Source: Auanema rhodensis
Taxonomy: Eukaryota > Animalia > Nematoda
NCBI GenBank assembly: GCA_964057225.1
Contig: OZ059894.1
Span: 16,678,001-16,742,000 of the forward strand
Direction: 5' to 3'
DNA length: 64,000 bases
Shown: positions 1-64,000 of the stretch, piece by piece
How positions within the stretch are numbered: the stretch's first letter is position 1
How the letters are laid out: every line of letters starts with the position of its first letter
The notes under the pieces: generated by a model
What the model saw: the letters and a program-made list of their open reading frames with translations, nothing else
What the model was told of the DNA's origin: nothing
Databases searched by the model: none
Position numbers and translations under genes: made by a program

Positions 1-3000
1 ATTTTGTTGCAAAAGGTTTAATATATGTAGATTATAAGTAAAATATTATGTTTTCTTCAAACTAATTAATGTTTGATCAAATATAAAACTATTAAAATTA
101 TTATAATATCTGATGAAAAGCAACTTATTTGACAATAAAAAAGAAAAAAAGAAGAAGACTTGAAGTTATTGCCGATTTGTATGAAATGCAACCGTTCGTG
201 ACCACTACGTAATGAGAAAATGAAAAAAAAGCATTTTTCCTAGAATCTTACGTCATCTACGTGAATTAATCTAAGAAAGAAAATATTCAGTTAAACCATA
301 TGTACGTATATTATATTTTTTTGAATCAAATAATCGTAAAAATCACATTGAAAATGATTAGCATATATACATACATTAGTTAGTAGCCAGGCGGACATTT
401 TTAAGAGCATTTTTACAAACTTTATATGAAATACTGTATTAAAATTTCAATTTTTCTTTTTTCATTTAACAAGTCGTTGGCATATCTTCTCAACATTGCC
501 AGTATGAGTACGCATGTATATCATCCAAAAAAAAAAATTCATCTTTGACCAAAATATATAGGCAGATCATTCCAAATATGGCTTTATTTTGCTGACTAAT
601 TGCATCTGTTTTACGGCTTTTTTAATTAATATTTTATAAATATATTTTCCCTTTTTTTTTTAATCACAAATGATAACAATCTGTAGTCTTTTGATAGATA
701 GTTTATATATAATTTGATCTGAAAAAAGAAAAGATGATTTTATCCTTTTTCAAATAGAAATTTATAATAAATTCCTCTTTTTACTTTTTATCAAACAAAA
801 AATATATAATGAGATATATATATTATAAGTTAAAAATATAAAATTCATATGTTTATATTATGTTTGAGAATAAAGTTCAAAATCACATTGTCATGTGGTT
901 TGTAAATAAATTTTATTGAAGAATTTTATATTTTACTTTACTTTTGAATGAAACGTTTGAATACATCGTCCGTAAATTCGATTACAAATCATATGCAAAA
1001 TATTTCGATCATTTGAGCTGAAACGGTTAAGTATGCAAGCCAGTTAACAACATCAGAAACTTAAGATGTTCAACTAAAGCTAACATGTACCCAACTAACA
1101 GATAAAGTCTGAAAAATGAGTGAAAGAACCTGATAGTTCTACAGATTCGCATCTGTAATCAACGTTTAAATAATATTTATATAAGAAACCAGACCGAAAA
1201 TAGGAGTTAAACTACTGTACAACAATTTATTTCAAATTCTTATGTCTATTTTATCTCTTTTAAGATAATGTGAAGAATCTTAAAGATGTTGAAACAACTT
1301 GAATTACAGTTTTCGTAGATATGTGAGTAATGCATAACACGACGAAGAGACAAGGCTTGTTTAGAAAAATGAATGAACGACAAAGAAAATGAAAAAAGAA
1401 GCAAAAGATAGAGATGAAGTAAAGAGAGTTTGACAGAAAGAGAAATATATGAAAAGAGGTATACAGAGAGACAGATAGAGAGATAGAGAGATACTGATGG
1501 ATGGTAGGTATAGGTGAGGATACTGATTGGAAGAAACAAGCTACCGTCTGTCAGGTCATGTAATTCAATACGTTGAGTCTTTAGCAACTGCAAAGTCTTA
1601 ATGAATAGTCTCTTCATTTTGCTTTGTATCTTTTCAGCTATTTCACCTGTTCTCTCTTAGTTTCATCTTCTCTTTCAGTACATCCCTTTACTCGGAATAT
1701 TTCTAGTTCACTTTGTCTTTCTTTATCGTTTGTCTATTCATTTGCCAACAAATGTTTTTATGCTCGCTTTCTCAGCATTTCTCAAAAAATTCTAAAAAGT
1801 TCTCAAACACATCTTTACCTACTGACTAGAAAATACCTGTGAAATCTCTGTTCCTACTCTTTATCTCCTTAGTAACGCCCTCCCCCCGATCACCCAATAA
1901 CATTGAGATAATTCAGTTCAACACTCATCATTCTACCTTTAGTATATTTGAAATATACAAATGAAAATAGTATAGAGATCATTCACAAACAGCTTTTTCA
2001 CATGTAACATTTCCAAATATGAATGAATTTCCTTGTATCGCTTGCAACAGCTAATCTTATGTATATCCTTTCTTCCTTCAGATGTCATTTTCATCAAATT
2101 CTTCCATTTCTTTTAAATTTTTTTTGTAATAAAGCTAACTAGTAAGAATAAAGAATTACCTTTCAAACATTTTTTTGTTTCAAATATTTCATTTATCAAT
2201 TCATATTTCTGAATATCTTCATCTTGTTTTTCTAGTGTTCATTCACTTTTTACTTCTCATTGTCCTTCTTTTTTTCTCTTTCGTTCCCTTCCTTTTTCTT
2301 TTTTCATTTGATTCTTCTTTATTGTTGCAATTGACATATCTCTCTATACATATATGAGTAATAATCAAACAGTTCATTTACTTTCTCATAGTTTTATTCA
2401 AAAATATTTCTTCTTTATATAGTATATTTCAATCAATTTATTCTTATTTCCGTAATTTATTATATGCAATTGTAAAAGCTGAATATGAACTTGTCAATTC
2501 AATTGTACTTCTATGCTTACATTTATCGTTCATCTCTTTTCTTTATATTTCTCTCATATACTCTCTCTTTCTCTCTCTCTTTCGCTCTCCCTATATCTCT
2601 CTCTATCTCTCTTTACTTTTTGTCTTTTTCATTCAATTTTTCCACAACTTAAGCAAAACTATTATGTTATAGTACTGATAGTTTCTTACATGAATAGTCA
2701 ATGATGAATTCCATTTACTGCAACTATTATTCAAACAAAAAAAAAGAGAAAAAGAACAAAATATTAAAATGAAATGAATAGAGATAAGAAAAATATAATT
2801 TTTCTTCTTTCTATATCTATGAATCCTTTTATCTAAATATTATGTTTTGGACATCTCATCATTGTTGTTTTGCTTTGCTTAAGTGCAGTTATTTGATTCT
2901 TATCCTTTCCTCACCCTCTCTCCTCTCCAACACCCACACCCACACCCTTTTACCCTGTGTCCACCTCTCTTTCTATTATTATAATTTCTATTTTATGAAA

Positions 3001-3950
3001 AAAAAAAAGAAAAATTTTAAAATTTAATTTATAAATACAAATAAATATATTTTTTTATGTAACAATATTACTTTCTTCCTTCATCATCTGAAGTAAAACA
3101 TTAGGATTACGGGTCATTTATGCATAAGAAGTATTACTAATGGCTTAAGCAAGCTAATCAAGCATATCGAAATCTAATTAGTCAGCAAATCAACCCTCTC
3201 AAATATATATCCAAAGGCTATGAAATATTTTGTTACCACGTGAGAGATCTATTGTTCATCATATTAAAATAAAAAAACTTCTTTTAAAAATTATTGTCTC
3301 TAATTATTCTTGAAAGAGATTTTTTCATCTCATTCTTTTTCTCTTTAATTTGCTCATTTAAAAGTTTTTTTTTTAATTTTATAAAAAAAAGAAGTAAATT
3401 TAACAAAGAGATAAAGATAAATATTGTATTTATCTACATAACAAACTTGTTTAAATTACAATTTAAACAAGAATATTCATTTTGAATACATTTCACTACT
3501 ATTTCATTCATATACAAATCTATTCTTTGACATTTTTCTCAAACTTTACTCACCAGACTTTCTCTATTTATTATATTATTTACAGAAAACTGACTGAAGT
3601 TTTTGAAATTTCAGAAATATTTCTCGCTACTCCTCAACTTGAGCGAATAAGCTTGGCTTTGGAGTGTTTTTTTATGAAAAATATCCTTAAACAAAAGGTT
3701 TAACATTTCTAGAAAATGCATATAATTTATTCAGTATAAGATATAAAACAAATAAATTATATGTTTCTTCCTTATAATGAAAAATGAGCCAAAACTTAAT
3801 TATAATATAGCATGTGAATATGTATTTAAAAAGATAATAACATCCTAGAAGTGTCATGTCATCTAGATGGAATTGTTGATTATAATTTTTGAAATATTCT
3901 TTAGATTATTTAATGTTTCAGTTTTCTTTTTTTTTGTCGAAAAAAACTTA

Positions 3951-3954
<4 letters not shown>

Positions 3955-4002
<48 letters not shown>

Positions 4003-4008
4003 ACACAC
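3955..4008 (+). repeat. (CT)n microsatellite
   Basis: Directly visible (CT) run followed by a short (CA) run. Confidence 0.95.
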
Positions 4009-7000
4009 AAACTCTCTTCAAGTTGATTAGTGTTCAACTATGTTAATCACTTTTAAAATAATGTTTTATATTTGAAAAACGATATTCCATGAATTAATCG
4101 GAAAGATTTCGTTTGTCCTTTTATGTACAAATTGTTCTTTTTTTTTTCAAAATCTTAGTACCAATCCTTCTCTTTTTGATGTAAAATAATTTCCGGAGAA
4201 ACGAAAATAATGAATCGACTTTTCGCTTCAACACACAAAATATGACTTTCGACCTTGTTTTCTTCGTATTATCTTTTAGAAAATGAAGAAAATAGTAAAA
4301 GAGTCATTTATAGTAAACGGCTCGCCACATTTTGTGTTTCTATATTCTTAATAAGCTAAAACAAGAACATCACAACAATGATGATGAATATGAAATATAC
4401 TTTGCATTTGTTTTTTGTGTGGAATTGTGTATATCATTGTCATTTCTGAGCACTATCATCTGAAGAAAAATTACAATTTTTCACAAATTTTCAGGTTGAT
4501 TGACATGCTTCAAGACAGAGTGAAGAGTAGAATTTTTGAACTTTTCAAATACTAGTTTAATGTAATGTAAACAGATATACATATACATGTATATGATCTA
4601 AAAGATATAGATTTCTTAACTAGTATTTATATAATTAACTATATATATATATAATATATAAAATGTAATAAATTAAGTACAATATTAGTACAATATTCAA
4701 AAGAAATTTAGTTTTTTAAAACAAATTATATATATTTATTTATAGAATACAACTCGTCTAATTTTATTTTTTAAATAAATAAAGTTACATGTCTTTATCT
4801 AGATACATAATACTATTCTATCTTGTGTTCTTTCTTCTTGATTTGATTGAAATTTGATGTTTAGGCAAATTTTTTTTATTTTGCTCAAAACCAAAATGAA
4901 CTTTGCGAACAGTTTTCAACTAATTTGCCAAACTTTCATGAGTCTGAGATGAAAGATCTCAGAACTTTTAAATATCGATGAAGCTGCAAAGTTTCATCTC
5001 ATATATTATTCCTTTCAATTAGTTTTCCGCCTTCTCCTTTTAAATTTTTTTTATTCCGATTTCAATCTAAAATTCTTTGTTTGAAAAAAAGAACGGTTAT
5101 TTGAACTTATCTGTGTGTGGGTTGTATCCTCATATAACCATCAAAATAAGTTCTCATCTATCATTACTTAATGAGGATTTGGATTAAAATAGTGTGAATT
5201 GATCTTAATCCTTAACAGTCTCAATTATTTCCTTTCAACTATATCATATTACAAGTCATTATCTTCTTTTTCTCTTCTCCATCATCTTTCCCTTCTCTTT
5301 ACTTACTCACTTATCGTTTTCTTCTCCAGTTGAAATAATCGGAAGAAAAGTACTAGCCAATACTATTGTTTCTCAACATTTTTTCCCCTCATTTCACTAT
5401 TCCTTTCATTTTCATTTTTTTTTAAAAAAATGTTTTTTTTTTCAATTATAATATCAAATATTCATATCCCCATATAATATAAATTATGTTTTTTTGTTTC
5501 TTTCACTACTTCAATCTTCAACAATGAGTATATACTTTTTCAATTTTACTCATACTTTTAATTTTTGTTTTTGGATCTTTTATCCATTTTTGCGTGAAAA
5601 ATCATACAGATACACTTTGTGACAGCAAGCTTCATTCCGGCTAAATGGCTCAATTTCGTGTTCATTTCGATGTTGTATGTGAATCTTCGAATAGAGCTGA
5701 ATCCCAGACTAGTTTAGTATATAGTTAGAACGAACATACTTATCCATCTTCTTATTTGATTTCTTTATTTCACAACTAGAGAATCGAAATAAATCGGTCA
5801 TGAATTTTAAATTATCTTTTCTTTATTTTTTTTCAATGAAATTTTAATTTTCAAGAACATTTGTAAAGAGAAAATCATAACTTCACAAAGTCATGATGGA
5901 CATAAGCATTTGCCCTCATCATTCATGTTCTGGTCTAATGAGCTCAGACAATATCGAGAAAGAATTAAAATCCAGAAATTTACTTCTTCTTTTCTGCTCA
6001 TCTTCATCTTCTCACTTTTCTCTGTTTCATCTCTTCAGATAGATATTCTTGAGAGTTTTGCTATTCGATTTCGTAGATTTTAAACCTTTCTCTGGCAAGT
6101 TCCTATTACTAGCTTTTTCATTATTCTATCTTCCAATTCAGTAATATTCTCATTTTGACACTTCAAGAGCTAACAGAATCTTTTAAAAATTCATTTTTGA
6201 TTACTCTTAATATATCTTTTTGAATATTCTTATACTCAAGTTTGCAGTAATATGTGATATTTCCCCTTATTTTAAAGAAAACCTCATAGGTTTTATCTAC
6301 TAGCTCACTATGAAACCTCGTGTTTTTCCGTAATTTCTATTTTGTGAATTGAAATTGCTATATATGTATGTATGTGCTAGTAAAATTTAACAGCTTTTAC
6401 AGAATAGAATTGTTGAAAAACAAATAATGGGTACAATGCTTCTTATTCAATTGAACTTAAAAATTTTGATAATTTTTACAACTTCATTACCTTCATTTAT
6501 TCAAAAATTAACGTTGTCGGTGAACCAAACAGAAAAAAAAATGAACATTTTTCATTTTTGTTGAATAAAATCAAAATCTGTAACGAGTGTCTGAAGCCAT
6601 CCAACACATTCAAACACATGAAATTTCATGCTTTCATTCTGTTCTCTTAATAATTCTATTCGGTTCATTGGACTGAGTTCTTTCAATAATCTCGAAAAGC
6701 TCCTATCCTCGGCACTTTATCGAGATAGCACTTATGTGTTTCATCAAATGGAACTTTGTTGCTTTTTCCTTGAACTTGCTTGATTTCATTTCTTCTTACT
6801 TTCATAGCTCATTTAAAATAATTTTGATGAACATATAAAGCAACTTGTTCGTCTCCTATAATAAGGAAATCATTCTTTCCTTCCTCTATACTCTTGCTTT
6901 CAAATTTTTACTTTCTTCTTTTCACTCTTCCAATATATTCTGCATTTTGCTGTTTCTTCGAATTAAATCTTTTGTTTTCTCCTAAATGTTAAATGTTTTA

Positions 7001-8217
7001 AATCTAATTCCTTTCTTATCTAATTGGATAAATAAAATTGCTCTAAGCTAATTGATCTTGTACTATTATTCCACTACCTACTCATTGCTTCTCAATAAGC
7101 TTGTCCTATTGCTGTCTTCTTTCACGTGCTTTTTGCTAATTACGCATATATAGAAACGTGAACGGTTCACGTGGACTTAGCGATATAATCTGCATTTTGC
7201 GATTTGCAAATGCATTGTTCGGTTGGGTTCAAAGTTTCATTTAAGTTTTATTTAACTATTATTTATAATTAATTATTAACATTGCCTTATAAGTATCGTT
7301 TTTGTTTAACTTGAAGCATTAGCAAGAGTGGACAAAAAAAAACCATAAAAGAATCGAAAATGTTGGGTTTTGATAAAAACAAAGCTGGCTTTCCTCATGC
7401 TTTCATTTTTTATGACGACTAGCATACCCACCCATGTTGAATGACCTACAGATCGGCACATGCATTCTACCACATTTTCACATACATGTTTCTCCTGTCG
7501 GTTTCCTTACTGCAAACGTCTGAATATCTTGAAAAATTTCTAAAATTCCTAATATCTCTCAATCATCCATTCTATTTTACAGCTCATTCGCAATTCCTTG
7601 TAATATTAAGCCTACTGACTTCCTCGAAGGCTATTACGATTAACGTTAATTAGTTCAAGCAGCATGAAGAATCAAATAGCTTTAATGCTCTAAAGCTTCA
7701 TTTTGATTGAATTTTCAAAGACTCACTGAGTTTCCTATTTTGTTGTATCGTTTTCTTTCTTTTTTTTAAATTTAAATTTAACTAACGTTATCACATCCGT
7801 TCCACTTTCGTTGGATGTAATATAACAAAAGTTTGATTAAATTTTAATAATTTACTAATAAAACGAAAATAAATTATTTCAAACATTTGTTAAAATTAAA
7901 AAATTCATAATATTTGGATTAGAAATAAAACAAAAAGCTTCTTGAAAATACATGATATCTGAAGAGAGCTCTTTCAATTTAACTATTTTCTGAGATGACC
8001 TTTACGTACTAAGGCTTATACTCAAAATCTGTGAACGATAAGTTGCCTGAATCAGCATCTCAAGTTGTATATGACAAGTGCGTAAAACGTGAAAGTATAG
8101 CTTGATGTAATAGGATATTCCGATAATTGTTGGCTTGGCTCGGTTCCGTTCGAAGATGAAACAACTCTTCGTCTTTATTCTCTTTGTCTCATTTCCTGTT
8201 GAGGCATTTTATCATTC

Positions 8218-8247
8218 TCTCCCCCCCCTCTCTCTCTCTTTTTTTTT

Positions 8248-8278
<31 letters not shown>

Positions 8279-8356
8279 TTTCCCTTCTTTTTTTTGTTTT
8301 TTTCTCTTTTAATATTTCTCTCCCTCTCTCTCTTCCTCCTTCTTCTTCCCCATTCT

Positions 8357-8388
<32 letters not shown>

Positions 8389-8395
8389 TTTTTAA
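8218..8395 (+). repeat. Compound polypyrimidine/(CT)n tract
   Basis: About 180 nt of almost pure C/T with several (CT)n runs. Confidence 0.9.
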
Positions 8396-9256
8396 ATTTC
8401 TTTTTTCTCTCAATTTTCCCTTTTAGTAACTATTTCTCTACCTTCTCACTTATCCTTTTTCAAGTGGATATATTTGAAGTATTCCATGCTTATGAAATGC
8501 TGAATTACCCAGATATAGATAAGCGCCATAACGTCACCAATACCAAATTGAAGTTGTGAACCAAATATTACAACTTTTCGTTCATTTTCTCCCAAAAAGA
8601 AATTCAAATTGTAGTTTTTCCTACTATTTTTGAGATTTTTGTTCATTTTGATTCAGTTTATCGTTTAAATAATTTCGTTTTTTCAACTAAGTATTTGAGG
8701 TATTCTGACCTTAAAACCAAATACTCTAAGCTTGCAATAAACAAAAAACAAAAGCTTTTTTCTAAAAAAGATACACAGCTGTTTTCAAAACCTGATCATT
8801 GTTATATGATTTTTATGGTAATCTTAAAAAAATATTTAATGAAATATAATAATCGGCTTATCTTAATTAAATTTGTTCCGTTTTTTTTGCTTATTATAAC
8901 GGAAAACAGGATATTTCATGATCTAAGATAGATGTTACATTTTATTTTTATTTTTTGCAATCGTTGCAAATATAACTTTATAGCTATTTTTTTATATTTT
9001 TTTGAGTTTTATTAGTTGGATTATTAAAAGAAAACTAAAACGTCCTCATATTTCTCACATTTTTCTGTTTTTTTTATGCAAAAAAACTTACTTTCTCATA
9101 TCAACTCATGTTTTGTTGTGGTCAGTTGATTTTCAATCTTAACATCAGTAATATCAAATTCACATTTTGAACCTATCTAATTGGACTTTTTCTCATCCAA
9201 CACTTTATAACATTCATAGAAAAAACATATTTATATTTCTTTTTAGAAACGGTATT

Positions 9257-11432
9257 ATGGATTCAGAATATCGAATAATTCTGAATGTTGGTGGGGTTCG
9301 TCATGAGACATATAAGCATACACTAAAGAAAATTCCAGCCACTAGGTTTTGATCAAATCTTCTTTGTATGGATTGTTTTTATTTTGTTTTCTTTTCAGAT
9401 TATCACGTCTCACTACAAACTTGGCTAATTATGATCCTGTACTTAACGAATATTTTTTTGATAGACATCCTGGAGTTTTTGCACAAATATTAAATTATTA
9501 CCGAACTGGAAAACTTCATTATCCTCTAGATGTTTGTGGTCCATTATTTGAAGAGGAACTGAAAGTATATCTTTTATATTTCATTGGCTATCATAAAATA
9601 TTGTTTTTTTAGTACTGGGGTCTGGACTCAAATGAATGTGAGCCTTGTTGTTGGATGACGTTATCTGGAACTAGGGATACACAAGAAGTTCTCAAAACTC
9701 TTGATGAGCTAGATATTGAAGTTGATAATGCTGATGGTCAGGTACGAATTTACATTTTTTCATTTTTATCTTTAAATTTATGCTCCAATTAAATCTTTTT
9801 CTTTAGGAATTATATAAACGTTTTGGCTGGGAAGATGACTACCATAATGATAGTTTAAGTCGATGGCAACGTTTAAAACCAAAAATTTGGCGATTATTCG
9901 ATGAACCAAGTTCATCACAAGGAGCTAAAGTAAGCATTTTTTTCACATTTTGCTAGTTCAAAATATCCAAATAATTAGAAAAAGAGGATTATTTGCTCAA
10001 CTATACTACTTTCAGGTAATCGCCATTATTTCGGTGTTTTTCCTCATCAGTGCCATTCTTGTTTTCTGCTTGAAAACTCATCCTGGCCTTAGAATTTCCG
10101 AAATAATTCCTGTAGGAAATATAAGTCGTCAAATACGGTCAACAAATCCAAATCATTACAAATATCGTCCAGCTACATTAACTGTTGATAAAACGAATTC
10201 TAAAGCACATCCAGGATTTATGGTTTGAGATTATGAATACTTTCATATGATCTTATAATTGTTTTTCTGTAGATGATTGAAACTTTATGCAATATATGGT
10301 TCACTATTGAAATTCTTGTTAGGTTTGTGGCTTGTCCTTCAAAATGGGACTATGTTAAGGTAATGTTAATTCATATTCAGAACCTTTATATGTTATCTTA
10401 TTCCTATATTTCTAGGCTCCAGTAAACATGATTGATATTGTGGCCACATTAACATTCTACGTCGATCTTCTGATTAATACTTTCGGAGCTTCGGCTGATC
10501 TCGAATTCTTCTCAATCATACGTATTATGCGTCTTTTCAAATTAACTCATCATAATAGTGGCCTTAAAATTCTTATGCATACTTTCAAGTAAGGAAGATC
10601 AAGTTTATATCTCGATGACCAATCATAAAATTCAGAGCTTCCGCAAAAGAATTGATGCTTCTCGTCTTTTTCTTAGTACTTGGTGTTGTTGTCTTTGCTT
10701 CTCTCGTCTATTATGCGGAACGGGTGGAAAATAATCCAGATAATCAATTTCAAAGTATTCCAATAGGATTGTGGTGGGCTGTAAGTTTATTTTATAGAAA
10801 ATATATTATTCATTTGATTAATATATAGATTGTGACGATGACTACAATTGGTTATGGTGATATCACACCTCATACTTACTTAGGACGACTGATTGGTTCT
10901 ATCTGTGCCTTAGCAGGTGTACTCACTATTGCTCTTCCAGTTCCAGTGAGTAGTTTGTAATTTTTTGAATAGAAATAATAGTTAGAATATAATGGAAAAG
11001 GCAATACTATAATGAAAAAAGAACAAGCAAACTATGTAAATTTGAGATAAAATTCCTGAAATATTCATTTCATATATTCAACTTTATACTTAATCGAACA
11101 AATTATTCAGGTTATTGTTTCCAACTTTGCAATGTTTTATTCGCATACTCAAGCTCGTTCAAAAATGCCCAAAAAGCGTCGTGGAGTTCTCAGCGTAGAT
11201 CAGGTAAGAGGGGTTTCGTCTAACAATTTACTTAGGAATTTCTCACATATCATTGAGTTATATAACAGCTGAGAACACTTTATCTCAATTCAATTTCCTA
11301 TATCAAGTTATGTTATTTTAGGTGAAGCAACATCCTCGTCAGCATAATCATAATGGACCTCGTCGCAATATGGAAAATGCTCCTCTTATGCATAATAACA
11401 ATAATCATACACCACCACATACTCTTATTTAA
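9257..11432 (+). CDS. Shaw-family (Kv3) voltage-gated potassium channel alpha subunit, 11 exons
   Basis: Exons 9257-9345, 9399-9564, 9613-9741, 9807-9929, 10016-10222, 10273-10359, 10416-10588, 10636-10780, 10829-10945, 11111-11203, 11322-11432, all with GT-AG introns and in frame. T1 domain ([44 protein letters not shown]), Shaw-type S4 ([16 protein letters not shown]), pore TTIGYGD, S6 gate LPVPVIV. An acceptor at 9246 leaves an upstream coding exon possible. I cannot resolve which shw/egl-36 paralogue it is. Confidence 0.96.
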
Positions 11433-11873
11433 CACTTCCTAATTAATTATAAATGATATATATCCATATATATATATATATATATATGGCTAGCCATTAC
11501 CTTCAGCATAATCTAATCCGGTACCGGTAACACGAACATGGATTATTCTCGGTCTGTCCTGCACCAAAGATTCATATAAAAAATGGCTCAACTTGTAAAA
11601 GTTCCTACTTAATGATCTCTGAAAACTAGCCCAATAGCATATTTCCTAGACCTTTCTATCAAATTGTGATATATATTGCACAGAAAAAAAATAAAATATT
11701 TTCTATGTATTTTAGATTATTATACGTTTATTCGTAATAACTGGAAATTGACAATGAAACAATCAACAAAATAATTATCAAACAACTCAACCATACAGAA
11801 AACTGGAAACCAACACGCTATCGTGAGACTACGAGAAGATCGAGAATACCTGCCGTTAATTGCTCTTTCAAAA

Positions 11874-13286
11874 TTAATTATTTTCCTTAGCCTCCTGCTC
11901 TTCATCTTCATTATCACTTGGATTTTCACTTTTATTGTCACTCTTCAGGCATGGTACCTGCTCATCTACCTCACAATTTTCGTCATCACCTTCCTCACGA
12001 TCACCCTCATCTTCATTGTTATCCTTAGACTTGCCTCCAACGAAACTCTTCAAAGTTTCACCTTCCTCGTCGCTGTGCTCTCCTGCCTCCTCGTGTCCTG
12101 TCAACTCTTTCTCCAACTGTTTCTGACGAAGCTCCATTAAACCTATAAATCAAAAATGTTGAAGAAAACATTTGTCTTATAAACCTTGGATAAGTTTTTC
12201 ACTGCTTTTCAGCAGTTCGAGAGATCTAAGAGTGTGCTTGGCAGGACTGAAGAAAATAACAGGCTTTGACTGAGTCTGTATATGATTTCTTATCAACATG
12301 TAATGCTTTTTCTTAGCATCAGCCTGAAATGATAAAGTATTCTATAAATTCTGAGAAAAAAAATTAATTTACATATTGAATGAGAGCCTTTTTACGGGTC
12401 AGAGCTCGCAATTCAGACTCATGTTCACGTCTCTTATCTTGCAAAGTTCTTCGTTCTTCCATAGCCTATCAAGAAACATTTTTAAAAATTTGAAAGTCAA
12501 TATTACCTGCTCTTTCTCTTGTTTTTTCTTCTCATCTAACCGCTTCTCTATTTCACCTAACTTATCCGCCTGAAAAAAAAACAATTTTTCCGAGTTACTA
12601 TTTCAAAAAAAATTTTACCTGCTTTTTCTCAGCAGACTCAATTTTACGTTCTTCTTTCTGGAAACGTTGCAAAGTACCAATTAATAAAGAAGAGAACATA
12701 CGTCTATTTCTGGAATATTAATGAATTAGTATCTTCCAATTTATAAGAAAGATAATGTAAAGCGGATATAAAGAAAAAGCTAACCTAGATTGAACCTCTT
12801 TCTTCTCGGTTTTTGCGAGTTCCTCGATTTTCTCTACACGACTCTTAGTTTCAATTGAAGGCATAACAACAGTTGATTGTAGACTCCTATAGCAAATAGA
12901 ATGATCAAATTCGAAATAACGATAGCAAACCTTTTGGGTCTCAAGTCTACTTCATCATCATCTTCATCTTCGTAATCATCTCTACCTCTTTTGGCACCTC
13001 GATTTGTCTGAGTGGACCCGTTATACCTAAACAAGAAAATCATCAAAAAATTACAAAGAATACTACGAACTCGATACGTTTCCTGATGGCTGGACCATTA
13101 CGCCGCTCCATTCCATTCTGAGCCTCATTCGACAGTCTCCTATTACCTCTAAAAAAATTTAAAAATAAGGAAAATAGAGAATAACACGAACCTTTCACCT
13201 CCTCTACCAAAATGGCCTAATTCACTATCAATAGCTCTTAGCTTTTCATGAACACGTTCAATATCTTTTTCGAGATCTTCACTCAT
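11874..13286 (-). CDS. pnn-1: Pinin/SDK/memA splicing-associated protein, 9 exons
   Basis: Exons 13286-13192, 13148-13071, 13026-12931, 12886-12785, 12709-12619, 12569-12507, 12465-12373, 12323-12185, 12142-11874. N-terminal coiled coil MSEDLEKDIERVHEKLRAID, memA signature RNRRMFSSLLIGTLQRFQKEE, HIQTQSKPVIFFSPAKH, acidic C-terminus. Confidence 0.9.
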
Positions 13287-13468
13287 CTAAAATAAACATA
13301 AAATCAATACATTCAAAAAATGAAAGTCCTATATACCAATGCATGAAACATACATGAAAATGACTCATAACGACACAATTTAAAAAAAACTTTACATATG
13401 AGATTAAAAAGATCATCCGTAACTATAAATTAGAAAAATACAAATTTAATTGAAAAATAAAAAAAGAA

Positions 13469-13478
13469 AGCGCGGGAA
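13469..13478 (-). promoter_or_regulatory. E2F/DRM-like site (TTCCCGCGCT) upstream of pinin
   Basis: Matches the TTSSCGC E2F consensus about 185 nt upstream of the ATG; the same AGCGCGGG 8-mer occurs upstream of moc-1. Confidence 0.4.
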
Positions 13479-13780
13479 GGGGAAGAATGATTACAAGAGT
13501 TAGTGACATAATTAAAAAATTGATAACAGGAATGAGTAAGGTGGGGGGGGGGGAGGAAAAGCGTAATACAAATTAAAAAGAGAACGGAAATACTATATTA
13601 AGTTGGAAGAAAAGAGTAGCCGAGACGATTTCGAGGGCAGAGGTTAAGACTTGTAACATAAGACCGGTATAATCAAGTGTGAAGCAGCACAAAAAGCTTC
13701 TGTATAAGACCAGTTCTCAATTTAAACTAAAAAAAGCGTGCTGTAAAATCGAATGACCTAAAATATTTTAAAAGCATGAA

Positions 13781-15630
13781 TTAGATCTTTCCAACTACAA
13801 GAGCTGAAACCACATGTCCAGCAGGGAGTTCAGGTTGAGCTGCTGTCGCAGAGGGTAACACTAACAACAAGTTAGAGCCCAAAACACTCATTAATCTAAG
13901 GAAATATTAATAATTTTCTAAAAGAAGAAATTATTACCTTGATGAGCGTTGAAAGCCTGTTGTAACAGCCAAAGGCATACCATTACTGGGAACTAATTTA
14001 GCTCTTCTGTATTCGGGTCTTTTATCTAGCTTGATATTTTCAGCCAACTGAAAAAAAAAAGAAATTATATGAAGGCAACTACTCTTAAAAACCTCAACAC
14101 GAATTTCGGTGTGATGAATAGCTCCATGACCTCCAACCTTACGCAAAAATGGAATTGCAAATAGTAGAGAGCATACCCAGCTTGATACAGGATTACCTTA
14201 ATAAGACCAAATTAAAAGAAAAACAAATACAAATGCAGTACCTGGGACAGCAAAAACCACCTTCTTCTCTTCATTATACATTCCGGTTGCAAATGTAGCA
14301 GGAAGTCCTGGCTTCATCATGACTCTACCAAAATGGACCTTGAATATATACATCACTAGATAAATTACAATAAATTGATTAATACTTTGAAATTGAAACA
14401 TTCTTGCAGGACAGATTTCAAGAGATCTTTTTCACCCATACTTACACTACCAGAAGTTACCAATACTGGAGCACATTTCAAAGCAGTTTCAATTGCTTCA
14501 ATAAGATGCTCACGGCTTGAACAAAAAAAAATTTAAAAATGAATAAATGAAAAAAATTTACCTATCACGAGCAATTCCGGCATCAATCTGCTTAAAACCG
14601 AATGTTTGAAAGAGAGCCAATAGCTGAGGTCTGTTGGTATCGATAATCTGGCCTTCTCTAAGCTCGTCATAATCATCATTAGAGTCAACCAGCTATAATG
14701 ATAAGACAAAAATTAAGAAAAATAAAATTCAGAATCAACCTCATTTCCTGTACTCATTACACAAACTTTTGGCTTTCTGTAAATTGGGATGGCTCGGTGT
14801 CCGCTTCCAATCAAAATTCCTATTTCTGCAGGTCCAAGGACACAGCCCTTTTCCAGCAGAACTTCACCAGCAGCAACATCACTTCCTGGCTCTCTGAAGG
14901 GATAACCAACTTTTAAAAAAAGCTTCTAGAAACAATATAACCTAATATTATGTCCCACAGGTACAGAAGCGCATATTTCAACCTCGGTTTCTTCAACACC
15001 CTAAAGCAAAATGAATCAAACTAAATTTTGGATGAACTGGTTACATTATGTTTAATTAAGCGAGTCTCTTCAACCATAACTACAGCATCAGCCCCAGCAG
15101 GTAGAGTAGCACCTTAATCAGAATTACATTGAAAACCAGACAAGTTGGATATCTGACCTGTGCTTACACGGACACATTGATTACTCTGCACGATTCCAGT
15201 AAAAGGTTGTCCAGCAGTAGAGGATCCAATCATCATACGGACGCCAGCACCATCGGTTGCTATAGATAGAGCATTAGTGAAAATTGGTAGTAACGAAACC
15301 CGTTACCTATAACGGCATAACCATCCATAATTGAAGTTCTATTCTTTGGAAGATTTGCTTTAGCGTGCACAGTAGTAGCTAAGATTTTCCCTACAAATCT
15401 CCATAATATTGCTAAAATCATCATTACGAAATCACCTGGTTGAAGAGAAACGACTGGAACCATTTTCCACCATGGTTCGTATGCTTCTTCGAGGACAGTA
15501 TTTACTGCCTCTCCCATAGTTATGGCAGGCCATTGGCTGATTCGAGCTCTCGATATAACAGAAGACTGGATAGGCTAAAAAAACACATGTTCAAAATAAC
15601 ATCTCTTTTAAATACTTGGCTATCGCTCAT
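13781..15630 (-). CDS. moc-1: Molybdopterin molybdenumtransferase (gephyrin E-domain/MoeA), about 13 exons
   Basis: Spliced product MSDSQ-PIQSSVISRARISQWPAITM..GKILA..RTSIMDGYAV..STGATLPAGADAVVMVE..NIREPGSD..VMSTGNEL..DTNRPQL..TSGSVSMGEKD..MKPGLP..PGNPVS..RPEYRRA..GFQRSSRLMS..LVVGKI*. E-domain only, as in nematodes. The intact STGNEL, MKPG and PGNPVS motifs favour moc-1 over the degenerate paralogue lin-46. Confidence 0.92.
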
Positions 15631-15760
15631 GATGTGCAACTCGACCTACTGCTAAGCAGTGGCTTCTCCGATACAATTCTTGGTTAAATTCCCTAAAGAT
15701 AGGAAAAAAAATTAATGATAAAAGCAAAATACAATTATATTCATAAATAAACAAAAACAT

Positions 15761-15864
15761 TTCGTTCAAGCCCGAAGCCTGATCGAGCGCGGGTTTCCGA
15801 ATTACCAACTAGTACGCAGTGGCACGAAGAGTATTTGAACGCGCTACTACGACATCTTGCGTAT
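15761..15864. promoter_or_regulatory. CpG-rich two-hairpin island upstream of the moc-1 acceptor (promoter or structured RNA)
   Basis: About 105 nt GC-rich block in AT-rich DNA with inverted repeats AAGCCCG/CGGGTTT and GTACGCAG/TTGCGTAT; contains AGCGCGGG. Confidence 0.45.
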
Positions 15865-16686
15865 GCTGTTTAATTTTAATTTTTTAAATAAAAAATTTTA
15901 ATAAATGAAATAAATTTGATATTTAGAATATTTTTCATTATAATGACAAAGGTATAAAATTTACCTTGTCCAAGGGGAAAAAAAGAACACCGTTCTTAGT
16001 TGTGTTTATGAAAAAAATTGAAATGCTTATCTTATCATTTTATTTATCAAAATCTTGTCATAACACCGCTATTATTTTTCTAAATTAAATAGGAAACAGT
16101 TTATCGGAAATAAACGGAAAATTTTAAGTCTTTTGAGATAATCGAACTCGAAATATGATATGAATTTTGAGCGGAAATGACTACAATTTAATATTATCAT
16201 ACGGATACTAATCCTCGTAAATCACTAAAGTTGGAGCAATTCAAAATGTTAAACTATAGTCTTTAAAAAATGCGAAATTCGTTATGGTAAAGTGTATGGA
16301 TGAAATGAACGATTTGGCCTTGCTAGATCAGTAAGCGAAGTGAACGAATTAGTTCCACATCTGCTATATATGTTACTGGTGGCTACATTAACTTTGCCAT
16401 CCCAGCTAAAAAATGTTTAAAATTCCTACCACTCACCGCTACCTGTGTCACTTTAAGAAAACGACAGAATTATATTTATATTCAGTTATAAACAAAGTAA
16501 TATTGTGGAACGTTGTAATTTGAAAGAAAAGATAACAGGAATCATTAAAGCTATTCATATCGTGTTTGAATTATTATATTGGCTTGGTTGGAATGCTAGC
16601 TTTATTTGATTTAAATTCAAGTGAATACGATATAATCATTGATAATTAATTTATTAAAAAACACAATAATTCATTTATAATAAAAT

Positions 16687-17100
16687 TTAAACAATATCCG
16701 CATTTTTTGGTGTCATTCCCACAACGGTATCAATAGGTTCAGCAAATGGCTCTGGATCAGGTAAGTAATTGATGTAGTCCTCTAATAATGGATCACTTTC
16801 AGTATCTGAAATAGAAAAAAGTTTTTCAAGCATTATGTGAAATGTATTTGAAAGCTATAAGAAAGACTAATTATATAAATTAAATTAACTTTTAAAGTAA
16901 TATATATAAAAAGAAATATAATGAAACTATGTAGTTTCAATATATTCAGAAACAAAAAAAAACTGACCACATTGCCACCAACAATTATGAGATATTGTAA
17001 TAAGAACTACAGCAATCAAACCAATAGCTAAGACGAAAAGAGCCAAGACGGCAAAGGCAAAGCCGAGGGCCGCATGCTCAACAAATTCCGAAGTAACCAT
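16687..17100 (-). CDS. Small single-pass membrane protein (~83 aa), 2 exons
   Basis: Acceptor TTTTCAG just upstream, exon 17100-16968, GT-AG intron 16967-16806 ending ATTTCAG, exon 16805-16687. Product MVTSEFVEHAALGFAFAVLALFVLAIGLIAVVLITISHNCWWQCDTESDPLLEDYINYLPDPEPFAEPIDTVVGMTPKNADIV*. Both exons are GC-elevated relative to the flanks and the frame is kept across the intron. An upstream exon cannot be excluded. Confidence 0.78.
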
Positions 17101-20100
17101 CTTGCATCTGAAAAAAGTAAAATGAACTATAGTCTATAATTATATTTTTTTTGTCCCATTTAATGAAGTAATGATGAACATTAATAAGGAAAGGAAATAA
17201 ATAGAAAAAATCTAAAAAATTATGAGGAAAAGCTAATAACAGAACTTCCTCTCTTCATACGCATACATGCATATCCGAATATCACTTACTCGAATTAAAT
17301 GGAATCTAGAACGGAATATAACATAGGATAGAGATTCAAACAATAGCTTTTTCCTGAATTTGAATCTGAGATTAAGGATTTTGAATACTATCACAGACGT
17401 TGTATATTTGAAAAAAAAAACAAAGAACAAATTCTGTTTTACCAGATTACAATTGAAATATTTCATATTGAATTTGATTTCAAAAAAATTTCAATAATTG
17501 TTTTTTTTTCCGGACAAAAACAAACAAACTGATTGAAAAATGCTTGAATTCTATAGTGAAGATCATTCGTTCTGTCATACTAGAGACATCAAATTAATGA
17601 AAAGGTCCAAGTGTGATCGTTTGTTCGACACTAAAGTTAACTGAATGATTAAAAATTTGAAAAAGATTAAACTTCAAAAAGGTCAGTCTAATCTGAAAGA
17701 CAGAATAGAAACTATTATTTTTCAGAATATACTATATATGTACATGCATTTCACATTTTGAACCAAGAGATTCAACAGACTATTGTCAGCAAAGACAACA
17801 AGAAATGATTTTTTTTTGAGAAAATTTGGAGAAAAAAAAATATTTGCTTAGCATGATGATGAATTTTATGTATAAAAGAGCATGATCTTGAAGACATATA
17901 CTTAAAGAGATCAAGACTAAAAAATATATTTTTCTATGTGTGTTTGTATAGAAATAGTAAAGAAAGAAGTTATAATAAAAATATAAAAAGTAAAATAAAT
18001 TTTTATAATCAAAAATATATAAATCTCTATATATTCTATTTAAGAAATGAGTACATTCAGATGTGTTCAATGAAAAATTATATTTGTACTATCTAACAGT
18101 AGCTAAACTTTTCTTGGAGAAGTTCTATCAGATATCAAACATTCGAAGATAAAATTGAAGTATTCAGAAGCCAACAAAATTCAAATTTGTTCAAACATCA
18201 GAAAGAAAATCAAAAACTTGTTAACTCTACCGTAAAATATCTTCTATATTGTATAAGATTATCAATATTTTTAATTGTTAATAATGAAGACATTACAATG
18301 CAAATAGAGCTCGAATTTCAAATATTTTTCTCTGAAACAAACGTGAAAATAAAAGAAAAATATGAAATTAGAAGCATCATTTTATTCATGTATACTAGAT
18401 GTCTCAATACAGAACAGTATAATGGATATAATACATATGAATAAAATATTTTTTTATTAAAATTACTAAATTCTATATGAACTTCTTTTCATATAGTTAT
18501 AGTCATCAGCAAAATAAATTTGTTTATATGAAATCTGAAGAAAGTAAGTTCAATCTCAAGCTGAGATGATCAAAAAACGTTTAATGAGCATAGTCATTTG
18601 AATTCATAATATAGTTTCAAAATCTGATTAATAATTTTTTGCGAGTAGTTCGTAAATTGGAGAGACCATGTTTGAGTCAAGTGTCTCGAAATGAAATTTA
18701 AGCTTCTTCCAAGAAATGAATCTAAATTTATAAAATAAATTAGAAAACTGGGAAACCAGGAAGAAAAAGTGTTCTTTTTGATTTCTTTAGTAGTTTTTTT
18801 TTTTTGACAAAAATCTTAAGAAAACGTTTGCAAATTGTTTGTAAAGTTGTATAATTTCATTTCAAAAGAATTTTTAAGTCAAAAATACTATGTTATGCTG
18901 TAACTTAATACAACTTTTAATTGAATTGAAGAAAAAAAGTAAGAGAAGAGATCATAAGTTAAAGATTTAAAAACCGAAGTAAAATAAAAAAAAGTAAGTT
19001 TAAATATGTGTTACTGTAAGTATATCAGAATTATTTAAAGTGTGTTGCTAAAATTTTAATTATTTTTTCATGTTCGAGCATAACATGATAAATTTCAAAT
19101 TGTAATTAATAGTAAAAAATGATAATAATAATATATCACCATGAAGTTAACAGGTATTATTGAAATTTGAACAGTAATATGTATATATGTACATATATGC
19201 ATGTTAATATAAGCATAATATATTGGAATGTTTTCTTTTTTTTCATAAAAAAAAAGAAAATTCATATAGATTCATACATATATATATATATTCTTATACA
19301 ACTTTTATATTTAATGTTCATAAATACCTAAAAATGATCAACTGTTCTTGCTCGTTGACATACGGAAAATGAGATGAGTTTGAATTTATGCGCAAAAGAC
19401 GCTTGCATGAAAAATATATTGAAGAAAATAGAAATATTTACCAAAGTATGTGTCAACTATATTAGTTTGAAGAAAAAAAAAAGAAGAATATGAGAAGAGG
19501 TTGTATACGAAATGAAAAAAATGTATCTAATATGAATCAATCTTTCCTTCTTTCAACTGCTAAAAGATCATGACAATGACAATCATTTTAGACATGAGGA
19601 TTAGAGAAAATGCTGAGAGAGCCAGGCTTAACTATTTCGTTGTTGTCAGTTCGCTGACGCTTAGTTTGGTTCTTTTCTTCATTCTCCTGTTTACATGATC
19701 TTTTTTTCTATTTTGAATTTATTTTTTCTTGTTTAGTAAAAAAGTTTGGATCAGTATTTTCAGATTAAAAATAGACGAAATAAGCTCATGGAGGAAGTAT
19801 GAAGTTCATTACAATGCATCACGAAATATTCAGAAGCTACTAAATATTTTTCAGAAAAAGATAGATTAACTAGGATTTGATTTTAAACTGTTGCACAAAA
19901 TTTCAAATTGCCCTTACTGGAAGTTTATAAACATTTGTCTTATATCTTGGGTAATTTGAATGTTATGTCTATCTTTTGGAAGAAAAAAAAGGAATAAATC
20001 CTCTTTTTTGCTCTTTTTCCTATAAAAAATCTTCAAACAAACGACAAGTGACAAGTAAAAACGACATTGATGTATCATTAGTAGTGTCTTCTTTCATTAT

Positions 20101-23100
20101 AATAATGTTTTTTACAAACTTTTAACATTCAAAGACACATGAAGAATAATATAGTTAAGAAACAAAAAACTGGAAACATGTTTAGGTATCTATATACTAT
20201 ACTAGAATTTACTAGAATATACTAAATGCATATACATATATGTGTATGTATGTAAAATTACAAAAAAAGAAAAACTATTAAAAGATTTTCGCAATAAATT
20301 GTTTAATTTTCTCTTCTTTTCCAACAATTTTGGTTGTTTTTGTTTAGTAATATAAACAAAAATATGTTAAATATAATCAAGAAAATTATGTAATTATCAA
20401 AAAAATATTGGAACAAAATATTTACAAAAATTTCTAAAAAATTACCAAAACATTAATAATATTAAATGTGATCATACATTCATTTTAATTTTTAAATATT
20501 TCATAAAAAATGAAAACAAATTAGAATTAGATTCATCAAACAAGATGCTATGTCCGAAGTTAACACTCGAAGATGGAATGATAGAATAGATAGCCGAAGA
20601 GATCGTGTGGCGAGTGACGAGGGAGGGTGGGTGGCAACAACAAAACTGAGCAAAAGTCAAAATTTATTTGTTTGTTCCGTTATCTATCGTAATCATTAAT
20701 GCATAGAAAGTCTTTTTTCTGAAAGTACTCACAACATTTCTGCTAAATATAAACGATATTCAGTGCATTTAAGCTAAAGAAATTACGCAGTTAAATGAAT
20801 AAATTAAAATATTTTTGTTTGTCAATGCATTATGTAATAAAATAATATTAAAATAGAAGGAAAAAACAAGAGATAAGAGACCAACATCAAAGCCACAGGA
20901 AATTGATGAGCAATTTCAATATAAACTAATTTTAAATATAGTTAATTTAGCAATGAATAAATGTATAAGATATTAAGATATAGAGAGATAAATCGGTGAT
21001 GGAATTTCAAATTATTCAGAATCAAGCTTTAACAATTCCAAATATATATATATATACTTCAATATAAATATTATCACTTGTTAAAATAGCTAAAGTCTCA
21101 TATAGCATCGTTCACATCAGTTGACTAGATAGTTTGAAATTTGATAGTTAGTCTTATTATAATAAAAATAATATACATATAGTATATACATATAATTCAT
21201 GAAAAGTTTCTATTTAAAGAGGTATATATACAAGAAAAATAGATGTAATTATATAAAATGAGAAAAAAAAAGAATAATATAATGAAACATGATATCATTA
21301 AGAATAATATTTCATATTAAAAGTTTCAAAATTATATCATTATATAATAAAATTGAATATAATTGATTAATACTTGGAGAAAAAAAAAGAAATTGTGATT
21401 AAGCTCTGGAATAAGAATGCAACCGTCTAATCAACATCTCAAAGTTAAAATGAGAAATGTCTTTTTCTCTCTGTCTCATTTCTCAAGAAAAATTTTGCAT
21501 AGGAGATCTTAGTTGCTGTTCTACCAACCAAATGGCATAAGCTTCTTTTTTTTACAGCTTTTAGTATGGGTTACTTATGCCAAAATGCTCTAACAATATA
21601 TGAGTGTATATGTATATAGATGTCTTGCATCTCTTCTCAGCTTTAATTCATCGATCCTATTCGGGAAAACAATAGAAAATGATGAAGAATTTTGAAGAAC
21701 GGAAATTAGAAGATTCAACACTAGAATACCAATCAACGTTTAACTTTAGTGGTCAAGTGAATAAGATTTAAATATCAACGCGCATTTCTTATTTCATGTA
21801 AAACTATAAGCAACATATGTTGCAATTTCACAAAAAGGTTTCGTTTTCTCAAATTCTCATGATATTTCAAGTTCCACTTGTTTGTGAAAGAAAAAGTTTG
21901 AAAACAAAAATTTGCTTAAAAAACTAACTAAGTTCTCTTGTTCACAATTGGTTGTGTTGACGAGAATGAAATTGTAGCACATTTCAGATCGTGATAGGGT
22001 CCCTGCTGAACATTTTAATTGTTTAAACTTCACATTATATCTCTTTTGATTTAAAAAAAAGATTCGAAAATATTCTTTTCTACTGGAAAAAAAAACTTTT
22101 TCATTTTTCTTAAGTTATTTCAGCTTTATTTTTCTAGAAGAGGAAATGGAAAAACAAAAAAAACTTCGAACTATGTGGGTATATCGGTGGCGAAAAGCTT
22201 TCGAGATAAAGTAGACACTTGTGACAAAAGTTCAAAAAAAGTTTTATAACAGATAAAACTGTCTTAAAAGGATGGAAATTGAAACAATTAAAAAAACAAT
22301 TACATTTAAATAAAAATAAATATTATACAAAACCTTTTTTCTCTTTTTCGCTCAATTTAATCTGAACATTTTGAGTTATATAGAATCATTTCAATTTGCT
22401 TTATTAATAGAAAATAATAATAATAAATTAATATAAAATAGTATAATATTAATATTTTTTTTCTTTTAAATCTTCAACCACATATGGTATATATCAGATT
22501 TATCTGATCAAAACTTTTAGAGAGAAGTCATATCAAACTTTTCATAATACTTTTTCAAAATATTATGAGAAAATAATAATTTGTGAATCAAGAAACTTCT
22601 ACAATACTCTTAATGAAAAAGAGATAGACATGTTTCTTTTCATTTTCACGTGCTAAAGATCTTATTTTTTTCTCCAATTTTATGATATTTAATGCATGTT
22701 TCTTCACTAATATTACTTGAATTTGTATTTGTATATGAGGCTGTTACATTTATAAAAAACTTTTCATTCTGTATGAACTTTAAAGTCATTCATCTCAAAT
22801 AAAACTTCTTTTTTCTTCAATTCACTTTGGAATGTGACATCAATACTCAGATTAAATGTATTTTCATTAACTTTAAACAAAGAGAATATACATATGAATC
22901 TATATGTAATCTGAATATTAGTAGAAGATGAAAGACCTTCACTAATTGATATATGTCAGTTATGTTAAATGTTCTCAATGTAACCTTCAACTTAAAAAGA
23001 AATCATAAATATCAAATTTTAGTCTCAGTGGCAGTAAAATTTTATGAATTCCCATTTATAAAATAGATATTTTGACCTTATTTTGAAGAAACTATAACAA

Positions 23101-23262
23101 ATAATATATGCATGTATAGTATATGTATGTAAGTAAGTAGGAGAGAACGAATGAGGACGATTCCAAACGATGTAGGAGGAGCGGAACAATAGTTTTCAGT
23201 AAATTCAGATTCCACTGAGAATTAGTGTTCACTTCAAATTTAAAAAGAAAAAGTTTATCATC

Positions 23263-25005
23263 ATGAAATCTTATATAAGTATTCTGAATATTCTATCAAT
23301 TGTTTGTGGAGTATTAACTATTTCTGGGTGTATTATGTCATTTGTTTTTGTACAAAGTTTTCTTGGTGATATTCATGATGATATAACATTTATTAATAAT
23401 AATTTCAAGGTACTTATATATATATATATCGTTTATATTTCATTTCTAACTTATCTATTCAGGATAAATCTGAGGAAATCTGGCGATCATTGCGTGAAAT
23501 CAATGTAAATCCAGGAACTCTTCGTAATCGACGTCAGGTATTTCAGATTTTATAGAAAAAGATATTCACAATATGGAGGGCTTATTTCGAAAATAATTTC
23601 TAGGCAATACAACATATGATCGGATATCCGCTCTCGACGTCAACTGCAATTGGTTATAGTCATTTCCCTGCCACAGTTGATAGCAGAAAGAAGGATATTC
23701 GTCGTCGTCCATCAAAAAAAGTAAAAACGACATCTGAAGTAAGGCTATGAAATGGTGTTGAAACAATGTGAATGGGATATGTTCTTTAGCAGAATTTGAA
23801 AGTAGGCAGTCAACGAATAAATGAGATTTTCTATGATACTTCGACTGTTCAAAGTCAAACATATGCATATAGTGTACCAGATCCAATTGTTCCACAATAT
23901 GCTTCGATGTAATTTCTATTATTTGGAATATTATAAGAAAATTATATTATCATAGATATGATAATGATGGTTCATCTTCATATGTTTCATCCTATGATAC
24001 ATCTACTACACCAACTACTCCTTCTTTTATACCTTATTCTTCTTTTGAATCTGCTGCTGCTGATGAAAATACATCTGATGTGGAATTTAAGGAAGAAAAA
24101 TGGAAACCAATTTGTAGTATGTTAGATGTATGTTCATGATTAATAATGAACGGCTTTAGAATGTCCAACAGAGAATAAATGCCCAGCAGGACCACCAGGT
24201 CCAAAAGGAATTGATGGAATCCCAGGAGAACATGGAGAGGATGGTGCACCTGGACAGAAGGCTTTAGTACAATATTTGTTATTTTCATTGAATATCGATC
24301 TATTTCTGAATAGGATATGGATGACACAATGATTATGATTCCTTTAATATCACATTGCATTACATGTCCTCAAGGTGAAGTTGGCCCACCAGGTGCAGAA
24401 GGAAAGAGAGGTTGGACACAAGCACACTATGATCTCAACCTGACATTGCAGGACAGCGTGGACTTCGAGGAGCCCGAGGTGCAGATGGTGGAGCTGGCAG
24501 AGATGGAACACCAGGATTTCCAGGTATTCATATATAAAATATATTTATCTCTAAAGGTGAGTAGGACTTCATGGGCCTGAGGGAACTCCAGGTGAAGATG
24601 GAGAAGCTGGTCCAGTAGGTGTATCGGGAATGCATGGTATAGCTGGAAGTGGATTGCCTGGAGCGAAAGTAAATCAGAAAAAACAAAAAACATTTATACA
24701 AAATATATCGTAGGGTACGCCTGGACTTGAAGGTGAACCTGGACCTATTGGTAGCAATGGATCAGACGGCGTTAATGGGTTAATGGGGCCTCCAGGTCCG
24801 AGAGGAAGCCAAGGAACTCCTGGAGCTCACGGTGCTTTAGGTGAAGTTGGTGAGGGTGGAATAGAAGGTGAAGCAGGTAACTAACAGTAAAAATAGTTAC
24901 AAAGTTCTAAAACTTCGAAATTAAGGTGAAGATGCTGAATATTGTCCTTGTCCTCGTGTACGTCATGACTACTCAATGATAGCAAACCGTTTGCTAAAAC
25001 TATAA
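23263..25005 (+). CDS. Nematode cuticle collagen, ROL-6/SQT-1-like cysteine pattern, 11 exons
   Basis: N-terminal TM/Col_cuticle_N segment, furin site RNRR, CKCPTENKCPAGPPG, HCITCPQG, interrupted Gly-X-Y blocks, and C-terminal GEDAEYCPCP; stop TAA at 25003-25005. Confidence 0.95.
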
Positions 25006-26773
25006 ATATCCATTCCCCCCTTTAGTGAATTTCTTTCTGCAAAATTTTACTAAATATAGAAAATGGAATAGCCATGTATAAAACATATTTTGAACTTAAC
25101 TATACATATTATATTCCTGTATAGTTCCATTGACCATTAAGATTATTAAATGATAGATTTTGCAGAATGTTCTGAACATATAGATCTGAATAAAATCATT
25201 TTCACATCAAAAAGAAGCATAATTTGAACTAGTTCCTATTGATAAATAATTCTAAGTCAAATATAGAAAGCATTTAGTTATAATTTATTTAATACAAAAC
25301 ATCATAATTCATAATAAAAATGAATTTAAATGTCATTTAATAAATACTTCATTTTGATTAAATCAAATTGCTTATATATATATGTATAAAACTCATCGTA
25401 TAATAGAACAAAAGTTATTTTTTTATTAAGAAAGTGTAGTTTATAAATAAAATTAATTTCTGACATATGATACATCTTGAGAAATTATAAAAATTGATTT
25501 AGAGTTCGCAATATACTGTTTTCAACATATCTGGTAAATTTGATATAATCCTATATGAGTTTCTTTCAAGAAAATTGAATTTTCCGACCAAATATCTTTT
25601 TTTTATTCTTTTACATAGGTTTACCTAATATGCATAAGGTAACCAACATTGAAAACAATAAACGTTATCTGAAAAGAAAGTTTGCATAATGAACGAAACA
25701 ACCGGTAAATGCATAATGCAAAATATAAATAACACTGAATTCTCCTAAAAAGAAAATTCACGTTAGTTCCAATTGTATTGTTCAATTTACGTTAGAAATA
25801 GTCTTGAACAGAATATTTTTAAACAAAAAAATGACAAAGTCATTCAGATTGTGTTGAAACAAACCAGAGACTAACATATAGTTTATTTCTTTGGAAACAA
25901 AGCACTTTTATTTTGCTTAAATAGTTGAAAATATGTAAACTTGATATGTAAATCTGAGATCATACTTCTCAAAGCTTTCCAAACTTAGAAAATTTGATTT
26001 CTTCAATGAAAGTATTTTACAGTAATGAATTCTATTAGCAGCTCTTCAAAAGTTTTCTGAGATCACTGAAGTTTATTTGGAAACTCTCTTAAACATAGCA
26101 GATGAATGGATTAAGCATTTCAGAAAGTGAACTACATGAATAAGAACATTTCTTCAACAACATTCGCTTCAAAATGTTTCAAATATCAAAGTTTTTTTTA
26201 TCAATTTTCATGAAATTTTAAAATAAATTTTTTGTCGCATGTGGCATATAAACCTTTATTTCAAGTAGATTATTATATTGAATTAGAACACTTATGATGT
26301 TAATCATGTCCTCGAAAGCAAGCTCCCATTATCTTATCAAAAATAAAAAAAACAATTGTTTCTTCAAGCTGTTACATCTCAATGATTCCAACAAACATGC
26401 TTTTTATCTTATTTTCGATTTTTAAATATGTTGTAGAGTTTAGATCAAAATAGAAAGGTGAGTTCATTTTTCATCCTCACTGTCTTTAATTATTTTGAAG
26501 AAAAAATATATCAAATTAATGTTTAATAGTTGAAAAAATGAATCGAAAACCATTGAGCATAAAAAATAAAAAAAATAGTGAAACATGTAGATATATAGAG
26601 ATAGAGGTGTAATGAAACAATATCAAGTTTGAATGAAGACTATAAGTGAGTTTTGTTTATTACAAACGACATATGTAAGATTGATCTAATTATTTCTTAT
26701 ATGTATGTATATCTATATTAAATATTTTTATTAAAATTATTATTTTTCTTATTCTCTCTCTATCTTTCTTTCT

Positions 26774-26778
<5 letters not shown>

Positions 26779-26830
<52 letters not shown>
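26779..26830 (+). repeat. (CT)n microsatellite
   Basis: Perfect dinucleotide run of about 50 nt. Confidence 0.95.
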
Positions 26831-26833
<3 letters not shown>

Positions 26834-29800
26834 CTCTTTCGCAGAGTAAAAGTTTTTGAAAACTTGTTCTCTTTCATTGTGAACTTCTGTTCACTCTGAC
26901 ACATGCTTTAAACTCAAACATGCAAACATTGAGCGTCTAATCTGTAAATTGCTGTTCTTAAACTTTTTTTTTCAATGAAAACATTTAAACATCCACGTCT
27001 TTATAAGAGTATTGTACTTTTCATTCAAACTTTTTGTCTTCATATAAACTGACTTTGAGAGTTTTTTATTGAAAAATATAGGAAAATCCTATAACCCGTC
27101 TACGTATACATATCTAAGTATATATAGTATATGTATGTATATATGTATTTCTTAAGAATTTTATCATTATTATTATTTCTTTAATGATATATGTATATTA
27201 TGTTCTTGTTTCTGAAAAAAATTGTTGCAAAACAAAAAGGAAAAAAGAAGATGAAGATGAAGAAAGATCTTCATATACATAAATGTTTCATACAGAACAT
27301 ATTCAGCTCATCAACATCGACATATATTATTAGAATTGAAATACTGGCCTTCCACTGGAATTAATGTTAGAAAGTCTTCTGACAACTTTTCAAATAATAA
27401 ACACATTTTTTTGTCAATTTATTCCATTTAAATAATTATTTTGGAATAAATTGAAAGTGAAGTAATACTTACGGAACACACAGTCCTATGTTGATTCGTG
27501 AAATTGGCTTAATGTAATACAACAAGTTCAGCATGAAAATGATTCAGAGATCATTATTTAAGTTTTTCAAACAACATATATTCTTCTAGTAATCCTTCAG
27601 TTTAAAATTTAAATTTCAACAAGAGTAGCAAAATGTTTTGCGACAGCTTATTCCTCACTCACTTGTGTGCTTTATCATGAATGGCCATCACACACATTTA
27701 GCATTTTTTTGCACACATTAAACAGTAATTTTTTTGAATTTTCTATGAATTTTCTTATAATTTTGAAAGTCGTTGAATAAATTAACCTTCTTATCTTAAT
27801 AATGTCCATTATTAAAATAAATTGGATATTAAAAATGACTTTAGTCCTTTCATCATAGAAATTTTAACATTTTTCTGATAACAAAATAAAAAAAATATTT
27901 TATTTCATATTAATGATACAATACTAATCGATATGATCAGATCATTAATTATTAGATGTACTACATCCTTTGATCGTTGTTACCATCAGCTTTTTCTTTT
28001 CATTTTTTCTTTTTCATTTACTTAAAACCTTCAATTTTATTATCAAAATAGTTTAAAAAAGTAATTTAATCAGTAATCGTCTTCAATCTTTGAGATATGT
28101 TATTGGATTGAACTTTTGATTCTTAAAAATACTTGAAATTTGCCTATTAACCAAATGAAACATGTGAATCATCAATTAGTAAAGATGTTTCACATGTGTA
28201 GCCAATTTATTTTAATGGATTATGAGATTCATAAACAAAAGTTTATAACTATTAAAGTTGTTTAATCGAAAAGAAAGCAAAATATAAAAACAGTAGATAT
28301 CTAGTAAGAGATCACGAAATAGCTTGTCTCATCGTTCATGTACATTTTCATTTGTATATTATTTTTAAAATCTATGTTTTAAATTTATATTTATGATACT
28401 TATTGAGTTTTTAATTAATATTTTTTTTAAATTATATAAGAATGTATACATACATACCTAAATATACATATATAATGAATATGTAAGCATAAATAATTCA
28501 TTTTTTTTTAAAATCAAAAAACAAGAAAACATATTCAGTTACAGAAGTATTTAAAATTCTAAAAAAATCTTAAATTTAATCTACTTCCATTGGTTTAAAC
28601 ATTCATGGATGTATCTCTTTCAGCTTTTTTTTATTATCTATTCCTGTTAGTTTGATTTTCTAAAACCATTCAATTCATCTCAATTCTATTATATACAATA
28701 CTCAATTTTCATTCTCTTCTCTTTTTCATTTTCAAAATTTCATTATATGCTCAGAATGTATGAATGTTTCGTTTTAGTCTAACTGATTCTTCAAACGATC
28801 CTTTTCTTCCAAATACATATACATATATGTATGTATCTATCTATATAGATAGATAGTATATACATATTTCTTACTTTTTATTTCTTTTTTTCTTTTAGAA
28901 ATCTCAAGAAAAGGTGAAAAATCGTTTATCAGGAAAACATCATCGCTCTATCATCATCAACTTCCTGATCCAATTTTTCTATTTTTTCCTCCCATCACTA
29001 TATCAATCTAACTTTTTTTCTCTTTTTTTTTCGAATATGTATCTTTCAAATTAATTTTTTAAACAAGCACTACAAGTAACTTCCATTTTCGGAATACATC
29101 AAACTACTTAACTGTAAATAATTTAATTTGTCTGCTCAAAAGAATAGAATTTTGCAATACATTTTGTATTTTAGATGTCACATTAGTAGCTTTTCAAATT
29201 CTCAAAATTATGAAACAGAGGACACTTCATTTGAAAAAAAGACCTTTTTTTCTAATTTCTGGTGCAAAACAGAAAATTACTGATTGAGAAAACAAACATT
29301 TGTTATCTCTTCAGAATTTTTCATAACGTAATATCAAGCATGGCTTGAAATTTCAATTCTTCCGCTGTCTCTGCTTTTGCTGAAAATTATACTGCAAAAC
29401 CATATGTTACATATTATTTTTTCAACTTTTATATTATAAATATAATATAAGATTGTACTTCTATATATAGTTTATAGTATAAACAATAGTTTCTAAAAAT
29501 ACTTGTTTATCATACTTTTAACCTTCACTAGTGCCATCTCCTTCATAATTAATAGAAGTATCTTTTAAGATATCGTGATATGAAAACACAATTCTATATA
29601 CTTCCTTATCCAAAATATTTATAAATATTTCATAAAAATCTATATTTAAATAATTATTATAGTTATAATATTAAATTTTTATTATTTTGAGCTAAAAACC
29701 TTATTGAAACACACGTGGCATCCAGCCACATTGTTTCAAACATATCTTAAGCATAATAGTTCTTTGGGGATCAATTCATCAGTTGATGTAACCAAGAAAA

Positions 29801-32800
29801 CACAAACATTGATGAATATTCCATAAAAAGATAGATTTTTTCTTATTCTCAAATGACACTTATAGCAAATGATGTATCATTAATTTCTTTGAAACTTTTT
29901 ATTTTAAGGTTTGAAATGCTCAAATCTCAATATGCTTCTGTGTTATTTCCATGAACCTCGTGACATGCATAGGTCATAAATGAAGTTTCTCTAACATTAA
30001 CCGAAAAGAAACGTCATGAATGTTCATCGGAAATGTATGAAAATGAATAAAAAGATCATTTTCTAAATAAGACATTAACTAAAGATTTTATCTTTTTTTT
30101 TGTTGTTAACAGTTAATATATTTATATATAACAACATTATAATAATCATATCTTATATTATAAATCTTTTATTTCATATAAATTACTTTTTTTTCTTTCA
30201 CTATAAGTCTTCTGCACTATTTAATTCCATTTTTTTAAATCTTCAATAAAATGATTTATTACTTGAATTACTGAAGAAACATGTTTCTGAATCTTTTTAA
30301 AGAATTTTCAATGTTAAATCCCTCAAGAAATGTTTCATAGACGTAGAGACCACGTTAGATGCTTTTAAGACTGATACGCTGCGATTTTGGTGCTCAACAA
30401 AAGCATTTTGATCTTAAACAATCAAAAATTAAACGGAAAAGAGAGAGAGCATCCTCCGTCGTTTTATACTTGAAAGAAGGTTCAATACTTTATGTTATTT
30501 CAATCAATTTTCCTTTTTTTATTTTAGGAAAATGATATAAAATGAAAGGAAATAGAGACAATTAGTAAAGTAACATTCAGTTTATGAGCAAAATTTTATC
30601 TTGTCGCAGATTTGATTTGTAAGGCTTATATTCATTTTAACCTAAATAAATAAAAGAAAAAACATGTAACCATTTACTTATGGAGTTACTTGCATGAAGC
30701 ACAGATTACATACTCAAGATGAAAACATTTCAAAAAACATCGCTGAGAATCAAATGCACCGGGACACTTCAACATAGCCTAATGGTTACCCTATTGTCTC
30801 TGAACCATCCGCCTCAACATTTTCAACAGTGTATTGTTTTAGATATCTTGCTCGTTTAAGCGTTATTCCTAGAATATTGCAACAAATGCTTCTTGTCTTA
30901 TTTGAAATTCAAAATTTCGCAATTGCACGTGGTATTTACGTGACAAGATCTACATCTAGAGCTCTTGCTTGTTGCTCATGTAGAACGAACGGTAGTTCAT
31001 TTTATCGCTTTTCAGCTCATCATCATTTTTCATCGTTGCTCCTCGTTCTCGTCCTTGTTGCTTGCTTCAGGCCTTTGCTCAATTGAATCCCCCCTTGAAC
31101 TTTTTTCGAATGTATTGTCATCCATTGACTATTTTAAAATCTTTATTTATATCTTCTTATGCTTTTATTTTCTGTCTTTTGATCAGGATATTTTTCATCA
31201 AAGCAAAGCAAAAAAAATATCTTATATCTTTATTCTGTAATTTATATTTAGAATCTTTTTTTCTTTAATACTAAATTACCATCAGTATATTGTTTCAAAG
31301 ATATTTTAATACTTATTCCTAATTTTTCTATAATCATCATCCTCATCATTATCATTCTTTGAGATTATCTTATTCTCTTTATGTCTTTTTAAATTTATAT
31401 AAATCATATACATCTATATATTATATTAATTCAAAATTTTTAGTTAAAATGTATGTTCAAAACTCTTTTACTAGCCTTGTTTTCTATTTTAAATCACTTC
31501 CCTTCTCTCTCTCTCTTTCTTAGACAATGTTAACCAGCATTTTCAACTACCTCTTCAACTTGCCAATTTCCTTGGCTAGTTCAATCTCGTCTTCTTCGCC
31601 ATTTACAATACTTGTTGCTGCACAATCTTTGCTCGTAGAGCTTTAATAAGAAGAATGCTGATTTTTCAAATGTTTAACTGAATTCTTCGTGACTTTCTTC
31701 ATTTTAATTGAAATTATTCACATTATCACTTTATTTATAGGGTATTCAACCAAAAATATAAACATCATCCTTTTTTTGAACGTTCATTGATGAAAAAATT
31801 AAATTTTTCTTTGCAAAATTAGAAGCTTTTACCAAGTTATTCTTTGATCAACTTGTATCTGATTGTCTTCTTTATTATTTTTTCTTTCTTTTTTGCAGTT
31901 ACATCTAAGCTTACTCTGATTAACATCCCACAAAAGAAGGCATAAATACTTTTTCCTCCTACTGTTTTTCTAAGAATTATTAAGTTTTTTCTGTAAAAAA
32001 TCAAATTAAATTGGAGTTTTATCTAAAGAACGTGCACTTTTATTCTTTTAATGACCTTTATATATACATATAGCATATATAAATATATATATATAGTTAG
32101 ATCTATTTCTTAAACTAACAAATTGTTTTTAAAAATTGAAAATTTTTTATCCCTGGTGGATGAAAAATCTGTGATTGAGTGTGTGTATGTGTGTGTGTGT
32201 GTGTATAAACGTTTTCAATGCAAGAGTATAGAGAGAGAAAGAGACAGGAAAAGGTTATGAAAAGGGTGAAAAAGAAGAAACTAATCACTGAAATTCATTT
32301 CTCTGGTTTCTTTAATTCTTATATTCGCTTACCCAGATTTCATTATGTATTCTTTTTATCGTTTAACTCAAATCTTTAATCCTCTTCTATATTTTCTTAA
32401 CATCATGTCTTATAAATCAATTCATATACCTTATTTTCATTTTAACTTCTTTAAGTTTTATCTTTTGGTTTGTTGAAGAAATACTATCAATTTTGAGTGA
32501 ATTAAAGAGAATCTCTTTGAATATTCATCCAAAAAATTCACATTCGTGTTCAAAAGACTGAATTTTTCATTTTGAACATTTTTTTTTAGCTTTTTTAGTT
32601 TTCCACGTGTGATACACTATATATATAAATAAATATATAGATATATATAGATATATGTACATAGATATACATATGAATGTATGTATATCCAGTAATCATC
32701 TGGAATAGCTTGATCAAAAATCTTCTGTCATCTCCCATTTTCTATATTCTCATATTTAATCCTACGAAAAAGCTTCGGCTACAAACAGCACTTCTTTGAA

Positions 32801-35800
32801 ATGTCCTGTCTTATATGGTCATGAATTGCTTAAACTTATTATAACCATCTTCTTAGCAATTCAAGAATAGCATGGGATGTTCTCACTCAAAAGCATCCTA
32901 AACATCTTGATAGCAAGCGAGCAATTCTTCTCGAAATTTGAAGTTTTCAGATAAAGTTCTTTGTTATGCTGCTAGCATTCTACATCAAATCGGATCTGGA
33001 CATTTTCGTAAAATATTCTTCTCACAAATTCCATGTGGTTTAAAACATTTTTTCAAGGATTATCCTAATTACTTCTTCTCGACTCTCAGACAGAAAAAAT
33101 GTTATAAATGAAGATGCCATTCTTTTTGATCCTTGCAATGAGTTATACATATTTTTCTTGAACACTTATAGAAAAGATATTGTCTGTCTGAAAAAGGATA
33201 AACTTCGTTATTGCTTCTGATGAGCTGCGCACACGCATTCAACTCCAATCTTTCAATTATGTGATTCACTTCTTCCAATTTCGTTGTCTTCATGGAAAAT
33301 ATGGGAAAAACAAAGTTTTTTCTTCGTTTTTAAACTTATGTGTTCATAGTGATTTGTAGCTGAGACCTATCGTCTCCCCATTTTTCATTCCGTCATAGAA
33401 AAGCAACCGAGAAATAGTAGTGCTTAAGCCACCTTATGTATAAAAAACCGTTGATTCTAAATTTAATGCTACTATGATCTCTCTCTCCCTCTCTCTCTCT
33501 TTCTCTCTCTCTCAACTTATAACAATTTAAATAGAAGCTATCGGAGGTGGCATGAACTTTCGCGTCGATCTCATTAAAGGCTTTAAACAAAAGATATGAA
33601 ATTTCTTGCAAATCTTTCAATTACTGTATTTCTTTCGTTGCACACGTTTCTCCTAATAAATTCACTTTCTAAATCAATTTTTTTTATTTATAATCTTTAT
33701 TTATTTATTTTTTTTCTATTTTTTCTCTTTATTCAGTCAGAAAAATATTTTTTTTACTATTCAAAATCTAAAGAAAATAAGAAACAAAAAAAAATCTGCT
33801 GAGCTTGTTGAGACAGGCCAAATCTATTTTTACTTTTTTTCTTGCTGATGGGCAGCTTCATGCATTTCAAATGGATCATTGTCACTGACCATTTGAATTA
33901 CTTGGAGAATTTGTCATAGTATAATATTAAAACTAACTTTGCTATTTACACGAATTTCTAAATTTAATTCAATTGTTTTGCCATACAAAACAATTTTCAA
34001 ATTTTTAATGATGCCCCCAAAAGGTAAGGACTTGTAGTCTCAAATATTATATATTCATATATGATTTATCCATTGAATAATATTAGAAAATTAATTATAT
34101 ACATAAGTATGAATATAAGTAGTTTAATAGTGTTCTTGGTAACATTTTTGAATGAAAAAAAAATAAAATTTTAACACTTCATTCAGTAACTATATGCATA
34201 ATAATTCATGTTTTGATTAGATTAATACACTCAAGTTGATTACAATTCCAAAATTACAATGATATGCTAATTATCTTGACAAATATTGCCAATTCACGTC
34301 AATCACGTATGTACTTACGTCACGTAATTTTCATTTTTTCTTTTTGAAGCAGTTAAAGCACGGTTGCATATCCGTTTGTTAAGATGACTAATATCAGAGG
34401 AAAACAAGAAATGGAAATGAAATAGAATATCACTTGAATTACAAGATTTTCAAAAAAAAATTTAAATATTTGGATTTTGTTTGTAATATTGAAAATCAGC
34501 ATCAAGCATAACCAACAAAAAAAAAGATATTTTTCTCTTTTAAAGTCAACTACTTGTTTTCTTTTTTTTGAAAGACGTTTATTTGAAATATTTTAAACAA
34601 AATGGATAAAATATAAATTGCATTGGCAATTGAAAGTATTAATCTATTAAGGTAAAACATTTATGCGAACTAAAACAACTTTTAAATTGGCTTTCACAAC
34701 TTGTACTTGAAATCTGCGTCCTCTGTATGTAACAAGCCTACTGACTAGATGGACGATAGATTTATTTCAACTAAATTACGTGAAGATAAAATAACTTTTT
34801 TTTTTCTATCTCATAAAAACATTTGTTTATACAAATATATTATATTATATTATTATTTTCATTATTTCTTCATATATAGTATAGAGTAACTATACGTTTT
34901 ATTCACTTATAATAAACATTAATCTTACTTTAAATATCAAAAATCATATATATGATCAAACTATTAATAATTTGAATTTTTAATATATTTCAATAAAGTT
35001 AAATGAATATTTTAAAATTGCAACATCTATATGATTTCATATTGTTTTTGTCTTCCGCCTCCAACATTCACACCATTCTTCAAATCAATTTACCTTAGTT
35101 GGACTTTTCACCTCAAATACTATTAATTTCATAAATTCAATTGTAACTTTTTGTAGTATTGCTTATTTCAATTCAACTTAGTTTTCTTTCAGTTCGTATA
35201 TACTTCCGCCATGTTTTTTTTTTCTCATTTCGTATATCCGAGATTTATCAACAAACAAATAGTATCTTATTCTTGCTCGAATTAGAGAACTATTCTGTTT
35301 GAAATTCTATAATATTTGTGATTTAAACTCAAAACATCAGCAAATTTTTGAGGCATATACTTGAGTGCATCGTTCATACAAAGCTAAAATGAAGATAAAA
35401 AAGTTTTCTTATATACTTTTTCTCCATTTTGTTCTTCATACTTTGAATTTTTTCAAGGCATCTTCCTTTATATTTGCGATATACTGAAGTCACACATGCG
35501 TATAGCCCCTGTTTCATCCTATTGTGGCAAATTTCTTTTCAATTGAAAACAACTGCAAATAGCGTATTTTCTATCATTTTTTCGTAATTGTCGTCATATA
35601 ATATTATACAATTTCAAGATATAAACTTTCCTGGCTTTTTCTAAAATTTTTTCTCTCTCCCTCTTCTTTAATAATCTCTCTAAATTGAGTGTGCCCGAGG
35701 CATCGTTAGGCAGGTCATGCTTGAGAGCCTCAATTGCATTTTTCTGAGAGGACCACCAAAGCTGTATGAAAAAAAAAACTTTTTTTTATGTCCCAATGTT

Positions 35801-38122
35801 TTAGTTTAACACTTGTATGTAACAATTAAAATAAAACATTGAGAAAGAACTAAAATGAATTTTAGTTGAAATGAAACTTTTTTTTCAGAAGATTTTCTTT
35901 ATCCTTATAGTACAGTTATCAAAAATTGAACTTTGTATTCTTTTTTATTTTGAAAAAAAAAACCTTTCATCTCTTAAGTCTCTGAAATAGAATGAAAATA
36001 TTTGGATTCTAATGAACTTTTAATAAAAAATTAAAGATTACTTCTCATTCTGCTTCTAATGTTTAGATCAAATTCTTTTCTTGGTGACGTAATCGGATCA
36101 TTTCGTATATACTGTTTCAATTACACCCATGCTCATGTCTCAACATGTATATATTTCAAAAAATAAATTCTATTATTTCGTTTGCTCTTCAACTTCAAAT
36201 AATCTTAAAGCTTGTAAGCTTTCATAACAACTCAGAAATTTAAGGAAATAAAATAGTTCTATAAGTTTAAGTATTAGTATAGATAAATGATTTTTCTTTT
36301 TCTTTTTAGACTTTATGTACTCGGAAGAAATATTTTTTAACTGTTTTTTCCTGCAATTGTCTGAATTCAATGATTGAACAATGTTTCAAAGCTTCATAAC
36401 CGATGGCTATTCTTATTCAGAATGTCTTTCCTTAACTAGAAATGAAGGATCCGCCTACTTCATATTGTATTTCTCTCTCTCACTCTCTCTCTCTCTTTCT
36501 CTTTCTTCTATTAACTTTTTTGTTCTTTTGGTTCATATCTATTTCTCATTTCAATATACGTATATCCTTTTCTTCCTTTTTCTTTTTTCCTCTATATCTC
36601 GTTTAGTCCCTCCCATTGTATCTATACCCCCCTCTCTCTCTCTCTCTGTCTCTCGGAAACTCTCTCTCTCTTTCTCTCTCTTTCTATTCTTCCATATCAA
36701 TCCTTGAAGTTTGCCTTAGTTCATAGTTTTACGCATCTGAAGATTTGTTTGACTACCAGAACCAAAAATTACTTTTAATCGCTACTTTATATTACTACCT
36801 TTTTTTTTAGAATCTAGTGAACTTTTTAAAATTTTAAAGTACAATCATGTGACAATAGCATTTTGAACTTAAACACGTTTTATTATAATCCAACCATATT
36901 TTAAATTAAAATATCTGCTAATACCTGAGTTGAAATTTGATGTCTATTTCACGAACGTTGAACCTTAACGTGCTTGAAGTATCAAGCTATTTCTATGCAA
37001 GTAATACGTCGATCCGGTTGGTTTCTCATATGAAATGTTCCTTGTACCTTATTTCTACTTATTCGCGGTTTATTTTGGCTCACATTAACATCAATAGTAC
37101 TTATAATCATTAGTGTCTCTAGAACTTCAATTCATTGAATTGTCATCTAGCTTTTGACTGACTGTCCTTTTCGGTTCATATCTCCAGATTCTTGTCTAGC
37201 CTGAACGATTTATGTCAACTTCATCGTCAATTCGCTGTTTTCACATTACGCTGAGAGCATTATCCGTTCAACCAAAAGTCATTTATGGCAATTGTCATTA
37301 CGGGCTGCCCTGAGTATTGGGGGTGGCCGATGAGTGTCTGTGTGTATGTGTGTATATGCGGATGATTTCATCTTTCAGCTTCAACTGTCTTTTTTCTTCT
37401 TCCCACTTTCGGCACCGTTTTTAGTAGTCTTTTGAATCCGACTGACAACTAGTCAACAATGCGGAATGAGCGAGCATAAAGCTGAGAGCATGACTTAACA
37501 TTCGCGAATGATCTGAAACAGGCAGTCTCTCACCTCGAACACACATCTCCTCAATTCATCCACATGAACAACTTTTTATCGTTTTGTTCTTTTCATCCCT
37601 TAATTTCTCAGCTCATTCTGGTCTATGTTGCATTTTTCTCACATCGCTCTTTCTTATATTGCTTGTCATTCTGTCTACCTCTTTCATTTTTTCTTTTCCG
37701 AAGTGACTCTTACATCTCTGTATCTACCTCACCGTTCAATCATCATATAACTTCTTTATTTCTTGATTTTCTATTCGCTCTCAGAGCCAACATACATGTG
37801 AAGCATTCACTTTATTTCTTATCATCTACCAGCATCTTTAATTTTAATTAGAAGTAAGCCTAAAGTTCTTATGTTGATCGCATCATCCTCGAGTGGAAAT
37901 TGTTCAGTTCATGTCTTCCTTATGCAATTGTTAACTGACTTTCAACTCAAAATGCCCTCAAGCTGTAAAACACGAACATCGATAAGATGCGGCCTCATGT
38001 TCATGTGATTAACGTTGATTTTACTCCAGCAAATTTGCTTTTTCCGAATTGTTGTGAACGTTGTCCGTATTGTGATTCCAATACCATTGAATGAATCAAC
38101 GAATAGAATTCTTTTCAGATAA

Positions 38123-41100
38123 ATGACGGGACATCCAAACTTCTCCCAAATATGTTTGACCAACGTTCAACAAAGGGTTCATGGTACCGAATTGGAATAT
38201 ATGCTTCAAAGGTTTGCAATGACATCAATTGCATTCTTTCCTAAAAGAGAAAATTCAGATATGTTTATCCATGCTTGGCTGTTATCGGAATTTTTGGCAA
38301 TTTTCTAAATTTAACTGTTTTGCTTAATCGAAATATGAGAAGTCGGTATGTCATTTCAAATTATCTACAAACTTTTAAGAACTTCCTTGCATATGCATAG
38401 TGAACTATCATATGTCTGTCTTTTTAGTTTGCCATCATTTTTGAAATTAGAATTATGAGAAATCTGGATGAAAGTATTTGAGAGAGAGAGAGAGAGAGAT
38501 AAAAAAAAACAAAAAATAATCTAAGATAAACTATATTATATATAAATCAATCAAAACAATATAATATTAAGTTCTGTTTGTAATTTTATTTGAAGATTTA
38601 CAAAAAAAAGACAAAATATTATATTTAAAATAATAATTGATTTTTACATGTAAAAAAACCAAAAAAAAATTAACAAAAGACATGAATTCTAACAAACAAA
38701 AGATTTTCATAATTTACAGAAATATAAATTTTCTTGAAATCTTGTGTGAATATGAAAGATGTATATAGTTCTTTTCAAAATAACAACTAGACATGTATCT
38801 GTTATTTATTTAGTATAATATTCGTGTTTTTTATTATATTTTCAAATTATAATAAAAGTTTTTTAAGCTCAAATATCGAAGAATATATATGAAAATGAAG
38901 TTTAAAATGAGAAAATATATTTCTGTTTCAGAGCTAATAGCTTTCTGTCAGTTCTAGCCTTTGCTGACATCATATTCCTATCATTACTGTTTCCAAATAT
39001 TCTGGCTAATTATGAATTTTTTGTTTTCAACTATTATTTTCGATGGTTCTACTTTTATACGAAAGTTCATTTACTATCACTAGCAAATTGGTGCTCAGCA
39101 GTAGCTATATGGTAAGCTTATATGGTTATATCTATTTATGTATAATTATTTTTCAATTTATTATCTATTTTCTTTCTTTTCTCTCTTAGAGCGTTCTAGG
39201 AAAATTTTAAATTTCATCTCTTTTTCTCTCTCACTTTGCAAGCCAAAAAAGCAATTGAAATGTCATGTTTCGCTAAAACGAGGTTAGCTCTTTGATCGAA
39301 GCACCATTATCAGTTCGATGTATCTGACAAGATGTCAAACTTTTGATGACAAATACAATCACCATCATCAACATATCCTATTTTTCTTAGACATGTTTCT
39401 CTTCAAATTTTTGAATTTTTTATTTTGAAAAGCTTATCCGTATTTATGTTTCGCCTAGAATCTTAACGGGTCAGATGAATAAAATAGAAAAGGAGCCAAA
39501 TAAATGGCTCATTAAACGCTTTCCGACAGCAGTTTGATCCTGAAAAAGGCCTTTCATTTATACAAAACCTTCCGGGATCGAGAATTGTTGGTTGCAAATC
39601 AATTTTTAAATTTGAAACATTTCATTTTCTAATAAATTGTTGAATAAATCAAAAACAAATTTATATTTTTATGTCATCTTATCAGAAATTGAAAGACTGT
39701 CAAAACTGTCAATGCTGAATAAATGCTTGAAGTACTTGGGTTAATGCAATTTCAACCAAACACTTACTCAATAATTTTTGAAGATGTTTATTCGTTTTGA
39801 GAAAAAAAATTTTTTTTCCTTGAGAATATCTCACACAATTTTTGAAATTTAAAAAGCAACTGTTATAGTTTCAAAAAAAGAAGAATTTTTTTGTTGTTCT
39901 AAAATTCAGTTTCTATTGCTTTCTTGGTTTTGAAAGGAAAAACTGACTTTGTGCTTAATTCCAATAAAGTTTGAATTTTGTGGAAAATCATAAATCTAAA
40001 TTTATTTTTTTGATTCATTCGTCTATGTATTTATATATTTATATGTATAAATATAATTTTGAATATCAAATCTTTGAAAGTTGGTGCAACTACTAATACC
40101 AGAAGCGATGATACACAGTGACGATGACTCTGAAATGTAAAATATCTCAGTAGATATTACTTTTGATTACGAGTAAGGATTTTTATAAGATGATGACGAG
40201 AATGATGATGATGCAATTCATTTATTAAAATTTTAATTTAAAACTATACTTTTTTCAATCTTCATGAACCTAATAGTATAGTCTATTTACTTACATACAT
40301 ATTTAAAATTGAAGATTTTGTATTTGGGTTTGCAAAATCTATTTTCAAATATATATACAACATAGCTTTTATCCTCAAAGCCCTCTCGGGCAATCTAATA
40401 GTAGTTAGTCGTCGACGTCGTCATCGTCATCGTCGTCATCGTCATCGTCGCGGCGTCATCGTTGACGTAGACGTCGTCGTCCAATTGGTATAGATATCTT
40501 AATCGTTATTCACATACACATACACATATATAGAAGAATCATATTAGAATAAAGAATTATATAGAAAGGTTTTTTCATAAATATGATACAAAATCATTTA
40601 TTAATATAATCATTATTATACATTTGTTTTCAAATGTTTTTTTTTGATCGATTTTATGATGAAGGGTTAAAGCATACATTTTATTTCAATTTTTAGCTTC
40701 CAATTATTCATATCCATTCATATTTATAGCTTATTGTTTTTGTTTATATTAGTAACTAGCTTCAACACAAAAAAAAGAACTTAAAGTCATAATAACTCTT
40801 CAAATAATATTTTTTATAATAAAATAAAATATTTAATATTATTATTATTAATATTATTCTATTAAGGTGTGTCATAGCTGTTTGTGCTGATCGTCTAGTA
40901 GGTATTAGAAGTCCATTATATACCCGTAATACATGGTCTAAATGGAAACTTCCCGCATTAATAGCATCAATCGTTCTTGTATCAGGATGTGTTACCTTCT
41001 ATCAGCACGTAGAATATGAATGTCCATTACGGTAAAATAATTTTAAATATTTTATTTATTTAATAATTGAATTTAGTTTATATTGTCGTGATACACAAGT

Positions 41101-42801
41101 ATATTCAAGGTGTTTGCCAGTAACAAGCGAGTAAGTCATCAAATTATATTATCAATTTCAATACCATTAACTATGACAACTTTCTTTCAGAACTTGGTTT
41201 GGAAATCGTGCAAACCCATATTCTCATAAGTTCAGAAAGATCATTTCATTTTCTGTGCTCATATACGTTTTTCTTATGATCATATTTCCAATTGTTCTAT
41301 TAACAATCCTTAATTTGATGCTTCTATGTGCTTTGAGAAAACGACAAAAGCATTTACAACTACATAATGAAGCCGAAAAGTAAGTTTTTATTAAATTTTA
41401 TTAAATATTTTTTAATATTAAATAGATATTTATATCTACACTTCCTTAATTTGACACACCTTTAACTTTATAATATAATAAAGTGGACATACATGACGAA
41501 AGATTCAAAGACCAATGAAATTCTGCGCAAATCTTATCGTTTCATTCATTTTTCAAACTATTCATCAAGATATGATCAAATTAATGACTAATCCCTTAAA
41601 AAACATCAAAAATCCATGTTTTAATAATGGCTGTCGTTTCATTTATTTCTTTGGCATATTTTTTTTCTTGATCAAAAAATGAGGGACCGTTAAATATTCA
41701 AAAATACATAAAAAATTCAAAATTTTTTTTCAACAAAAAAAAACCATTAAAACAAACTTTTATATTATTTATTTGATTTATGAAGTAAATTTTACACAGT
41801 TATCTTATTTAGATGAATCAGATCAATAGAATTAAATAATAATCATCTTAATAAATTATTTATTTATATACTTTTATATAAAAATATATTTTTACATAAA
41901 AAGTACTTTATTGGTACAAAATTTGAAAAAAAAAAAAGTTGGTTCATTGTTGGATTTAGTAGTACATAAATATTAATAAAGAAAAATGAAAAATGTAAGA
42001 ATAAATTAAAAAGAAATATAAAAAAAATTAAAAAATACCTTTTTTATAGAAAATTTTTCACAATAAAAGAAGATTTTGAAGTAGAACTATCATAAAGAGA
42101 ATGTTTTTTTTTTCAAAATTTTGATCAGAAATAAATAAATAAAATGAAATAAAATATTAAAAACTATATAAATAGTATAATATATAATATATTGTTTTTC
42201 AACATTTATTTTTAGTTTCACATCACGAAGAACAAATGAAAATCAACTTCAAAAAACAGAACATAGAGTTACTCTAACGGTTACGTTCATTGTAACCATG
42301 TTTACATTAACTAATGGACCATCAGCTTTAATTCATTTAATTCGAACAGCATATCATTTACAACAACAAGAATTATATGATTTAACTATGATATGCAGGT
42401 AATATATTCATTTTTATTTTTTTTTATTTTTTATATTTTATTACAGTACACTTGTTATATGTGGAAAAGCTTCAAATTTCATATTATTCTGCCTTGGTTC
42501 AAAACATTTCCGACTTCGACTTATGAAGTTAACTCAAAAGAAAATGAATAAAAAAATTGGTAAGATATATATAAAGATCAATCATGATTGAATTGTATTC
42601 TTGTTTGTTTCAGATACACTAACAACTCATCTACTTCCATCATCTGTTAGTCGAGTTGTTATGTCACATCGACAGAGTGTACCATCCCAGAAGACAAGCT
42701 TAAGCGGCACCACTGCAAGCATTGTGACGACTGGACGTCCACGTCATTCAAGTACAGATCAATCCCGGCCATTCTTACTCCGTATGGACAATGATTTCTA
42801 A
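38123..42801 (+). CDS. Class A (rhodopsin-like) neuropeptide-type GPCR, FMRFamide/sex-peptide-receptor-like group, 9 exons
   Basis: Exons 38123-38211, 38259-38345, 38932-39111, 40867-41032, 41077-41130, 41191-41379, 42216-42398, 42447-42559, 42614-42801 splice in frame. TM1 GIFGNFLNLTVL, MRSRANSFL, TM2 LAFAD, TM3 CADRLVGIRSP (DRY variant), TM5 IFPIVLLTILN, TM6 EHRVTLTV..FTLTNGPSA, TM7 GKASNFILFCLGSKHFR, Ser/Thr-rich tail. Confidence 0.9.
40367..40481 (+). repeat. Short hairpin followed by a degenerate (CGT/CAT)n microsatellite in GPCR intron 3; possible helentron/DINE-like remnant
   Basis: TTTTATCCTCAAA-GCCC TCTC GGGC, then about 75 nt of GTC/ATC triplets; a sharp GC island inside an AT-rich intron. 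Confidence 0.6.
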
Positions 42802-43000
42802 TTTGAGATACTCATACACTTCTTATTATTATAATTATAAATCAGATTGATAATATAAGAGAAATGGGTTTTTTACATATGCTGTTGCAAATTTTTTCCA
42901 AAATTAATTACCTCTTTTCATTATTGTTAATTGTATTTTTCTTTTCTTTCAAAAGAATATCTTCACTCTTATCATATTTTATTCTGTAATCATCCTACTC

Positions 43001-43002
<2 letters not shown>

Positions 43003-43052
<50 letters not shown>
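43003..43052 (+). repeat. (CT)n microsatellite downstream of the GPCR stop codon
   Basis: Directly visible dinucleotide run. Confidence 0.95.
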
Positions 43053-43058
<6 letters not shown>

Positions 43059-43674
43059 AATCTTTCTCTTTGCAAGAAACACACACATACGGGTCCCATA
43101 TAAGACAATTATTAATCATTAAATTTTCTTAATTAAAAAGGTTTTAATCCTTATTTAAGAAAAGTTTTTAATTGTTTTCTCATTAAACAATATCTTTTAA
43201 CAATTGATCTCATGATCATTTTTGGTGCTCATTTACTGTTTTCATTTTTTATTTTAAATGAAATTGAATTATAATATGAATATATGTATATTTATATGAA
43301 TTAATATATATTAAACCAAAAATAAATAGAATTACTTAATTAAAGTTTTATAAATATTATTTAATAATTAATTTATGAAAATACAAATATGTTTCATCTT
43401 CTCATAACTTGTTTAAATTCTTTTCATTTAATATAATTTTTAAAAAACAATATTTAAAACTTAATTCTCATCTAATAGATAGATAGATACATCGTTCATA
43501 TCTGATAATGAGAAATTACAATTTCAATTTCTTTAGTAACTACGAATTGATTGTTGTTTTGCATTCAAAAGTGTCTTTCCGAGAATCTGATTAATGAAAG
43601 CTGTATCATCTGCTTCTTCGGCATTCTTCCCTATTAAGCTAACTTTGAAAATGCAAGTGGCAATCAGATCTTGA

Positions 43675-44000
43675 ATACTCTTTTCCATTATCAGTTTACA
43701 TCTTTTTTGGTTTCCTTTAACTCTCTATAAAAATTGAGAAAAGAGCATCTGCAGTTTCTTTGCCTGTTTTACTCCTTAGAGGAAGAACCCATGTAAACTT
43801 TGAAAAACAATCTATAATTGTTAAAAGATATCTCAAACCATCGTTTTCATCTGCATACACTTGCATTTCTACAAAATCTGATTACCACTGATCATCTATG
43901 CCATCAAAGTAAACTCTTTGACTTTTGAAGTTTTTACGAGCTGGATTATGCTTAAAGTGAAAACATCTTGTTGATTCCAAAATTCTTCGACAATTTTTTT
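43675..44000 (-). pseudogene. Maverick/Polinton-type retroviral-like integrase (c-integrase) fragment, inactivated
   Basis: Reads KIVEEFWNQQDVFTL / HNPARKNFKSQRVYFDGIDDQW*SDFVEMQVYADENDGLRYLLTIIDCFSKFTWVLPLRSKTGKETADALFSIFIES*RKPKKM*TDNGKEY. This matches the Polinton integrase pattern TLHKP.R..F.R..V....ID..WQ.DL..M.....N.G..Y.LT.ID.FSK..W..PL..K.G...RKP...QTD.G.EF. It has three in-frame stops, a frameshift near 43950, and ends before the catalytic Glu. Confidence 0.88.
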
Positions 44001-44045
44001 CTAGAAGTATTTTATCTTTTTCTTTGATGTCTTTATTTTGCTCAG

Positions 44046-45298
44046 GAATTCCATTTCCTCTCTTCAAAGTATTCAATCTTTCGGATATAGGAGTCGAAGA
44101 TTCTGTAGGAAGAGCAAATGAAGCTGGTACAGCGTTTTTGCTTCCGGACGGTTGGCCAGCTCTGCAATTTTTTGTGGAGTCCGATTAGGTGCCTTCTCGA
44201 TCAGCAACGTTGATCAACCAAACTATGAATGTAGGTCCGGTTAGCCTCAAAGGTATTACTAAATCTTGAACTCAGATTTAAATTTTATAACTAACAAAAA
44301 CTAAAAAATATTGACGAAATATGATTTTTTATTATTTTAGATTTGACCAATTTCAAAATATATGCGCGTTACTTATTCTACACTCGTATTCTATTGAAGA
44401 ACAACAATGGGTCGATTGTAGAAGACGTGGATATGAAATTCCTTTTTACACAACATTGATTCCACATCGTTATTTTGTTATTTCTACGCGGCATGGAAGT
44501 CATCAATGTCTTAAGGAAGGTGAAGAAATTAAAGTGTACAATTCCGATCATGTACCGTTCAAAGTCAAAGTGATCTTCTATGATGACGATCGCGATTTCA
44601 TTGTTTTTGAGTCGGATATTGAACTATGTGATAACATGTACCAATCCGTGGTTCGATTAACGGAGGTTGCAGTTATGCTGTGTTGATATGTTTTCACGTT
44701 TTTTCACTTTTTGTTAGTAAAGGAATAAATTTTCTATTATACATAATTATATCAACTACAGGTGATTTTTTAGGGTTTCGAAGATATCAATCAACAGAAA
44801 AAAGACACCGAACATATTCCCTTGTTATGTAAGCGGAATTATCATGTATTCCTAGCCTAATTCGATGGGTCATTTTGTGGTAGTTCCGAAGGAGTAGCTG
44901 GACTGAGTGGTGGTCCTGTTTTCGATTTGTGTAATATTTTTAATTATAAAATTTTAATATTTAATGGTCTCAAAAATTAAATTTTTTTGCTGACAATCAC
45001 CTTATTGGCATTTGCGTTTCGACGGACGATTTGAATGACCGCGAGACGTTATGTGATCGTTTTTCCTCTGATATGATTAATTATTGTAAAGAAATTACAA
45101 TCGTTTGAATCATGTCGGTTGAAGTTGTTGCTAATTTCCTGCATTCTACTATTAATCCCGTAACTTTTTAATTTTTTAATAAACTTTTAATTATTGAGCA
45201 TGAAATAAGCCAATTGATAGATATCTTCTACATCATATTATTTATTTCAGAAAAAAGCAGTTGAAGCGATGTTTGTAGGAAAAAGAAAAAATAATTGA
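44046..45298 (+). pseudogene. Intron-containing trypsin-like serine protease pseudogene (wosp-like)
   Basis: Catalytic triad in order: His in FVISTRHGSH (44492), Asp in DDDRDFIVF (44594), Ser in EGVAGLSGGPVFD (44906), followed by LIGICVS. Intron remnants include 44273-44340 (GT..TTTTAG). There are several frameshifts, in-frame stops and an apparently mutated donor (ATATGT at 44686). Confidence 0.75.
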
Positions 45299-48200
45299 GT
45301 TAGTGAATTTGATGTAATTGTAAAAGTATGTGATAAATAATTTTATAAAACTCAAAATTTTATCCTCAATTTGCTGGTAATTAAATTAATTCAAATATCT
45401 CTTTGATTTGTAATAATAAAATTTTGAATATTACTAATTACCAAAGAAAATATTGGATAAAAATTATGAAATAGTTTTGATAAAAATTTGATGGAGAGTT
45501 TAATAATTGAGATTTATTACTTTCTAATACCTGAAATTCTTAATTTCCAGTACTATTACAAACTCTTCGAGGTTGATGTTGGTCAATGGTTTCAAGTCTT
45601 TCTTCAGAGTAGTCATTTATTAAGATTATTTTTATTTGAAAATGTTGAAAAGCTGAAATTTTAAAAAATGGGGTACTGAGCAAAATGGACAACAGCTGCG
45701 CCAGTCATTTTTTGGTCATTTTTCAAAAATGACACATTTTGAGAAAATTAAGACATGTTTTCACTTCAAAAATGGGTTTAAATGGCTGAAAATCTGAAAA
45801 AACGTTGGACAAAAAGGTGCGCCAGAAACAACTTTTTATATATTACTTATATGTATGTTGGTTTATTCTTTCATATCTTATATACATATATAAATATAAT
45901 TCTTAAAATCATAGTATATAAAGCGATTATTAAGAAAGCAAGCAAAAGTACCAATACCATGTGAGTTTGCTATTGAATTTGTGCAAAAAAAAACCCAAAT
46001 AAGTGAAACCAAGAAAATAACTGAAAAAGACTTTAATATTCTCAGCACATTTGAATCCGAGAAATGTTTTGCAGTGAAGCCTGCAGACGAAATTCTAAAT
46101 TTGAGAATAAGAACTAGGCTAAGTGTGAAGGAAAACTAATAAATAATATGAAATTTCACCAATAATATCATGATTTCAATATTTTCAATAAACTCGTATA
46201 CATTTAATTTTATATAATGATGTACATAATCTTAACTATATATATATATATATATTTTTTTTTTTTTTAATTATTAATAAGAACTGTTTTACATGTTTTC
46301 AATTTTTGCTCATCACATCATAGTTAATCCAAGTTGCAAAACGTTACAGCTTTTAATTTATAAGTTCTTCATTGAAGTACAAAAATCGAAATAATACTTG
46401 TACATGAATATTTCATTAAATATTTGAAATTCCTATTTAAATTTCTGAAAATTGGGAACAAATTCTGCATTGTAACCGTAAACATATCATTTTAGCTCAA
46501 AACAAAAGATAAAAATATAAAAGATGAACGACCATGACAAACGTTTTTTTTCATTTTTTTAGGAGTTCAGTATCACATATTCTATTTTCTATTATTGGCA
46601 AAGTTACTTTTATTTTCAAAAGAAAAGCAGATTTTTTATTATTTTTTTCATTTTTGAAAGCTTTGTGTTCTATTTGAAATAACTCTTTCTTTTTTTTTTG
46701 TAAATTTAACCAAGTACAGATGTAGTATAGTTAAATTGATCAAACTAACTAAATATGTATAAATGTATGTACATATATAGTTAATAATATATTTTAATTT
46801 TCTAATTATTCATTTCTAAAATATATTAGTTTATATATTATAAATTATAATAAATAAAGAAAAAAAATCATTGTTTAATAAAGTAATAATTTGTTGAATT
46901 TATCATGAATACTTATTTTCTTATATTTTAACTTACATACATACATAATTATAACTTATTTCAACAATTTCTTATAATATACATACATATTTTTATATAT
47001 TTCTATATATTCATAAATCATATATTTATTTTTTCTTTGTTTCAATTAGAAAAAATATGAAAAATATTTTAGTTTTATCAATAGAATTGGAATTTGATGG
47101 ATACATTTATAGTTAAAGATATATAGTTAATGATTAAGAAGCTTGAACTTTCTTTTTATAGAAATTCTAATATTCTTAAATACGATAATCGTTTCTAATA
47201 ATTCTTTCCTTTTTTGAAAAATGGAAAAATTTTTATATTTCATTTTAAAAACAATATACGAGACAAGTTACACAGAAAGGTTTTAAATAACATTTAATCA
47301 AACTAATATCTAATTTTGAATAAAAAATTGTTTAATATGAATGTTGTAAATATATTTAATTGGTTATAAAGTTTATTTTTTCTTCAATTCACAATAACTG
47401 AGTAGAAATTTCGGAAATGAATGTTAGTATTCTCAAAGCTTACTCAGTCATTTTTTTTCTCACAAAAAAATATTATTTCATAATATCATATATATTATTT
47501 TTTTGAAAAAAAAATTTATATCAACCTACATGTATACATAAATCAAAAATATTATTTGAAAGTCATCTTCATTCTCAAACTTATCTTAATATTTGAGATA
47601 TCATGAGATAATGCATACATGTACATGTATGTAGTATAGTACTATAGATAATGTAAGAATTCTGTTTTTCTTTAAAAATTCATTCAATAGTAAATCATTA
47701 AAATAATAAATAATACATATATATGTATGTCTAATTTAAATAGATTAGGAAAATAAGATATTATAACTCTTTAACTTTTAAATAAATTAAAAATATTTTT
47801 ATATTATATAATACTAGTTAAATTAATTTTATTATATTAAGTTTTATTACAATGTTTTAATAACAGATGAATGATATATGTATGTATATCTTTCTAATAT
47901 GTACATTCATATACATATGTATGTATAAATATATTCTTATTTATATATATTATAATAATTTATTTATACTTTATAAAATCTTATTTTTATTTAAATAATT
48001 ATACATTTAAATAATTTATTTATCACGTATTTTAGCTGATAATTTTCGCACACTTTGTTTACTGACGTGACTTCACGTTATATTCCAAATTTTTCATTTT
48101 TGATTTACATGTGCTTTAGAACAGTTGCTTTTTTTTATTTTCAATTCCCTTTCTTCTCATTTTGTCATTTAGCTTTTAATTGCTTTTTTAACTTATTTGT

Positions 48201-48783
48201 CTTCATTGCTTTCCGTTGATTTTTTTTTGTTGTATACTTGCTTTCTTCTCTTCGTTTCTACATAACTTCTCTCATTATTTGTTATTTCGTATTCATAACT
48301 ATACTCATAATCAATATAAATTTTATATTTTACACACATATGTATATTCAAAGATACATGTACGAATATACACAACTTACAACCTGAAAACGCCTACTTT
48401 TGGCTTCTCAACCGTTCATTAGTTTCAATTCGTCCCTTTGCTGAAGAGAAGGACAAGGGGAGGCCTGCTTTCAGCCAGCTTCAGCTCTCATCCTGCTCTC
48501 TCAATTCTGATATGTCGTAAGCTTCTCTCTCCTTGTTAGGCCCGACGATCGATGACGAATTGTCCCACTTGCAGCTCTTTTACCACCATTTTCATTATTA
48601 AATCTGGTTATCTAGTATTAGATTTCTAGCCTTTTTTCTTGCATCTATATTGAATAATAATTTTTATTTTTTTATTTCAATACATCTTAATATACTATTC
48701 ATATGAAACAATCTAATATAAAAAATAATTATCATCCATGACTCTGAAAAATTTTTTTTCTCGAATTATTTTATTTTAAATAA

Positions 48784-48814
<31 letters not shown>

Positions 48815-49210
48815 AGTAATTATTTATAACTATTAAAAGTTTTTTAAATTGAAAAAATTGAAAATATGCAAAGTTATTTAACAAATTTCAAATTCTTTTT
48901 TTTTTTCATATTTGAAGCCTTTGTGAAAGGGCTTCTTCGACTATGATGACCAAGCATAAATTGGAAAAAATTTCAAATTGGTTATTATTAATTAGAATAA
49001 CTATAATAGATACATTAATTAAGTTTAGTACATCTTATATTTAATAAAATATAATTAAGATTGAGATTTAACTTAACTATACTATTTTTATTTTTATTTT
49101 TCTTATAATCTTCGTTTAATTCTTTTTTTATCATTTTTTAAAATGTTTTTTTCTTCTCACAGATTAGCAACATAAAATATAAGAAGTCGAAAAATAACTG
49201 TGTTAACAAC

Positions 49211-50491
49211 ATGGATAATAGAAGAGCTGAAGATAGCATTCCGAGTGAGTTTAAAGCATATTTTGAAAAAACTTTTATAATTTCAAAACAGATGCGAATT
49301 TTCAAACATATGCAACGATGAATGAAAATCTACATAGTGAATCTGAACGAAATTCACAAGAAGCTATTGAGACTGATCTTCAAGAAACTGATACAATAAA
49401 CCATATTGATGTGAGCTCTGATGAATCAGATGAAGTTATCTCATGGGTAACTCCATCTGATTTATACCTTGATGCAGCTACGCAGCAATTTCGAACACCT
49501 GCTTCGGTTCCTCGACCTAAAAATGTATCCTTGTTCGACTTATATCAGAGCATTAATCAGGTTAATTTGTGTTTTTTTTTTTATTTAAAAAAAATAGTTG
49601 AACCTTTAATCTTTAAAATCGAAAGAAAAGTTCAAATACTTGTCTTCAAATATAATTCTCACTCAACGTTTCAACACCAATTTTGTTTATTTAATCCTCA
49701 GCTTAAAAATTTTAATACAATTTTCATTAGAAAGATTCATTTATTTATAGGATTCCATAGGAAATGGAGAAGCAAATCTTTCTTCAAGTAGAGATGATAA
49801 CATTCGAATTCTGATGTGGAGGGCTGGAGAAAACTTTAGAAATCAACTAGAGAATCGAGCGGAAGAGGAAGTGAGGCTTGCTATATTATTTTTCTAGAAC
49901 ATTCATTTCTAATATGTTTTCTTAAATGATTATTAATAATGGTTTTAGACGGAAGGTGCAGCTTTTGTATCTTCTAACTATTATGTTCCAACAACATCAC
50001 CTCATAATTGTCAACATGTTCATGCTCACGCTCATCCGAACGTATATGCTTGTCCACAAACTGTATATTATGCTATTACTTATTATAAGCTAATCTCATG
50101 TATTTAGATGAATCCTATCATGCCTCCAGCGGTTCCATCAAGCTTGGCCTTTCAGCCTATTGCCCATAATCCTTATGGATACACACCCTATGTGAATGCA
50201 GCATCTATTCAACATCCGACAACCTTCCAGCTTCATCATCATCATCATCATCATCACCATCATCATTTGCATTATGTTCAAGGAGGTCCATTACAAACAA
50301 CAACACTGCAATCGAATATTTATGCTGCAACACCCCGGCTAGATACAGCTCCAACATCAGCTCACATCTTTCCCATTACGAATATGATTTGTCCATATAC
50401 AACAGTAGCGTTAACAACACCTGTTGATCACATTCATACCCACAATACTACAATGTCCGGTAAAAATCCAACAGAATTTGCCCATCAGTAA
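49211..50491 (+). CDS. Uncharacterised ~306 aa low-complexity protein with acidic N-terminal half and Pro/Thr/His-rich C-terminal half (poly-His11), 5 exons
   Basis: Upstream acceptor at 49162. Exons 49211-49244, 49292-49560, 49751-49870, 49949-50062, 50108-50491 join in frame over GT-AG introns with no stops. No recognisable domain. Confidence 0.8.
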
Positions 50492-52312
50492 GCTAAAGCA
50501 CAAAAACTAGTTCAAATTGAACTGCCAATACCTCTTGAAAATTCTTTCCAACTCTCTCTAACTTTTTCTAATCTTTTTGTTTTTTTTTTACAAATTTTTA
50601 ACATCTATCTAAAATATAATTTTGAATTTTACTTAATTGTTTCTGTTAAAATTTTTGTTTGTTATACGCATCCTAACAATGGTCTCAGATTCTTATCAAC
50701 TTTAACCAGTGATTCAAACTCGTGTTCTTGAAATTTTCCAAGAGTTTTCAATTATTTTCATCTGTTAGTTAATTGATAATATTAGAAATTTTGTGTAAAG
50801 TAATGTAGTTAAATTAGATGAATAAATGAAAATTTGTTAAGACAATTTCAACTAATTATATTAAACATTCTATAACAAAACTTATATTTTAGGGTTTCGA
50901 TTACAAATATGTTCTGTTTAATTCATGTTTCCACCAAAGATTTTCATTATTCGAAATGTTTGGTCGATTCAGATTTCCAGGTCAAGATCGGGCAGAGGGA
51001 AGAGAAGAAACAAGAAAATGGAAAAGGATACCGGCAACCGCAAACTGTCAATTCCTCTGCTAAATATATGATGTATCCTTTCAGGAAGAGAAGAGAAACA
51101 TACTAAGATTCCATAATCATGTTCAATAACTAGAATGTATCTACCCAAATGGTCAAGAGAGGATAGATAAATAGATATTGGAGCATATAGTAGAAATTTC
51201 TAAAGAATTTCAAAAGAATTTCAAAAGTTTTTCAAACTCTCTGCATATATCTCTCTCTTTCTCTCTCTCTCTCTCTTTATCTTTCATTCTCCCCTTTGTA
51301 TCTATATCGACCTATCTCCATAGGAATGAAACAACAGGAGAGATAATACGAAACAACCGTTCACTACAACTGAAAGAATCAGAAATGAGACTTGGTGGTG
51401 ACAATAGCTCACGTGAACATGCGATATATTATAAAATATATATAGAGTGAAAGAGAGAAAAAGAGAAATTGAGAAAGGTGGAACATTGAAAGTTCCGTCG
51501 GAAGGGATGATTTGGTTGTTGGATAGTATGAAAAGAACTATGGAATAATTCATATTATTAGTACGAAGTCTGTAATCATCTTCTTCTATTATTTGCGAAT
51601 TCTTATAAATTCATTGTAATATATCTTGCAATATTTCTGTCTATTTCAAATTAAAAAAGGAATAGTTGTTTCACCTCATTTATCTTGTACTTATTCTTTT
51701 TTCGTCTTGTCCTCAATTTTCTGTAGTTATTCTGATTTACCGCATTCAAGTGTAACCACAACCACAACTTCACCCACGAAATCTTCCTGAATTATTTGGT
51801 GCAGAGAGATAGATAGAGAGAGAGATACATGGGAATTGTAAAAGAGGTTGATTATATGAATCCAAACTACTTCACTGCTCTTCTATTCTCTTATTTGTGT
51901 TCTAAAGTTCTAGCTCATGGTTTAGTAGCTGAAATTAACAAGCTAGAAACCGGAAGATATTTACAAAACTGGTAAGCAATTGGGACATTTTCACGCTAGC
52001 CTCCTCATCTTAAACCATCAGTACAGCCGAACAATCTTCATTTCGTCACTTTTTATATAATTTGTTTGTACAACAACTTTCTTTAAGAATATTATTTTAG
52101 TTATTTAAAAGATATAACAGTGAGTATTCTTTAAGTTTATTCATTTTTTATATATTTTCTTCTTCCTTATTCTTATTATAACTTTGATTTCTTCAAAGAT
52201 TTTGAAGTAGTTTTTGTCATTTTTTTAAATCTTCTGTTAAAAACGTTTTATTAACTGTTATCGTGTTCATCTATATACATATGTGTGTATTTCGATTCAG
52301 ACATGGTTTATG

Positions 52313-55036
52313 TGGATGCCTCAATCCCATCTGATCAAAATCATAAGTTTCCAGTCTTCGAGAAGCTTTCTCGTGTTGTAGATCAATCTGAAAGAATTCG
52401 CCAGAATGTATTTGTGAAAGGTTTAGATTCATTTGTTTGGTAATAATAAAATAATATAAATTTAGAACTGGTAACTGAACCACCATGTGGTACTGTTCAC
52501 ACTATCTACGAGTGTATGCAAAGAGGTGCTACGGTTTCAAAAAATGGAAATCTATTTGGTGAAATAGTGAACGGAAAATATGAATGGGTTAAGTACGAAA
52601 ATGTACTAATAACATGATGGTAGAGTATAAAACTTAATTTCTAAACTGTTCAGGTTATAAACGATGCTGAAATACTCGGTTCTGCTATGTTAGAGCATGG
52701 ACTAAAGCCTGGTGATCGAGTAGGTATAGCTGGAGTACAAAGCAATAGGTTTTTCGTTTTAATTATCTTCACTCTTCAACGATTTTGTCTCAGATTTATG
52801 TTAGCTATGCATGGTATGGTTGCATATAACATGACAATTGTTCCTCTATATCACAATTCAAAACTAGAACACTTGTGGTAAGATGAATACTTCAAATCAT
52901 TCTTCATTAAAATAATTTAAGTCATATCATAAATAATTGTGGTCTTTCACTAGTTTTTGTTGATAATATTTCACGTTGTCAACAATTAATGGACAGAAAA
53001 AAGCAAAATGATTTGTCATGCTTGAAAAAGATTGTACTATTACCTGATTGTGATACTCCAAATTATTCATCAATTGAAGATTTAGAGGTAAATATTATAT
53101 GAGTTGAATCAAAAATCATCTATTTATATAGATCATCTCGTATTCTGAATTTTATGAAACTGGAAAAGCAGCACGTAAAGCTCCAATACCGCCATCAAAG
53201 GATGATGTTTATCTAATTTGTCATACAAGTGGAACAACAGGTAAAAGAGAAAAATAGAGATTTCACTTCTCTGAATAATTGTTTTAGGAACACCTAAAGG
53301 AGTTATGCTTACTCATGGTAACGTACTTGCTGCAGCAGCAGGCTTATACGTACAATGGGTTCCATCTCCAAATCGCTTTCATTTTGATTATAAGGATACC
53401 TACTTCAGCTTCTTAAGTTTAGCTCATGTTTATGAGCATCTCATGCAGGTTATACAGAACAACACATTTTATCTTCAATTTAAAATTTTTTTAAGACTTT
53501 TGTCATGTACATTGGGGGTAATATTGGATTTTATAATGGAAATATAGTTCAATTAGTTTCCAATATTCAGGTAAACAACGTGTTTGATCAAAAGTTAATG
53601 GACTTATATTCAGTTACTTCAACCAACAATTATTAGTTTGGTCCCAAGACTTTTAAATAAATTTCATGATCATATTCATTCGGAAGTTAATAAGAAGAAT
53701 GTTTTAAGTAAAGCTATATTTCAAATGGCTAAAGCTGTAAGTTATTTCTCTAAAAGCTTAAAAGTTTATAATTGGTTGTAGAAAAAGTTAAAACTTCTCA
53801 GTCGTGGAATTCAACGTTATGACACTGTTTGGGATAAATTGGTTTTCAATAAGGTTGATCAATGTTTTGAATATCAATTCTTTTTATGAATATTTTTAAG
53901 CTTCGACCATTATTTGGTGGAAAACTACGTATGATTACAACTGGTGGTGCACCTGTTACAGCTGCCGTTAAAAACTTCACCAGAATTGCATATGGGTGTC
54001 CTTTAGTTGAAGGGTTAACATTTAGAAAATTATCTTCAAACCAAAACAATAATATCCAGGTATGGACAAACAGAGTGTGCAGCTGCAGCTACCTTAAGCT
54101 TACCTTTTGAATATGAGCCTGGAGTTGTTGGTGGCCCAGCTCCATGGTCCCAGGTAAAATTTATATTTTTAGAAGAGCTCTGAATATTAAAATTATTTAC
54201 AGGTTAAATTGGTTGATGTTCCGGAACTACAGTACTTTGCTAAAGACAATAAAGGAGAAATTTGCTTCAGAGGTGCAGCTGTTATGAAAGGATATTTTGG
54301 AGATGAAGAATTAACGAAAAAAGTCATTGACGATGAAGTGAATTACAAACATTTTCTCAAAAACGTAGATTATCCATTTTTAGGGTTGGCTGCATACTGG
54401 TGATATTGGACATTGGATGGAAAATGGCTCACTGGCAGTAATAGATCGAAAGAACGCCTTGTTCAAGATGGCACAAGGAGACTTTGTTTCTCCAGAACAG
54501 ATTGAAGCTATTTATTTGAATTCTAGCTTAGTTACACAAGTATATTATCTCTATCAGTATGTAAAATACAAGGCTGTTTTAAGCTTTTTGTTACCGGAAA
54601 AACAACTAGAAGCTTCCTTGTTGGAATAGGTGTTGCCAATATTCCCATTATTCGAGCAGCTATTAGTTTACGAGCAGAGGTTATATTTTGATGAAAAGCT
54701 TATTAATCTTCTTAATTTCCAGTTTGCAAAACAATGTGAATTTTCTGATGCTGAGCTTCTCAATGATTCAGCTGTAACACAATTTATTTTACAAGAGCTT
54801 AACGCTGTCGGCCGTGAGAATGGACTTCAGACTATTGAAGTCATTAAGCATATCAAACTCACTATGAAAGTAAGAATCAAAAAAAAATGAGATTATTTCA
54901 AATAAAAAAAACTTTTTAGGAATGGACAGCTGAAGAGAACCTTGTCACACCAACATTGAAGCTTAGACGCCATTTAATGAACGAAAAATTTGAAGAAGAT
55001 ATAGAAAAAATGTATTCAGTTGAACAAGCATACTAA
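52313..55036 (+). CDS. acs-3: Long-chain fatty acyl-CoA synthetase (ACSL family), 17 exons
   Basis: AMP-binding P-loop LICHTSGTTGTPKGVMLTHGN, SFLSLAHVYE, TGGAP, EGYGQTEC, GEICFRG..VMKGY, GWLHTGDIG, IDRKNALFKMAQGDFVSPEQIE, VTPTLKLRR. All introns are 43-51 nt. The family is secure; the acs-3 symbol is tentative, based on my recollection of the CHTSGTTG and FLSLAH variants. Confidence 0.93.
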
Positions 55037-55635
55037 AATATATTAATTCTGCTTTACTTGTAGTTGTAAAAAAATTATTTAAACAAATAAGATCTTCATA
55101 AGGTATTTGTTTTGCTTTTCACACTTAGAGACATTGAAGATTATACATTATATAATTCAGAACCACATACAAATAATTAAAATCAACGCCATCTATGATC
55201 AAGATCTGAATTATGAATGACATCCTTGAAATATCTCATTGGTAACAATGTTTCCTCTCAATGACCATGAGGATCTTTTCAGTATACTTTACAGTATACT
55301 CGAAGAAACAAAACAAAATTGTCGGTTTGACCAACGTTTTTTCTTGTGAAATTCATTATTGCTGTAAATGTTGAGGTTTTGGGTTTAAACACAAAACGTT
55401 TTCCATTTGAACTTAACCAACCACCTTTTTTCTGTATTGAATTTATTGCTGACTTTCATAAACTCAGGTTCGCCTCCGTGTATACTGAGGGCACCAATAT
55501 CGTAGATTTGTTGACGCAAAACTTGTGCAGGTGCATGTTGCGTTAGTGTGTTAATAACCTACCGAATATAATTCATTACCGAATTTCGGCTTATATATTT
55601 CCTTATAAAAGAAGTATTGTTGAATCTGTGATATA

Positions 55636-56775
55636 ATGATGGATTGGTTATGGACTTCCGATCAAATTTCTGTAAGTTTTTATTGCTTTTAATATTTTTG
55701 TAAATGTGTTTTAGTGTGCTCCGTCTATTAGAGCTGGTATGCCATTGGAAATGGAAGCAAAAAATAGGAGAGACGGGGTGAATATTATCTGGGAAGTTGG
55801 AATCAACTTGAATTTGTGAGTTTTCATAGGATTGTATAAATTAGTTATAATTTTTTAGGAAACCATACCCTACATTAGCTACTGCTGCCTTATATTTTCA
55901 TCGTTTTTATATGTGTCATAAGTTCCAGGAGTTTCAACGGGAGGTAAGTAGATATGATAACCTTTAGAAACACCTTTTTTCTAAAACTAATGTATTGAAA
56001 GTATGTTTATCAAATTTAATTTAGTTGACGTCGTTAGGGTGCCTTTTTTTGGCAGGAAAAGTAGAAGAAACACCTAAAAAATGCAAAGATATTTGTAAAT
56101 GTGCTTTGGAAAAGTTTCCAATGTTGTATAAAAATAGGCACAGAGTGTTATTGGTTTGCTATTTAAGAATTATAAGATTTTAAATCATGCTTATAGGATG
56201 AAATTATGGGTATTGAACGAGTACTACTTCAAACGTTGAAGTTTGATCTTCAGGTAAATTCTTGTTCATTTTTTAAACAAAATTTTTTTATTCAGGTATT
56301 TCACCCTTATAAGTATGTTGCATTATTTGTGAATAAAATGAATCTTCCTGAAAACGAGGTTACTGTGGTTATATATATATTTTTTAATCAATAAGTTTTG
56401 AAGGCAAAAGGTATTGGCAGAAGAGCTTGGACATTGATAAACGATAGTATGCGTACAACACTTTGCATAGCATTCGATCCTCAGGTTTAGATAAAAACTA
56501 ATAGGTTTAGTTTTGTTTACTAATTTGTTTTACAGGTTGTATGTGTATGTATGTTGTTTTTGGCTGCTAAAATTGGCGAAGAAAGAAAAGATGAGGATCA
56601 ACCGGCTTGGTGGAATGATATCATTGCAAATTTATCTGTAGATTTAGTGAACCAAATTTGTCATAAGGTTTGCAACTAATTTGGAAGTTTTACTAAATGT
56701 TCATTTCAGGTTTTGGACTTCTATGATATTTCGAAAAAGGAAGTAGGAGTACCGATTGATCCTTCCATTTTCTAG
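55636..56775 (+). CDS. ccnk-1: Cyclin K, 9 exons
   Basis: Exons 55636-55671, 55715-55815, 55859-55943, 56025-56153, 56197-56253, 56296-56358, 56404-56484, 56536-56667, 56710-56775. Motifs W.W....[76 protein letters not shown]. Confidence 0.93.
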
Positions 56776-57167
56776 AGTAGTGTTATTAGTAGCATCAAAT
56801 GTGATAGGTTCGCTATTTCTCTTTAAAAGTTTTATAAAATATATTTATTCTTCTAAAGTTTTCATTGTTTGTGATTTCTGAGATTGCCCACGGCTCTTTG
56901 TTGATCTGTACGATGCTTTTTATAATTTACGTGTTATTTATGGCAATAATTCATATTACTTTTTGTCGTTCCTGTTGGTAGTAGTTCACGTTTTCATCTT
57001 ATTATACATTCCTTCTATCATTGTTTTAACGTGTTAAGGTTCTTAAACCTTCCTTCTTTTGTCATAATTTTGTAATAAGTTTATTGAGTTATTACGTATG
57101 AGTACGGAATTCAATCTAATAAAAGTGGTATTCAATTGTTCCAAAGTTGAGTGTCATTATAAGAGAA

Positions 57168-58955
57168 CTATTCTTCTTCTTCGATATCTCCATTTGTTCT
57201 GAATTGAAATTGATTAACTCAGCTTATGAGTCAAAACCAACTACTTACTTCTTCCTTGAATCGATTGTTGATCGAACGATAGTTGAGAAGCGATTCCTTG
57301 ACTGTACGTTTTTCCTTTCTTCCAACAACCTCTCACTTTCTTCTATATCCTCCGGTTTGATCAGCTTCATCTCATTCTCTGATAATTTGAAGGAAGCTAG
57401 ATGAGACTTAGGTATAACATCCTACAAACAACATAAATACAACTGGTTTCTATGTCTGCGAAAATAAAAATAAGCGTATGGCTTTTGGTCACCATATAAG
57501 CTAATTTTCTTTTAGAAAACAATGATCACCTGAATCTTGAATGATGCACGAGTATGTGGAATGTTTGGATTCATTGGGGCTCCAATGCTTGGGCACATGT
57601 CGGCTAGTTCAGTTGCCATCATATGAGCAATGCAGGTGTTTCTGTCCAAAACATAATTCAATTCTAAATATAATCGTCAAATAGTTGAGTTCAAGATGTT
57701 GTTGTTTTACCAAAGTCATCGTCATCTTCTCCGAATGGATTCATCAAAAATTGTCCGACCTTAAGCCATCCAAGATAGAACAACATTTGGAAAGTGGTGA
57801 AGATTGGGAATAAAATAGTAATTTCTTTTTCCATAGACTTTTGATCAAGTTTAGGTTGACGTCCAATAAGACAAATGAAGAAATAACCGTAGGTAGCAAT
57901 GGCAACTACTTGAGTATAAACTAATGGAATCTTAACCCAATCGTATACGAAAAGCATGGCAAATCCGTCACGGTAACTGTAAACCTATAAAACATTCAAC
58001 TCATTTTATTGAAATTGAAGCATCTCACCTGCTTAAGAAGCATGTCCATCTGAATTGTGTCAATCTTTTTTTCTGCATATTGTTTCTTGATGATGTTAAC
58101 AATCCAAATGATTGGTACAAACCTATATGAGGTGTTATATTCTAGTTAATAACTATGTCAAATTACCATTTTCCATGTGGAGCATCACAGTTCATGTATA
58201 AGTCATATTCTTCTTCTGTCATTAAACTAGCTTCAACCAAATGACGAGCAGTTGGGAAACGTTTCAGTGTTCGAACTGAAATTCCTGACCAAGCAATGGC
58301 AGCCTAACATTGTTTTTTCTCAATCGAAATCTTTAGAATGCAACTACCTGGAGACTGCTCCATCTGGCAATAGCCTGACGAACTGGCAAGTTTTCGGTTC
58401 CTGGAAGACAAGCCGATACCATCATCATCATTTTGTCTGGCCATGAAATCCAGTTGAATTGCTCCCACCTGAGAAAAAACAAACAATTCAATAAATTTAT
58501 ATTGAAAGAAACGCTTCGTTCTTTATCAAACCCAATGCTTTTTCAAAAGTCATGGAAAAGACAAATTTTTTTCTGCGAAACAACAGGTTGTTTATGCATT
58601 GTACAAAAGATTTCATGACTTTCATAGATTGTTAGCAGGGAATCATTATTTCTTACCATCTTGCAACAATCACTGATACGAAGAAACCAAGCAAGAATGA
58701 TAGAGGAATGTATTGAGCTCCAATTTCACACCAGTTAATCCATCCAGTGAAGTATTCCTTCTGCTTTTCGTCCAGAATATACCACTAACAAAATCCAATT
58801 AATTAAAAAACTTAATGTTCATGACTTACTTGTACAGCGAGGATAACATAATATGCAATGTAGAAAGCAATTAAATCTTTTAATACGGCTTTCCATAGAG
58901 ATCCTCTCCACCGGAGCATTAATGAGGAAAATTCCTCATCGTAAGAGATTGTCAT
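57168..58955 (-). CDS. Bestrophin family chloride channel
   Basis: MTISYDEEFSSLMLRWRGSLWK, IPLSFLLGFFVSVIVARWWEQF..SWPD, KRFP motif, [43 protein letters not shown]; ends NGDIEEEE* at 57168. I cannot assign the best-n paralogue. Confidence 0.95.
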
Positions 58956-61780
58956 ACCTTAGTTTTTGATTATATTAATTAGAAAAATCAAACAAAAATC
59001 GATTAAATACAAACGATGTTATAAATAGATATTTCTGATTTACAGGCAATAGTTTTGGATATAATTACAAGAGTGTTATCTTGCATAAAAGGTAAAGAAC
59101 AAAACGTCCTTAATGTCGAACTTGTTACAGCATGAAGAAATGGAGATGCAACATAATCAATCATTGTTCAGAAAAAGTTTATCGTATATGGAAACTTTTT
59201 CGAATATATGATTTTGTGAAGTTTATAAAAACATTTAAAAAAAGCTCATTTAAGGTGTAAAAAATGAAAAATTGATGTGTTTGCTGAGTATCTCTAGATT
59301 TCCGTCAAAAACTACTAACATTTGGCATTGGATGGTATGGATTGGGTTAAAAGAAATGTTCGATTCAACGAATAGATCATCTAATCATTTCTCCTATTTC
59401 TTACATTTTTTTTCGCTTTCATTCGATTTCTTTTCAATTTTTTGAATAAACAGCTTTTCAGTTATAGCTATGAAAAATGAGGCCAAAAACAACTGAAGTT
59501 TAAATTATCCGCAGAATTTTTTCAATTAAAATAGCAAACTTAAGAAGAAAAATTAAATATAAAATCAATTTAATAATTAAGAATAGATTTTCAAAAGAAT
59601 TTGAGCTATATTATCTCTGAACAGTGCAGATGATATCAAAAGCTGTACGAGATGCTTTAATAAACGAAAACCAAATTTATATTGAAAAAGCTGACTAATA
59701 AAAAATAAAACGTTCTTTTCAATGCTATTATAGCGGAACTATTGTAGCGTAAGAAAATATTGATGACTATCAAGGTTTGTCAAGGTTTAGCCGAATTCTA
59801 TATCTTTAGTTCTATGACCGATATGACTGCATATCGTTCAGTACCATCATATGCAGTTTCTATGTTTAGATAGAACGCGGACGTTTTCTTAAATACCTTG
59901 AAACATTTAAGAAAATTTGAACTTTAAAAGTAGAAAATTATAATTCTCAGTATATATATAGGTATTCTGTAACTTTTCAAAAGGTTTAATGTAAATATTT
60001 GATAGTTTGATCTTAACCTAGAATGAATTTCTTTATAGTATAAATCGCAAATTGTTATTTAACAAATTCCTATAGAAATAAGAAAAAACAGAGAAATGCT
60101 GTATTATTTGAAGGAGATTGACGAATTATCTTAGAATGAATTGATCTTTAAAACATTTCAAGTACGAAGTCTGGAGGTAAGGACAGTAATTACTATCTTT
60201 ACATGGTAAGTTAAAGAGTAAAAATAGCCTTAAAAGAATCACAACATGATTTTCAAGAACATAGAATTTTTCTGTACAATAATTATAAGGTTAAGGTAGT
60301 TTTCAGTTCGTTTTTGGGTAGAAATCTAATCTTTCCTATAAAAAACAAAAAAGAACGGGTCGCAATTATTTGAAAAATGAGATAGAATTGTATGTTGAGG
60401 TAATGCCTCTTGTCTTCCTATTTTATCTAAGTATCCAAATTAAAATGAGAACAAAATTCTGTTTTTAAGAAAAAAACCCATAAAAAACAATCAACAATGT
60501 TATTACATGAACTTTTATGAAAAATTTACTTCAAATAGTTGGCATCACCTCTGGGTTTTTAAGCAGGGACTGTATTATTTTCTCGAAAAAAAGGAAAACA
60601 TCATATTATCAAATAACGAATCATATTTTTAAATCAAGATGTTTTAGCTAATCGAAAACTAAACATGGCATGTCTAGATTCATGCTAGAGAGGGCTGAGG
60701 GGGAAACGAAAGCCACAACTAACTAACAAGTCAAAAAGTGTACGACGTTGGAAAGACATAAAAAAAGAAAGATTGATAGTAAGAGAAAAGGCATAGAAAG
60801 GAAATATAGAGAGAGATGAGTGGCGTGTCCACCTCTGATGGAGTATATACTGGGAGGGCGACGTCAACGTCGTCTTCATAGGACAGGGACATAGTCTTCG
60901 TCTTCTCCGTCTTCTTGTATTGTTTTCCGTTCCCGTCAACAGTTGCCGCTCTCTAACGTCTCCGACCACAATCGGCACTAACCATAACCCGTTTTCATAC
61001 AGCGCCCACTATGTCTTCTTTTCTTATTTCCTACTAACATATTTGATCGAATTAACCCATCACCGCAATCATCTCCAACACCAAGGCTTCTCTTAGGTCG
61101 TCTAGCCATCATACAATTACCATAGATCTTGGTATTTCAAAAGAACATTCCTAGAAATGGAAAACATGATTCATATCATTTAATAGACAAAGTGTCTACA
61201 GTCTAAAAAATTTCAATCACTTAGGATTTCCTCAGTATTTAGTTATGACGACATAACATTGTCTAGTTCCAACAGGCTACTGGAATCTGATAATCCACTT
61301 ACCAATAGTTGTAGTGCCATTGTGTTCAGACTTTCTTATGACAGACGATATATAGAGTAAATTTAATTCATAATATAGGCATATACTAGATTTTTTCATA
61401 TATTTCAGAAGTAAAGTTCCAAATAAGTTTTTGTTTTTTTTTTGTTTTTAACTGACACCAACTGTATCGACTAAACGCGCAACAATACAATCCGACCTTG
61501 GTCATTCCGATGGTCAGCCCAACTAATTGATATAGATAGACACTTTTCTTATTTGGCCACAATTTTACAAACTGATTGTAGAGAGAAAAAAAACAATTGA
61601 TTCCAAATAGGAAGTGATTTTTCAATAAATTATGCAGACACTAAGCTTATGCTGTTCATATTTTAAAAATTATATTTCTTGGAAATTTAAAACAATAACA
61701 GAAATTCATAACAACACTATACAATTACTAAAAGTTCTAAAATAATGTAAAGATCTGAGTTATCTATAACATACTGACAC

Positions 61781-63534
61781 TTATTCTTCCTTAGGGTGAA
61801 CTCCAGAAAGACCGATACCTAAAGGAATAGGGCGTACACCAGCAACACCCTTTTCATGATTATCAGCAGCCCAGTTGCGACGAGCATTACGAGTCCATCT
61901 TGGAACAACTTCATCAGCTAATAACCGGACCATAACCTAAAATAAAATAAAATACATACATTATTTCATTTAACTAGTTTACGTCTTCATGATTTCTGAA
62001 AGGATGCTTTCTCCATTGAGCATCTAAATGACCAGGAGCGTTGGCATAGAATGGAAGTTGTTTAGGTTTACGAAGAGGATAGCGACCTTCTCCGTAAAAA
62101 TCATCAAGATTTAAGCGCTGTAACATAATCCAATTAACTAAAAAGTATTAATGTTAAAAAGTTACATCAAGATCGTCTAATTCATCTTCTTCCTTCAATG
62201 GCGTTAAAATAGGAGATGCAACTATTTGAGGTAAGAAATGTCTTGATGGTGACATTTCCACAACGTGGAGACCTGCGAAATAGCAAAAATAATAAAATAA
62301 GTTGGGAAAACTTACCTTTTCTTTCAGCAAGTTGCTGATGAGATTCTTGGTTCAGCAATCCTGTGATGAATGCATGTGTTAATGCAAGATAGTTTTTGGT
62401 GGAACCCTCAACTTTTACATAAATGTCTTTAATGCCAATAACCTGTAAAAGCTTTACAATTATTACTGTCATTTCAAACATTCTTGCCTCGCAAATTTTC
62501 ATCAAGCGTGGGTGGCAGGTTAATCCAAAACCTGGAGGTCTTCTTTGGGCAAAAACTCGTGTGTTTCTGCATTCAGCATAGAAATCCTGAACGCGAAATA
62601 GGAACGCTTGCAACAAAAACACAAACAAACTTGATAGATAGTTCTGCCTTCATGTAAATCAACGAAAAAAAGTTTTTTCGAGGCCATGTTCATTCCGTTA
62701 ATGATAGCTGTTGTGGTTCTATGAATGGGGGCCTAGCAATATGTAAATTTCAATAAAGATTTAAAAGAGGATATAGTACCTTTCCAACTGCAAATCCAGC
62801 TAAGCCTTTTCCATTACCTGTTATAACCAATGCTGACATAGTGTGAACTCTTCCAAAAACGTTAGTCATATTGGAGGTTCTTTTAACCTTAAACCCAAAA
62901 TACGATTACATCAAATTCTAACAATTGAAGTCACCTCTAAACAGAATGATTCAAAATTTTCAAAGTTGTTTTGTTCAATAGGAGGTGGAGGACCAAGCTT
63001 TTGACCAACAAGTTGTGTTCCACTGAAACCTCTTTCGAGCGGATGTAATTTTTCACGATTACGACGCTTCCCAGTACTTAAAAATATTGATAAAATTGAA
63101 GTAGTAAATTTAAAAAAAATACTCTTTTCTTTCTTCTAATTTAGTTCTGATAACCGAAAGTGCTGATTTAGCTTCTTCATCAGTTTGTTCCACAACACTG
63201 ACTGGCTCTTCTTCGATAACTCTAAGTGGAGCATTCAATCCTGGATACTGAACTTTCATTGGACCTTAAATCTTTGTTTTTTTACAACGATACAAAAAAT
63301 GAAAACATACTTGAACCAATTCTATAGAAATTCTGAAGAGGTCGAACTTGTTGTCTGGTATTTCTTCTACCTTTTTTCTGTCCAGACTTAGAAACACTAG
63401 TTAAAGTTTTCCATAATTCCTGCTGATTCCCTAAGAAGACCATACAAAACTCTAATCTAGAAACTGAACTAACTTCTCATGAAAAAATTTACAGAATTAG
63501 CTCTGATTTGAGTGAATGGTATCAAGGAAGCCAT
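61781..63534 (-). CDS. mrps-5: Mitochondrial small ribosomal subunit protein uS5m, 11 exons
   Basis: MASLIPFTQIRANSVNFFMR..ELWKTLTSVSKSGQKKGRR..GLNAPLR..HPLERGFSGTQLVGQKLGPPP..VKRTSNMTNVFGRVHTMSALVITGNGKGLAGFAVGK..RRPPGFGLTCHPRLMKICE-VIGIKDIYVKVEGS; contains the S5 N- and C-terminal domains. Confidence 0.95.
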
Positions 63535-63672
63535 TTTACATAGGTTTCAACACTAAATAAAAATAAAATTTACAACAAAATCATACTATTTCAAGATATA
63601 AAAAAGTGTAAAACTCTTTTTGAAAATTGAAAAAAATACAAGATTTTTTAATAAATTACAATATTACAATAG

Positions 63673-63696
63673 TAATAATAATAATAATAATAATAA
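63673..63696 (+). repeat. (TAA)n microsatellite
   Basis: Directly visible trinucleotide run. Confidence 0.9.
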
Positions 63697-63706
63697 CCCA
63701 TAAATT

Positions 63707-63754
63707 GCGGCGAAAACAATACATCACAACAATACCTACAAATTTTGTTCGCGG
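63707..63754. promoter_or_regulatory. Two E2F-like CpG motifs upstream of mrps-5
   Basis: TTTTCGCCGC on the minus strand (63707-63716) and TTCGCGG (63748-63754) in otherwise AT-rich DNA. Confidence 0.3.
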
Positions 63755-63897
63755 ACGTGTTATTAAATATATAAATTAGTGATGAACACAGTTCAGGCAT
63801 AAAAAAGAAGCATTAGTTGGTGATAAAACCCGAGAATTTAAGAGAGGAATATCACAGTGAAAAATGAATAGAATTGCTAATTAAATCTGATATTAAG

Positions 63898-64000
63898 TTA
63901 GTCCCTGGAATTATTTAAAAATAAAATATAAATAAATAATAAACTTACTCGTGGAAATGTACTTCACCCTGAGGTCGAAATAGATAATGTATCAAGAAGA
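63898..64000 (-). CDS. 3' end of an unidentified gene entering from beyond the window
   Basis: Open frame ..FLIHYLFRPQGEVHFHE, then a canonical 44 nt intron 63948-63905 (GTAAGT..TTCCAG), then a last exon ending D* at 63898. The other two frames contain stops. Confidence 0.55.

What the first reader, a model, noticed from the sequence alone, without database searches (positions are those of the whole stretch)
43675..45298. Fossil Maverick carrying a wosp-like serine protease cargo gene
Seen: a Polinton/Maverick-type integrase pseudogene (minus strand) directly abuts, head-to-head and with no room for promoters, an intron-containing trypsin-like protease pseudogene (plus strand) with His (STRHG), Asp (RDFIV) and Ser (GLSGGP) motifs. 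Established: nematode Mavericks carry wosp serine proteases as cargo across species boundaries, and a wosp-derived fusion is the msft-1 toxin of a C. briggsae toxin-antidote element (Widen et al., Science 2023). Inference: this is a collapsed remnant of such a virus-like vector. It would record a horizontal cargo transfer into this lineage and imply intact sister copies, and possibly selfish toxin derivatives, elsewhere in the genome.
Basis: partly seen in the sequence, partly recalled or inferred. Interest (0 to 1): 0.85.

Follow-up and report, generated by a model that had tools for sequence, protein, structure and literature searches.

The report
Collapsed Maverick relic with dead protease
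A 1.6-kb dead scrap in a roundworm genome joins a broken integrase of a virus-like Maverick transposon head-to-head with a broken protease gene that it likely carried as cargo; the closest named relatives of the two pieces come from two different worm families, which suggests but does not show transfer between species, a process already described for this kind of element.

Summary
Observation confirmed. A Polinton/Maverick-type integrase relic (minus, 43675-44111; Pfam rve E 6e-12) meets an intron-bearing protease pseudogene (plus, 44111-45298) at one base. Both lack their first ~55 codons, which points to one deletion through a divergent gene pair. Intact relatives of the protease have an N-terminal ubiquitin-like fold and an HtrA-like protease fold, the WASP/wosp architecture of Widen et al. 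Its closest named relative is from Mesorhabditis belari (92 of 118 residues); the integrase linker is closest to Heterorhabditis bacteriophora Mavericks (33 of 39). A differently labelled organism holds both genes at 91-95% nucleotide identity, introns included, without the window's four frameshifts. The listed differences look like neutral decay. Horizontal entry into this lineage is inferred, not shown: host species, host-gene divergence, terminal repeats and an intact linked copy could not be tested. Nothing supports toxin activity or toxin derivatives, and this protease is not near the relative that best fits MSFT-1's published residue numbers. It is a new, dead instance of a published system. 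The scan's earlier notes hold no wosp finding.

The parts
43675..44111 (-). Maverick/Polinton-type integrase pseudogene: linker plus first two thirds of the catalytic core; lacks the N-terminal DUF5679 part, the third acidic motif and the chromodomain; three stops and one internal deletion
   Evidence: Pfam rve E 6e-12; 15 of 15 hits are integrases of this type, 14 with rve and one with DUF5679 only; alignments; tree
44111..44116 (.). Junction of the two 5'-truncated genes; both matches in organism D reach 44111, and the protease side keeps only the end of an upstream intron-like stretch
   Evidence: loose ends and contig pieces in runs X11 and X12 (tables 7 and 8); homology starts at 44112 and 44117
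44113..44252 (+). Protease exon carrying the last third of the ubiquitin-like module and the linker; stop at 44186
   Evidence: 22 of 49 identical to P0001; 71% over 28 aa to P0039; fold of relative P0061
44253..44340 (+). Intron, canonical GT-AG, 88 nt (inferred from sequence and homology; no RNA data)
44341..44685 (+). Protease exon with catalytic His (44492) and Asp (44594) motifs; frame breaks near 44437 and 44639
   Evidence: 91% over 67 aa to P0022
44686..44773 (+). Intron with a non-canonical (decayed) donor
   Evidence: P0022 aligns on past the donor
44774..44930 (+). Protease exon with catalytic Ser motif (44906); frame breaks near 44818 and 44874, stop at 44853
44931..44994 (+). Intron with decayed ends (limits approximate)
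44995..45159 (+). Protease C-terminal exon; stop at 45106
   Evidence: 43 of 54 identical to M. belari P0021 and P0125
45160..45298 (+). Canonical GT-AG intron (45160-45250) and short basic last exon ending in a stop at 45296-98 (inferred)
   Evidence: organism D contigs run through to 45300

Best explanation
This is a dead, likely deletion-collapsed remnant of a nematode Maverick transposon and the WASP/wosp-type protease that it likely carried as cargo. Likely sequence of events: (1) a Maverick with an intron-bearing protease gene lying head-to-head with its integrase inserted downstream of a host GPCR gene (inferred); (2) one deletion removed both promoters, the first protease exon with most of its intron and the first ~55 integrase codons, joining the genes at 44111 (truncations shown, single event inferred); (3) another deletion or rearrangement removed everything past the middle of the integrase (truncation shown); (4) both genes then decayed neutrally, gaining stops, frameshifts and broken splice sites (shown). 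It has no predicted function today. The element probably entered this lineage horizontally (my odds about 0.65), since its two parts are nearly identical, once decay is allowed for, to genes of two different nematode families.
For: Integrase: nearest proteins are H. bacteriophora and Caenorhabditis rve + DUF5679 + chromo integrases, 66-77% over the 92-aa core. More distant relatives in metagenome contigs sit beside A32 ATPase, protein-primed polymerase B and double-jelly-roll capsid genes (such hits in 5 of the 7 loci sampled: L003, L005, L008, L015, L020, plus L006 with ATPase; L002 gave none). Protease: the model of P0003 matches HtrA1/Deg1/DegS (Foldseek E 3e-8). The N-terminal module of relative P0061 (pLDDT 81) is ubiquitin-like (Z 10.3 to the TDP-43 N-terminal domain, rmsd 1.9, 74 aligned; about 7 to ubiquitin-like and PB1 domains). 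[quoted passage not shown] The same N-terminal module sits on several protease subfamilies, as in their modularity result. Both genes are truncated at residue ~56 at one point. Organism D holds both genes at 91-95% identity, introns included, runs on past each truncation and has indels at all four protease frame breaks. 10 of 37 listed coding differences are at third codon positions, as neutral decay predicts. Cross-family near-identity: integrase linker 33, 32 and 31 of 39 to three H. bacteriophora proteins against 8-12 of 39 for nine others; protease 92 of 118 to M. belari against 72 of 118 to Auanema and C. tropicalis, tree path 0.23 of which 0.19 is the window's own branch; the two genera lie in different superfamilies.
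Against: No TIR, target-site duplication or other Maverick core gene was found in the window, though the core-gene queries were distant. No intact element linking this protease to this integrase was seen: organism D's contigs are short and do not join them, and none of 80 metagenome integrase loci carries the protease. MSFT-1 and the published WASP set were not available; none of the 104 profile hits has MSFT-1's His148/Asp184/Ser256 numbering, and CBG29787 and CBG26403 were not among 20 look-ups, so family membership rests on architecture and taxa. The window's place inside its protease clade is unresolved, and the integrase grouping is not strongly supported (93/90). The host and organism D are unidentified, so 5-9% divergence could be vertical between sister species. 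Only 40 of 155 differing places were shown, so the codon-position count is a partial sample. The P0003 model is weak overall (mean pLDDT 51).
Confidence: 0.85

Rival explanations
1. Same Maverick-plus-cargo relic, but inherited vertically: the element was already in the common ancestor of the host and organism D and only decayed here, so this locus records no new transfer into this lineage.
For: Organism D could be a sister species; 5-9% divergence that is mostly decay fits that. Polintons are listed for two Heterorhabditis species and one Auanema species (Jeong et al. supplementary table).
Against: Whatever the host is, one of the two parts is close to a gene of another family, so a transfer probably occurred somewhere in the recent history of the element.
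Confidence: 0.3
2. Chance nesting: a Maverick inserted into the first intron of a resident host wosp gene in the opposite orientation, and later deletions left the two abutting.
For: The protease side of the junction lies at an intron end; no TIR beyond the protease was found; only 47 of 235 WASP genes were within 6 kb of a Maverick gene in Widen et al..
Against: Both genes differ from organism D's copies to a similar, neutral-looking degree. The order protease-integrase is the published cargo position, and the preprint's circular C. bovis element has the cargo's 3' end facing the TIR, which fits this orientation.
Confidence: 0.1
3. The locus is, or marks, a selfish toxin-antidote element like msft-1/tlpr-1.
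For: Family relationship to the WASP proteases from which msft-1 arose.
Against: The gene has no promoter or start, three stops, four frameshifts and two decayed introns. The hit that best fits MSFT-1's lysine and triad numbering (P0104: K8, K12, K25; H145, D179, S252) is only 20-24% identical to this subfamily and sits on a long separate branch. No long ORF that could be a MULE transposase lies nearby.
Confidence: 0.03
4. The integrase comes from a Gypsy or Ginger element, and the adjacency is unrelated to Mavericks.
For: Pfam rve is shared by these groups; no Gypsy or Ginger sequence was in my tree.
Against: The top hits carry DUF5679 and chromo domains, and relatives lie among Polinton core genes. 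No long ORF that could be reverse transcriptase or RNase H lies nearby.
Confidence: 0.02

Closest known systems
[quoted passage not shown]
   Same: Intron-bearing ubiquitin-like + HtrA-like protease gene next to a Maverick integrase; pseudogenised; close relatives scattered over Mesorhabditis, Auanema, Caenorhabditis and Panagrolaimus; modular N-terminal domain.
   Different: Reduced to 1.6 kb with both 5' ends deleted; no TIR or other core gene recognised; protease subfamily apparently distant from MSFT-1; horizontal transfer not tested by dS here.
Heterorhabditis bacteriophora Polinton/Maverick integrases (P0004, P0005, P0010; Polintons listed for this species in Jeong et al., PMC10748475, supplementary table rows seen)
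   Same: Integrase linker 31-33 of 39 identical; core 66-77% identical.
   Different: The window copy is truncated at both ends with three stops; whether those H. bacteriophora elements carry this protease was not visible.
msft-1/tlpr-1 toxin-antidote element of C. briggsae
   Same: Same broad protease architecture.
   Different: No MULE, no antidote candidate seen, gene dead, distant subfamily; nothing points to toxicity.

Membership tests
Maverick/Polinton | Retroviral-like integrase of the Polinton type (DUF5679 + rve + chromo in nematodes) | tested here: met
   rve E 6e-12; nearest intact proteins have this architecture; relatives flanked by Polinton core genes. The window keeps only the linker and part of the core.
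Maverick/Polinton | Protein-primed polymerase B, packaging ATPase, maturation protease, major and minor capsid genes | tested here: inconclusive
   484 ORFs from 80 Polinton-type loci hit the window only in the integrase; the queries are distant and the relic is truncated.
Maverick/Polinton | Terminal inverted repeats and target-site duplication | tested here: inconclusive
   Only low-complexity inverted repeats; one recalled terminal hexamer at 45608 without a partner.
Nematode Maverick | Herpesvirus gB-like fusogen (mfus-1) | not tested
   No fusogen sequence was at hand.
WASP/wosp proteases | N-terminal ubiquitin-like domain | tested here: met
   Model of relative P0061 is ubiquitin-like; the window keeps its last third; P0028 and P0055 have K8, K12, K29 as numbered for MSFT-1.
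WASP/wosp proteases | HtrA-like serine protease domain without PDZ, His-Asp-Ser triad | tested here: met
   Foldseek top hits HtrA1/Deg1/DegS; Pfam Trypsin_2 and no PDZ in P0001 and P0003; triad H137/D171/S246 in P0003 and the three motifs in the window.
WASP/wosp proteases | Membership of the published 235-protein orthogroup (Data S1) | not testable with these tools
   Preprint supplements closed, Science version not held; CBG29787 and CBG26403 not among 20 look-ups.
Maverick cargo | Intron-bearing gene within 6 kb of a Maverick core gene, on the integrase side | tested here: met
   Zero distance to the integrase; four introns inferred, two with canonical ends.
Maverick cargo | Horizontal-transfer signature (low dS against host genes, tree incongruence) | tested here: inconclusive
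   Cross-family near-identity, but host unidentified and host-gene divergence not measured.
msft-1-type toxin-antidote element | Expressed, catalytically intact protease toxin | tested here: not met
   No promoter or start, three stops, four frameshifts.
msft-1-type toxin-antidote element | Linked MULE transposase and MAAP antidote | not tested
   No MULE or MAAP query was at hand; no long ORF nearby.

The most novel reading that the evidence does not exclude
The relic is the fossil of a recent cross-family vector: a Maverick with a Heterorhabditis-type backbone that carried a Mesorhabditis-type wosp protease, entered this host horizontally and still has less-decayed, possibly intact kin in organism D. 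It would be a datable record of cargo exchange between two nematode superfamilies.
Probability: 0.45. Interest if true: 0.5.

Novelty: new member of a known kind. Interest (0 to 1): 0.33.

Why it matters
It adds one more lineage and one more protease subfamily to the published case that Mavericks carry wosp genes between nematodes, and it gives a neutral clock: a dead copy 5-9% away from less-decayed copies in another organism. It also shows how such cargo dies, by a deletion through the shared promoter region. It does not reveal a new mechanism, and a specialist would expect such relics.

Tried and rejected
No genome of the window is held, so the genome-wide search for intact copies was not possible. 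Pfam finds nothing on the broken protease frames. Viral-contig scans with P0003, P0004 and the integrase alignment found no relatives; the metagenome scan with the protease alignment found none. No RNA holder listed. In run X9, which holds the same relic, the listed pieces show several diverged integrase copies (about 82-84%) and no second protease copy, but 9 pieces were not shown and contigs cannot show absence. Organism D has no cover at 43500-43673; this is not used as evidence. The open minus-strand tail at 43533-43674 (35% GC) was tested as a third Maverick fragment: no Pfam family above E 0.03, no match in 80 loci, not in the Atlas; left unexplained. The first protease tree had two mis-framed pieces and was redone; the second tree left out eight fragmentary or long-branch rows (P0022, P0126, P0024-P0027, P0055, P0079). 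A sequence search of the PDB with P0003 gave one weak hit (E 0.64). The empty-site test could not be run, as no flanks could be laid. Literature searches: wosp+Maverick+nematode, Mavericks/msft-1/briggsae, Heterorhabditis+Maverick, wosp+protease+horizontal, Heterorhabditis/genomes/TE/Polinton, Mesorhabditis+Maverick+horizontal, TDP-43+Maverick+nematode; no listing pointed to this locus, but the WASP data file that could list it was not visible. Earlier scan notes: nothing for this genome, its relatives or P0003; eight other Maverick-cargo notes did not bear on it.

Full report
Setting. The window is from a nematode-type genome: AT-rich (19-37% GC per 2 kb), short introns, exons for a BTB/potassium-channel domain, MoeA, an Srw-type GPCR (weak, E 0.005), AMP-binding enzyme, bestrophin and ribosomal protein S5. 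The host species was not determined and no genome is held. The finding lies about 870 bases past the last GPCR exon (stop at 42801), in a stretch of 31-33% GC between flanks of 16-19%.

The integrase. The minus frame matches Pfam rve at E 6e-12. All 15 homologues found are integrases of one type; the best are from Heterorhabditis bacteriophora and Caenorhabditis, most with DUF5679 and/or a chromodomain. Homology starts at 44112 (residue 56 of P0004) and ends at about 43675, after the second acidic motif; there are three stops and an internal deletion. A metagenome scan returned 80 loci with more distant integrases (best 55% over the core). Of 7 loci sampled by Pfam, six had an A32 ATPase, polymerase B or double-jelly-roll capsid gene beside the integrase. 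In a 46-row tree the window falls among the nematode proteins (93/90, not starred). No Gypsy or Ginger sequence was in that tree.

The protease. The first relatives found were Auanema P0001 and P0002 and C. tropicalis P0003. They show that the gene starts earlier than its long ORF: homology begins at 44117, residue 56 of P0001. Five exon remnants and four introns are inferred, two introns with canonical ends and two decayed; there are stops at 44186, 44853 and 45106 and four frame breaks. A profile search found 104 relatives at E<=0.001. Of 20 looked up, 12 carry an organism name: 11 nematodes (Mesorhabditis, Auanema, five Caenorhabditis species, Panagrolaimus, Aphelenchoides) and one Amoeboradix protein. 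The model of P0003 (mean pLDDT 51, protease core 70-87) matches HtrA1, Deg1, DegS and DegP at E 3e-8 to 9e-7, and the Atlas puts it with Trypsin_2 clusters. The N-terminal module, modelled from P0061 with 24 sequences (pLDDT 81), is ubiquitin-like: best Z 10.3 (rmsd 1.9, 74 aligned) to the TDP-43 N-terminal domain, then about 7 to PB1 and ubiquitin-like domains.

Comparison with the paper. I read the whole main text of the Widen preprint (10.1101/2022.07.12.499685), without figures or supplements; the Science version is not held. One passage of a meeting report confirms the later name wosp (PMC10680173). [quoted passage not shown] The window's family matches this architecture. No hit has MSFT-1's numbering; the nearest in numbering, P0104, is 20-24% identical to this subfamily and far away in the tree. 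Family membership is therefore well supported by architecture but not checked against the published set, whose data file could also already list this locus. From Jeong et al. I read passages and one section of the preprint and six table rows of the journal supplement plus one for Auanema, listing Polintons in H. bacteriophora, H. indica and A. rhodensis.

Other organisms. Twenty runs hold the stretch or part of it, under four organism labels; seven may be the source of this DNA. Four runs were laid on 43500-45300. Run X9 (organism C) holds the same relic: one contig spans the junction with no difference, so the junction is unlikely to be an assembly artefact of the window. It also holds other integrase copies about 82-84% alike. 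Runs X11 and X12 (organism D, two studies) hold the integrase at 95.3% and 94.8% and the protease at 91.0-91.6%, introns included. In D the integrase continues past both window truncations, the protease continues upstream into an AT-rich intron-like end, both matches reach 44111, and there are indels at all four places where the window's protease frame breaks. So the window holds the decayed copy. D's contigs do not link the two genes. Of the 40 differing places shown (of 155), I used the 37 in the integrase and the main protease exon and dropped three (44162, 44170 and the splice-site place 44686): 10 are at third codon positions, not different from one third (p 0.49) and below an assumed 60% for a gene under selection.

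Horizontal transfer. The integrase linker is 33, 32 and 31 of 39 identical to three H. bacteriophora proteins and 8-12 of 39 to nine other integrases. The protease is 92 of 118 identical to M. belari P0021 over its five C-terminal pieces, against 72 of 118 for Auanema and C. tropicalis; the tree path to M. belari is 0.23, of which 0.19 is the window's own branch. Neutral decay of 8.4% alone would change about 18% of residues, so the gene before decay was probably close to the M. belari protein (inference). Heterorhabditis and Mesorhabditis lie in different superfamilies. Whichever the host is, one part has a near-identical counterpart in another family, which argues for transfer in the element's recent history. 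It does not give donor, direction or date, the branching inside the clade is unresolved, and databases sample these genera unevenly. If D is a sister species, this particular insertion may be inherited.

What was not found. No TIR, target-site duplication or further Maverick gene in the window; no protease beside any of 80 metagenome integrases; nothing that points to toxicity, an antidote or a MULE. Intact sister copies in the host genome are untested.

Verdict. Horizontal entry is likely (about 0.65) but not shown. The toxin extension is unsupported. This is a new member of a published kind; interest 0.33.

Noticed in passing
P0061 model; P0003 residues 4-69: The ubiquitin-like module of this protease family is structurally closest to the TDP-43 N-terminal domain (Z 10.3 against about 7.5 for the next), and P0003 has a weak Pfam TDP-43_N hit (E 0.0066). 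The Widen preprint text does not mention TDP-43 and one search found no paper joining the terms. It may hint at an oligomerisation module; untested.
   Followed up: partly
window 43533-43674 (minus): 141-nt stretch of 35% GC with an open frame of about 47 codons directly after the integrase truncation; no family, no match among 80 loci. Origin unexplained.
   Followed up: partly
window 45541-45830: Second GC-richer island (32%) in AT-rich flank, with a GGGGTACTG end-like word at about 45670; may be a piece of another DNA transposon or of the element's arm.
   Followed up: no
window 44111-44206 in runs X11 and X12: Several organism D contigs match the ubiquitin-like exon and then diverge, at higher summed depth than the protease domain, which fits the module being shared by several cargo genes (depth is not copy number).
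   Followed up: no
P0050 (Caenorhabditis sp. 36): The same N-terminal module is predicted fused to a WD40-like piece rather than a protease; could be a gene-model artefact or a new cargo fusion.
   Followed up: no
P0034 (Amoeboradix gromovi): A non-nematode eukaryote protein scores E 2e-17 against the protease profile over the catalytic domain.
   Followed up: no
L005:6970-7500: In this metagenome Polinton-type locus DUF5679 is followed by a phospholipase A2-like domain just upstream of the integrase core.
   Followed up: no
window 50108-50488: Open frame rich in proline and alanine with a run of ten histidines; no Pfam family.
   Followed up: no
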